A stretch of 64,000 nucleotides of DNA from positions 248,001 through 312,000 of the forward strand of contig NIVC01000364.1 in the NCBI GenBank assembly GCA_002269645.1, in the 5' to 3' direction. The translations under genes and the position numbers were made by a program. Under the pieces are notes generated by a model that was given only the letters and a program-made list of their open reading frames with translations, was not told the DNA's origin and made no database searches. This document shows positions 1 through 64,000 of this stretch, one piece after another (the stretch's first letter is position 1; the number at the start of each line of letters is the position of its first letter). This stretch comes from Macrostomum lignano (Eukaryota).

Positions 1-1574
1 CAAGAATGCAGTGCCCCCTCATCCAGCAGCAGAGTCTGGGTGGGGGGGGGGGCTGCTTCCGCTCCGCGAATAATGCCACCCAGGCCGGAGCAGCCGAGCG
101 CCCATTATCCCCTGGGCTGGAGATAAAAGCCAATCATTCTTCCCAATTAGCTCGGTGGGACTCGCAGGACTTGCATAGAGAAAAGGAAGCTCAGGGAGAG
201 CGCGCGCACACAAACGCACTCGGTCGCTTCTGCAGTTCGCAAGGAATGCGGCCGACTCATGATGGAGACGGAGAGGATGGGGGGACACAGCAGCTTTTAA
301 AAGTGGGGAAATGAGAATTCGCTTTCTCACATTTCTCTCCCCCTTTTCCCGTTAAGTCTCTTCCGCAATTACGGATCGGGAGAGTCTCCGTATTATGTTC
401 GGAGCTGATGGTTTTGCTTCTCAACCAGCCAAATCAAATCAAGGAGGTCCATTTGAATATCCTGCCTGATTCGATATCGACACCTGGAGCTTCCTGGCTT
501 GAGTGTTCATTGAATTGACTAAAAAATTGAATTAATTTCAGCTGGGAAACTGTGACCTGACTCATGCCACTGCAGTTGCACCTGAGTCAGTTGGCCGCCA
601 TCAGATTAGCGCAGAATCTGGTTTTGAAGTCGGCGAACAAGTAGACAACTGTCTAAAACATGTATGCTAGATTAATCCCCGAATTTTCTATCTTTCTGGT
701 TTAAAATCCCCTTGAAATTGGTAGTTCCCACGCCTGTTAATCCCCTTAGGGCGCGGGGCTGAGCTTGACTACGAAGACTTGAGCTCGGCTTTCCCACAGC
801 GGGGTGCCGTAGCTGTAGGGAGAGAACTGGGGCATGGGAAGGCTCTGACCCCGCCTGGCAACTGCGACGATTCAGGGGGGTAGGGGCTAATGAGCCTCTC
901 CACGTGGGGATGGGGAAGTGCCTTGCAGCATCCCGGCCTGAGCTCAGTTTTTTGTAAGTTTGGTCGGGTCTGGTGGGCGGCCTCTGTGATCAGGGCGCGG
1001 TTCCCAGAAAACTGCTCAAAGGGTTTTGCCTCGGCCTACCCCCCCCCCCGGCACCCCATGGTTTCTCAGCCGCTCTCGGGTGCCCTCTGGCGCAGCTGCT
1101 GCAGGTCGGGCTGATTGAGGCACCAGGGAGGGGTCGGGAGTCGGCAAGGAAGAGCCAGACGACTCGAGAAATTTTCTCCGTGAAAGTTGAACAATTTTTA
1201 TCCAGATCTTTGAGACAGGCAGAGCTGACGAACTGCGAATATAACAACTCCTATTGAGCTTATCGTTGATTTTATAAGTCATTGTTGTTAATCTCAACAT
1301 TTAGTTGAACTCTATGATTATTCAATGCTAAAGTCCTTGAAGTTCGCGTGTTTCCGAAGATCACACTATCATGGGACTGTCTGAGCCCTCGTGACAAGTC
1401 CAAAATGCGAGCACATAGCAAGTCTTAGACCTAAACATAAACATAGACTTACTAGTAATAAAGTTCACATGCACTAAGTAGAAGATATAGCATAGAGTTA
1501 AGGAATGTATTTACGAGCTATTTAAATCCCGAGGGCCGGCGACGCAGTCCCACACACCAGCACTGACGGCAGTT

Positions 1575-1695
1575 CTGCCCGTTCCGCTGACCCCTGAGCG
1601 CACACAAGCGCGCCAATACTGTACGACAGGATGTACAGCGGCTCTTTGACTTTCTAATCTTGTCAGGCATGTGCACTCACTGTGCCTTGGGGTGG
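1575..1695. repeat. Solo copy of a ~120-150 bp dispersed repeat module (same module forms the inverted arms at 55367-55828)
   Basis: Shares CCGCTGAC.CCTGAGC..CACACAAGCGCGCCAATACTGTACG and TGTACAG.GGC..TGAC.TTCTAATC..GTCAGGCATGT.CACTC.CTGTGCC.TGGG with 55381-55510. Confidence 0.75.
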
Positions 1696-2375
1696 CTATG
1701 AAGACCGATTTTCCTGCACACAAGGCGTCGCATACAAGGCGAACCAGGAGTCGCGGCGCGAGAGTCAGACGCGTCTACCGATGAGCTGCTCCGCACCTTC
1801 GCTCATAAGCCTAGTCTTGATACAAAATACGGTGCTGTAGTGGAAGGATTCATTGCACAGTCTATCCCAGTCTTTCTTTCAGACCGAACTCGAATTGAGC
1901 TGCGAACCGAACTACGACTTGCTACCTGTCGCTAAATAGAAGAGAGCCACCCAGAAGCGGAATAATGCGAACGCCGAATATTAGCCATCGTCGGTGTATC
2001 GCCGGAAATTGGTGAACAGCTAGGGAGCTGAGCTGATAAGCAAAATCGGCTACACTTGCCCCAGATCTATCAAGAATGAGCAGACCGAGAAGGGTCTCTC
2101 AATGTGCTTTGGATCCTCAATAAGTACGAGCGTATCATCTGACGTGTGAATTCTCTCTTTATTAGATAAGAAAAACTGCGTGATAATTGCGATGAGAATT
2201 GTGCACAAGCTCCCAATCTGCTCTACTATGAGTAGTCTGCTGCAATATAATGCCTCCGACAAATCACTTTTCAGAACGCATCAATGACCACAAATAAGTT
2301 AATACCTCATATGAATTAGTAGCGTTATCTCACAGTGATCACTAGATTAATCAATGCAGTTTAATGCGCCACAGG

Positions 2376-3120
2376 CACTTATTTTTGGCGCCCACTGACA
2401 CTCATTTTACCACCCACGACACTTATTTTACCTCCCACTGACACTCATTTTAGCGCCCACTGACACTCATTTCTGGGCCCACTGACACTCATTTCTGCTG
2501 CCCACTGACACTCATTTTGGCGCCCACTGACACTCATTTCTGGGCCCACTGACACTCATTTTGGCGCCCACTGACACTCATTTCTGGGCCCACTGACACT
2601 CATTTCTGCTGCCCACTGACACTCATTTTGGCGCCCACTGACACTCATTTCTGGGCCCACTGACACTCATTTTGGCGCCCACTGACACTCATTTCTGGGC
2701 CCATTGACACTCATTTCTGCTGCCCACTGACACTCATTTTACCACCCACGACACTCATTTCTGGGCCCACTGACACTCATTTTGGCGCCCACTGACACTC
2801 ATTTCTGGGCCCACTGACACTCATTTCTGCTGCCCACTGACACTCATTTTACCGCCCACTGACACTCATTTCTGGGCCCACTGACACTCATTTTACCACC
2901 CACTGACACTCATTTTACCACCCACTGACACTCATTTCTGGGCCCACTGACACTCATTTTACCACCCACTGACACTCATTTTACCACCCACTGACACTCA
3001 TTTCTGGGTCCACTGACACTCATTTCTGGGCCCACTGACACTCATTTCTGGGCCCACTGACACTCATTTTGGCGCCCACTGACACTCATTTTGGCGCCCA
3101 CTGACACTCTTTTGGCGCCG
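2376..3120. repeat. Minisatellite, ~21-bp unit GCCCACTGACACTCATTT(TG/CTG)G
   Basis: Directly visible tandem array. The 3' flank (3150-3280) ends in GGTGGTGACGCCTCTG, resembling one end of a non-autonomous DNA transposon; no matching other end found. Confidence 0.95.
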
Positions 3121-4308
3121 CAGTCACTGATTTTGGTGTCCTGAAGCAAAATCCTTGATTTCCATTACGGGGTCACAAGGTGGGGGCTGGGGAAAAATCA
3201 ATGATTTGTCCCCCCCTAACAGCTTTTACTAGGAGGGGGGGGGGCACATGTCCTCCTGCCCCCCGGTGGTGACGCCTCTGATTTTAAGCAACCCATTTCA
3301 TATCGCCTAAACTTCACCAGTGTTAGGCATCGATAATGCAAATCTTAACTTCAGCTAACGGCTAAAGCGTTGGAATGAAAAAAAAGAAAAATATATAACT
3401 TAGCCAATGGTGTTAAATTTAGGTTTTGTGAAGGCGCCCACATGGCATCCGTGAATCTGAATTTTTACAAACAGTTTTGCTATGCTATGCAAATTACCTG
3501 TTACACAGTGTGCACCTCACATGACATTTGGTCTGGTTTAGCCCTTAGTTTGAAACCAAATACATTTGCGGTTAGAAAGTCTAAATCGAAGGGCCATTTA
3601 ACCCACTATTTACCTTCAGACACTGCGCGTGTGCTTCAGAGCAACTGCTCAGGCCAGACCAAAGGACGCCTTAAAGGTAAAACTTGACCGCAGGCCCAGT
3701 TTTGAGGAGCAGGAGCAGGAGAGGAGAGGGAGCGACATGTCGAGTTGTCAGTCAAAAAGCTGCTCAGGTCAGTTGGCGCCAATGATTATGCGGTGAGCAC
3801 CAGCCCCCCCCCCCGTTATCTCGCCTCGCCTCCGCTGGTCAGTCATCAGTAAATCATGCTGCTATCAACTAGTTTTATCTTCGGCAAACAAGATCAGACT
3901 GCGCTAGGGCATATCTGACAGACGCGTCCGATAGTCGCACATGAGCTGCTCAAGGCTGATTTGGATTTCAAGAAAAAAACGAGAGCTCTGAAGCTTTTTA
4001 TTCTCTTATCCTAAAGTTCATTTTTATCATTTGAATTCGGACTGACAGCAACATGAAATCCAGTTTGATTGCAGCCTACCGCGTCGTGAAACATTTGTGG
4101 CAAAAAAGTATCTTTGAATAGCAGAATCGGCAGAATTTGGCAATTCAAAGAGGCTGGCTCGCGGTTGATTCAAAAATGCACTGGGGGAGGAAGGGGCGTT
4201 CTGTGGCCACGAGCGCACGAAGGTCATCTGAAGGTCGTCTGCCAAACAGACTTGCTGTAATCTTATCATTAGCTGTAAGACATCATGAAATCTACTTTTA
4301 TTCAGTAA

Positions 4309-5621
4309 CTAGATATGGCACATGCCACCGCTGAACTCCCCTTTGACGCCGATGCTGCCTAGAAAATTTTGCAACCTCCCCAACGACGGTGTCTGCTGCG
4401 CCACTGACTGCTGAACATCCCGATTGATGTCGCCGCCGCCGCCGCCGCCGCTGTCATTGCTGTCGTGGCAAAAGAACTTCATGGCGTCCAGATTGCCAAG
4501 GAAGCTGGCGAACATGTTCGCGTCGAAACAGTCGAAGTCGTCTTCGATTCGAGGCTCCTGACTGCGGTGGCAGCGGTGCTGCTGCGCCTGCTGCCAGTAG
4601 CAGCAGCAGCTGCAGCTGCAATGGTAGGAGTAGCCGCCGGTGCTGTTCCAACCAGTTGGTGCCCAGTTTGACTGCTGCTCAGGCTCGGACTGAGGCTGCT
4701 CAAATCTGCGCTCTTTCAGTTCGGTTAGATGCTGTTGTTGTTGCTGCTGCTGTTGCTGCTGCTTCTGCTGCTGCTGCGACTTCTTCTTGCGTCTCGGCTG
4801 GTACTTGTAGCCGGGATGGTCAGTCAGATGTTGACGCTTCAGCCGTTCCGCCTCAAGCACAAAAGGGCGCTTCTCGGCGTCGCTCATTGACTTCCACTTG
4901 TCGCCTGGTAGTAGAATGTGGCGTGTGATTTTACACGTTTGGCTTGGTTGTAGCTGCGGTACAAAATGACCGGTGGCTCGCCTAGGCTGCTTCAATATAA
5001 TAATAATTGATTTCACCTGCCCCCTGGGCAGATGTGCAACCGACAGCTCAGCCGCAGCTATTGCGCGGCGCCTCTGAAGGCTGCGTACGGCTGTTCAGTC
5101 CAAGGACTGGGGGGTCGCCACACACCCTCAATTAACCCAGCTAATGCTGGCACCCATTAATTACAGCTGGGTGAACTGAAGCAATGCAGAGTTAAGTGTC
5201 TTGCTCAAGGACGCAAATTGTTCCGAGTGGGTCGAGAATCGAACCCCCGACCTTTCAGTCGCGAGTCTGACGCTCTAACCACTAGGCTACAACCCCCTAA
5301 TCCACTATGAAGGTCTCACAGTTCTGGAGAGTCCGGAGAATGTATCTCGCATCAATATCTACCCGTTAAGACCTGTTTATGCATAAGGGACTCACCCAAC
5401 AGCCGGCTGAGCTCCACATTGTGCACATCTGGATTGGCCTTGGACAGCTGCTTTCGCTCGGCTCTGGCCCACACCATGAACGGATTCATGGGCCTGGGAA
5501 TGTGATTCCTTCTGCGCCTCCTGCCGGCGGTGGCAACTACTGCCGGTGTGCTGCCGTCAACGCTACTGGCCGAAGTGCTGGGCCGGTCCCACAGGTATTC
5601 GCTGAAGTCCAAGCTGGCCAT
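4309..5621 (-). CDS. soxF: SoxF-type (Sox7/17/18-like) HMG-box transcription factor; exons 5621-5396 and 4904-4309
   Basis: HMG box [37 protein letters not shown]|[40 protein letters not shown]. Phase-1 intron inside the Gly of LG (G|GTGAG ... TACCAG|GC), the SoxF-type position. PolyQ tract. ATG at 5621 (the ORF track start is a GTG). SoxE cannot be fully excluded. Confidence 0.8.
4994..5297 (-). mobile_element. tRNA-derived CORE-type SINE in the Sox intron
   Basis: Minus strand: A-box TAGCCTAGTGG, B-box GGTTCGATTC, CORE-like segment CCTTGAGCAAGACACTTAACTCTGCATTGCTTCAGTTCACCCAGCTGTAA, 3' stem-loop CATCTGCC-CAGGG-GGCAGGTG and (ATT)n tail. Highly similar second copy at 60998-61280. Confidence 0.85.
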
Positions 5622-6103
5622 GCTAGAAGTAAGACAGTTTTGGAGAGACACACTTCAAATTATAATTGCTCGATGATCAGTGTTTCTTTTTTTAATAGAA
5701 AAAATATTCCAGCTTATTTTAATCGTCCTCCCAAATTCGTGTTTTAAATAGATTTAGACAAGAAGACGGCTGGGAGGGTGTGAAGTGAAGGGTGTGAAAA
5801 CTGGGGGTGGGCGGTGATCTCAGTGAGATTAGATAACGCAAGAGAGACCCAGGCTTTAAGTCAGACAGCTGTGCCCGGTCTAGAATGTTACTTTGGACAC
5901 AGGATAACTTGGTGTCTGAGGAACTGGAATGCTCTTTGGTATTAATAAATGAGGTTTGCATGCAGCTTCTCTAACAAATATTCTCAAGAGAGCTGCGCGG
6001 GTACCCCTGAGTCATGCGCGGGTAACCCCATGACTCCAGAGCGCATCCTGGATACTGTATACACAGGAACGCGCTCGTTCACACGCTCACTGAAGATTCC
6101 TCT

Positions 6104-6752
6104 GCGATTATGAGCACAGATTCGAGGAAGATTTCCTTGAGATTATGAGCACATATTTGAGTAAGATTCTCCTGAGATTATGAGCACCGATTCGAGGAAG
6201 ATTTCCCTGAGATTATGAGCACAGATTTGAGGAAGATTTCCCTGAGATTATGAGCACAGATTTGAGTAAGATTTCCCTGAGATTATGAGCCTAAGATTCG
6301 AGGAAGATTCCTTGAGATTATGAACCTAAGATTTGAGGAAGATTTCCCTGAAATTATGAGCACAGATTTGAGGAAGATTCCCTCTGAGATTATGAGCACA
6401 GATTTGAGGAAGATTTCCTCTGAGATTATGAGCCTAAGATTTGAGGAAGATTCCCTGAGATTATGAGCCTAAGATTTGAGGAAGATTCCCTGAGATTATG
6501 AGCCTAAGATTTGAGGAAGATTCCCTGAGATTATGAGCACAGATTCGAGGAAGATTTCCCTGAGATTATGAGCACAGATTTGAGTAAGAGTCTCCTGAGA
6601 TTATGAGCACAGATTTGATGAAGGTTTCCCTTAAATTATGAGCCTAAGATTTGAGGAAGATTCCCTCTGAGATTATGCACCTAAGAGTTGAGAAAGATTC
6701 CCTGAGATGATGAACCTAAGAGTTGAGGAAGATTCCCTGAGATTATGAGCCT
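6104..6752. repeat. Minisatellite, ~35-bp unit GAGATTATGAGCACAGATTTGAGGAAGATTTCCCT
   Basis: Visible tandem array upstream of the Sox gene. Confidence 0.95.
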
Positions 6753-7819
6753 AGATTCTGAAATACCGTTACACTATTAAACTCAGGATAAAGTTTTGTT
6801 CTGACTGCGGTACATAAAAAACCAACACTACTGAGCCAGAATCAACAGTAGTGCAAGTGTCATGTAGTTATAGAGTGCAGCGGGCGGCGGCTCTTCTGAT
6901 CTCGTCCACTCTGTCTAGGCGTGGCTCGAGTGTGTTTGGCTGCGAGTATTTACAAGCAGAAATTGTGCTGACATCAGACTATAGGCTAGTCTCACTTTGT
7001 TCCGATCAGCTCCCGAGTCCATGCGAACGCAGCAGTAAAGGCTTTCTCAATGATTATCACGTGTTTAAAAAACTTGCGGCGCCTTTTCATGCCTGCAGTT
7101 TTCACCTGGTGTAGCCACTTGAGAGGTGTCTGGCCTGCTTCAAACACTGCCGCTGGCGGTGGCTAATGTCAGCACTAACACAAGTTTTGTTTAAGTGTGA
7201 TTTTATTACGCTTGCTCGAAGTTTTAAAGCTACCGGTTCGGTCATGATTTTGCATGTCGAGCACGATGAAACCATAAAATTTGGAAAATTTCTGAATGTG
7301 TTACGATAAAACAAAATATTAATTATTTTTTACGCGAGAATTCTTCACGGTCTGGATGGGCTAAGGATTCTGGACAGTTTAAGGAATTTCTTGATTTTTT
7401 GTCGTCTTCACTGTATCACCAATTGCTAAATCTTACGAGTGTGGAAATTCTTAGAAAATTTTGTCCTTTTTTAACAAAGTTCAAAGGGTTTCTTTTGTTC
7501 CTGAGATTTCATTCGCAAGATATAGCATCTTTATTAACGATTTCTCTGCTTTAAACAGATGTGAGTCTAATTTAAACAACTATATTTAAGTAGCTCGTAG
7601 TATGCACGAGAGTACAAAGATTTTAAAACGAAGAGCCCAGAGTCCAGAGAACGGACTAAAAAATCTGGTGTTCTAAGAAATCGGACTTTTTAAGCTGTTA
7701 GTGCGACATACTACTGACAATAGGCTTGGAAGAAAGTCAACACCGAAAAATATTCAAAACGGGCATTTAATCGAAATAGAGTTAAAAGTTAGAACTGCAG
7801 TTGCTACGACGGACGCTGT

Positions 7820-8290
7820 CTTTGGTGGCTGACTTTTGGGACTCTTTGGGGGACTGACATTGGTGTGCTGTATTTAGAGTGCTTTGGGACTGTCTTTGGG
7901 GCGCTGTCTTTGTGAGACTGCCTTTGAGGGGCTGTCTTTGTGGGACTATCTATGGGGAACTATCATTGGGGGACTGACATTGGCGGGCTGTCTTTGGAGG
8001 GATGGCTGTGGGGACTGTCCTTGGTGGACTGTCTTTGGGGGACTGTCTTTGTGAGACTGTCTTTGGGGGACTGTCTTTGGGGGACAGTCTTTGTGTGACT
8101 GTCTTTTGGTACGTTCTTGGGGGGGGCGCTGTATTGTGGGGGGGGGCGCTGTATTGTGGGGGGGGGCGCTGTATTGTGGGGGGGCGCTGTATTGTGGGGG
8201 GGGCGCTGTATTGTGGGGGGGGCGCTGTATTGTGGGGGGCGCTGTATTGTGGGGGGGGGCGCTGTATTGTGGGGGGGGGGCGCTGTATTG
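7820..8290. repeat. Compound G-rich minisatellite: degenerate GGGACTGTCTTTG units, then ~18-bp GGGGGGGCGCTGTATTGT units
   Basis: Visible tandem arrays; they account for ORFs 7946-8341, 8002-8313 and neighbours. Confidence 0.9.
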
Positions 8291-9052
8291 GGACGCATCT
8301 TTCACAGTGTTAATTAATTGAATCGAGTTTGTGACTTCCAATCTTCCTCATTTGGGCTGAAATTTTTCATTGAGTTTTTAGTTCAACACCCATTTTCCAT
8401 TCATGGTCGGAGCTGTTTCTGTAGCAGTTCCGATATTATGCTCGTGCAAGTAACTACTTGATCTGTATCAATAATGCTAGCGTATACACATATTGTGAGC
8501 TTTATCTCATAAAAATGGCAGCTATACTGCATAATGCTAGCAACAAAATAACACTGGGTTATCTTGTCGAGTCTTCATTCAAAACGACCATTTTAGCTGA
8601 ACAGTTTGAAAATGTAGCTAGCGTTACAGCAAAGCTACATTCACTACATTTTGTATGTAACATTGTTTAAGTGGCTAATAGTAGACTTCTTAGTTATAGT
8701 CCTTGGTAACCCTCAATTGCATTTTCTGTTCGATGTAGAGACACCACCGTTTCAAAAAGTTACTTTCAATGAGTTGATTCAGTCTACAAATGCTTTAATC
8801 CAAAAATGCTTTTTTCGTTACTTGATTTCTCGTGTAAAACCATTGTAAAACTTGATTTCTTGTGTAAAACCATTGACCATTAACCCGATCGCAGCCAGGT
8901 TTCCCATGGAAAAAACGGGGTACAGAGTCCTTGAATCTTCGACTGACGCGGCTAATACATATTAACTTTGCCTTTAATTGAGTTTATTTTATCCATTATT
9001 TATCCTGACCTAAATCTTAATGTGCTTTCCTAGTAAATGTTCGTTCATTCTA

Positions 9053-12000
9053 GGAACAACAACAAAATACGCTGTTAGCGTCACAAGGCGCGTCTCAAGG
9101 CCAGCAGGTCACGGACGAACGCCACGCCGCCAGCTGAATCTGGGGCGCCCGGGTCAGCTAGCAGGCAGTCGACGAATTAACGCTGAGTGCGGGCCTGCCC
9201 CCGCCGGTAGGTTGCCTGCAGGTCTGTCAGGACATCTTCGACGGCCTGGAACGCTCTCCACCGCACAGGAGCATCCTCGCGTGCATGGACTTCAAAGGAG
9301 CCTACGAAACGGTCTGGAAGGAAGGCCTCGTTGTGAAGATGACTCGAGTAAAGATCGACCAGAACACCATCGGCTGGACGGAAGCCTTCCTTTCCGACCG
9401 ACGCGCAAGAGTCCGCTTCGGGCACACCCTGAGCCGCCAGCGCGTCTTCCGAGAGGGACTCCCACAAGGCTCGGTCCTGGCGCCAACTCTCTGGAACATC
9501 TACGTGAATGACCTAGAGGAGGCAGTCACGACAGCAGCGCCGGACTGCGGCATCAGCCTCTACGCCGATGATTCGGCTGTCCTCAGCACCCAAGCCCTCA
9601 CTGGCGAGCTGCGGAGCCAGGATACAACCGGCACTCACTGAAAATCACCCTGAGTACCAGCAAGTGCAACTACTCAACATTCACGCTCGCCCCCAACGAG
9701 GTGAACGGCAAGCTCCGGGTCCCGCTCGAGCTAGCCGGCGAGCCACTCCAGTTTGAAGAACACCCGACCTTCCTGGGCCTCATCCTGGACTGCCAGCTGA
9801 ACTTCGCCCAGCACGCAGCCAACGTCTGCCGCCGCATGAGCCGACGCCGACGCGCTCTTGCCGACCTCGCAAACCGCGCGGTAGGAGCCACCCAGGAGGT
9901 GCTCCGGACGGCCTACCAGGCAACCATCCGCGCCGTGGCCGAATACGGATGCGGAGTCTGGGGAGCCAGCGCGGCACCGAGTACCAAACTGCTTATCGAA
10001 CAGCAACAGAACAGCTGCGCAAGAATCATCACCGGATGTATGCTCCCAACTCGAACCACGGAGCTGCTTCGGACGGCCAACCTCCCCCCCTTTGGCCACA
10101 CCATCCTGGAACGCGCCGCCTGCCTCCGAGAACGGGTGCTGCGCCTCCCGGAGGACGTCCCAGCACACCGGACTGCGGCCAGAGACACCACCAGCAGACT
10201 ACGAAACCGCGCCTACGAGAGCGCCCGCCGACAAGAAGAGGCAAATTTTAACGCGCTACTAGACAATGATTACAAGCGCCCTTTCCGCGGCTGCTGGCGG
10301 CGAATCGCGAGAGAAATCACCGGTCCCTGCGGCCTCGAAGACCGGCCCAGAGAGCCGTTCCCGCCACCGCCGCCCGACCTGGCACACCTCGCGCTCAACC
10401 GGTACAGCCAGACTTTCGACCTCACCCTCGCCGACGGCTGCGGCAGAGCAGTCCCGACGAGCGTCCGCCGCGACAGGGCGATGTCAGCTCTCGAGCAGCT
10501 AACACCCTGTGACATCGACGCGTGGACGGACGGCAGCGTCAAGGAGGGCATCCACGACGCATGGGGTGCCGCGGTAATCTGCACCCGCCTCTGGTGCCAA
10601 AAGATCACCGCCCCGGCTGGCCGGATCGCATGCAGCTTCCAGGCGGAGATGGTCGCGATCAGCGCCGCCCTCGACTACATTACTCAACTCCCGCCAGAGC
10701 ACGGCCTTACAGTGCGGATCCTCAGCGACTCCAAATCAGCACTCACGGCCCTCCAGAGCGGCCCCAGTAGGCAGGTCACCGCCGCCGGAAGCCGCTGCTG
10801 GGAGGTACTGGCCCACATGTCGCGCCCGTGCGACTTCGTCTGGGTCCCGGCCCACTGCGACGTCCCGGGCAACGAGCAAGCAGACCGCTGCGCCAACGAA
10901 GCTAGACGCGGCCAACAGCAGGACGAACCCATTACGCTGCAGGCCGCCAAGGCCGCCATCCGACGCGCGCGGTTCGCCCGCGACCAGGAACTGCTTGGAC
11001 GCCCCTGGCAACGACCACCACGACACCTGACCAGGAAAGAAACGGTGGCGATTAACCAACTCAGAGCCGGGTGCTCCACCCTGGCCGGGGCCACACGTCA
11101 CCGGGTCGGCCTGACTGAGAACGCCAGCTGTCCCGATTGCGGGGCGCCCGACACGGAGGAGCATATCATCCTTGAATGCCCACGCGGCGACGCCCTTCGG
11201 GCGAGCACTGAGGACGAGAGGGACATCCGCGACGACCCGGAGCGCCTTCTCGCCCTCCTTCGCAGGTTGGGGCGCCTCTGAGCGCCCTCCCCCCAGCTGC
11301 CAGCGGCAGCGTTGTGGGGCGGTGGAAGAAAAGAAGAAGAAGAAGCACCTCCTGCACCGGCTGTGGGCAGTACGTCGATCGGCGCGGATGATATGGCCTG
11401 CAAGCTGGAGTCGCCGACGGCGCAACAGGTTGCTTGGACTGACCACCGATACAATGCCGCGTTGGTCACTCGCTCGTAGCCGATCTTGAAGGCGGCGCGC
11501 AGCAGGCCAGCGTGCGCCGCGTCAACTTTTTGATCGAGCGAATCCACCAGCGTCCAGGTCTCGGCGTTGTACAACAGGACGGTCTCTATCACCGCCTGGA
11601 ACAACGCCGCCCTCTGGCGGTCAGGTAGGGCCTCACAGAACGAAAGGCAGCCCAGGTAAGCCTGCGGCGACGCCGCAAATCCTCGCGGACACCAGGAACC
11701 AGACCGCCGATATAGACGAACTGCTGACAACGCGGAAGCTCTGTCGCCTGTTCATCAGCGCCTCGGGACAAAATCGCAGCCTCGATTCCTGTCCGACACG
11801 CAGAGCACAACGGTTTTCTGCGTGTCGACCACCAGGCCGACACTCGCCGCAACAGCAACTAGCTTGTCTAGTTGTCGCTGGGCGCCCTCGACAGTTGAGG
11901 ACAGCAGGGCGAGATCGTCGGCGTAGCCAAGCACGCTGAGCCGCCTCTCCAGTTGACGTCGACCCACGCGTCGCCGCAACAGAAAGCCGTTGTCGTTGGT

Positions 12001-12330
12001 AAGAAAAGCAATCCGCAGCACCCAGTCAAGCACCAGAACGAACAGAAACGGCGCATGCGTGTCTCTCAGAAGCACCCTGGAGGATGTCTCAAAGAAGTCC
12101 GGTAGGCCGTCCAGTGTTGAAACAGCAGCTCTCGTATCACGGTATATCTCAATGATGGCGGAAATTAGCTGCTCTGGCACGTTGTACTTCTGGAAATCTA
12201 TGAAGATAACAATCAGGATTGATTGGCGTGTCCGCGCCTCTTCGATGACTCGGTGAAGAGCTAGAATCTGCGTCACTGTGCCGCGATGGAGCCGGAAGCC
12301 GTTCTGCTCAGGACGAATCTGCACGAGACA
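9053..12330 (-). mobile_element. Degenerate RTE-group (RTE/RTEX-like) non-LTR retrotransposon, 5'-truncated and split by an inserted LINE
   Basis: RT motifs RPEQNGFR, IFIDFQK, APFLFVLVLDWVLR, LGYADDLALL, then LFQAVIETVLLYNAETWTL, LRRRRLQLAGHIIRA, QPVQEVLL. Continues left of the insert as LQATYRRGQARTQR*FVDCLLADPGAPDSAGG...RRAL* with a (TTG)n tail at 9053-9066. Several frameshifts and deletions. Confidence 0.85.
9225..11344 (+). mobile_element. I-group (I/Ingi-like) LINE: RT + RNase H + CCHC zinc knuckle, 5'-truncated, frameshifted
   Basis: RT motifs DFKGAYETVW, GLPQGSVLAP, LYADD, FLGLILD. RNase H WTDGS...FQAEMVAI...ILSDSKS...WVPAHCDVPGNEQAD. C-terminal CPDCG..DTEEHIILECP, stop 11281, (GAA)n tail 11321-11344. 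Frameshift near 9600-9640. Exact 5' boundary uncertain (9222-9230). Confidence 0.9.
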
Positions 12331-12912
12331 GCGATTCCTTCCCGGAATCAGCGGGACTGCTTGTTCCGCGGCGGCTCGAACTGCAGCACCTCCGCGTACT
12401 CGGCACCTCCACGTTTGCCGCCGAGCATGAAAGCGCTGGCAAAAGCGGCTGTGCGTGTCGGCGTCTCTGAGCGCGCGGTAGTAGCGCTGCGGTGACCGCT
12501 TCGGCGGACGGTAGAGTGCCGGAAGGTCCGCCCGATACCAAAGTTATTTCGATCGAACGCATTTTTACTATCGAAGGTCATGAGCTTTATAGTATACAGT
12601 ATAAAATCACTGCACCTCCTTTACACTTCCTTCGCTTTGAGAATTCGAACAGAAATGAAAAACGAAATTCATTGACGAGGACCTGAGCTTAATAGCATGA
12701 AGTTTGACCCATGCAGGCAACCCGCAACTTCTATGCTTGTGTTTTATTTCTGGCATTCCTGTCTTTTTTCCTGCATTGGATTTAATCACTACATGACAAT
12801 TACGAGCTACATTCAACGTTTCAGTATATTGATTACATGTATATTTGGGACGGCCAGCCCCAGCCCCGATGCGCCATCATCGCCAGCCACAAGGGGTGAG
12901 GGGGGCGGCAGA

Positions 12913-13777
12913 CAGTGTTGGGCACTTCCGTTACCGAGTAACTTGCAAATGGTAACGCAAGTTACTTTTTCGTAAAGCGTTCCTTACGCAAGTTACTTTT
13001 TTATTTTAGTAACGGAGTAACGGTAAGTTACTCAAATTTCAGAAGTCCGTTACAGTTACTTTGCAACAATCGCAATATTTAAATTTAAAACTGAAATGCT
13101 TAGCTATTACGCCGGTTGTCACATTTTTTTGCATTTTTCATTCCTAATTCAAAATTAAGTGAATAGTATCATTTGGTATTGCGCTTTAATTAATGAAGAA
13201 ATACTTAAAACATGTTTTGCTTAGTTATAATTTCAGTAAAATATTTTCGCCTTTCATTTTATTTTTCAATTTTTATTTCTCATTTTCAATTTACTAAAAA
13301 TTTTCAAGTTTGATTCAAACAAACAACCAAAGAAAGAAATTCGTCTGTAGCCTCCACAAGTCCCTCCACTGGCACTGCAGTACACTACACCATTTTATAC
13401 AGTTATTTATTTTACTCTATTGAATTATTGATATTCGTTTATTTTATCATTTATAATTTTAATTATTGATTGCCATTGCCCATCGGTCCTTCTACTTGCC
13501 TCACATCGTGTCGCCAATTGCTGTCTCTGTCTGTTAATCGGTTAATCCCAATGCCCAATGGCAAATTTCGGTAACAACAATGTAAAAAAATGCAATGTGA
13601 AAAAAGCAGAAAATTTTGTTAATAACATGGGTAACGGAAGTGAGTAACGGACAGTAACTTAAAAGTTACCGGGTTTTTGTCTAAAGTTACTAGGCTAACG
13701 TAAGTTACTTTTTAAAAATTGGTAACTTAAGTTACAGTAACGCAAGTTACTTTTTTTGAGTAACTTGCCCAACACTG
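12913..13777. mobile_element. Non-autonomous hAT-type DNA transposon (865 bp)
   Basis: 12-bp TIR CAGTGTTGGGCA...TGCCCAACACTG, perfect 8-bp TSD GCGGCAGA (12905-12912 and 13778-13785), subterminal GTAAC/GTTAC repeats, AT-rich noncoding interior. Confidence 0.92.
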
Positions 13778-14558
13778 GCGGCAGATGCCCCTTGGCCGAT
13801 GTGAGTTTTGCAAAAAATTCGATTTACTTTTTAGGTCACAATATAAATGACCTTTTGACCTTATAATGGGAGGATCGCGGACCTTTTAGTGGCCTCTGCA
13901 TGGCTGCGATTTAGATGCATTTTTTCCTTCCTTTCGTTTCCACTCTACCTCTGCCTCTTCTTTAATTCCTTTCTTTCTTCATTTCATTTTTTTCCAGTGG
14001 AGATTGGCGATGCCATTGCTGAGATGAACTTGCCTTCAGCTTCATGGCCCAAGCTCTTAGTCTTACACTTACATGTAATTTCAGCTATTTACTCAGTTAG
14101 CTGGTAAACTACTTTTATCAAGACTCAAGTGCAAATCCGCGATTTCCAAAATTAGTAGAGCATATGTGACAAAACGATGGGATTATCCATTCCTATTTAT
14201 TCTCCCAAAATCATGTATTGAAATAATAGCAGGACATGAATGCAAGGTTGAATTGACAATTAAGAGTTCGTACAACAACTGACTGCACTGAATCGTAGTA
14301 AGATTTTAAACATTTCTTTTAAAAAGCAACAACAGCGCGTTGGAAAGGGCGGGGAGACAAAAGCATGAAACTAGGAAAACAGCTATAACTAATACGCTTT
14401 TATCATTGGGCCAATACAGTTGATGAATGAAAAAAAATTTGCAGCTAAAAAGTAAAGCTGTACAAATTAAAATAAAAACGAAGTTATAGACTCGACTCAG
14501 TCTTGCAAAGAACAACATTGTAATTGTAAATCAGGCCAAAACAATTAACTCCTTTTTA

Positions 14559-15199
14559 CTACTCGAAAGCCTCCTTGTCGTACATAAACTCGCCCAGGCC
14601 GGTTCCGACCCGCTTCAGGTTGGTCACGTGATCGCCCAGCTCTTTGATGGCCTCAACCTGCTCCTGAAGGTATTCGGTCTCCAGGAAGTCGCACATTTGC
14701 GGATCGCCATGGCTGTCAGCCACTTTGTGCAGGTCCAGCAGGCTCTGCGTGGTTGATAAAATTAGGACATGACGTCATAGTTTAAAGTAACTACAGTATG
14801 TACTTTTAATATCTATATGAACGCTTCTATACTATGGTTATAGCTATAAAATAGAACCAGTATTTTTGCACATACCTGGTTAACCACCTTCTCCAGCTCA
14901 AGAGCGTCGGTGATAGCCTCAAGCATGCTGCCCCAAGTCTGCTTCACGGGCTTCTGGATGTCCTGAAGCACGATAGTGCCGCCGCGCATGTTCTGGTACT
15001 TCATCAGCTTCTCAGCGTGTTCGCGCTCCTCCTTGGAACTCTTGTTAAAGAATTCGGCGATGCCTTTCAGGGCAACGTCGTCGCGACTAAAGTGAAAGTA
15101 CATTGCTTGGTAAGTGTACGAGGCGTACAGTTCCATGTTGATTTGCTTGTTGACTCCGGCCTCGCAGTTCTCGTGGTAGTTCTGGCGAACTCGGCTCAT
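14559..15199 (-). CDS. FTH1: Cytosolic H-type ferritin, 169 aa; exons 15199-14876 and 14744-14559
   Basis: [54 protein letters not shown]|[36 protein letters not shown]. Ferroxidase residues present; phase-0 GT-AG intron. Confidence 0.97.
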
Positions 15200-15260
15200 T
15201 TTGTAGACTTTTCTAAGGTTGCTTTGAATATTAGGAACAGCAAAATATTCTAGCCGTATT

Positions 15261-15295
15261 TACTGAGGTTAGAGCTAGAAGTAGGGGCTTTTATG
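15261..15295 (-). promoter_or_regulatory. Ferritin core promoter: TATA-like CATAAAAG plus Inr TCAGTA
   Basis: Minus strand CATAAAAG (15295-15288) lies ~30 nt before TCAGTA (15266-15261), implying a TSS near 15264 and a 5' UTR of ~65 nt. Confidence 0.6.
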
Positions 15296-18200
15296 CATTA
15301 AAGTCTGTCTATGTGAAAGACGCATTGCAGCTCTTTCACCTACTATTCCCCGCTCTACTCCAATAACGTTTGAGGGATAGACTTGTTTTGCTCTTTCACA
15401 TTAAATGTGAAAGTTTCCTAATACACAAGTCACATGCTAGACGCCCAAGCAGACAACCCAACCTCCTTACCAGCGTGCGTACATTTGTAGTGTACGCATG
15501 GCATACCATTCATTTACTTTTGTAGATTCTGTTTGAATAGCAGATACTGAATATTCATATGCATTTGCATACAGTTTCAATAAGTTAATAATAAAACGCT
15601 GAGCAGTTTACATGTTTATACCTACTTCTATCAAGTCATTATCAAGTCAAGGTGGTCAGTCATTCAACTTTTTCATAGAAATTATTACAATCATAAAAAT
15701 GTGGTGGTATATCCATTACACATTTAAATGTGCATAAAATTTATGGATAAGTTTTTTATTTTTATTTTTATATTCTTATTTCTTCTTTGAAACTTTGAAC
15801 ATTATAAAATTGAAATTAGAAATTACCGCAATTCAAGCTTTTAAGTAAACGTGTGAACGAAACAATTAATATTATAGAAGTTGCAGAGATTTATAAACTG
15901 TGTTTAATCCAGAATCCACCCAGCAGATTTAAAAAAGCTTTCAAAATGTACAAGACACTGTACTTAAACTATATGAACTACTTTTCCAATTCAAATATGA
16001 TAGCTGTTACACATGTAACACAGGAGAATTAATGTCGCTGACATGTCAGGCTTGAAGTTAAAGTTAACAAAGTAAGGTTAAATTGGCATGCAGCCATGCA
16101 CAGGTTTTTATAATATCGCGTGAATAAATGAAAAAAGCCCGATATGGCGTATTTAATTGGATTGTCCTTACATGTACATTTAAGCATTACATTCCCTATC
16201 TAGCTCCAGCTTAAGGTTATATTTGCAGTGGAGCAACCAGAAATTTGTTGAGGGGGATTCTGGAGGGTAAAGAGTAAAGACCCAAGGGGGGCGGAGGTGG
16301 TGGCTCTGTATTTTGGCGAAAATGCGCTTGGCAAGCCCCCCTTGATTTTTTTCAGGTCTTTGCTCAAGGGGGGCTACTATAGCAATCTACAGTTGTTACA
16401 TATACATATACTTTGAAAAAACAAGACCTGATTAGAGTTCAGGGATGATGATCGATATTTCTAAAACTCTTGTGCCCACAATGAGTAAAAAGGGGCGAAT
16501 TCAACAGTACATGTACTTGATCAAAATCTCAGCCAAGATCGATCCTAAAACGTCTCTTTGCCCAGTAAAATTTCGTTTCGTTTGTTCTGTTTGGTATAAA
16601 GTTATGAAAGCGTTGATAGCAACTTAAAGCGAAAACTTATAAATTTTATAAACAAAGCGATAGTGGGCTAACAATTAGCATCTAACATGACAAATAATTA
16701 ACGCGCGAAGCTCTATGCAGAAGTTCTGATCTGTTAAAAAGTAAAGGTATAACAAAATTCTTTACACGAAACTTCTTACTGGCAAAATATGATTTTCTCA
16801 GGGCTTAAAGTAAAATGTTTACTTTATAAAAATTTTGGGGTGATTGGCTTTTTTTTCTAACAAGTGTACCTTTGAATGTACAGAAAAATTTGTTTTCTTA
16901 AAAATATCTTTTCAGATTGCTTATGCGGTACATCAGTAGTAATACCTTATTCGTATGTTATAGTAACAGTAAAATCATATATACAATAAATGTTGTTATG
17001 GTCTGAACTGTAAATCTTTCTGCAGTTTTTCATGGTAGGCCAGTCAGTTGTAAGAAATTAAATGTTAATATTATTGACCAGTCTGTCATCGAAGCTATAT
17101 ACTATAGCTATTTTGTTTCGTTTTTTATTACATTTATTAGATTTATACAGTACTTAGTTTTCGATTTAGAACTAATTACTAACGACCTGAACTTCCTGAA
17201 GGCTAACACTAAAGCAGAATTTTGTCCCATTATAATCTATCAAGATAACATATAATATGAATCTAGGCCTAGGGCACGGAATTTGAATGTTCTATTTTAG
17301 CCTTGGTTTGTTTTCTCATGACCCAAGTCAAGCTTAGAACTCAAACGAATGAGTGAATGAAGACAAGTAATACAGTTGATACATAATATAGAAACATGGC
17401 ACCAATGTCTTGTCTCAATGGCTAGGCCTTCATTCAAAGGAACAATTTACAATACTTGCTTGTTCAGTTATTATGACTATGTATAGAAGAAGCTTAATAA
17501 GTTATTTTGATTTTTGGATATAATCTAGTTAATAGCATTTTGCCACCATACCCCTGCTCTGTACCTCTGTAGCTATAGGCATAGCCATACTGTATTTTAC
17601 CATGCCATCTTTGTAACCACAATTTGTTATGTTTAAGATGGTCAAATCTCCTTAGACCTATATAAAATTTAACAAAATTAACAAAAACCTCTGCTTTCCA
17701 AAAGCAGAAAGTGAAACACATGAAACAAAATCAAAATTGATCAAAAAAAAAGCAAAAACTCTTTTAAATTTAGTGATTTGTTTAGTTTGGTATAACAAAT
17801 ATAGATGCATTTTATATGTATAGCTCATAGCTGATAATTTTAATTAGCCAAGAATATAGTTATAAAAAGTTAAAATAAAAATAGGTAATTTTACAAAAAA
17901 AGATTTATTAACAAATGTATATTATAATAGGAAATTACATAAGGTATTCTAAATCTCCATAATCTATTACCATAGTTACCACTAGTCAAGAACTCTAGCA
18001 ATCTATAACTACATTTTGTTTTAAAAAGTACTATCCCAATTTTTTATATCTATATAGTCTATAGCCATAATTATGATAGAATACTATTAGTTAACTATAG
18101 AATACTACTAGTTAAATAAATAGCAAGGTAACTTTGTCTTTAGTTTTGACTTTTTATCTTCAAATAAAATATTAGCTAATAAAACTAAGCCTAAGGCCTA

Positions 18201-20849
18201 GTTTCTTTTTTCATTGATATTATATTAAAATATTTCAAGTCTAATTTGTTTTTAAAAAATTAATTTGATAATTTCTTGTAATATAGAAACTAATTTAGAC
18301 AGTAAACATGGAACAATTTTTTATGCTTTAAATATTTTTATAATATAGAATGTTCACAAAAGTCTACTAGGCACTAGATTTAAAATTAAAATATAAAGTT
18401 TTATGCAATAAAAATAAATTCATAAAAATAATCTCTTTATAGCTATAAGCCTCAGAGTTTTCTTTTTCATCAGAGACAAGGTGCAAAATTGCACTTTATG
18501 CTCACTTTCAAGGTGCAATTTTAGGGCTTAGAGTGCAATTTCTTTTTTTTACTTAAAGGCAATGCAAATAAGGCTTCAATGAAAAAATAGGTTATGAGAC
18601 TGCACTTAAACCACATCTACTTTTTATTTTAGGGTGCAATTTTAAAATTTAGAATATATATAATGCATATTCTGTGCATAAAAAATAAACCTAGAATTAG
18701 GCATTATGCATAAAAATACAATTTTTTTATATAAATATATATGCTATACCCAAGATTGTTGAGTACATATTTGAATGTATACTAGAACCAAATACACAAT
18801 ATATACTAAATAAAATACACCCTAAAAATTCTAGTATAAATGATATCTTTTAAAGGGTCTATAAACTTTGTCAACTAGAAAATTGTTAGCCAGTAAGTTG
18901 CCACCAAAAAGTTGCAAGCTAGAAAGTTATTAGCTAAAAAAGTTGTCAGCTAGAAAATTGCTAGCCAAGGTTGCTAACCAGATTGCTAGCTAGAAGGTAA
19001 GAAGGTTAACACAAAGGACCATAGCATTTCTTTGCACATACTTTTGTCTTTTAGCTAGTGCTTCACTTGCTGGCTATTGCCATAAATGGCATCAGCTATT
19101 CCTAATGGTTGTTTTCTTTTATGAGTGCTTTTTGAGTGCTTTTAGTAGCTTAAATATCTATGGTGCATTTCACAAAAGTACTGTCTGTATATGGCAATGC
19201 CACACTTCAACCCACTTGTTTACTTAATGCTGGCCATTTAGAATACACTGGCAAATGTTCCATGAAGAGATTGGGAAGCAAGGGTAGTGTCTCTGTTCAT
19301 TAGGCATATGTCTGCCAATCCAGTTTTCTCAAAATAGTGAGTTATAATCTCCAGCTGCAGTGAAAAATCTACAAACATGATGAGCTCATCAAAGCTAGCA
19401 GCAATTCAGTTTTCTAGTATAAATGCCAAAGCAGGCAAATAGTGCAACCATAGAGACACCTCTTTATCCTGCTCTAGGTCACACTTCAAACCCTTCGACA
19501 TTGCTTTGTAAATAACACATTGTTTTAAATTTAAGGGGCATCCTGTCAGCTAACCTTGATAAACTTCCTAGATGGTATTAATTTGGCCTAGCTCAAAGTT
19601 GCAAAGCTGGCTTTCATAGCTGGCAGTGCCTGGCACTATATTTGGGGCCATTTGTCTGTGCTAGAATTCTAAAAAATCATGTGTATGTTGCCTGTATTTT
19701 GTCAGGTAGCAGATCATAGATTAAAGGCTAAACATGCTCATGTCTCACTATATGCACTACAAGCTGTTAGGCAAAAAATTGCAAAACAGTGTCAAAAGTA
19801 AAAAAATTTGGTGGCTTGCTGCCAAATAAAAATTCTATTTGCATTAGGTCTAGAATCATGCAAGAGAAAGCACTATCCATTCTGATATTGAAATTTGTCA
19901 GTTATCACAAGTTCCTCTAGTGACCTAGGTTGCATGGGCAAGTTCTAAGCATACTTGTAGACATTTTGCACCATTTTCTTTACTGTCATCTCTCTTGGGA
20001 TAGAGCTACTCCAGTGCAACTTTTGGTTAGAAACTTTCAGACTAGAAAAGTTCCTGCTCCCCTTCTAGAGTATAGTTTATACGTATCAGTTTCTAAACAT
20101 CTTTTAATATTGTTTAACTATTGTTAATGATTAACAAAGTTTATTAATCCAATATTATCATAGATAACTATCAATGAAATGATTAGAATCTATCTAAAAT
20201 GATAGAAAAGGAAAGCTCAAAATCAACATTTTATTTTATTTTCTAAAGCAACATGTTTTGGTTTGCATTACACATTATCAAGCAATTTATTAGCTGAAGT
20301 AAAATTGCAAAAATCAAAGTGACACAATTGTGACCTCAAATATATATATATATATATATTGAATGATTGGGCAAATAAGACAAAAGTATTAAAAAATAAG
20401 CATACATTACAAAAACTAGAATAGGGTTTTTTTCAGATGTGCAATAAAAAAAGAGAAGGTTTTAGAGAATTGTCACAAAATACATGTATATAGATGGTTG
20501 AAAGGGTGTTGCTTGCAGAGGAGAGGAGAGGAGAGGAGAGAGGAGAAAAACATGTACATTCCTTAGAGACCCTAAGTAAGTGTCCTGCACCACTTTGAAT
20601 GACGTAGCCCCAGTCAAAGCTTGTCACACTAGTATATAATCTATGGCTATATCTCCCACTCTACAGTTCCCTCAGTTGCATACCATCGTTAATATCCACC
20701 ACTCTGGCTTTTAATCTTGTACTAATATGCTTGCTCATCTTTGATCTTAAGCACTGAAATACATTCGCTTTGACAGCTTTGCCGATAGAGCTAATCTGTT
20801 GTTCTGGTCACCACAATAAACAAGTTGAATGTTCAGGCTTAGACTGAGT

Positions 20850-21168
20850 CATACATGCGCAACCTCTAAAATTCGGCCGGCCGTGCGACTTAGTTTTAAC
20901 AAAAATGCGACATAGTTTTTTGGCCAAAAATGCGACTTACATGTAAAAAAATCCTAAAGCAAAATTAATGCAACTTACCAACTTAACGCAACTTACCAAG
21001 GGTAAACGGCAGGAGTAGCTATGACTGTCTTATTAAGCCAAAATGCCTCGTCAGCTACTTAGTACTACTACTTGGGTTTTTTTGGGTGGGCATTTTTGCG
21101 ACTTCCTTGGTTGGCCGCCAAATCGGTCAGCCAGATCGGCCGACTCGGCCGACTGTTGCGCATATATG
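20850..21168. mobile_element. hAT-type MITE (319 bp)
   Basis: 14-bp TIR CATACATGCGCAAC / GTTGCGCATATATG (1 mismatch), perfect 8-bp TSD GACTGAGT (20842-20849, 21169-21176), internal GCGACTT repeats. Confidence 0.88.
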
Positions 21169-21176
21169 GACTGAGT

Positions 21177-21410
21177 TTCTTTATGTACACAGCATCTAAG
21201 ATACCAAGATTAAAAATCTGCATTTCCCTAATCAATTATGCAAAACAGGTCAATGAAGGGTTCATTATATCAAAACAATCTTTGCACACAAATAAATAGT
21301 CATTGATTGCCCTATTGCAGCCAAGGTCTAAATCGCATTGGACACCCCTCTTTCCTATTGGTTGTATATCTGCCCATTAGGGCAGGTGTAGTCAATTAAT
21401 TATTAATAAA
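21177..21410 (+). mobile_element. Decayed 3' end of a non-LTR retrotransposon (or related SINE)
   Basis: GTTGTATATCTGCCCATTAGGGCAGGTGTAGTCAATTAATTATT at 21361-21404 (stem-loop plus ATT-rich tail) matches the SINE 3' end at 4994-5040. Weak ORF2-like remnant (SKIPRLKICISLINYAKQVN) upstream. Confidence 0.45.
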
Positions 21411-21531
21411 CTATTTATATACTCAATGAGTAAAATGGACAGGAATGACCTCACGAAAGCTTGCAGAATTTTTTAATTTGTGCTTAAAAATATTCTAAAA
21501 TTCTAATAAATAGTGTAATAACAATTTATGC

Positions 21532-21911
21532 ATGATGGTGTGCATTCCCTGTGTCATCCTGGCAGTGACGCCATTTACTCTTGCATTTTTCCACTTTCTC
21601 CTGCTGCCTCTGTTTAAGAGCAAGGGGAAAGCACCTGACAACAACAACAAGGATGTTGAAAAAGAGAAACCAGAAGATACTGCCAATGAGAAGAATTTAG
21701 AGAAAGAAAAAGCCATTGAGAATGCACCGCCTGCACCTGTGAGTCTTTTAAAGAAATTATTTAAAATGCGCAACTGTTTTGTCAACGTGGCCAGAAATTT
21801 ACATTGCAGGCTGAAGTTGAAGAGACCACGCCAGACACCAATGATGCTGCTAATGATGCTGACAATGCTGATACTGCAGTGGATGACACCACACATGACA
21901 AGTCTGAATAA
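21532..21911 (+). CDS. Small membrane-anchored protein, C18orf32/UPF0729-like (~102 aa); exons 21532-21738 and 21810-21911
   Basis: N-terminus MMVCIPCVILAVTPFTLAFFHFLLLPLF resembles the recalled MVCIPC(I/V)..P hydrophobic start of C18orf32. 71-bp intron CCT|GTGAGT...TTGCAG|GCT in phase 0. Acidic tail AEVEETTPDTNDAANDADNADTAVDDTTHDKSE*. Confidence 0.65.
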
Positions 21912-22404
21912 CTGGACTCAACTGGCATTAAAACAAACTGAAAATTGACGCATTTTTGTTTTTAGAAAAAAAGCTTTTACTTTGATTTAGTTGGCTATAT
22001 TGATTTTTTTAATTGGCATTTTTTTAAAAACGATGTAAAATTTCCCGTATTTAAGTTGCTTTTTTTAGTTCAAGACTTGACCAGTCAAAAAAATAAATTG
22101 AGAAATCTTTGTTCCTACTTTACAATTGTATTTTTACATAAACTGGCTTAATAGTTCATTTATTGGTGTCATAATAAATTAAATTTATCTAATAGAAGTG
22201 TAATAGAAATACAGATTTTATTTAATTCATTGTAATAAACAGGAACATTAAAATTAATTATTTTCAGCTTCAGCAATTAGTGCTTAACGAAAGTAAAAAC
22301 AAGAAATCTACAAGTAGCAGACAAAACGAGGCAGGTAGCCCCTCATCAGAGCTTTCTTCGAGACCCGCCAGCAACTGGAAACCGGCTGAGGCCACTCTGA
22401 GCAA

Positions 22405-26532
<4,128 letters not shown>

Positions 26533-27601
26533 TACATTGTGTACTATTAGACCTAACTGTACTTAGCTGCGTGGGGTGAATGCTATTATTGATGTTAGTA
26601 CATCATGTACATTATAAAAAGGTTGCTAGGGAGGGGCAGAATGAGAGTGAACTTTAAAACAGCAATACAGGTGGATTAGATTAAGCTATACAGTTAAAGG
26701 TCGTGAAAGTTCTCGATCATTCGAGTATTCAAAGTTTTTTTAGACTCGGTTGGCATCGAAGTGTTTGTTTTTTAGTTTGCTTTTGTTTTTTGCGTTTTTA
26801 AATAAAACTGGATTTAGAAAAATGCAACAAGAACTCTTGCTTATTAAGAACGTTTCTCAATTCTCTGACTTGGAATTCACCGTGACAGATGCGCGCTGTT
26901 CTGCGGTTTTCAGTTGCTTTAAATTGGTTTGCCGTCTGCTTCTAGGCTAGGGTTAATTTGGTAAATGTGATTATTCTAGATCAGAATTATTGTTATTTAT
27001 AGTTTTTGCCTATTATTCAGCCAAGCTAGTGGATTGCTGCCTCTCAGTTTGCAACAATGCGCATATCCTTATATAAATATGAGTATAATATTATAATATA
27101 AATATATACTGAACTGTTGTTGTTTACACCGTAGAGATTGTACTATTGATTTCTATTTGACTATGGCTTATTAACAGTTTCTATGCAAATCATTTTTCTC
27201 CCCCTCCCACCCCTGTTTATTGTTGCAGATCTAAATATTTGCTTTTGGCTTCACAGTTTGCTTCTGCTGTTTCTCTTTTCTGTTGTCGCAAAAACTTTTG
27301 GTTATACTATGCGTTTCTGGCTACTTTAAGTAGCAGTCTAAGCTGGCTAGTTAGTCTGTTAGTCAGCGGGTTAAATGCCTGTTTTCGGGGTCGCTAATTG
27401 AATCAGTGTGGACAGTTTGGCAAATTGCCAAGAGAGCTTTGAAGCCCCATAGTTAGTAGCCTTATTAGGCCGTGCATAAGTCTGTAAAATTAATGTCAAA
27501 TCTCTTGTGATTTTATTTTCATTGCTTTATTGTTGCTTTCAAATTTAAGTTGAATTTCTGCTGTTACGCTTCTTTCGTGTTATACTACTCGTAATACGAG
27601 G

Positions 27602-28196
27602 CTAGGGGTGTCCGGAAAGTTCTGACAGTTTTAATCCCAGAGCACAGCTTTGGTGTCATTTTAAAGCGGCTTATCGAAACCAGTCGATACGTGGACTGCC
27701 TGCTGTGCGACGCTGAGGCGCCCGACACTGCCAACGGAGCGGACTTCTCTTCTTTCCAATGAATTCAGTCGCGTGTATTTTGGTCATTTCATTAAGCAGT
27801 TGTGTGAAAAACCACTCCGTCACTTGTAAGCAAATCTCACTGTTTAGCACCTTGCAAGATTTTGCTTAGTGAAGTGTTTTGATTTTTGTGATTATTGACA
27901 CCATCATAAGTGTGCAATTGGAAGAAGGCCGAAGGCACTTACTTAAAGGCATGTTGAGAAGGCTGCCTTGAAGCTTGATGATGATGATGATGATAAATGA
28001 CTAAAATTCGTTTCTTTGAGGACAAAATATCGCTTTTTATATTTTTTAAACTGTAAGACAGTTTTTTCACGCAGAACTTTTGAATGAAATAACCATAATA
28101 CACGCGACTGAATTCATTGCAAAGAAGTGCCGCTTTAAAATACACCAAAGTTGTGCTCTGGGATTGGAAGTGTCTGAACTTTCCGGACACCCCTAG
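27602..28196. mobile_element. Fold-back / MITE-like element with long inverted arms (Tc1/mariner-like ends)
   Basis: Ends CTAGGGGTGTCCGGAAAGTTC / GAACTTTCCGGACACCCCTAG; imperfect inversion extends ~70 bp. A second inverted pair at 27750-27812 vs 28064-28128 (AATGAATTCAGTCGCGTGTATT). TSD not clearly resolved. Confidence 0.85.
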
Positions 28197-28982
28197 TATA
28201 TTCTCGTCTAACCTGCATCCTATCCTCTGTGTGCACATTTCATTCTCAAATGGCCAGTGTGATACCTACATGTATAGCCGCGTATATTAGTAGGCTAATA
28301 TGCATGTAAATGTTAACAGAGTGCCGCTTATAGTTAGTATACTGCTGCTATTAAACTGCACCGCTAGCCCCCCCCCCCGATTCTCTGCACATTTATTAAA
28401 GGCAGCCGTTTGTCTTTGTTTTTAATCGATCCGATTATACCATAGCTTGTGCGCTGGGGAAGGCTCTGGTACCGCCAGCTTCTCTCTGTGTCTGCATCAG
28501 TTGCTGTGCTCTGTAACTTTAATTTATTTGCTGTTTTTTTAATCTTTTGTTTGTCAACTGAAGCTTACACCAGCCAACAACAATCCTACTGGCTCAAGTT
28601 AATGACAATAACCCTGCTTATGCTACCCTCTTAACTACTACAAAGCCGGCCTAAGTAATAAAGAATGAAAGATTGTCTTTGTTTGACACATCTGTATACT
28701 ACATGACAATATAAAATTATCTGCGTCATAATAGTTTCTGTTACACATGCTGTGTGTATTCATAGGCTGCGTTATTAAGTATATTATAATTGAAAAATAT
28801 CAGCTTGACAACTTCGTTTTTACCTGCTTCATTTTTTGTCAAAAAATAACGATCAGATGGGTCCATGAAAACGTTGATAACTTCAAAAGGTATGAAAAGG
28901 GCCAGAGTTAGTTGAGGCCAGACTGGTGACTTTCCCGTTGAAAACGATACCGTGACAAGTCAGAGTCATTGCAAACAACTCA

Positions 28983-29960
28983 CTTGTGACTCTAGCGACT
29001 CTAACGACTCAAACAATCGTAATGCGGCGGTGAGGCAACTGTCGAGTCACGCGCATCACGTGAGTTGCAGAAGAGTCGCGAAAGATACACTCAGATACAC
29101 TCTACGGCCCCAGTCATTAAACTGGTTTCGTTTCGACAATAAAATGCCTCAAATTGATTCTTAGGCGACTTGTACCGTGACATCTCTTCGTTTTAGAGTC
29201 ATTTCTTTCCTATTTTATCTGTTAACTGCAACGATTCTGTGGCGACACAAGTGACTGGGACGCTTCTTGGCCTAGATACCGTTTCGTAGGGTTTTCACTT
29301 TCTGTAGTGTATCGCCACGGCCACGTTTGGCTGTGTCTTTAGCATCGTCCATGGCGGAACTTCTGCTGGCTAATAAAAACTTCCTCTCTTCCCCAACTTA
29401 CACTGGGGAGCACACAAACTGTCATTGACAGATGAAAAATTTCGAACTCAGCAGGCAGACGTTGCCTTGCTCAAGCGAGCAGCACGTCGATTTTTAAAAA
29501 CGTCTTTTGCTTGCTTCTTCTGCCTCTGTTATCAGTTTTTCTCTGGGGAAGCTCCTTCGTGGAGCAATGGGTAATGATGGCGATGAAAGCGGTACCTAGG
29601 CCCAGAAGCGTCTCAGAACAGAAAAAATAGGAAAGAAGTGACTTTTAGACGACAATTTTACAGGTCGCCAAAAAGTTGCCTAAGAGTCAATTTGAGGCAT
29701 TTTCTGCGACTCTGGGGCCGTAGCGTCGTATCTGAGGTTTTGCTTGAGTCACTGAGTTGCGTCCAAAGCACATTTGCGTCACTTTATGAATTAGAATCGC
29801 ATTCATAACAACTCTTCTTGAAGAGTTATTGTAGTAAAAAGTTAGGCGTCAATACCACTCTTGGACGAATTTTCTCGAGACTCTTACAATTCTAAAACAA
29901 TTGACTCAACAGTTGCCTTTCCGTTGCAATAAAGTCGTTTGAGTCGGAAAAAGTCACAAG
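28983..29960. mobile_element. Probable decayed non-autonomous DNA element with GAGTC/GACTC subterminal motifs
   Basis: Nested inverted matches CTTGTGACT (28983) / AGTCACAAG (29952) and CGACTCAAAC (29005) / GTTTGAGTCG (29937). True termini and TSD not found. Confidence 0.45.
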
Positions 29961-30381
29961 AGTCCCCCCCCCCCCAGAGTTGATACGCTCGTAGAGTCAC
30001 TGAGTGACGTGTTTGCGATGGCACTTTTAGCGATTATTGGCACGGTAACATTGCCTGAATGCGCATCAGCTCGCATTCTCTTTGAAAGCCTCCGGAAATT
30101 GGCCTGCATTGCAAAGCGCGAGAAAAAAACAAAGAAAAAAGTTTTTTTAAGGAAACTTATTTATGAACCCAAACTTTATAAGGATTAACAAAATTGGATT
30201 AAGTTGGCTTATTTATTTATAGTATATAACTAATAATATTAAATTGCGATTGTGGGTAGGTGTAAAATGCGATTTTTTTCAAATTACAGAAATGCCACTA
30301 AATTAGTTATTAATAAACAGTACAGCATAAATGATAAACTTGTCAGCTGGCCGAATAAGGAAGGCTGCATGCTTGCTGGCC

Positions 30382-31921
30382 TCAGTTACGATCGGTGGCA
30401 ATCGCGCACACGGCGCACAGCTGCAGAAACTCGTCGGCGCCATCAGTCAGGGCCCGGTCGGCCAGGCCGATCTGCTCCAACACCCGCGGCCTCACCTGGT
30501 CAGTCAGCAGGTGGTCGTGCAGCTGGTTGAGCACCTGCTCGCCTGAGTAGCCGTCTAGCAGCAGGTTGCGCACCGCCTCGGTGACTGCGTCAGTTCGGCG
30601 CTGGTCAAGGGCGCCAGTCAGGACGGCGAAACGATCGGGCGGCACCGCGCCGGACATTTCGTGCACCAGGCCGACGGTGAGCTGCTGGCCCGGGCCGGCG
30701 TACCTGCCAAGGCGGGTTGGATGAGAAAATGCACGGTTTCGATTCGAATCGGGGGGGGGAGCTGAGGTGGCGCCCACTGAAGAATCGGGGGGAGCTGAGA
30801 TGGCGCCCACTGAAGAATCGGGGGGGGAGCTGAGATGGCGCCCACTGAAGAATCGGGGGGGGGGAGCTGAGATGGCGCCCACTGAAGAATCGGGGGGATC
30901 TGAGGCGGCGCACACTGAAGAATCGGGGGGGAGCTGAGATGGCGCCCACTGAAGAATCGGGGGGGGGAGCTGAGATGGCGCCCACTGAAGAATCGGGGGG
31001 GGGAGCTGAGATGGCGCCCACTGAAGAATCGGGGGGGGGGAGCTGAGATGGCGCCCACTGAAGAATCGGGGGGATCTGAGGCGGCGCACACTGAAGAATC
31101 GGGGGGGGAGCTGAGATGGCGCCCACTGAAGAATCGGGGGGATCTGAGGCGGCGCACACTGAAGAATCGGGGGGGGGGAGCTGAGATGGCGCCCACTGAA
31201 GAATCTGGAGCTGAGGTGGCGCCCACTGAAGAATCGGGGATATCTGAGGCGGCGCACACTGGCCAAACGCACAAACAGTATAACAACCAGGGCCCAGCCT
31301 TACCTGGCAGCGCTGTGCAAATAAGTGAGCGCCTTGCGCAGGTCGCCGCCGCTGGCGTCAACCAAAGCCCTCAGAAACTCGTCGGTGGCGGTCAGCCGTT
31401 CGGCGGAGCAAATCTCGCCGACTCGTTTGAGCAGAGCAGCCTGCGGCAGCGGTTTAAATCTGAACTTGGCGCACCGGCTGCTAATGGGCGGGATGATTCT
31501 GGACACATAGTTGCAGATCAGGCAGAACCGGGTGGTCTTGGCGCACACTTCCATTGTGCGGCGGAGGGCTGACTGTGCCGCCGTGGTCATGTTGTCGGCC
31601 TCGTCTAGGATGATCAGCTTCAGCGGCGGGCACGCTTTGCCGCTGGGTGGGATAAGAGGGTTGGAGATACGCCGCGTAGGATACTACTTACTGTGCAGTT
31701 ATGAGTAGCATTTTATGAGTTTTTTAGGCGAAAAGAAAAATTGATAAAAGTCGACTCACTCCGGTCGTTTAGCGTTGGCGGTCAGCTGGGCGAAAGTTTT
31801 CACTTTGTCGCGAATGACGCCGATGCCGCGCTCGTCGGAGGCGTTCAGCTCCAATAGGCGATCGCGGAGCAGGTCCGGGCCGAACAGGTCTCTGGGGTAT
31901 GGGTAGATGGATAGATAGATG

Positions 31922-31979
<58 letters not shown>

Positions 31980-32022
31980 TGGATAGATAGATAGATAGAT
32001 AGATAAAAAGATAGATAGATAA

Positions 32023-32067
<45 letters not shown>

Positions 32068-32078
32068 GAGATAAAAAC

Positions 32079-32112
<34 letters not shown>

Positions 32113-32140
32113 TGATAGATAGATAGATAGATAGATAGAT

Positions 32141-32192
<52 letters not shown>

Positions 32193-32208
32193 AAAGATAG
32201 ATAGATAA

Positions 32209-32276
<68 letters not shown>

Positions 32277-32292
32277 AAAGATAGATAGATAA

Positions 32293-32325
<33 letters not shown>

Positions 32326-32536
32326 GAGATAAAAACATAGATAGATAGATAGATAGATAGATAAAAAGATAGACAGATAAATAGATAGATAGATAAATAC
32401 ATAGATAGACAGACACACAGACAGACAGACAGACAGACACACAGACACACAGACAGACACACAGACAGACACACAGACACACAGACACACAGACAGACAG
32501 ACAGACAGACACACAGACAGACAGACAGACAGACAC

Positions 32537-32567
<31 letters not shown>

Positions 32568-33008
32568 CACAGACAGACACACAGACAGACACACAGACAC
32601 ACAGACAGACAGACAGACAGACACACAGACAGACAGACAGACAGACACACAGACAGACACAGACAGACAGACACACAGACAGACAGACAGACAGACACAC
32701 AGACAGACAGACACACAGACACACAGACAGACAGACAGACAGACACACAGACAGCAGTCCCACCTGGCCAGGGCCAGGGCGGCGGAGGTCTTGCCGGTGC
32801 CGGGGCTGCCGTAGAACAGCAGGTTTGGCAGGTCGGCTCCCTCGGCCGCGCACTTCTTCAGCACCGCCACCGCCTCCTCCTGGTGCGACACCTCGTCCAG
32901 AGTGGCTGGCCGGTACTTCTCCACCCAGGGCGTCGGACGTTTGGTCGACGACGCCGAGCGAGGCTTTGCGTCCGATTTGGAGGCGGCGAAGTTGAGCAGA
33001 AAGTTCTC
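30382..33008 (-). CDS. RFC4: Replication factor C subunit 4 (RFC 37 kDa); exons 33008-32764, 31891-31760, 31642-31304, 30703-30382; initiator ATG not present in these exons
   Basis: [23 protein letters not shown] (Walker A), [67 protein letters not shown]. All three introns GT-AG and phase-consistent. Confidence 0.95.
30750..31258. repeat. Minisatellite filling RFC4 intron 3, ~32-bp unit GAGCTGAGATGGCGCCCACTGAAGAATCGGGGG
   Basis: Visible array between donor 31303 and acceptor 30704. Confidence 0.95.
31903..32755. repeat. Compound (GATA)n/(GACA)n microsatellite filling RFC4 intron 1
   Basis: Visible; occupies nearly the whole intron 31892-32763. Confidence 0.98.
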
Positions 33009-33061
33009 CTGCAACCGAATAGTTTGCGAAAGGATCCAGAGTATTAGAAACAACTAAGAAA

Positions 33062-33742
33062 CTATTAGACAGAAACTATTAGACAGGCAATGGACTAGCA
33101 GATCCCATCTATTAGACAGGCAATGGACTACCAGACCACATCTATTAGACAGGCAATGGACTAACAGACCCCATCTATTAGACAGGAAATAGACTACAAG
33201 ACCCCATCTATTAGACAGGCAATGGACTAACAGACCCCATCTATTAGACAGGCAATGGACTAACAGACCCCATCTATTAGACAGGCAATGGACTAACAGA
33301 CCCCATCTATTAGACAGGAAATAGACTACAAGACCCCATCTATTAGACAGGCAATGAACTAACAGACCCCATCTATTAGACAGGCAATAGACTAACAGAC
33401 CCCATCTATTAGACAGGCAATGGACTAACAGACCCCATCTATTAGACAGGCAATGGACTAACAGACCCCATCTATTAGACAGGAAATAGACTACAAGACC
33501 CCATCTATTAGACAGGCAATGGACTAACAGACCCCATCTATTAGACAGGCAATAGACTAACAGACCCCATCTATTAGACAGGCAATGGACTAACAGACCC
33601 CATCTATTAGACAGGCAATGGACTAACAGACCCCATCTATTAGACAGGAAATAGACTACAAGACCCCATCTATTAGACAGGCAATGGACTAACAGACCCC
33701 ATCTATTAGACAGGCAATGGACTAGCAGACCCTATCTACTGG
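33062..33742. repeat. Minisatellite, 33-bp unit TATTAGACAGGCAATGGACTAACAGACCCCATC, between CNDP2 and RFC4
   Basis: About 20 visible units. Confidence 0.96.
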
Positions 33743-34512
33743 ACTAGAAAATCATGACATATCTATTCGTGTAAAAATAATTTAATATCGAAGTCGCACA
33801 GCATAATATATATAAATATTGAATAGAATTAGTGACTTCGAATATAGCAATTGGGTGCCTCCAAAATTATTGGCATAACAGGAATTTTTGAATCAGTTAA
33901 ATACGGTTTAATGATGTCACGAATTTTCTAATTTCAAATCAATAAACGAATTTCAGAAAAAATGAAACTTTTAGAAGAGCTAACTAAACTAATAGAGTGG
34001 GAGCTATTTAGTGGCGAATAATGTAAGGGGCGCTGATTGTGAAAATGATAAAAGTAAAAAGACAAATCGAACAAGGACGCGAATTTAGCAAGATTTAATT
34101 TAAAAATTACCGGAATTGTCAACAAAAGAAAGATTTTCTGATTTTTACAGATGATTAAAATACAAGCTTATTCACGGGTCAAAATTGATTTCTTATAATA
34201 ATAATGACTATTTACGGCAATAGGAGTTTTACGAGAGTAAAAGAGGATTATAGTTCATTAAAACTGAATGGGAATCGAATGGGAACAAAAAATCAAATCG
34301 AAATTAAATGTCAAAAAGGGTCAAAGGTCACACAGGGTCAGGGGTCAAAGAAGATCAAAGGAAGACCAAACAAGCCCAAAGGTCAAACGTGGTCGAATTT
34401 CAAACAAGGTCAAAGGTCAAGCGAAGACCAAATGGCAAAATGGCGAAAAAATCAAACGAGACCAAAGGTCAAAGGTCAAACAAAGTCACTTTACGCTAGC
34501 TAGGCCAGCCAA

Positions 34513-37500
34513 TCAAATCTGGCCGACCTCGTGCAGGTAGGCGGCCATCAGCTTAGTACCCTGGATGTAATTCCTCTTGGACAGTTTCTCATTCTGGCTG
34601 TGAGCTCCGTCGTCAGCCTGGCCCATGGGCAGCAGCAGCACATTCTTGCCCGTGCTCTCCTGCAGGCTAAGCGTCACCGGGATGCTGCCGCCCTCCCTAG
34701 TCATGTCCGGCTCAACTCCGTACACAGTTTTCGTAGCCTTGGCGGCGGCCTGAAAGTGCGGATGCTGGAAATCGCTGAACCAGTGCCGGCCCCCATGCTG
34801 AGGAATGATACGGCACTGGTTGGGGCTGCCCCGCTCCCGGAACAGCCGTTCGCAATAGGCCACCACTTTGGCGTTGACCTCATCCGGCGTCTGGTTGGGC
34901 ACGATTCGAATGCTGAACTTGCCAATCACTCGGCGGGGTATCACCGTCTTGGCGCCTTCGCCGTAGAAAGCGCCCTCGATGCCGTGGACGCTGAGCGAGG
35001 GGAAACGCCAGCGGTGCTGCAGCGTCTTGGCCTGGAAATTGAAAGGCGTGGCGAATGAACTCTAAAGCGGCTTACTTATGGCGGGAGGCGGAGCCCACTG
35101 AAGACTCTGAGGAGGTGGCGCCCACTGAAGGCTTGGAGGTGGCGCCCACCAAAGGCTTGGAGGTGGCGCCCACTGAAGACCCGGTGGGAAGAGATGACGA
35201 CTGGGTAGGCCAGTTGGGGGCTATAACTCGATGAAGACCCCCGACTTACCTTAGAAGCGTGCAGCAGGCCGTGCAGGCCATTGTCAGCCTTGAACTCATC
35301 AACACTGAAGTCCATCCTATCGTAGAGAGCCTCCTCCTCAGGAGTGAGAGGCGCCACATTCTCGTCGATGCTGTCGATAAGAATTTTTCCGTCCTTGTCG
35401 GCCAGCCGGCCCAGAAACCAGACCAGATCGTTCATAGCCTCGGGAACTGAGCCGCCGAACACGCCGCTGTGCAGATCCTTGGCTGCGCAGGACACTTCTA
35501 GAAAGAAATAGCAGATTCCGCGTAGGCCGTAGGTCAGGCACGGCTTGTCCTTGCCTAGCCAATAATTGTCGCTAATGCACACCAGGTCGACTCCGCTAAG
35601 GAAGCATTTGCGTTCTTTCACTAGCAGTTGGTCGAGGCCCTCCGAGCCGCTCTCTTCCATGGCTTCCAGACAGAACTTCAGGTTCACCGGCAGTTCAATG
35701 CCCTCCTGCGGGATCGAGACAATATTGTGACTTCAGGGAGGCCCTCTTGTGGGGCTTGTGTGTGATTTCTAGGTGCGGTTCTTGGCGAATGATTGAGGGG
35801 CGATTCTTGGTGGATGATTGAGGTGCGATTCTTGGCGAATGATTGAGGGGCGATTCTTAATGGATGATTGAGGTGCGATTCTTGGCGAATGATTGAGGGG
35901 CGATTCTTGGTGGATGATTGAGGTGCGATTCTTAATGGATGATTGAGGGGCGATTCTTAATGGATGATTGAGGGGCGATTCTTGGTGGATGATTGAGGTG
36001 CGATTCTTAATGGATGATTGAGGGGCGATTCTTAATGGATGATTGAGGGGCGATTCTTGGTGGATGATTGAGGTGCGATTCTTGGCGAATGATTGAGGGG
36101 CGATTCTTAATGGATGATTGAGGGGCGATTCTTGGTGGATGATTGAGGTGCGATTCTTGGCGAATGATTGAGGGGCGATTCTTAATGGATGATTGAGGGG
36201 CGATTCTTGGTGGATGATTGAGGTGCGATTCTTGGCGAATGATTGAGGGGCGATTCTTAATGGATGATTGAGGGGCGATTCTTGGTGGATGATTGAGGTG
36301 CGATTCTTGGCGAATGATTGAGGGGCGATTCTTAATGGATGATTGAGGGGCGATTCTTGGTGGATGATTGAGGTGCGATTCTTGGCGAATGATTGAGGGG
36401 CGATTCTTAATGGATGATTGAGGTGCGATTCTTGGCGAATGATTGAGGGGCGATTCTTAATGGATGATTGAGGGGCGATTCTTAATGGATGATTGAGGGG
36501 AGATTCTTAATGGATGATTGAGAGGGTGATTCTTGGTGGATGGTTGAGGGGGCGATTCTTAATGGATGATTGAGGGGCAATTCTTGGTGGATGATTGAGG
36601 GGCGATTCTTAATGGATGATTGAGGGGCGATTCTTGGCGAATGATTGAGGGGCGATTCTTAATGGATGATTGAGGGGGTGATTCTTAATGGATGGTTGAG
36701 GGGGCGATTCTTGGCGAATGATTGAGGGGCGATTCTTAATGGATGGTTGAGGGGGCGATTCTTAATGGATGGTTGAGGGGGCGATTCTTAATGGATAATT
36801 GAGGGGCGATTCTTAATGGATGATTGAGGGGCGATTCTTAATGGATGATTGAGGGGCTATTCTTAATGGATGCTTGAGGGGCGATTCTTAATGGATGATT
36901 GAGGGGGCGATTCTTGTTGGATGATTGAGGGGCGATTCTTAGGGGATGCTCAAGGGGGCACTTAGGCGATTATGAGTTGAAAGGCGATTTTCAGGTAACG
37001 CTTGAGGGCGATTCACAGAAGAATTGATCAATAGACGATTATACGAAAATACAAAATTTCCGACTTCACTCTCAACTCGGACAAAAGGGGGGGGCATTTT
37101 TAAATCGCTAACACTAAAAAGCGAACCTCTTTGTAAGCCTCGACGGCATTGAGCCAGCCCAGCACTGGCCCCTTGTCGTCGCTGGAGCCTCGGCCGTAGA
37201 GGTTCCCATTGCGCTCGGTGAGCTCGAACGGCTCAGTGTCCCAGCCGTCCTCTTTGGCAGCCGGTTGAACGTCCAGATGGCCGTAGATGAGCAACGTCTT
37301 CTTCTTGTCGCTGTTGGCGTTGCTGGGCAGATCCGCCAGTAGGCAGGGCGGCAGCTGCAGCTTGGTGCCGTCCGTTAGTTTCTAGAAATGGATACAAGTT
37401 GTAGAAAACTCAGATTTTGAACTCCTTTGTAGCTAATCAGATTATCTTAACTTTAACTTATCGATTCCACCAGTTTTACATTCCAAACTCCGGATTTCCC

Positions 37501-37881
37501 GATCCTAAACCCCAAATTTCCCGATCCTAAACCCCAAATTTCCCGATTCTTAACTCCGGATTCCCCAATTCCAAACTCTGGATTCCCCAATTCCAAACTC
37601 CGGATTCCCCAATTCCAAACACCGGATTCCCCAATTCCAAACACCGGGGGAACTTGAACCTTGCCGCTCACCTGTTCGCCCAAAGGCGCCAATCGAACGG
37701 AGGCGCCCAGCGACTTCAGCTCATCAGCGGCCCGTTCCACCATGCGAACAACTTCGCCGCGATGATCTGGCCAGGCGCTGACTGACCTGACAGCGACAGC
37801 GTCGCGCAGTCGGTCGATGTAGCGCGACTGGTTGGCGTCGATGCGGCTGAATATGCGCTGCAGGTCGGCGTTAGCTGACAT
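34513..37881 (-). CDS. CNDP2: Cytosolic non-specific dipeptidase (M20, CNDP2-like), ~479 aa; exons 37881-37672, 37381-37127, 35705-35250, 35031-34513
   Basis: [94 protein letters not shown]. All introns phase 0, GT-AG. Confidence 0.97.
35086..35180. repeat. Short tandem repeat GGAGGTGGCGCCCACTGAAG in CNDP2 intron 3
   Basis: About 4 units; the core is shared with the RFC4 intron 3 array. Confidence 0.8.
35772..36950. repeat. Minisatellite filling CNDP2 intron 2, 25-bp unit GCGATTCTT(AA/GG)TGGATGATTGAGGG
   Basis: Visible array with higher-order alternation of variants. Confidence 0.97.
37490..37650. repeat. Degenerate ~21-bp repeat CCGGATTCCCCAATTCCAAACT in CNDP2 intron 1
   Basis: Visible degenerate array. 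Confidence 0.8.
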
Positions 37882-37954
37882 TTTGATAACGGAATTGAAG
37901 CTGCAATGCAGTGTCGGGCTTCTATAGGATTCGCTCTTCATTAGTTTTTTTCAA

Positions 37955-38790
37955 AAGGTGTCTGGGAAATGCTGAGTAAGTTTGGGTTGTCTGGGAGAAT
38001 TCTTAGTAAGTTTGGGTGTCTGGGAGAATTCTTAGTAAGTTTGGAGTGTGTCTGGGAGAATTCTTAGTAAGTTTGTGGTGTCTGGGAGAATTCTTAGTAA
38101 GTTTGGGTTGTCTGGGAGAATTCTTAGTAAGTTTGGGTTGTCTGGGAGAATTCTTAGTAAGTTTGGAGTGTGTCTGGGAGAATTCTTAGTAAGTTTGGAG
38201 TGTGTCTGGGAGAATTCTTAGTAAGTTTGGAGTGTGTCTGGGAGAATTCTTAGTAAGTTTGGAGTGTGTCTGGGAGAATTCTTAGTAAGTTTGGAGTGTG
38301 TCTGGGAGAATTCTTAGTAAGTTTGGGTTGTCTGGGAGAATTCTTAGTAAGTTTGGGTTGTCTGGGAGAATTCTTAGTAAGTTTGGGTTGTCTGGGAGAA
38401 TTCTTAGTAAGTTTGGGTTGTCTGGGAGAATTCTTAGTAAGTTTGGAGTGTGTCTGGGAGAATTCTTAGTAAGTTTGGAGTGTGTCTGGGAGAATTCTTA
38501 GTAAGTTTGGAGTGTGTCTGGGAGAATTCTTAGTAAGTTTGGAGTGTGTCTGGGAGAATTCTTAGTAAGTTTGGAGTGTGTCTGGGAGAATTCTTAGTAA
38601 GTTTGGAGTGTGTCTGGGAGAATTCTTAGTAAGTTTGGAGTGTGTCTGGGAGAATTCTTAGTAAGTTTGGAGTGTGTCTGGGAGAATTCTTAGTAAGTTT
38701 GGGTTGTCTGGGAGAATTCTTAGTAAGTTTGGGGTGTCTGGGAGAATTTTTAGTAAGTTTGGAGTATGTCTGGGAGAATTCTTAGTAACT
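37955..38790. repeat. Minisatellite, 30-32-bp unit GTCTGGGAGAATTCTTAGTAAGTTTGG(AGTGT/GTT), in the CNDP2/cyclophilin divergent promoter region
   Basis: Visible array. Confidence 0.97.
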
Positions 38791-39511
38791 TTTGGTTGTT
38801 TTGTAATCCTGAGGTTACTTAGTAAGCCTGTGTTCGATGTGACGGATAGTGAGAGAAAAGAGAATTACGCCCTAATGATGCTTGGAGACTATTTTTTAGA
38901 CAATACTTCCTAATTGGTTTTCTTTAGATTCGCTTTTTGATAACCATGTCAGAGAAATTTACATTAGCAAAATTTAATAGAAAAAATACAGAACATCTAA
39001 GTGAAGTCAACATATTCCCCTTCGTTATGCGAAATTCAAAGTGAAAAAACGTAGAGAATTAACTGTTTAGAAAAAAAAACTAGGGACTGCGTTAAAAATA
39101 GTCTGACGTGGCTGACTGTTTGGACAAACGTCAGCACAACTAGGCTTAAGAGGGACTGAGGGAATAATCCAAGAGTCAATAGCTAGCCCAGGCTTGAATG
39201 AAGAAAACTGTCTGTAGTCACACAGGATAGGTAGGATTAGTTCTGACCTGAGCGGATTAAGACGCGAGCAATAGAAGCAAAACCAGCAACAGCTGGTAGG
39301 ATAGGCTGTTTTCTCGGACCCACGTGGCGAGTAACACAACAAGCCCCGATGAGCAGCAGCGATGATGTGGCAAGATTACAAGCTCTAGACCAAAATAGCA
39401 TAAATAGGACTGTACCACCGAGCCGAAAACATCCTACAACTCAAACACTCAAACGGTATATTGTCTCCGAGTGGAAAATACTAAGAATTCAATCAACATC
39501 CAGTCGATACC

Positions 39512-40216
39512 ATGCAGCAACTGACCGCGATCCTGCTACTTGTCCTGTACGCATCGGCCCCGGCTGCAGCAATGCGAGACAAGGAGGAGGAAGAGCCCAA
39601 GCCCACCTACAAGGTCACGGAGGAGGTCTGGTTCGAGGTCGAAATCAAAGATCTGGACGGACCGGGCGACGATTTTACTGGCAAGTTTACAATTGGCGTG
39701 TTCGGCGAGGACGCACCGGCCACTGCGATGAACTTTGTTGCCTTGGCTAAGGGTTGGCGATCGGCCAAGGGCGACGTGCTGCACTACAAGGGCACGCCTG
39801 TGCACCGGGTTGTGCCGGACTTTGTAGTCCAGATGGGCGACGTGACCCGCAAAGACGGCACCGGCGGCGCCAGCATCTTCGGCAAGTCGTTCAACGACGA
39901 GCCGTTCATCTTGTCGCATCGAAGCCCTGGCTGGGTTGCCATGGCGAATCACGGCCCGGACACCAACGGCTCCCAGTTCTACATCACCCTAACCAAGGCT
40001 CGCTGGCTAGACAAGCATCACGTAGTGTTCGGCAAAATCCTCCGCGGTTTTGACGTTGTCAACACCATCGGCGAGGTGCCAACCAATTCGAAGAATGCCC
40101 AACCGAAGCGCAAGATACGCATCATTGACTGCGGCGTTGTCAGCATCAAGAAGCCGTACGTGCTGAGCAAGGACGAACTTGACGCCACAACTGACATAAT
40201 GAGCCGAAGCGAATAA
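39512..40216 (+). CDS. PPIB: Secretory-pathway cyclophilin (PPIB/PPIC-like), intronless, 234 aa
   Basis: Signal peptide MQQLTAILLLVLYASAPAAA; VTEEVWFEV, IGVFGEDAP.TAMNF, YKGTPVHRVVPDFVVQMGD, DGTGGASIFG, GWVAMANHGPDTNGSQFYIT, WLDKHHVVFGK. Confidence 0.93.
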   Translation: MQQLTAILLLVLYASAPAAAMRDKEEEEPKPTYKVTEEVWFEVEIKDLDGPGDDFTGKFTIGVFGEDAPATAMNFVALAKGWRSAKGDVLHYKGTPVHRVVPDFVVQMGDVTRKDGTGGASIFGKSFNDEPFILSHRSPGWVAMANHGPDTNGSQFYITLTKARWLDKHHVVFGKILRGFDVVNTIGEVPTNSKNAQPKRKIRIIDCGVVSIKKPYVLSKDELDATTDIMSRSE

Positions 40217-41122
40217 CTATCTAACAAGCATTGCAGCAGACAAGCTGTCAATCTTAATAATCTTTTAATTGCATATCCAGTCATTAGCAACTCTCATACA
40301 ACGATACGTGCACACATCGCTAAACTCTGTTGCCTTAACCAACTAACAGTTAAATAAACCTAGCATAATAATAGTCAACAGCATCTTTGGACTACAAAAA
40401 TGACTTAAAGACAAAAGCAGGTTTCAATTCTAAGCATTATATTAAACTATAATAATGACAATAACAAAGAAAGCAAATTTCAGAACGGCATTAATGCATC
40501 ATTAAGGAGTGCGCCGCCTCCGAATACAGGCAAAATTGAATATTTATTGAATAAATGTAAGCAAAAACAGCAAATTCAAAGACTAATTAATAAATAAATA
40601 GTGATAGGAACATTATGAGGACTGAAATCTATAACAAAACCAGAGTATGTAAAGCTCTTTGACAAAGTTTCATATGGAACGCAGTGGTTCAGAAAACAAT
40701 ATGATTAAATTTTACTAATAATAGATAACCAAGCCAATTGCTTGGAATGAAAAGCTGAATAATGCACCTTTTGCAGCCTACTTAATCCTCATCGCATTGA
40801 ATAAGATGCCAATCAAGGACAAAAAGTTGAAGCCGATTATTAATGCCTCGGTCACCGCGTCTTTTTCGTCTATCATGGCACAAGTTGTGAGTTCAACTTC
40901 ATGTCTCTCTTTTTTTACATTGCTACTTATTTTTCATGATGCTCCCAGGATCAACTATGCTGCAAAAATGTATTGTAAACTTCTACACACCGAATATAAT
41001 CTATAACAATGTAGAGATGACGCACTGGTTTCGAGTGCAGCAACGACCTAGGCACGAGTGCGCGCGCGAGAGTGTCTATGGTCGTTGCTGCACTCGAAAG
41101 CAGTGCGTCGACATCATTGGCT

Positions 41123-41232
41123 AACGATTTTGTTTTTACCATAGAAGCGTGAGGCAACGTACCGTTTTGCGTGCGGCAATGCCCCATTGCGTTGCTGCAC
41201 GCTTCTATGGTAAAAACAAAAGCGAAATCGTT
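41123..41232. repeat. Perfect 24-bp inverted repeat (hairpin of ~110 bp)
   Basis: TTTTGTTTTTACCATAGAAGCGTG (41128-41151) pairs perfectly with CACGCTTCTATGGTAAAAACAAAA (41198-41221); extended by GCAACG/CGTTGC inside and AACGATT/AATCGTT outside. Confidence 0.9.
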
Positions 41233-42386
41233 TGACAATGTTTTCATAGGCATCTGAAAACACACTGCACAATTTATATAGTGTAATTATGAGAAAACCG
41301 GAGATTAAAACACGCTTGTTAATATTTGGCTAAAAGCAACAAATTAAAAATTCAGATGGTTAATTCAAAGCCAGTTCAACGTAAGCAGGTTACAATTATT
41401 GTAATGCATTGTTATTACGCTCGTAAATGGCAATAGCCTTACTGTAGCAGCTTGCCTTTTTAATCCACAGGTTTAGCCGGGCAAGAGCTGTGCTTGGTCA
41501 TGGCGAACAGTGCGATGGCGACGACTGTGTATAGTAAAAATTCCAGGTTAAAATTAAACATAAGAGTCTAATATTACTAATTTGATATAATTAGATCAGA
41601 GAGGACCCTGATTAGATTCCTAATTTTTGCTAAATATGACACAGCAAACGCAAGACGAAACAGGAATAAATATTACTCAAAAATATTATTATAATGCATT
41701 TGAAATTAAGTTAACAACTGTTAACAGATAGATTACAGGAACCGATAACAACAGACAGGTGACAAGTGATATAGGGTTACATTACCGAGATAGGAGGTTT
41801 TCATTTTGTCAGCACACAAATTGTTTTTGCTTTTGATAGAATGGAGACTCAATGTTCAGCTTTTGATATGATATGCCTTTCTTAATTATAGCTCTATTCA
41901 TTAAACTTTTCGTTTAGAAAAAATAGGATTCTATGATTATTTAACACCCTACGCACAGCTCCACTCATTGGTTTTATGAATCTATTTTATCATTCTTAGC
42001 TTAATGACTGGGTAACAAAATGGTGTAACTGATGATAAAATTGTACTGAAAAAAAAACTAAAACCTCCTATATCCGTAATTTATTCTTTCTCGGTAAAAC
42101 CAGCCTCTTAAAAATTTCCTAGAAACGTAGTTTCTCGTCCTTCGGCTTAATTAGTCCTTGACAGTAAATTGCTGACTGGCTAAGCTTTTCAATACAAAAA
42201 GCCTATTATTAAAAAGGCACACTGGACACACAGTTTTTAAAAAATGAAAGTTCCGACAAGCGATATGGAATAGTTTCAACTAATTTCTAAGATTGTTGGT
42301 TTTGAAATTCGCCCCCAAAAGAATTGGAAATCGAATGATTTTTTTTAGTAAGACAGCGTTCCATGCTGTTTGGCCAGCCGTTCAAC

Positions 42387-45300
42387 TCAGTGCAGGCCGC
42401 CGCGCATTCTGACGTAGTTCTTCAATAACGAGCCGAAATCGTTGGACGACGAGGACAAGGAGGGACCGCCGCCGCCGCCGAGGCTGCCGCCAGAAGCAGC
42501 GCCGCTGACGCCAGGGCTGCCAGACTTTTTGGCCGCACCCGACGCCTCAATTAGCAGGTCCTCAACTGGGCCAGATTCGGCTTCTACGCTGGGTAGAGAG
42601 TCTGAAAATTAATTTCACAGCTTTACTAGCATTTCTACTTGTAAGTAGGCTATAGTGACGATTCGCATCGCTTCTTAAAGCTACCATCGTGAGCGACCAC
42701 TGATACAGGCACAGCGGAACAGAATAGGAAGACAGAGAGGGCAGCTGCTCCTTAGTATTGGGATAGGAAGGTCCTGACCCCCTGACTATTGCTTTACTCG
42801 ATCTCTCCTGCGGCGCTTAGACTTCTCTTTGCGAGATCACAGAAATCTCTTCTGTGGCGCCAAAATCTCTCTTGTGGCGCTAAAATCTCTCCTGCGGCGC
42901 TTAGACTTCTCTTTGCGAGATCACAGAAATCTCTTCTGTGGCGCCAAAATCTTTCCTGCGGCGCTAAACTGTCTCCTGTGGCGCCAAAATGTCTCGTGTG
43001 GCGCTAAAATGTCTCCTGTAACGCTAAAATCTCTCCTGTGGCGCTAAATTCTCTCCTGCGGCGCTAAGATTTCTCTTTGCGGCGATAAAATCTCTCCCGT
43101 GCCGCTAAAATCTCTTTCCTGTGGCGCTAAGATTTCTCTTTGCGGCGATAAAATCTCTCCCGTGGCGCTAAAATCTCTCCCGTGCCGCTAAAATCTCTCC
43201 TGTGGCGCTAAAATCTCTCCTGTGGCGCTAAAATCTCTCCCGTGGCGCTAAAATCTCTCCCGTGCCGCTAAAATCTCTCCTGTGGCGCTAAAATCTCTCC
43301 TGTGGCGCTAAAATCTCTCCCGTGGCGCTAAAATCTCTCCCGTGCCGCTAAAATCTCTCCTGTGGCGCTAAAATCTTTCATGTGGCGCTAAAATCTCTTG
43401 TAGCGCTAAAATCTTCTCTGTGGCGCTAAAATGTCTCCTGTGGCGCCAAAATGTCTCCTGTGGCGCTAAAATCTCTCCTGCGGCGCTAAAATCTCTCCTA
43501 TGGCGCCAAAATCTCTTCTGCGGCGCCAAAATCACTCCTGTGGCGCCAAAATCTCTCCTGGGGCGCTAAAATCTCTCCTGTGGCGCTAAAATCTCTCCTG
43601 CGGCGCCAAAATCTCTCCTGCGGCGCTAAAATCTCTCCTGTGGCGCTAAAATCTCTCCTGCGGCGCCAAAATCTCTCCTGCGGCGCTAAAATCTCTCCTG
43701 TGGCGCTAAAGTCACTCCTGTGGCGCTAAAGTCACTCCTGTGGCGCTAAAATCTTTCCTGCGGTGCTAAAATCTTTCCCGCGGATTGACATTAGTCACAC
43801 CGTAGTTAAGAGAAAGAAACTAGTAATTCGCATTTCATGTACCGAAAAAGAAACTAGGTAATAATAAGTAGAACATTTTCTTGTTTTTCTATCTTTAGCT
43901 TCAAAGAAAACATTTTCAAAGAACTATTCAAAACAAGCTGTAAACGCAGAAGCACAAGCTATAGTTACAGGCCTAACGTAGCAGTTTAAGAAAGAGCAGA
44001 CCATATAGAATTGTTATTTTATTTTCTATACAGACAGACAGCTAAGCAGGACACACCTCCCTCAATTGCGGCGGCGCAAGCTCAAAGTAGCACGGTCAGA
44101 ATGTACACTGCGCGCACAGGGTCAAAGCTTGTTTTATTAACCCCCGCTTTCCCTCTCTTACCCAAGTCTGTGTACTGCTGACCCCTTAGATACTGCCATC
44201 GGCCGCCGAAGCCAACGTTTAACTGGCGAAACTCAGTCGCTTTTCGTAGGTCTGCAAGTGGCAACGGGAGGCGAATATGGATAAACTAAACTGTACGCAC
44301 AGTACGATGCACTCAGCTCAGTGTGCCCGCGCAGTTCTAATAAGAATTGAGAGCGGAATGGAGCAGATTCTTCAGGTGGAATAGGGGGAATTCTATGCGG
44401 AATGGAGCAGATCCTTCAGGTGGAATGGGGGGAATTCTATGCGGAATTGAGCAGATCCTTCAGGTGGAATAGGGGGAATTCTATGCGGAATGAAGCAGAT
44501 CCTTCAGGTGGAATGGGGGGAATTCTATGCGGAATTGAGCAGATCCTTCAGGTGGAATAGGGGGAATTCTATGCGGAATGGAGCAGATCCTTCAGGTGGA
44601 ATGGGGGGAATTCTATGCGGAATGGAGCAGATCCTTCAGGTGGAATGGGGGGAATTCTATGCGGAATGGAGCAGATCCTTCAGGTGGAATGGGGGGAATT
44701 CTATGCGGAATGGAGCACATCCTTTAGGTGGAATGGGGGGAATTCTATGCGGAATGGAGCAGATCCTTCGGGGGGAATGGGGGGAATTCTATGCGGAATG
44801 GAGCAGATCCTTCGGGGGGAATGGGGGGAATTCTATGCGGAATGGAGCAGATCCTTCAGGGGGAATGGGGGAATTCTATGCGGAATGGAGCAGATCCTTC
44901 AGGGGGAATGGGGGGAATTCTATGCGGAATGGATCAGATCCTTCTGGTGGAATGGGGGGAATTCTATGTGGAATGGAGCAGATCCTTCAGGAGGAATAGG
45001 GGGAATTCTATGCGGAATGGAGCAGTTCCTTCAGGTGAAATGGGGGAATTTTATGCGGAATGGAGCAGATCCTTCAGGTGGAATGGGGGCATTTTATGCG
45101 GAATGGAGCAGATCCTTCAGGTGGAATGGGGGAATTTTATGCGGAATGGAGCAGATCCTTCAGGTGGAATGGGGGGAATTTTATGCGGAATGGAGCAGAT
45201 CGTTCAGGTGGAATGGGGGGAATTCTATGTGGAATGGAGCAGATCCTTCAGGTGGAATGGGGGAAATTTTATGCGGAATGGAGCAGATCCTTCAGGTGGA

Positions 45301-48300
45301 ATGGGGGCAATTCTATGTGGAATGGAGCAGATCCTTCAGGAGTAAGAGGGGGAATTCTATGCGGAATGGAGCAGATCCTTCAGGTGGAATGGGGGAATTT
45401 TATGCGGAATGGAGCAATCCTTCAGGTGGAATAGGGGGAGTTCTATTCGGAATGGAGCCGATCCTTTAGGTGGAATAGGGGGAATTCTATGCGGAATGGA
45501 GCAGATCCTTCAGGAGGAATAGGGGGAATTCTATGCGGAATGGAGCAGATCCTTCAGGTGGAATGGGGGCATTTTATGCGGAATGGAACAGATCCTTCAG
45601 GTGGAATGGGGGCATTTTATGCGGAATGGAGCAGATCCTTCAGGTGGAATGGGGGGAATTTTATGCGGAATGGAGCAGATCCTTCAGGAGGAATAGGGGG
45701 AATTCTATGCGGAATGGAGCAGATCCTTCAGGAGGAATAGGGGGAATTCTATGCGGAATGGAGCAGATCCTTCAGATGGAATGGGGGCAATTCTATGTGG
45801 AATGGAGCAGATCCTTCAGGAGGAATAGGGGGAATTCTATGCGGAATGGAGCAGATCCTTCAGGAGGAATAGGGGGAATTCTATGCGGAATGGAGCAGAT
45901 CCTTCAGGAGGAATAGGGGGAATTCTATGCGGAATGGAGCAGATCCTTCAGGAGGAATAGGGGGAATTCTATGCGGAATGGAGCAGATCCTTCAGATGGA
46001 ATGGGGGAATTCTATGCGGAATGAAGCAGATCCTTCAGGAGGAATGGGGGGAATTCTATGTGGAATGGAACAGATCCTTCAGGAGGAATAGGGGGAATTC
46101 TATGCGGAATGGAGCAGATCCCTCAGGTGGAATGGGGGGAATTCTATGCGGAATGGAGCAGATCCTTCAGGGGGAATAGGGGGAATTCTATGTGGAATGG
46201 AGCAGATCCTTCAGGGGGAATGGGGGGAATTCTATGCGGAATGGAGCAGATCCTTCAGAGGGAATGGGAGGAGAATCAGATGCAGATATAAATCAGATTG
46301 ACAAGCTCACAGTCGTAGGCGGCATAGGCGTCCCTCCTGTGCAGGAAGTACACGAACGCGTAGCTGTCTAAATGCCGATGAAATCGTGTCTTAACAGAAA
46401 TCTCTCTAATTGGACCTAAGCCGCGGCCTTTAAATATATTATGCAACTCTTTCTCTGGATCAGTCCACTCCTTTGGCAGGTGGCCGATAAATAGAATCCG
46501 GCGCTGCTGCACCTCCTCTTCGTCGCCGCTGTTGGGAGATAAGAACGAGGTGGGATAGATTTAGGTTTAGAATTAGATTTAGGTTTAGGTTTAGTTCGGA
46601 TTTGCTTAATAGGGATGAAGTAACAAAGGAACCGGGCCGGACACAAACATGAAGAGGGGCACAGTGGAGTGGATACAAGCACACCAAAGACAGAGTGAAG
46701 TGGATACAAGCACACCAAAGACACAGTGGAGTGGATACAAGCACACCAAAGACACAGTGGAGTGGATACAAGCACACCAAAGACAGAGTGAAGTGGATAC
46801 AAGCACACCAAAGACACAGTGGAGTGGATACAAGCACACCAAAGACAGAGTGAAGTGGATACAAGCACACCAAAGACACAGTGGAGTGGATACAAGCACA
46901 CCAAAGACACAGTGGAGTGGATACAAGCACACCAAAGACACAGTGGAGTAGATACAAGCACACCAAAGACAGAGTGAAGTGGATACAAGCACACCAAAAA
47001 CACTGTGGAGTGGATACAAGCACACCAAAGACAGAGTGAAGTGGATACAAGCACACCAAAGACACAGTGGAGTGGATACAAGCACACCAAAGCCACAGTG
47101 GAGTGGATACAAGCACACCAAAGACACAGTGGAGTGGATACAAGCACACCAAAGCCACAGTGGAGTGGATACAAGCACACCAAAGACACAGTGGAGTGGA
47201 TACAAGCACACCAAAGCCACAGTGGAGTGGATACAAGCACACCAAAGACACAGTGGAGTGGATACAAGCACACCAAAGCCACAGTGGAGTGGATACAAGC
47301 ACACCAAAGACACAGTGGAGTGGATACAAGCACACCAACGACAGAGTGGAGTGGATACAAGCACACCAAAGCCACAGTGGAGTGGATACAAGCACACCAA
47401 AGCCACAGTGGAGTGGATACAAGCACACCAAAGCCACACAGTGGAGTGGATACAAGCACACCAAAGCCACAAGTGGAGTGGATACACACACAAAAGGAAG
47501 GGCGGATACAAGCTTACAGAGGCGCTTTGTTTAATCTTAGAGGATTAGGAAGCAATCAAATTATAAATAATTAATAGAAAACAGATTTAATAAAATGCAA
47601 GCACACTAAATCCGAACTCAGTGCTCTTAGGCCATCTCTAAAAGATCGTTCGTGACTAATCCTTTTGGACAGGATTTTATATCTAGCTACAATATTCAAA
47701 GCCAAAAGCACACTTACTGAATAGGGTAATCCCGTTTAAAGATTGAGCTAGCGCTATTCTGCTCATCATTGGCGGCCGTCTCGGCGCAATCCTTCTCTGC
47801 TACCTCCTCTAGCCGCTGTTTCGCCTGTCCGCTATCCCACAGTGTGGAGTTGGTGAACTCCTGGGCATAGCCGGGCAGGCGGGAACAGGTGCCAGCTTCC
47901 GGCGCTTCTTCCCGCGTTGCGGACGCGGACAGGCAATCATTGGCGCCGTTGGACCTGGCTATGGCCTGGTGCACCAGCACGGGCTTGTCGTTGCACGGTA
48001 CAACCTTTGAGCCTGTGCTAAGAGTAGTCAGATAGCTTGGCACCTTGTCTAACACGTTAGCAGATGTGCAGCTGGACTCAGCGGAGGCTTGATTGCCATT
48101 GCCAGCAAGGCGTTCACGATCTGTTGCGCCAGCAGCTCCCGCCGAGGCGCGAACATTCTTACTCGAAGAAGAAGTTCTCTTCTTCTTTCGCGAGTTGCTA
48201 GGAAGCGTTGAGGAAGAGGAGGAGGAGGAGGCGGTTAGCGGTTGTTGCTGCTTGTTTGAGGAAGGCCTGCGCCGCTTTGCCGGCGGCTCTTTGAAGCTCA

Positions 48301-49139
48301 AAGACGTTGATGAAGCCGGACGGGAGTCTGCAACAAACATTGCTTCATCTTCCGCCTGAAGCGATGGCGGCGTCGAATCCACCGCCGACTCGGTCGGACC
48401 GTCGTCAAGGACGAAATCTCCGGGGAAGAGCTCCGGATGCGTAGGGGGATCCCACATGGTGTCTAGGTCTAAAATGTTGTTTTCAGCTAAGAGATTAAGA
48501 TCAATCTCTGTTAATGTATTGAAGGAGTAACTTAATTACATAGCAAATCTTTGATGCCAAAACAGAGATGCATCAAAACAGGCTGAAGGCTCATGTAAAG
48601 AAAATGTGCTCAATTTTTATGCTGATGTTCAAGCGTGCTTAATTGGAAAAAAATCTTAGTTTTGGAGAATTCTTAGCTCCATTTAACTTAGATGGATCTG
48701 GTCTGGGAATTTAACCAACCAGAAGTTTGTCTATAAATAATTTTGAGAAGCTATCGCATATACTATAAACTAGCGATTATTTTTTTATAAATTAAACTGC
48801 TTCCTAAACTAGTGTCTATTCAGATTTTACTATACACGTTAGTTAGCCAATTTCTGGCAGGCAAATTCTGGCTGGTAAACAACTGACTAACTAACATTTC
48901 TATCCTAAATGGTGCAATGTTGAGCCCTGAGTCTTTTGGCTAAAAAGCTCATTAAAAAACCCCGAATAGGTTGATTGCTTACCACAAGACACTATTCCAT
49001 CAGTGCATTGCCTGTCAATCAAATTAATTGGACAACCAATTGTTGATTGATCAAACAATACATTTGGCAACAGATCTTGACTGCCGTGACTACTACTGCT
49101 GTGGCTACTGCTGCTGCCACTATGGTGATCGAAATTCAT
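42387..49139 (-). CDS. PPARGC1: PGC-1/PPRC1/Spargel-like coactivator with C-terminal RRM, ~489 aa; exons 49139-48983, 48507-47718, 46528-46311, 44251-44162, 42601-42387
   Basis: Five exons join in phase with GT-AG sites. C-terminus EEVQQRRILFIG...DSYAFVYF..RRDAYAAYD...FGGRWQYLRGQQYTDLDS...NDFGSLLK parallels the recalled PGC-1alpha EERRVIYVG...DSYGFITY...DAFAALE...FCGRKQFFKSNYADLDS...DFDSLLK. Acidic N-terminus and Ser-rich/basic middle. Confidence 0.75.
42790..43780. repeat. Minisatellite, 20-bp unit TGTGGCGCTAAAATCTCTCC (PGC-1-like intron 4)
   Basis: Visible array. Confidence 0.95.
44355..46270. repeat. Minisatellite, ~44-bp unit GGAATGGAGCAGATCCTTCAGGTGGAATGGGGGGAATTCTATGC (PGC-1-like intron 3)
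   Basis: Visible array; explains ORFs at 44490-46291. Confidence 0.97.
46655..47485. repeat. Minisatellite, 31-bp unit GTGGAGTGGATACAAGCACACCAAAGACACA (PGC-1-like intron 2)
   Basis: Visible array; explains the Cys-rich ORFs at 46416-47574. Confidence 0.97.
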
Positions 49140-52100
49140 CTGAAATTGGTCAATTTAGTATAGAAATAAAATAAGGAAATTCATTTTTTGCATAGCTTGT
49201 AATTGGTAACAGCATGCAATCATAAATAAAACCACTTGCTAAAATATTTGGATTTGTAACCTAGTTGATGAAAACTTGTAATTTGCCTCCAAATTTTTCT
49301 AACAGATTTTAAAATGATTTTTCTAACATCAGCTAAAGCACATTGCTAAAATATTTAAAGTATTTTCTCTCCATGGACAAATTTTCTAACATTATGTAAT
49401 TGTCTTTTTGCACTAAAATTAATAATATAACTATAGACATCACATAATAGTTGCTTGTCTTTTGCCTAATATAGCATTTCCCAGTCAATAGCATGGTATA
49501 CATAGTCAGTTTCTAGATTCCTACAATCTGGTTTGCAGAATTTTTCTGTCCATCATCAATTGTGCAAAAAGTGCAAACAGTTTTGCACATTTGTCTGCAC
49601 TATTGATTTACTATATTTTAATTTTTCCTTATCTACTTGAAACCAATTTAGCTTCACATTGTACCAACCAATACAGTGCAATCAATATTGTGTGCAGCAA
49701 TCTTGTTTGCACATGTAGAAATCATTATTGAGTCTAGCAATCAATTTAGTTATTATATAATTCATACCTTTAAAACTTAATGACTACTATTGCTGGCATG
49801 TTGTAGCATTCAATGGACTTAGCGCTTTCTGTGATCTATTCAACTCATATCTCAAAATGGCTATGTTACTCAATACGACAATAGTCACTATTTTATTTTG
49901 CACTGAAAATTTATTCTTATGATTTAATATGGCTGAGCAAGTCCATAGAAACAAAATGACAAATACTAATCAGCAATGATTAGTTGATGCCTTTGAAGCT
50001 AACAGAGACTAGGTGCTAGCTAATGTCCTTAAATATCAAGAATTCTAATCCAAGTAGGCAGAACTGCTTTAGATATCATTACTATTAAGAAGTGTCAAAA
50101 CTGGTGTGGCCATTGTGCCACTATATACCTATGATTTGCCAAAATATTAGGTTGCCAAAATGTTATATATCTAGACTAGACAATTCAAAACTACAATAAA
50201 AAGGCTATCAACAAAGGACTTACTTACATATATATATATTTAATCTAACATATTATATAAGGGCCTAAGCCTAATTGGAAAAAATAAGAAAGTTATAAAG
50301 CAAAACTGTTTTGCCAAATTTTACTAAAGTTTGTTTTGTTTTGTTTTGTATTTTGACAGTTTGTTCAATTTTATTAAAACAAAACTTTGCTACATTTAAA
50401 TTCAAGCAAGGACAAAAATAAGTGGATTTAATATCTAATGCTATATGCCTATATAATTATAACATTTAACTTTGTTGAGCCAATTTTAATGATCCAGAAC
50501 TTTTTGAAATCAGGAAAAGTCACAAAGTGTAGGCCTACTGTACATCAGACTTGGAGTTGTAAAGATTCATAGGCCTAACTTTTATTTAATTCAAAAACCT
50601 TACAAGCATCCCTAATATTGGCGCCCTCTAAAATGTATCCGCCTGTGTGCTGTGCAGGCCTACTGTATACTAATTAATTATTGTAATTAATTAGGCTAGG
50701 ACCTTAGGGCCTATTAGTATTTAAATTTAAGACTAATTCCCAGGTTAAGATTCCTTATTCTTTCTGTCAATGTACAGGGTGAATTTTTAATCCTCGGCTA
50801 TCCATAGTTGACAGCAATGGATAAATTTTGCGGATAAATATGAGAGTACCTTAGACTTAGACCCTACAGTTACCAGACCAATTGAGGGGCCCGAGGAGCT
50901 AGCTCATCACAGCTCCGTGGGCGCGTACGTACTCAGCATTAGTATTAGTAGTAGTAAGTTGGCTCAGGCAAGAAGCCTGTTTGGCCAGTATATTTCTGTG
51001 TATTTAAGATATTTTAGCATTAGTTGTTTAATTACGATTAAGTTCAAAAGGTTAAATTTGTTCAAAAGGTTAAATTTTTACACGAGTTACGATGCGAGTT
51101 ACGATATTTGTAAAATTATTAAGGTATTTGAAAGAGCGTTTTTTTGTAAAAAGATGTAGTATTTTGCAAGCGCGCGATATTTCAAAGCGTGAAAAACGAA
51201 CATGAACATACTTCGAAAGAACTTTACGTTTAACGAATAACGACGATTTAAATAGGTATTAGAAGATGGGAAACTAATTAAATACTAATTAAATAGGAAA
51301 TTAAAAAGACAGTAAATGAAAAAACAAATGAAAAGCGGATTTATTACACTGCTGATATATCTGTTTCAGTTTGCATAACTGTTTTAGCTATTCATGACTT
51401 CATATATTTTAGCTACACCAGTGAGCATATATATAGAGAAGTCATTTCATATTTTATCATTAATAAGGTTATTTTTTAAACAAAATTTCGAACTATCTTT
51501 TTCATTTTATTGTTCACAGTCTCATTTTAAGAAAGTAAGCTATTATAAAAACGTAGGGCTGACTTACCGAATTTTCTTTATTTGTGTATAAAAAGTATTT
51601 CTTTATTGACACCAGCGATATTGAATTATTTTAATACTGACATAATTTCTTTAAATGCGGACCGGTAGCATCAGATCAGATACTTCAATTCAACCTTTTT
51701 CGCTCCAGTTGGCGTTATATGATATTTATAGTTATGATATAATTGAATGTATTATTATTTAAGCATCTTATCGATAGAAACATCAAGCCACTGTAGTATT
51801 TTTCTTACATTTATAATGTTGTTGTCAGTGGGAAGGTAACTACACTATGTATAATTCCTAAAACACAAATTACCTAATCAATCAATTCTTATCTTAGCAA
51901 TGTACATTCTGAACTAACTTACCCATTGGCTTGTAATTTAATATATATTGATTATTACTTTTTTTATTTATTTATATAAATCTATTTAGTAATTACATTT
52001 TAAACTAAATCCAAGGATGTTTTCTCTACCATTTTGGCTAATATTTCAAGTTTTGGCATTTGCTATACATATTTTTTTTCCTAACAGAAATTGATGACCT

Positions 52101-54978
52101 TTTTGCCACAAAGAAGGCAATATTGTTTCTCTCCCAACTCCATCATAGTTCATTGATTGCTATAAGGTATAACCACTATTTGTTAGTCTTGCTATACTTT
52201 TATTAGTCTAATGTCAGGCACTAATAAAATTTATTATTTTGCTAGTATTGAATTACTGACTAGGCCTAGGGGCCTTAGAATAGAAATAAAGTAGGTTAAT
52301 AGGCCTATTTTTGAAAATATTTACAGATTGTAGTAATGTAATATAGGCTTTAGATAAGTCTTATAGGGTTATAGGCCCTGGCAATAGTAAATAGGATAAA
52401 ATAATATTTTGCTTGACAGTCTCTTACTATCTATTAATTTATTATATAATTATCTTTCACTAAGACTAAGTTATTTATAGCTCTTTACTTATATAGCATA
52501 ATGATTCATTTTAGTTTGAAAAGTATTGCAACTTTCTTAGTCATTTCTTTGATTCAGCTTTACTTGTCTCTGTTTATTTATTCTATTTCTCCCTTTGTTT
52601 AGTTCAATCCTATTTGTCACATTTTTGGCGTAGTGGCTAGGACCCTTAAAAGGGCCAGTTGACGAGAATTGTCGTAAGTCATTATAGTCCCAAAATGAAT
52701 CGAAGTCAATTCTTGCAAAATGGATTGTGTAGCGGAGCACTTGGTGTATAAGGGCAGGAAACTGCCATAGTTAATTTATTGTTAAGATCAATATTAGAAC
52801 TGGTTAATGTCAATACAAAACTTATTGCGCTTTGGGACACTGGCGGCTGCAACAATGGTTTTGAAGGTAATTTAGAATGATGAAGTTGAGTAGCAGACAA
52901 AGGATACAATGGTGATGCAATGTGGTGGGTGATGGCGATGAGCACAGTGGAAGCAGTGAGTAGCAAGTAGATGGGCAGATAAGTAGTGGCGAGAATGGCA
53001 TTAGCCATGGCAGTACACAGTGGAGTAACGGTGTGTAAACAGGCGGGCCCAGACAAAGGAGCCATGGCGAGAGATAAGGAGGCTCAAGGCAGCCAGGCAA
53101 GAGAAGGAAAACGAGATGAAAACACAAGGGCTGCAAGCGAAGATCCCCCCAGGCTGCCGCCAGGCGGGGGTTAATAAAGGGGCACAGAAGGGTTAGCATA
53201 AAACATGGAGAGTTTTCATTGGCTGGCAGGAGAACTTGAAATTATCGATCATGCTAGATTTTATAGACGAACGCAAGGTTTACCAAATACACAGTGAATT
53301 AGCAATTGATACAGATTAGTTGCACGCTACTACAAGTAAACGTTGAAATAAACTATTGGAGAAATTTAAGTGAGAAATTGCAAAGGAAACTACAGTCCAA
53401 CGGCCCTTTTGCGGACCACTTATACTAGCAACGTCACATATTATTCCCTTTCTCTCCCTTCCTGTTTTCTAATTGGCTGCTGGAATATAAACTCAAATTT
53501 ATATCTAGTTATCTTATTATTTTCTTTATATGGCACCAAATCTAAAAACAAACCCAATAAGATATAGTTTATAAGTGATAACTCAGCTAGCCGGCTTTGT
53601 TTGCCATTGTCAAATATGTTATCTCATCATTATTTCATCATTTTATTATTGTTGCCCATTGTCTTATATGCTGGCCTCTCATAGCCTTGTCTGCCAGCCT
53701 CTCATTACCTTGTTTACTAGTCTATTATCATCCATTTGCTAGCCTTTTCTCAGCTCTTATTGTTTTGTATATCAGCTTCTTAGTTTTTTTGCTAGATGTC
53801 TCTTTTAACTCAGACTATCAGTCTTGTCTTTGTAGTTAAGTACTGTCAACATATTTGTTCCCAACTTAGGTTGTTGGTCTTATCTTCAGAGTTGGTATTA
53901 GAATAATTGTCTCTCTACTTGGGCTGTCACTTTTGTCATTGGAGTTGGTGCTAGTGACATATTCACATTTCTATTGGAAATGCTATCAGTCTTGTCTTTA
54001 GAGTTAGTGTCAGCAGTCTATCTTGCTAATCTCTCTTGCAAATTTACTAAGTTCCATTCTTTCTTGTTAGTCTCTAGTCTCATTCATTCTTTCTATCAAT
54101 TTATCACTTCACATCTCATTCATTATATTCAATTGACAATATATTTGTTTATTTCTAAACTATACTAGCCATCAACAATTAAAAATAAAGAAACAAAGAA
54201 AAAATATATAATTCAGTTTATCATTACAACAATTTATTCATTTAAAATTTAACAAAACTATATCTTATACTTTTTCTATCATTTTGTCAATCATTAAAAT
54301 ATGAAAGAATTTTTTAATTCACTTTTTAATTTGATTCTGCTTAATTTTAATTCAAATTTCAATTGGTATTTATATATTTATAGATGTATGAAAGTGTTGA
54401 AACTTTCTTAGTCATTTTTGTGTTTCGCTTTCACTGGGCTCTATTTATTGTGTTTTCTTTCTCTGTGTGTCCAGTTCAATCTTGTTATTCCTCTCTCTCT
54501 CTCCCTTGTTGCCAAAGGGCAAATGACACAAACAGGGTATTCTGTCTATAATTTTTTCCTTGGCTCATTTTTACTTTTCATTATTTTATAGTTGTATTTC
54601 ATTAGAAAAATATTGAATGTTTAGTTATCACCGTTTTGTTTGTAAATTAAAAATGTCTTAATATATATTTGTCATAATCTTGAGTCAAAGATTTGCAAAA
54701 ATTATTGTCATAAGCCTTTACAACATATTTTGCCTTAGTTTTTCTAAGGCTAAGTTTGTATGATTAGGTAGTGCCACATGGAATCACATAAAATTGTATT
54801 TATTGAAACAATAAAGGTTGTTTTCAGTGCATATGTCAAGTGTCAATTTTTGATTTACAAAGCTATTGATTTTTATTACTTACTAGTCCATCACCATTTT
54901 TTAAATTTTTATTTGTGTTTTTTCTTTCCAGGCTTTCTTCCAATAAATTTGGTGAAGCCAAACAGTCCAGCCCAGAAC

Positions 54979-57900
54979 ATGATGGAAACTGAAGAGACCA
55001 AGTAAGCATTTATAATCTGTGTTTATATTTGTTTCTAAAAGAATTCATCTAAAGTGTTAAAAAAGTACAGTACCTACTCTACCCATTTTAGCTCTTTTGG
55101 TAAGATCGTGAAGATCTCAAAAATCAGTGACTCTGTGGTTAACCCGGAGCCGATGAAAATTGACGAAAGCGTCCTGCTGGATGACTTTCTCAGCCCGCGC
55201 CGTCTGGTGAGTCTATTTTGCTGCAATTCAATTTATTCATGATCAGTATTTTATCATTTACCAATCTCTGAATGATGACGGTGAACCAAGCTAGCTGGCG
55301 TGTTGATGTCTAGGCACCCTGGTGCTACGCCTTCGGCGACATCGTCTCCGAGGCGATTTTTAACTCGCCCATTAGTCCATCCCGCTGACTCCTGAGCACA
55401 CAAGCGCGCCAATACTGTACGCACGCACGCACTCATGCACTCGCTCACGCAGGGTGTACAGTGGCCCTGACCTTCTAATCGTCAGGCATGTACACTCTCT
55501 GTGCCCTGGGAGCTGGTCCTCACCGCTGTGAATCGCTCGACAACCCCCTGCCTGCCTGTAACGCGGCGCTCTGATGTGCCAGCGGCCCAGGCTCGATTCC
55601 AAGTGCAGTCAAAATAATTTTAGGCTGAACTGGAATCTCGGCTTGGCTCTGCTCGGGCAATTAACGCCCTTGAGGACCAACCCCCAAGGCACAGTGAAGT
55701 GTACATGCCTAACGATAAATAAAGTTAGGGCCGCTGTACACTCCTGTGTGAGTGTGTGCCTGTGCGTATGACTGCGTACGTATCCGCGCGCTTGTGTGCC
55801 TGCTCAGGGGAGTCGGTGGAATGGGCAGTAATGCCTCTCGCCGGTTGTGTGACAATGTCGCTTGAAGTGCGCCAAAGGGGATGCTAGGCAGCCCCTTTAG
55901 TGAAATGAAACATAAACATAGTACGCTGTGTACTTTTACTTTCACCTCCCTCTCTTTGAAAGCGCGCCCTGACCGGAGTTGAGGACTTGGAGAAGGTAAC
56001 GCAGCTGGAGATGCAGGTGGACACTGGCGAGGCCAGCCTGGGCAATTTCGGAGTCCACCTGCCCAACCTGCGTCAGCTCAAGCTGTCCAACAGCATCATC
56101 CCGTCGGTGCGGGACCTCGGCTCCTGCCTGTTCAACCTTAGCGTCCTATGGATGCCGCAGTGCTGCCTGGAGAATCTGGACGGTATAGCCAGTATGGCTC
56201 GGCTCAGAGAGCTGTACCTCAGCTATAACGAGATTGTTGACGTGTCTCCATGCGGGATGCTTGAGCATTTGGAGATACTCGACTTGGAAGGGTGAGGTTT
56301 GAACTGTATTGACTGTAGTTGAATGATAGACTATTCTATTTAATAGGCTTATTTAGTTCTGTAGAAGTATATTTTAGGATAAGACTCATTAGTGGGCCCT
56401 CTTACCCCCTATGCTTAATCCATGGATCGATAATAAAATCGATAAAGTCAGAAACTCCCTTCAACTACTTTTCATTAAATAAATAGCTTACATATTTTTC
56501 CTTGCTACTGAACTCAAAGGTAGATGAATTGCAGATACAAAACAAGTATGGCCTAAGTAGCCCACATGGTTACTATAATATCTGTGCTGCATCAGTGTTA
56601 TCTATTCAGTAACATGTAAAATTAGTCAGATCAGACCACCAAATATAAAGAAGTGGTTTTAAAAACTAAACTCTTACATTCCAGTAACCTGATTGACGAC
56701 ATTCACAATGTGATGTACCTGTCGATGTGCTCGCAGCTCAGGCAGCTGTCGTTAGAGGGCAACCCCGTGTGCAGCCGGCCGGGTCCGAAGGAGGACGCGG
56801 TGAGTGGAACAGCAAATTCTTGCACGATTTGGATATTTGATGACAAGAGGCATTGTACAGTCACATCGATACCCTTAAGTTAAATGCTTGCTGTTACCGG
56901 AGAATGAACAGGAAATTTTCAGCTGCCACATTAAATTCAAGTGGCAATAAGTTTGTTGTCGGAAGTCAGTTTGTACAAAGAAATCGTACTTGTTAATAAA
57001 ACATTATAATGGTGGAAACACTTCCAATCTGGTTCTTGTTAGTATTTTGGCTCATTATTCATAAGTTTGACAAACTTTGAGAATCCTATGCAAACTAGCG
57101 CGGACATTCTGCATACTATACTACTGCCTTAAAAGTAGTAGATGGAGAGTTATTAGGTAAAAAAACGCGGCACCCTCAGGCCGGCTACAACTACAGAGAG
57201 GAGGTGCTGCGCATGCTGCCCAGCCTGCAGTGCCTCGACGACGTGCCAACAGGCGAGCGGGACCTGAATCCCCAGCTGCGCCAGGCCACTCTGCAATTCG
57301 ATGAGCACTGGAATTATATCAATAGCCTGCTGCAAGAGTCCGGCATGCTGGCTACGGCCGCCTCGTCCGAGAGTCTGGACACTTCATCCGGCATTGGCAG
57401 CACCCTGCCGAGTTCCAATCGGCCGCGCACTGGCGCGTCTACGGCGGCCGCCAGTAGCGCCTCGCTGCCGCCAAGGCCGCAATCGGCGCTGCGGATGCCC
57501 AGCGCGCAGAAGCGCCTCATGACTTCGAAGGGCCGGCCGGGCACGGCCAACCGGCCGGGATCGGCGCTAATCAGGCCCGGCTCGGCCGCCTCCAATGCCA
57601 GCAGCGCAGACGGTGAGGACCTTATCCTGGATGAACTTGGATATTTGAATAAATTCTATGAATTCCCCATAAACCCATAAATTTTAATAAATTCTCGATA
57701 AACCTTGATAAACATGGATAAATTTTTTATGGATTTCCGATAAACCTGGAGTTTTTAATAAAATCCTATTAAACCCGGAAATTTTAATAGATTCCAAATA
57801 AACCCGGAAATTTAAATAAATTCTCGATAAACCTTGATAAACATGGATAAATTTTAATAGATTTCCGATAAACCTGGAATTTTTAATAAAATCCTATTAA

Positions 57901-59504
57901 TCCCGGAAATTTTATTGAAATCCTAATAAACCCGGAAATTTTAATAGATTCCGATTAAACCCGGAAATTTTAGTAAACTCTAAATGCAACCGTATGGTCT
58001 AAAACTACTGACTTTATTTAACCCCTATAAAAACGCGCAGACCTGATGGACCGATCGGACGAGTCGGCGCTGACCGCCGGCACCGTAGTCTGCGGCAACA
58101 TTAGCAAAGCGCTGCGCAGGCGTCGCAGTCCGCAGTCTGGCGGAGGTGGCAGCAGCGGTGCGTCGACAGCCACCGCGGCGGCGTCGTCGTCGTCGCTGTC
58201 TTCGCCTGGCGGATTCGAGCGTCGGCCGCAGACAGCTGCCGGGGCTTTCTTTGCTAGACGCAGCGCCGCAGGTTTTGGGCAGCAACAGCAGAGAGGACAG
58301 CAGCCGCAGCAGCAGTCCAGACAAAAGATAACGGAATTCAAAGACGACGAAACCTTTGACAGGGACCACGCTAAACTGGTCGAGGAACTGAAAAGCTGGA
58401 AGGTTGAATATGAAAAGTGAGTTATGCACTGCTTTTAAATCCCCCGCTGATGTCCCTTCCTGAACCCCTGCTGATGTCCCTCCTGAACCCCTGCTGATGT
58501 CCCACCTGAACCCCTGCTGATGTCCCTTCCCGAACCCCTGCTGATGTCCCTTCCTGAACCCCTGCTGATGTCCCTCCTGAACCCCTGCTGATGTCCCTCC
58601 TGAACCCCTGCTGATGTCCCACCTGAACCCCTGCTGATGTCCCACCTGAACCCCTGCTGATGTCCTTCCTGAATCCCTGCTGATGTCCCTCCTGAACCCC
58701 TGCTGATGTCCTTCCTGAACCCCTGCTGATGTCCTTCCTGAACCCCTGCTGATGTCCCTCCTGAACCCTTGCTGATGTCCCACCTGAACCCCTGCTGATG
58801 TCCTTCCTGAACCCCTGCTGATGTCCCTCCTGAACCCTTGCTGATGTCCCACCTGAACCCCTGCTGATGTCCTTCCTGAATCCCTGCTGATGTCCCTCCT
58901 GAACCCCTGCTGATGTCCCTTCCGGAACCCCTGCTGATGTCCCTTCCGGAACCCCTGCTGATGTCCCTTCCGGAACCCCTGCTGATGTCCCTTCCCGAAC
59001 CCCTGCTGATGTCCCTTCCTGAACCCCTGCTGATGTCCCTTCCTGAACCCCTGCTGATGTCCTTTCCTTCGCCTCCCCCGCCCCAGATCCGTCCGCCGGA
59101 TTCGCAGCGAGCGCGCCCCCCAGGTGCTGGCGGTCACCCACGACGAGAGCGTCGAGCTCGGCTGCTCCGACGATGACGACGTCGACGTTGATGACGAAGA
59201 TGCACCGACCGGGAACGACGCTAGACCGCCGGCTGCCGCCGCAGCCGCCTCCGCCGCCCGGCCAGTCCCCGACCCAGACAGCGCGCGCTCTTCGCCGCCA
59301 TCCTCGGCCAGCTCCGGCTCACTGTTCCACCGGGGCTCGTCGAATCCGTTCGCCACCGCCACAGGCGGCAGGCCGCACACTGCCGCCGACTTGGCACCGC
59401 TGGCCGCGTCGTCCTCGCTGAGCTCCCGGCTGCGGCGTCAAATGCCGACTGGCGGGCCGGCCGGCGGCCTCCTGCCGAACCGGCTGTCCCTGAACTCCAA
59501 GTAG
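54979..59504 (+). CDS. LRRC56: Leucine-rich repeat protein 56 (ciliary/IFT-associated); exons 54979-55001, 55092-55206, 55963-56291, 56685-56799, 57180-57612, 58041-58416, 59087-59504
   Basis: LDDFLSPRRL|RALTGVEDLEKVTQLEMQVDTGEASLGNFGVHLPNLRQLKLSNS.IPSVRDLGSCL.NL.VLWM..C.LENLDGIASM..LRELYLSYNEI.DVSPC.MLEHLEILDLEG|N...LSLEGNPVC..PGP|.YNYREEV..MLPSLQCLDD. All introns GT-AG and phase-consistent. Confidence 0.9.
55367..55828. mobile_element. Inverted-repeat (MITE/fold-back) element in LRRC56 intron 2
   Basis: Arm 55381-55522 is the imperfect reverse complement of 55671-55828, with a ~150-bp spacer. Third copy of the arm at 1575-1695. Confidence 0.75.
57670..57985. repeat. Degenerate AT-rich minisatellite (ATAAACCCGGAAATTTTAATAGATTCC-like) in LRRC56 intron 5
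   Basis: Visible degenerate array. Confidence 0.8.
58440..59062. repeat. Minisatellite filling LRRC56 intron 6, 22-24-bp unit CCTGAACCCCTGCTGATGTCC(C)T
   Basis: Visible array; explains minus-strand ORFs 58025-59380 and 58422-59141. Confidence 0.97.
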
Positions 59505-60997
59505 GATGCTGGCACCGAGGACCGCCGTCTGACTGAAAATCGGCTCCTGGGGTTTCCTTTTTGGGATCCGACGTATGCTCTTCATCCCGATCGATTCCGG
59601 AGAATCGCCTTAACTATTGTCAGTAATTTCTTAGAATCTGCCCAACATCGCTTCAACGCATTTCTTATAATCGCCTTAAAGAAATTTCTAAAAATGGCCC
59701 CTAACTAATTTCTTAGAATCCCTCCAACCAGTTTCTTAGAATCTCCCTGGAATCCCTTCAACCAGTTTCTTAGAATCTCCCTGGAATCCCTCCAACGAGT
59801 TTCTTAGAATCTCCCTAGAATCCCTCTAAATAGTTTCTTTTTAATTTGCTCCAACCAATTTCTTAGAATCATCCCTAGTTAATGCCGGAAAAACACCGTA
59901 ACCGATTCCTGGAGAATCGCTCTCCAACAAATCCTGTTGAGAAAGTGACTTTCAAAGTTGATTTAAGAACCGCTTGCTTCGAACAAATTAGTTCAAGGTG
60001 CAAGTCGTTTTGTTTAATTTCGTGGATTCAAAACCATTATTTAACTTATTAGTTAAACAACATCGATATCAGATTTTATTGTTGTTAAATTTAGTCCAAC
60101 AAAGGTTTTGCTTCAGAACGGTTTTTTGTCTGCTTTCTAAGAAAATCGTGTTTAAGAAGTAGTACTGCAGACAGCCCTACAAACTGTATTTGCAATTGGG
60201 CTGCATGCGCGATTCGTCTCATTGTTTTTCTTACTGTAAATTTCCTGCCAATAATTAAACTGATATGCCTATGTTGATTTTCGTCAACCTAGCTTAATAA
60301 ATGTCTCAATGTACTTTTTATTTTTAGATTTGCTACTAAGTAAGTACTTATACGGATCGCATGTGCCTGCGCTTAACAATATCCGTCCATGCTTAATTAT
60401 TTTCTAAGATTTCCTGTTCGTCTTTTTTCACGCTTCGCTTTTAGTTTTTCGTATTTGGTGCTGCCTGTTGGTCTAACTTGCTTCTCCGTCCATGTGAACC
60501 ATTGAATGCGCTCGGCTTATGTTTTGGAGCGCGGGTTTTGTGTCACCTGAGAGTCTGAAATTTAGTTTCTAAAATAATATCTGAATTTAAAATATGCCTC
60601 TTTTTCGTTCTGCGATTTTCTGTTTTTTAAAGATATCGTAGCTCTTCTCTTACCTTTTTGTTGTTCCGTGCCTTTTAGTATAACAACAAGCAAGACAAAG
60701 CTTTACAAATTCTTTTTACTATAGATTAGAAGTAGAATTAACTTACTATTTGCTTGCAATTACCTTTGCTGCCCCAAGTTCTTAGCTGTTCAACTGCTGA
60801 CTGGTGATGAGAATTACAAGCAGACTCAATCTGTGCCTTGAATTGTCAATGTTTGCTACTTCTGTAAAAGTTGTTTTAAGTCTTTTTAATTGCCACAATG
60901 TTTTCTTGTGAATTTATAACAGGTTAACAGTTCATGTAGGCTGTTGAGTATGCTCGAAGTCAGTGATTCAATTTAGGTTTCGAATATAACTTTTCGT

Positions 60998-61280
60998 TAA
61001 TAATAATAAACAACCGACAGCTCAGCCGCAGCTATTGCGCGGCGCATCTGAAGGCTGCGTACGGCTGTTCAGTCCAAGGACTGGGGGGGGGGGGGTCGCC
61101 ACACACACCCTCAATTACCCCAGCTAATGCTGGCACCCATTTTACAGCTGGGTGAACTGAAGCAATGCAGAGTCAAGTGTCTTTGCTCAAGGACACAAAT
61201 TGTTCCAGTGAGATCAGGAATCGAACCCCCGACCTTTAAGTCGTAAGTCCGACGCTCTAACCACTAGGCTACAAACCCCC
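60998..61280 (-). mobile_element. Second copy of the tRNA/CORE-type SINE
   Basis: Collinear and highly similar to 5037-5297, with A/B boxes and CORE-like segment. (TTA)n tail, but lacks the 3' stem-loop of copy 1. Confidence 0.88.
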
Positions 61281-62557
61281 ACTAGGCTACAACCCCCCCC
61301 CCCACTAGGCTACAACCCCCCACTAGGCTACAAACCCCCACTAGGCTATAACCCCCCCCCACTAGGCTACAACCCCCCACTAGGCTACAAACCCCCACTA
61401 GGCTACAACCCCCCACTAGGCTACAAACCCCCAATAGGCTACAACCCCCCACTAGGCTACAACCCCCCACTAGGCTACAAACCTCCACTAGGCTACAACC
61501 CCCCCACTAGGCTACAACCCCCCCACTAGGCTACAAACCCCCACTAGGCTACAAACCCCCACTAGGCTACAAACCCCCACTAGGCTACAAACCCCCACTA
61601 GGCTACAACCCCCATACTAGGCTACAAACCCCCACTAGGCTACAACCCCCCCCACTAGGCTACAACCCCCCCACTAGGCTACAAACCCCCACTAGGCTAC
61701 AAACCCATACTAGGCTACAACCCCCCCAATAGGCTACAAACCCCCAATAGGCTACTACCCCCACTAGGCTACAACCCTCCACTAGGCTACAACCCCCCAC
61801 TAGGCTACATCCCCCACTAGGCTACAACCCCCAATACGCTACAACCCCCCAATAGGCTACAAACCCCCAATAGGCTACTACCCCAATAGGCTACAACCCC
61901 CACTAGGCTACAACCCCCTGATAGGCTACAATCCCCCACTAGGCTACAACCCCCACTAGACTACAACCCCCCACTAGGCTACAAACCCCCACTAGGCTAC
62001 AAACCCACACTAGGTTACAAACCCCCACTAGGCTACAACCCCCACTAGGCTACAACCCCCCCACTAGGCTACAACCCCCCCCCACTAGGCTACAACCCCC
62101 CACTAGGCTACAAACCCCCACTAGGCTACAAACCCCACTAGGTTACAAACCCCCACTAGGCTACAACCCCCACTAGGCTACAAACCCCCACTAGGCTACA
62201 ACCCCCCACTAGGCTACAACCCCCCCACTAGGTTACAAACCCCCACTAGGCTACAACCCCCACTAGGCTACAACCCCCCACTAGGCTACAACCCCCCCAC
62301 TAGGCTACAACCCCCACTAGGCTACAACCCCCCACTAGGCTACAACCCCCCACTAGGCTACAACCCCCCCCCCCACTAGGCTACAACCCCCCACTAGGCT
62401 ACAACCCCCCACTAGGTTACAAACCCCCACTAGGCTACAACCCCCCCACTAGGCTACAACCCCCCACTAGGCTACAACCCCCCACTAGGCTACAACCCCC
62501 ACTAGGCTACAACCCCCCACTAGGCTACAACCCCCCCCCCACTAGGCTACAAACCCC
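61262..62557. repeat. Minisatellite (CACTAGGCTACAA(A)C4-8)n derived from the SINE 5' head
   Basis: Unit identical to the SINE 5'-terminal ~18 nt; ~70 units contiguous with the SINE. Confidence 0.97.
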
Positions 62558-62672
62558 TGTAGCCTAGCTTTTCGTTAATGGAAGTTTAATATTCAATAAC
62601 TTCAAATCATCAAATCGAATCAAACTACGAGTAAAGTTTTCCAAACATCACATTGCATGTCAAGATTAACTA

Positions 62673-64000
62673 ATGGACGATATTCATCGCAATGCCCTGC
62701 TGAAGGCTCGCTGCGTGCTGGTCAGTCAGCTGGTAGCGGACAATAAGCTTTGGGGCCTGCTACTAGAGAGAAAGGTGTTCACCAAGCCAATGCTGGAGCG
62801 AATCCTCTGCCAAGGAACTCCGCACGAGCGACGCCAACAACTGATGGACGACCTGCCTAGACGCGGTCCGGACGCATTCGGCCAGTTTCTGGGCATCCTT
62901 CGCGACACCAGACAGCAGGACCTGGCGGACTATCTTGACGGCATGGACCGGCACCTCAGGCACGGCCATCCGCTGCCGTCGGAGCCGCGGCCGCAGCCCA
63001 GACCGCCATCGGGGCCGAGTCAACCGGCGCAGCCATCGCAGCCGCAGGATGATCCGTCTCGAAGGCCGTCAGTCGACCGTTCAGTCAGTCGAATAGGCGT
63101 GACCAACCAACCCAACATCCCCGATGACGTTCTGTCTGTACAGGAGGTAAGACGTTACTTAGCTGCCTACTGTATTATGTTATTTGCCTTTAGTTTATTC
63201 GTACTCACCAAGGGGGAGGGGGATTCTCTGGTGTCATCTGTTGAAGGTGCCGACGGCGTCGGGGTGATGACAGAATGCTTGAGAGACTAGATGAGAATGT
63301 CCAGCAGTTGAGGTTTGCCCACTGTCGAGGCTTGATCAGTGACATCAGAGAAACTCGCAACAGGGTGTTCATAGTCACCTGGTGCCAGCTGTTGAAGGTC
63401 CAGAAGCTCCGCCTGGGTGAAGACCAGCGACCAGTGAAGTCAGAGCTGAGTCAGGCACATTTGGTCGACGTGCTGATGAAATTTGGAGGCTTGGCAAGGC
63501 TGCACTGAGGCACAGGGGTGTACTGAATACACTGGCGCTTATGGAAAAAACCGACCTTCTGGCAGAATCGTCGAATATCTCGACGGACCGGAGGGCTGGC
63601 GACTTGATTCTTGTTTAATAAGAGGGTGCGCAACAAAATAGTTTTCTGTGCCTGCGTTGCTTCGGTGCAGCAAAAAATGTCTGTTGTTAACATTTCACAT
63701 TGAATCCTGAATCCTCTGCAGGTACTGGAACGCCATGAGGATGGCCTGGAAGAGTTGAACTTTCACACCTGCGGCATCATTGACAGTACTGAGCTGATGC
63801 CTCAACCGGTGACGCAGCAGCACCTGACGGAGAAGAGCAAGAATGATTGGGAATTCACATACCAGCTCCGCTCCAATCCGAAGGGTCTGCTGCTCATCAT
63901 TAGCAATCGAGATTTTGTTAAGAAGAGTAAACGAACCGGAACGGAAGTCGACTGCGAGAACCTGACTCGCGTGTTCAAGAACCTTGGCTATGAGCTCTAT
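62673..64000 (+). CDS. CARD-containing initiator caspase (caspase-2/9-like), partial; exons 62673-63146 and 63722 to beyond 64000
   Basis: CARD MDDIHRNALLKARCVLVSQL...LLERKVFTKPMLERI...QLMDDLPRRGPDAFGQFLGILRDTRQQDLADYL. Phase-0 intron GAG|GTAAGA...CTGCAG|GTA. p20 start YQLRSNPKGLLLIISNRDF...RTGTEVDCENLTRVFKNLGY. Catalytic QACRG-type motif is outside the window. Confidence 0.9.

What the first reader, a model, noticed from the sequence alone, without database searches (positions are those of the whole stretch)
32764..34512. RFC4 lacks a genomic start codon: candidate for an AUG supplied by a trans-spliced leader
Seen: the first RFC4 coding exon starts at acceptor TTCGGTTGCAG|GAG AAC TTT CTG (33008; ENFL...) and contains no ATG; the ORF-track start at 33053 is TTG. 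Reading by eye, I found no ATG|GT (plus-strand ACCAT) between here and the CNDP2 stop. Established: human RFC4 begins M-QAFL, so only the Met seems to be missing; flatworm spliced leaders end in AUG, which can act as the initiator Met when in frame. Inference: SL trans-splicing at 33009 gives M-ENFL exactly in frame, so this essential replication gene would depend on the SL for its start codon.
Basis: partly seen in the sequence, partly recalled or inferred. Interest (0 to 1): 0.78.

Follow-up and report, generated by a model that had tools for sequence, protein, structure and literature searches.

The report
Spliced-leader-supplied start codon for flatworm RFC4
The Macrostomum lignano RFC4 gene has no start codon in its own DNA and almost certainly gets its AUG from the spliced leader RNA joined to its first exon, a mechanism already well known in flatworms.

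Summary
The window is Macrostomum lignano (identical to Mlig_3_7 scaffold NIVC01000364.1). RFC4 lies on the minus strand in four coding exons. Exon 1 (33008-32764) follows a TTGCAG acceptor, contains no ATG in any frame, and has an in-frame TAG 15 codons upstream.

- The M. lignano spliced leader (SL) ends in ATG.
- Published tables flag this gene (Mlig028746) as TRANSSPLICED.
- GenBank calls its CDS 5'-partial.
- Adding Met gives M-E-N-F-L, which aligns exactly with the invariant M-x-x-F-L start of 13 orthologues.
- The next ATG in the mRNA is 432 nt downstream, past the Walker A and DEAD motifs.

One extra clue came from the assembly. A homeologous copy reads TGCATG|GAGAAC where the window reads TTGCAG|GAGAAC. 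The same SL-suffix "scars" occur at two other trans-splice sites. They fit the documented polishing of the assembly with RNA-seq, and so indirectly record the SL-ATG|GAG junction.

No raw junction reads were available.

SL-AUG initiation has been known since Cheng et al. 2006, so this is an ordinary new example.

The parts
32764..33008 (-). RFC4 coding exon 1 ([10 protein letters not shown]...ALALA, includes Walker A GSPGTGKT). Contains no ATG in any frame.
33009..33014 (-). Trans-splice acceptor TTGCAG (AG at 33010-33009). Matches the M. lignano SL-acceptor motif [T/C]TNCAG. This CAG occupies the position of the ancestral ATG.
33006..33007 (-). Second AG of a tandem CAG|GAG| acceptor. The GenBank CDS starts at AAC (33005). 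Use of this site would also keep the SL AUG in frame (M-N-F-L).
   Evidence: inference
33054..33056 (-). In-frame TAG that closes the reading frame upstream of exon 1. There is no ATG between it and the acceptor.
33009..34512 (-). Outron / intercistronic region between the CNDP2-like stop and the RFC4 acceptor. It is 1504 nt, of which 850 nt is tandem repeat. The last 45 nt are identical in all three genomic copies.
33076..33738 (-). 33-bp tandem repeat, about 20 copies. It holds 19 of the 24 upstream ATGs and all 32 formal phase-0 ATG..|GT mini-exon candidates.
31760..31891 (-). RFC4 coding exon 2
31304..31642 (-). RFC4 coding exon 3. It holds the first genomic ATG of the mRNA (Met145, in DEADNM).
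30382..30703 (-). RFC4 coding exon 4, including the stop codon
31892..32763 (-). Intron 1, almost entirely (TCTA)n/(TCTG)n microsatellite. This repeat is why the mechanical ORF runs through it.
34513..37900 (-). Upstream same-strand M20 dipeptidase (CNDP2-like) gene, also trans-spliced. Its acceptor TTGCAG is at 37906-37901 and its own ATG at 37881. The SL AUG is out of frame there and opens a 10-codon uORF.

Best explanation
RFC4 of Macrostomum lignano is made from a pre-mRNA whose first coding exon begins at a trans-splice acceptor (TTGCAG|GAG, exon start 33008). The 35-nt spliced leader, which ends ...UUGCAUG, is joined there. Its 3'-terminal AUG becomes codon 1, giving M-ENFLLNF... and a 346-aa clamp-loader subunit.

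The acceptor CAG occupies the same three nucleotides that hold the start codon in orthologues. Trans-splicing therefore restores a start codon that the gene no longer encodes.

The gene is probably the downstream member of a two-gene operon with the CNDP2-like peptidase. In that case the 1.5-kb repeat-rich spacer is the outron.

What is shown and what is inferred:
- Shown here: the absence of a genomic ATG, the reading frame, the orthologue alignment and the acceptor motif.
- Taken from published annotation: that the gene is SL trans-spliced.
- Inferred: the exact junction, translation from the SL AUG, and operon membership.
For: - Organism and SL sequence.
- No ATG in exon 1, and an in-frame TAG upstream.
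- Acceptor fits [T/C]TNCAG.
- Mlig028746.g1/g5/g6 (RFC4) flagged TRANSSPLICED in PMC5816591 Supplementary Table 2.
- GenBank CDS is 5'-partial and starts at the acceptor in all three copies.
- Independent ML2-based UniProt models start ENFLL (33008) or LQENFLL. The latter starts at TTG 33014, which is exactly where SL/genome similarity (TTGCA) ends.
- M-E-N-F-L aligns with the invariant M-x-x-F-L of 13 metazoan RFC4 proteins.
- The next ATG in any frame is 432 nt downstream, after Walker A and DEAD.
- Homeolog L005 reads TGCATG|GAGAAC. CNDP2 in L005 reads TTGATG|C. The 101-aa gene reads TGCATG|ATGGTG in the window and L005. In each case the variant bases equal the SL suffix in ungapped register and fade with distance from the junction.
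- The assembly was polished with RNA-seq.
- SL AUG as initiator is established in flatworms (Cheng et al. 2006, cited) and noted for Macrostomum.
- Operon: same strand, both genes trans-spliced, 1504 nt apart minus 850 nt of repeat = 654 nt, below the published 1-kb criterion.
Against: - No raw SL-junction read or transcript contig for this gene could be retrieved.
- The GenBank protein starts at N (AAC, 33005), not E (GAG, 33008). The annotated transcript therefore starts 1-3 nt downstream of CAG|. The exact junction is not settled, and the tandem GAG| acceptor may be used instead or as well.
- 32 in-frame ATG..|GT mini-exons exist upstream.
- One assembly copy (L005) shows a genomic ATG at the junction. 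If that is real, that copy would be SL-independent.
- Translation from the SL AUG has not been shown in M. lignano.
Confidence: 0.87

Rival explanations
1. A cis-spliced upstream mini-exon supplies the ATG. An example is ATGGGGTCT|GTTAGT from the 33-bp tandem repeat, which would give M-G-S-E-N-F-L.
For: There are 32 phase-0, stop-free ATG..|GT combinations upstream, 13 of them with a GTTAGT donor.
Against: - All lie in a satellite-like repeat whose copy number differs between the three gene copies.
- The donors do not fit the GT[G/A]AG consensus.
- Published annotation marks the gene as trans-spliced with its 5' end at the acceptor.
- Orthologues start M-x-x-F-L with no extra residues.
Confidence: 0.03
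2. The missing ATG is an assembly error. The true genomic sequence would be ...TGCATGGAGAAC, as in homeolog NIVC01001207.1 (L002/L005), and the gene has an ordinary start codon.
For: One of three assembly copies reads ggtgcATGgagAAC in frame.
Against: - Two of three copies read TTGCAG.
- UniProt models from the separate ML2 assembly start LQENFL or ENFL, never M.
- The L005 variant is a 4-nt block identical to the SL 3' hexamer in ungapped register.
- The same kind of SL-suffix substitution is seen at two other trans-splice sites. At CNDP2 the resulting ATG is out of frame and has no use.
- The assembly was polished with RNA-seq. The direction of error is therefore SL into genome, not the reverse.
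Confidence: 0.05
3. Translation starts without the SL AUG, either at a non-AUG codon in exon 1 (for example CUG, codon 4) or at the first genomic AUG (Met145).
For: Non-AUG initiation exists in eukaryotes. No translation data are available for this gene.
Against: - On a trans-spliced mRNA the SL AUG is the first AUG, is in frame, and sits at the conserved Met position.
- Starting at Met145 removes Walker A and the DEAD box.
- Flatworm SL AUGs are functional initiators (Cheng et al. 2006, cited).
Confidence: 0.03

Closest known systems
Flatworm SL 3'-terminal AUG used as initiator methionine (Cheng, Cohen, Ndegwa & Davis 2006, J Biol Chem 281:733; 'slORFs' of slORFfinder, PMC9851317)
   Same: The SL ends in AUG. 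The AUG is in frame with an ORF that has no AUG of its own. The protein's N-terminus matches orthologues only if the SL Met is used. [quoted passage not shown] In Echinococcus granulosus, 4 of 8 listed cDNAs require it.
   Different: The species is different: a free-living macrostomorph. Use of the SL AUG has been remarked on there but, in the papers searched, not catalogued gene by gene. RFC4 itself is not named as an example in the literature I could search.
M. lignano SL trans-spliced genes and operons (Wudarski 2017; Grudniewska 2018; Ustyantsev & Berezikov 2021)
   Same: The gene is listed as TRANSSPLICED. The acceptor fits [T/C]TNCAG. It is a conserved, proliferation-related gene, the class reported to be enriched among trans-spliced genes. 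The repeat-adjusted distance to the upstream trans-spliced gene is below 1 kb.
   Different: None of the text retrieved from those papers discusses start-codon donation. GenBank simply labels such CDSs 'partial'.
Nematode SL1/SL2 trans-splicing
   Same: Outron removal, operon resolution, and an AG acceptor without an upstream cis donor.
   Different: Nematode SLs do not end in AUG and do not normally supply the start codon (own knowledge).

Membership tests
SL-AUG-dependent (slORF) flatworm genes | Host SL RNA ends in AUG immediately 5' of its donor site | tested here: met
   The organism was identified as M. lignano. The published SL ends ...TTGCATG and is followed by a GTAAG donor. No SL RNA gene lies in the window.
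SL-AUG-dependent (slORF) flatworm genes | The gene's first coding exon is an SL trans-splice acceptor in vivo | tested here: met
   Met through published, read-based annotation: TRANSSPLICED flag and a 5'-partial GenBank CDS at the acceptor. Also supported by the SL-suffix scar TGCATG|GAGAAC in a homeolog. Raw reads were not seen here.
SL-AUG-dependent (slORF) flatworm genes | SL AUG is in frame with the main ORF | tested here: met
   SL plus exons translates to MENFLL...ATDRN with no stop. It is also in frame if the tandem GAG| acceptor is used.
SL-AUG-dependent (slORF) flatworm genes | No alternative AUG that could give a functional protein | tested here: met
   No ATG in exon 1 or exon 2 in any frame. 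The next ATG is 432 nt downstream, at Met145, past Walker A and DEAD.
SL-AUG-dependent (slORF) flatworm genes | N-terminus homologous to orthologues from residue 1 when the SL Met is added | tested here: met
   M1, F4 and L5 are invariant across 14 sequences.
SL-AUG-dependent (slORF) flatworm genes | Translation actually initiates at the SL AUG | not testable with these tools
   Needs ribosome profiling, N-terminal proteomics or a reporter assay.
M. lignano operon (Ustyantsev & Berezikov criteria) | Adjacent same-strand genes, downstream gene trans-spliced, repeat-adjusted spacer below 1 kb | tested here: met
   1504 nt minus 850 nt of TRF repeats = 654 nt. The upstream gene is on the same strand, and its annotated 5' end lies at a TTGCAG acceptor.
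M. lignano operon (Ustyantsev & Berezikov criteria) | Co-transcription on a single pre-mRNA | not testable with these tools
   Needs reads spanning the spacer, or nascent-RNA data.

The most novel reading that the evidence does not exclude
The ancestral RFC4 start codon was itself converted into the trans-splice acceptor. The genomic CAG sits on the three nucleotides that are ATG in orthologues, and TTGCAG differs from the SL 3' end TTGCATG by a single T. A one-base change could therefore have swapped a cis start codon for an acceptor that the SL then 'heals' exactly. Because the SL 3' end resembles the acceptor consensus [T/C]TNCAG, this could be a general, nearly neutral route by which conserved (neoblast-enriched) flatworm genes become obligately dependent on trans-splicing.
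Probability: 0.15. Interest if true: 0.4.

Novelty: new member of a known kind. Interest (0 to 1): 0.22.

Why it matters
It matters mainly for annotation. This RFC4 copy, and by extension other M. lignano genes labelled 'partial' in GenBank, may be complete genes whose Met codon lies in the SL RNA. Annotation pipelines should add it.

It also means this essential clamp-loader subunit cannot be made without SL trans-splicing. That fits the reported enrichment of trans-splicing among conserved, stem-cell-related genes, but it adds no new mechanism.

The by-product may be more useful in practice. Mlig_3_7 appears to carry SL-derived base substitutions at trans-splice acceptors. These destroy AG acceptors and create spurious ATGs, which can mislead gene models and promoter or 5'-end design for transgenesis.

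Tried and rejected
- Second homology search with the 60-aa N-terminus, meant to pull out transcript-derived proteins: it found no candidates, a limit of the word index.
The 90% identity cluster has no Logan (RNA-seq assembly) member. No transcript contig with the junction could therefore be obtained.
- Search for an SL RNA gene or SL 3' part in the window: none within 3 mismatches.
- Scan of the window for SL-suffix matches of 5 nt or more: too noisy on its own. It did lead to the 21529-21534 scar, which was then confirmed by comparing the copies.
- The best non-Macrostomum hit, P0002, was checked as a possible flatworm relative. It is an ordinary M-D-A-F-L RFC4 on a Logan contig with a 77-nt leader, and is not informative.
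- A constant off-by-one in the GenBank 5' ends was considered, to explain why the CDS starts at N. It is not consistent across RFC4, CNDP2 and the 101-aa gene, so it was rejected.
- The Wasik et al. 2015 paper was not held. Gene-ID and gene-name searches of main texts found nothing specific.

Full report
**What the window is.** The RFC4-like exons translate to a protein 100% identical to Macrostomum lignano entries A0A1I8FY93 and PAA84688.1. The window matches scaffold NIVC01000364.1 of assembly Mlig_3_7 (GCA_002269645.1) with 0 mismatches over 14.6 kb. M. lignano is a free-living flatworm with SL trans-splicing.

**Checking the observation.** RFC4 lies on the minus strand.
- A spliced alignment of the GenBank protein gives four coding exons: 33008-32764, 31891-31760, 31642-31304 and 30703-30382. 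All have canonical GT/AG borders.
- Exon 1 follows ...attcggttgcag| and begins GAG AAC TTT CTG.
- Exon 1 has no ATG in any frame.
- The reading frame is closed 15 codons upstream by TAG (33056-33054). The mechanical ORF therefore starts at TTG 33053.
- That ORF also runs through intron 1, but only because the intron is a (TCTA)n/(TCTG)n microsatellite.
- The 1504 nt between the upstream gene's stop and the acceptor hold 24 ATGs, none followed directly by GT.

One caveat applies. Allowing ATG plus whole codons before a GT gives 32 formal candidates. All lie in the 33-bp tandem repeat at 33076-33738: 13 copies of ATGGGGTCT|GTTAGT and 19 copies ending ...CCT|GTCTAA. Their donors do not fit the species' GT[G/A]AG consensus. 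The repeat's copy number also differs between the three gene copies.

**Evidence that the AUG comes from the spliced leader.**
- The M. lignano SL is CGGTCTCTTACTGCGAAGACTCAATTTATTGCATG. It ends in ATG and is followed by a GTAAG donor in the SL RNA gene (PMC8629364).
- The top motif at M. lignano trans-splice acceptors is [T/C]TNCAG. The site here is TTGCAG.
- Supplementary Table 2 of Grudniewska et al. 2018 lists Mlig028746.g1/g5/g6 as RFC4 with the flag TRANSSPLICED and length 1283. In that annotation the flag comes from SL-containing RNA-seq reads, trimmed and mapped to transcript starts.
- GenBank labels all three copies 'partial', with the CDS starting at the acceptor.
- Joining SL-ATG to 33008 gives an open frame, MENFLLNF...ATDRN, of 346 aa.
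- In an alignment with 13 metazoan RFC4 proteins, M1, F4 and L5 are invariant. Orthologues begin M-[Q/H/D]-A-F-L. The SL Met therefore lands exactly on the ancestral start position, and the genomic CAG of the acceptor occupies the three nucleotides that are ATG elsewhere.
- After the SL AUG, the next ATG in any frame is 432 nt downstream, at Met145. That lies behind Walker A (residues 68-75) and the DEAD box (140-143), so no functional protein could start there.

**An unexpected indirect record of the junction.** The assembly holds three homeologous copies: the window (equivalent to L003), L001/L004 on NIVC01002307.1, and L002/L005 on NIVC01001207.1. In L005 the six bases before the exon read TGCATG instead of TTGCAG. 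This puts an in-frame ATG in the DNA.

This looks like an artefact rather than an allele, for four reasons.
- The change is a block of four adjacent substitutions that reproduces the last six bases of the SL in ungapped register.
- The same thing happens at two other trans-splice sites.
  - The CNDP2-like gene reads TTGCAG|C in the window but TTGATG|C in L005. The ATG created there is out of frame and serves no purpose.
  - A 101-aa membrane-protein gene reads TGCATG|ATGGTG in the window and L005, but TTCCTG| in L004.
- The substituted bases always equal the SL base at that offset. They fade with distance from the junction: positions -2 and -3 change first, -5 last.
- Within 45 nt on either side, these are the only differences between the copies.

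Wudarski et al. 2017 state that the assembly was polished with Pilon using Illumina DNA reads and RNA-seq mapped by STAR. Reads that overhang a few bases into the SL would produce exactly this pattern. My inference is that these are polishing scars. For RFC4 the scar records mRNA reading ...TGCATG|GAGAAC, which places the junction at 33008.

UniProt models from the separate ML2 assembly point the same way. They start ENFLL (33008) or LQENFLL. The latter starts at 33014, exactly where SL and genome stop being alike (TTGCA).

**What remains unsettled.**
- The GenBank protein starts at N (AAC, 33005). The annotated transcript therefore starts 1-3 nt downstream of CAG|. The sequence is a tandem acceptor, CAG|GAG|. 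Use of the second AG would give M-N-F-L and is also in frame. A constant coordinate offset does not explain this, because the CNDP2 and 101-aa gene starts sit exactly on their junctions.
- No raw junction reads or transcript contigs could be retrieved.
- Translation from the SL AUG is inferred from work in other flatworms.

**How it most likely works.** The CNDP2-like M20 peptidase gene lies upstream on the same strand (37900-34513).
- Its annotated 5' end also sits at a TTGCAG acceptor (37906-37901), and it has its own ATG 19 nt further on.
- There the SL AUG is out of frame and opens a 10-codon uORF that overlaps the real start.
- The spacer to RFC4 is 1504 nt. Of this, 850 nt is tandem repeat, leaving 654 nt. 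That is under the 1-kb repeat-adjusted limit used to call M. lignano operons.

The likely scheme is a bicistronic pre-mRNA. The spacer acts as the outron. The SL is spliced to 33008, and the ribosome initiates at the SL AUG 32 nt from the cap. Of the three trans-splice sites examined in this neighbourhood:
- one needs the SL AUG (RFC4);
- one has it in frame next to its own ATG (the 101-aa gene);
- one has it out of frame (CNDP2).

This spread is in line with the roughly 28% in-frame rate reported for Schistosoma mansoni.

**Comparison with what is known.** Use of the flatworm SL's terminal AUG as initiator Met was shown by Cheng et al. 2006. In S. mansoni more than 40 cDNAs require it. It has also been reported in Echinococcus, formalised as 'slORFs', and noted for Macrostomum SLs. 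RFC4 in M. lignano meets every sequence-level criterion of this class (see the membership table). I found no paper that names this gene as an example.

**Verdict.** The new points are that this gene has no usable AUG of its own, and that the Mlig_3_7 assembly appears to carry SL-derived scars at trans-splice acceptors.

Noticed in passing
window 21529-21534 (+); L005 9995-10000 (RFC4) and L005 about 3136-3141 (CNDP2); L004 just upstream of the CDS start at 22146 (minus strand of the locus): Mlig_3_7 carries SL-suffix 'scars' at trans-splice acceptors. The bases just upstream of the exon are replaced, in ungapped register, by the SL 3' end (TGCATG, or partially ..ATG / ..TG). This destroys the AG and creates a spurious ATG. 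It was seen at all three trans-splice sites compared between homeologous copies. It fits Pilon polishing with RNA-seq reads.
   Followed up: yes
window 21535-21738 and 21810-21911 (+): Two-exon gene for a 101-aa protein with a hydrophobic N-terminus (MVCIPCVILAVTPFTLAFFHFLLL...) and an acidic tail. It has no Pfam match. Its own ATG is the first base of the trans-spliced exon, so the SL AUG would add a second Met in frame.
   Followed up: partly
window 37879-37906 (-): The CNDP2-like gene is trans-spliced at TTGCAG|C. The SL AUG is out of frame and opens a 10-codon uORF ([10 protein letters not shown]) that overlaps the gene's own ATG at 37881. The GenBank CDS is nevertheless annotated as 5'-partial from 37899.
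   Followed up: partly
window 33005-33011 (-): Tandem acceptor CAG|GAG|. The GenBank RFC4 protein starts at N (33005), whereas the UniProt models and the L005 scar point to 33008. Alternative trans-splice sites 3 nt apart are possible.
   Followed up: partly
window 31904-32754; 33076-33738; 34306-34473; 22547-23603; about 37990-38400: Dense tandem repeats in introns and spacers: (TCTA/TCTG)n fills RFC4 intron 1; a 33-bp unit repeated about 20 times sits in the outron; degenerate 17-bp units follow the CNDP2 stop; a 24-bp unit (..AAGCTAATCTATTAGCATGAAATG..) is repeated about 40 times downstream of the SRF-type gene start; a roughly 30-bp unit lies upstream of CNDP2. Copy numbers differ between the homeologous copies.
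   Followed up: no
window 9701-11281 (+): A GC-rich 526-aa ORF with an RNase H domain (Pfam E = 7e-9), probably a retroelement fragment.
   Followed up: no
window 39512-40216 (+); 22405 onward (+); 62673-63290 (+); 4309-5016 (-): Other genes in the window: a single-exon 234-aa cyclophilin-type PPIase divergent from CNDP2; an SRF-type MADS-box gene starting at 22405; a CARD-domain ORF; an HMG-box ORF.
   Followed up: no
RFC4 mRNA (SL plus exons 1-3): There is no ATG in any frame for 432 nt after the SL AUG. For sequence of this composition a handful would be expected. This may be chance, or selection against competing starts.
   Followed up: no
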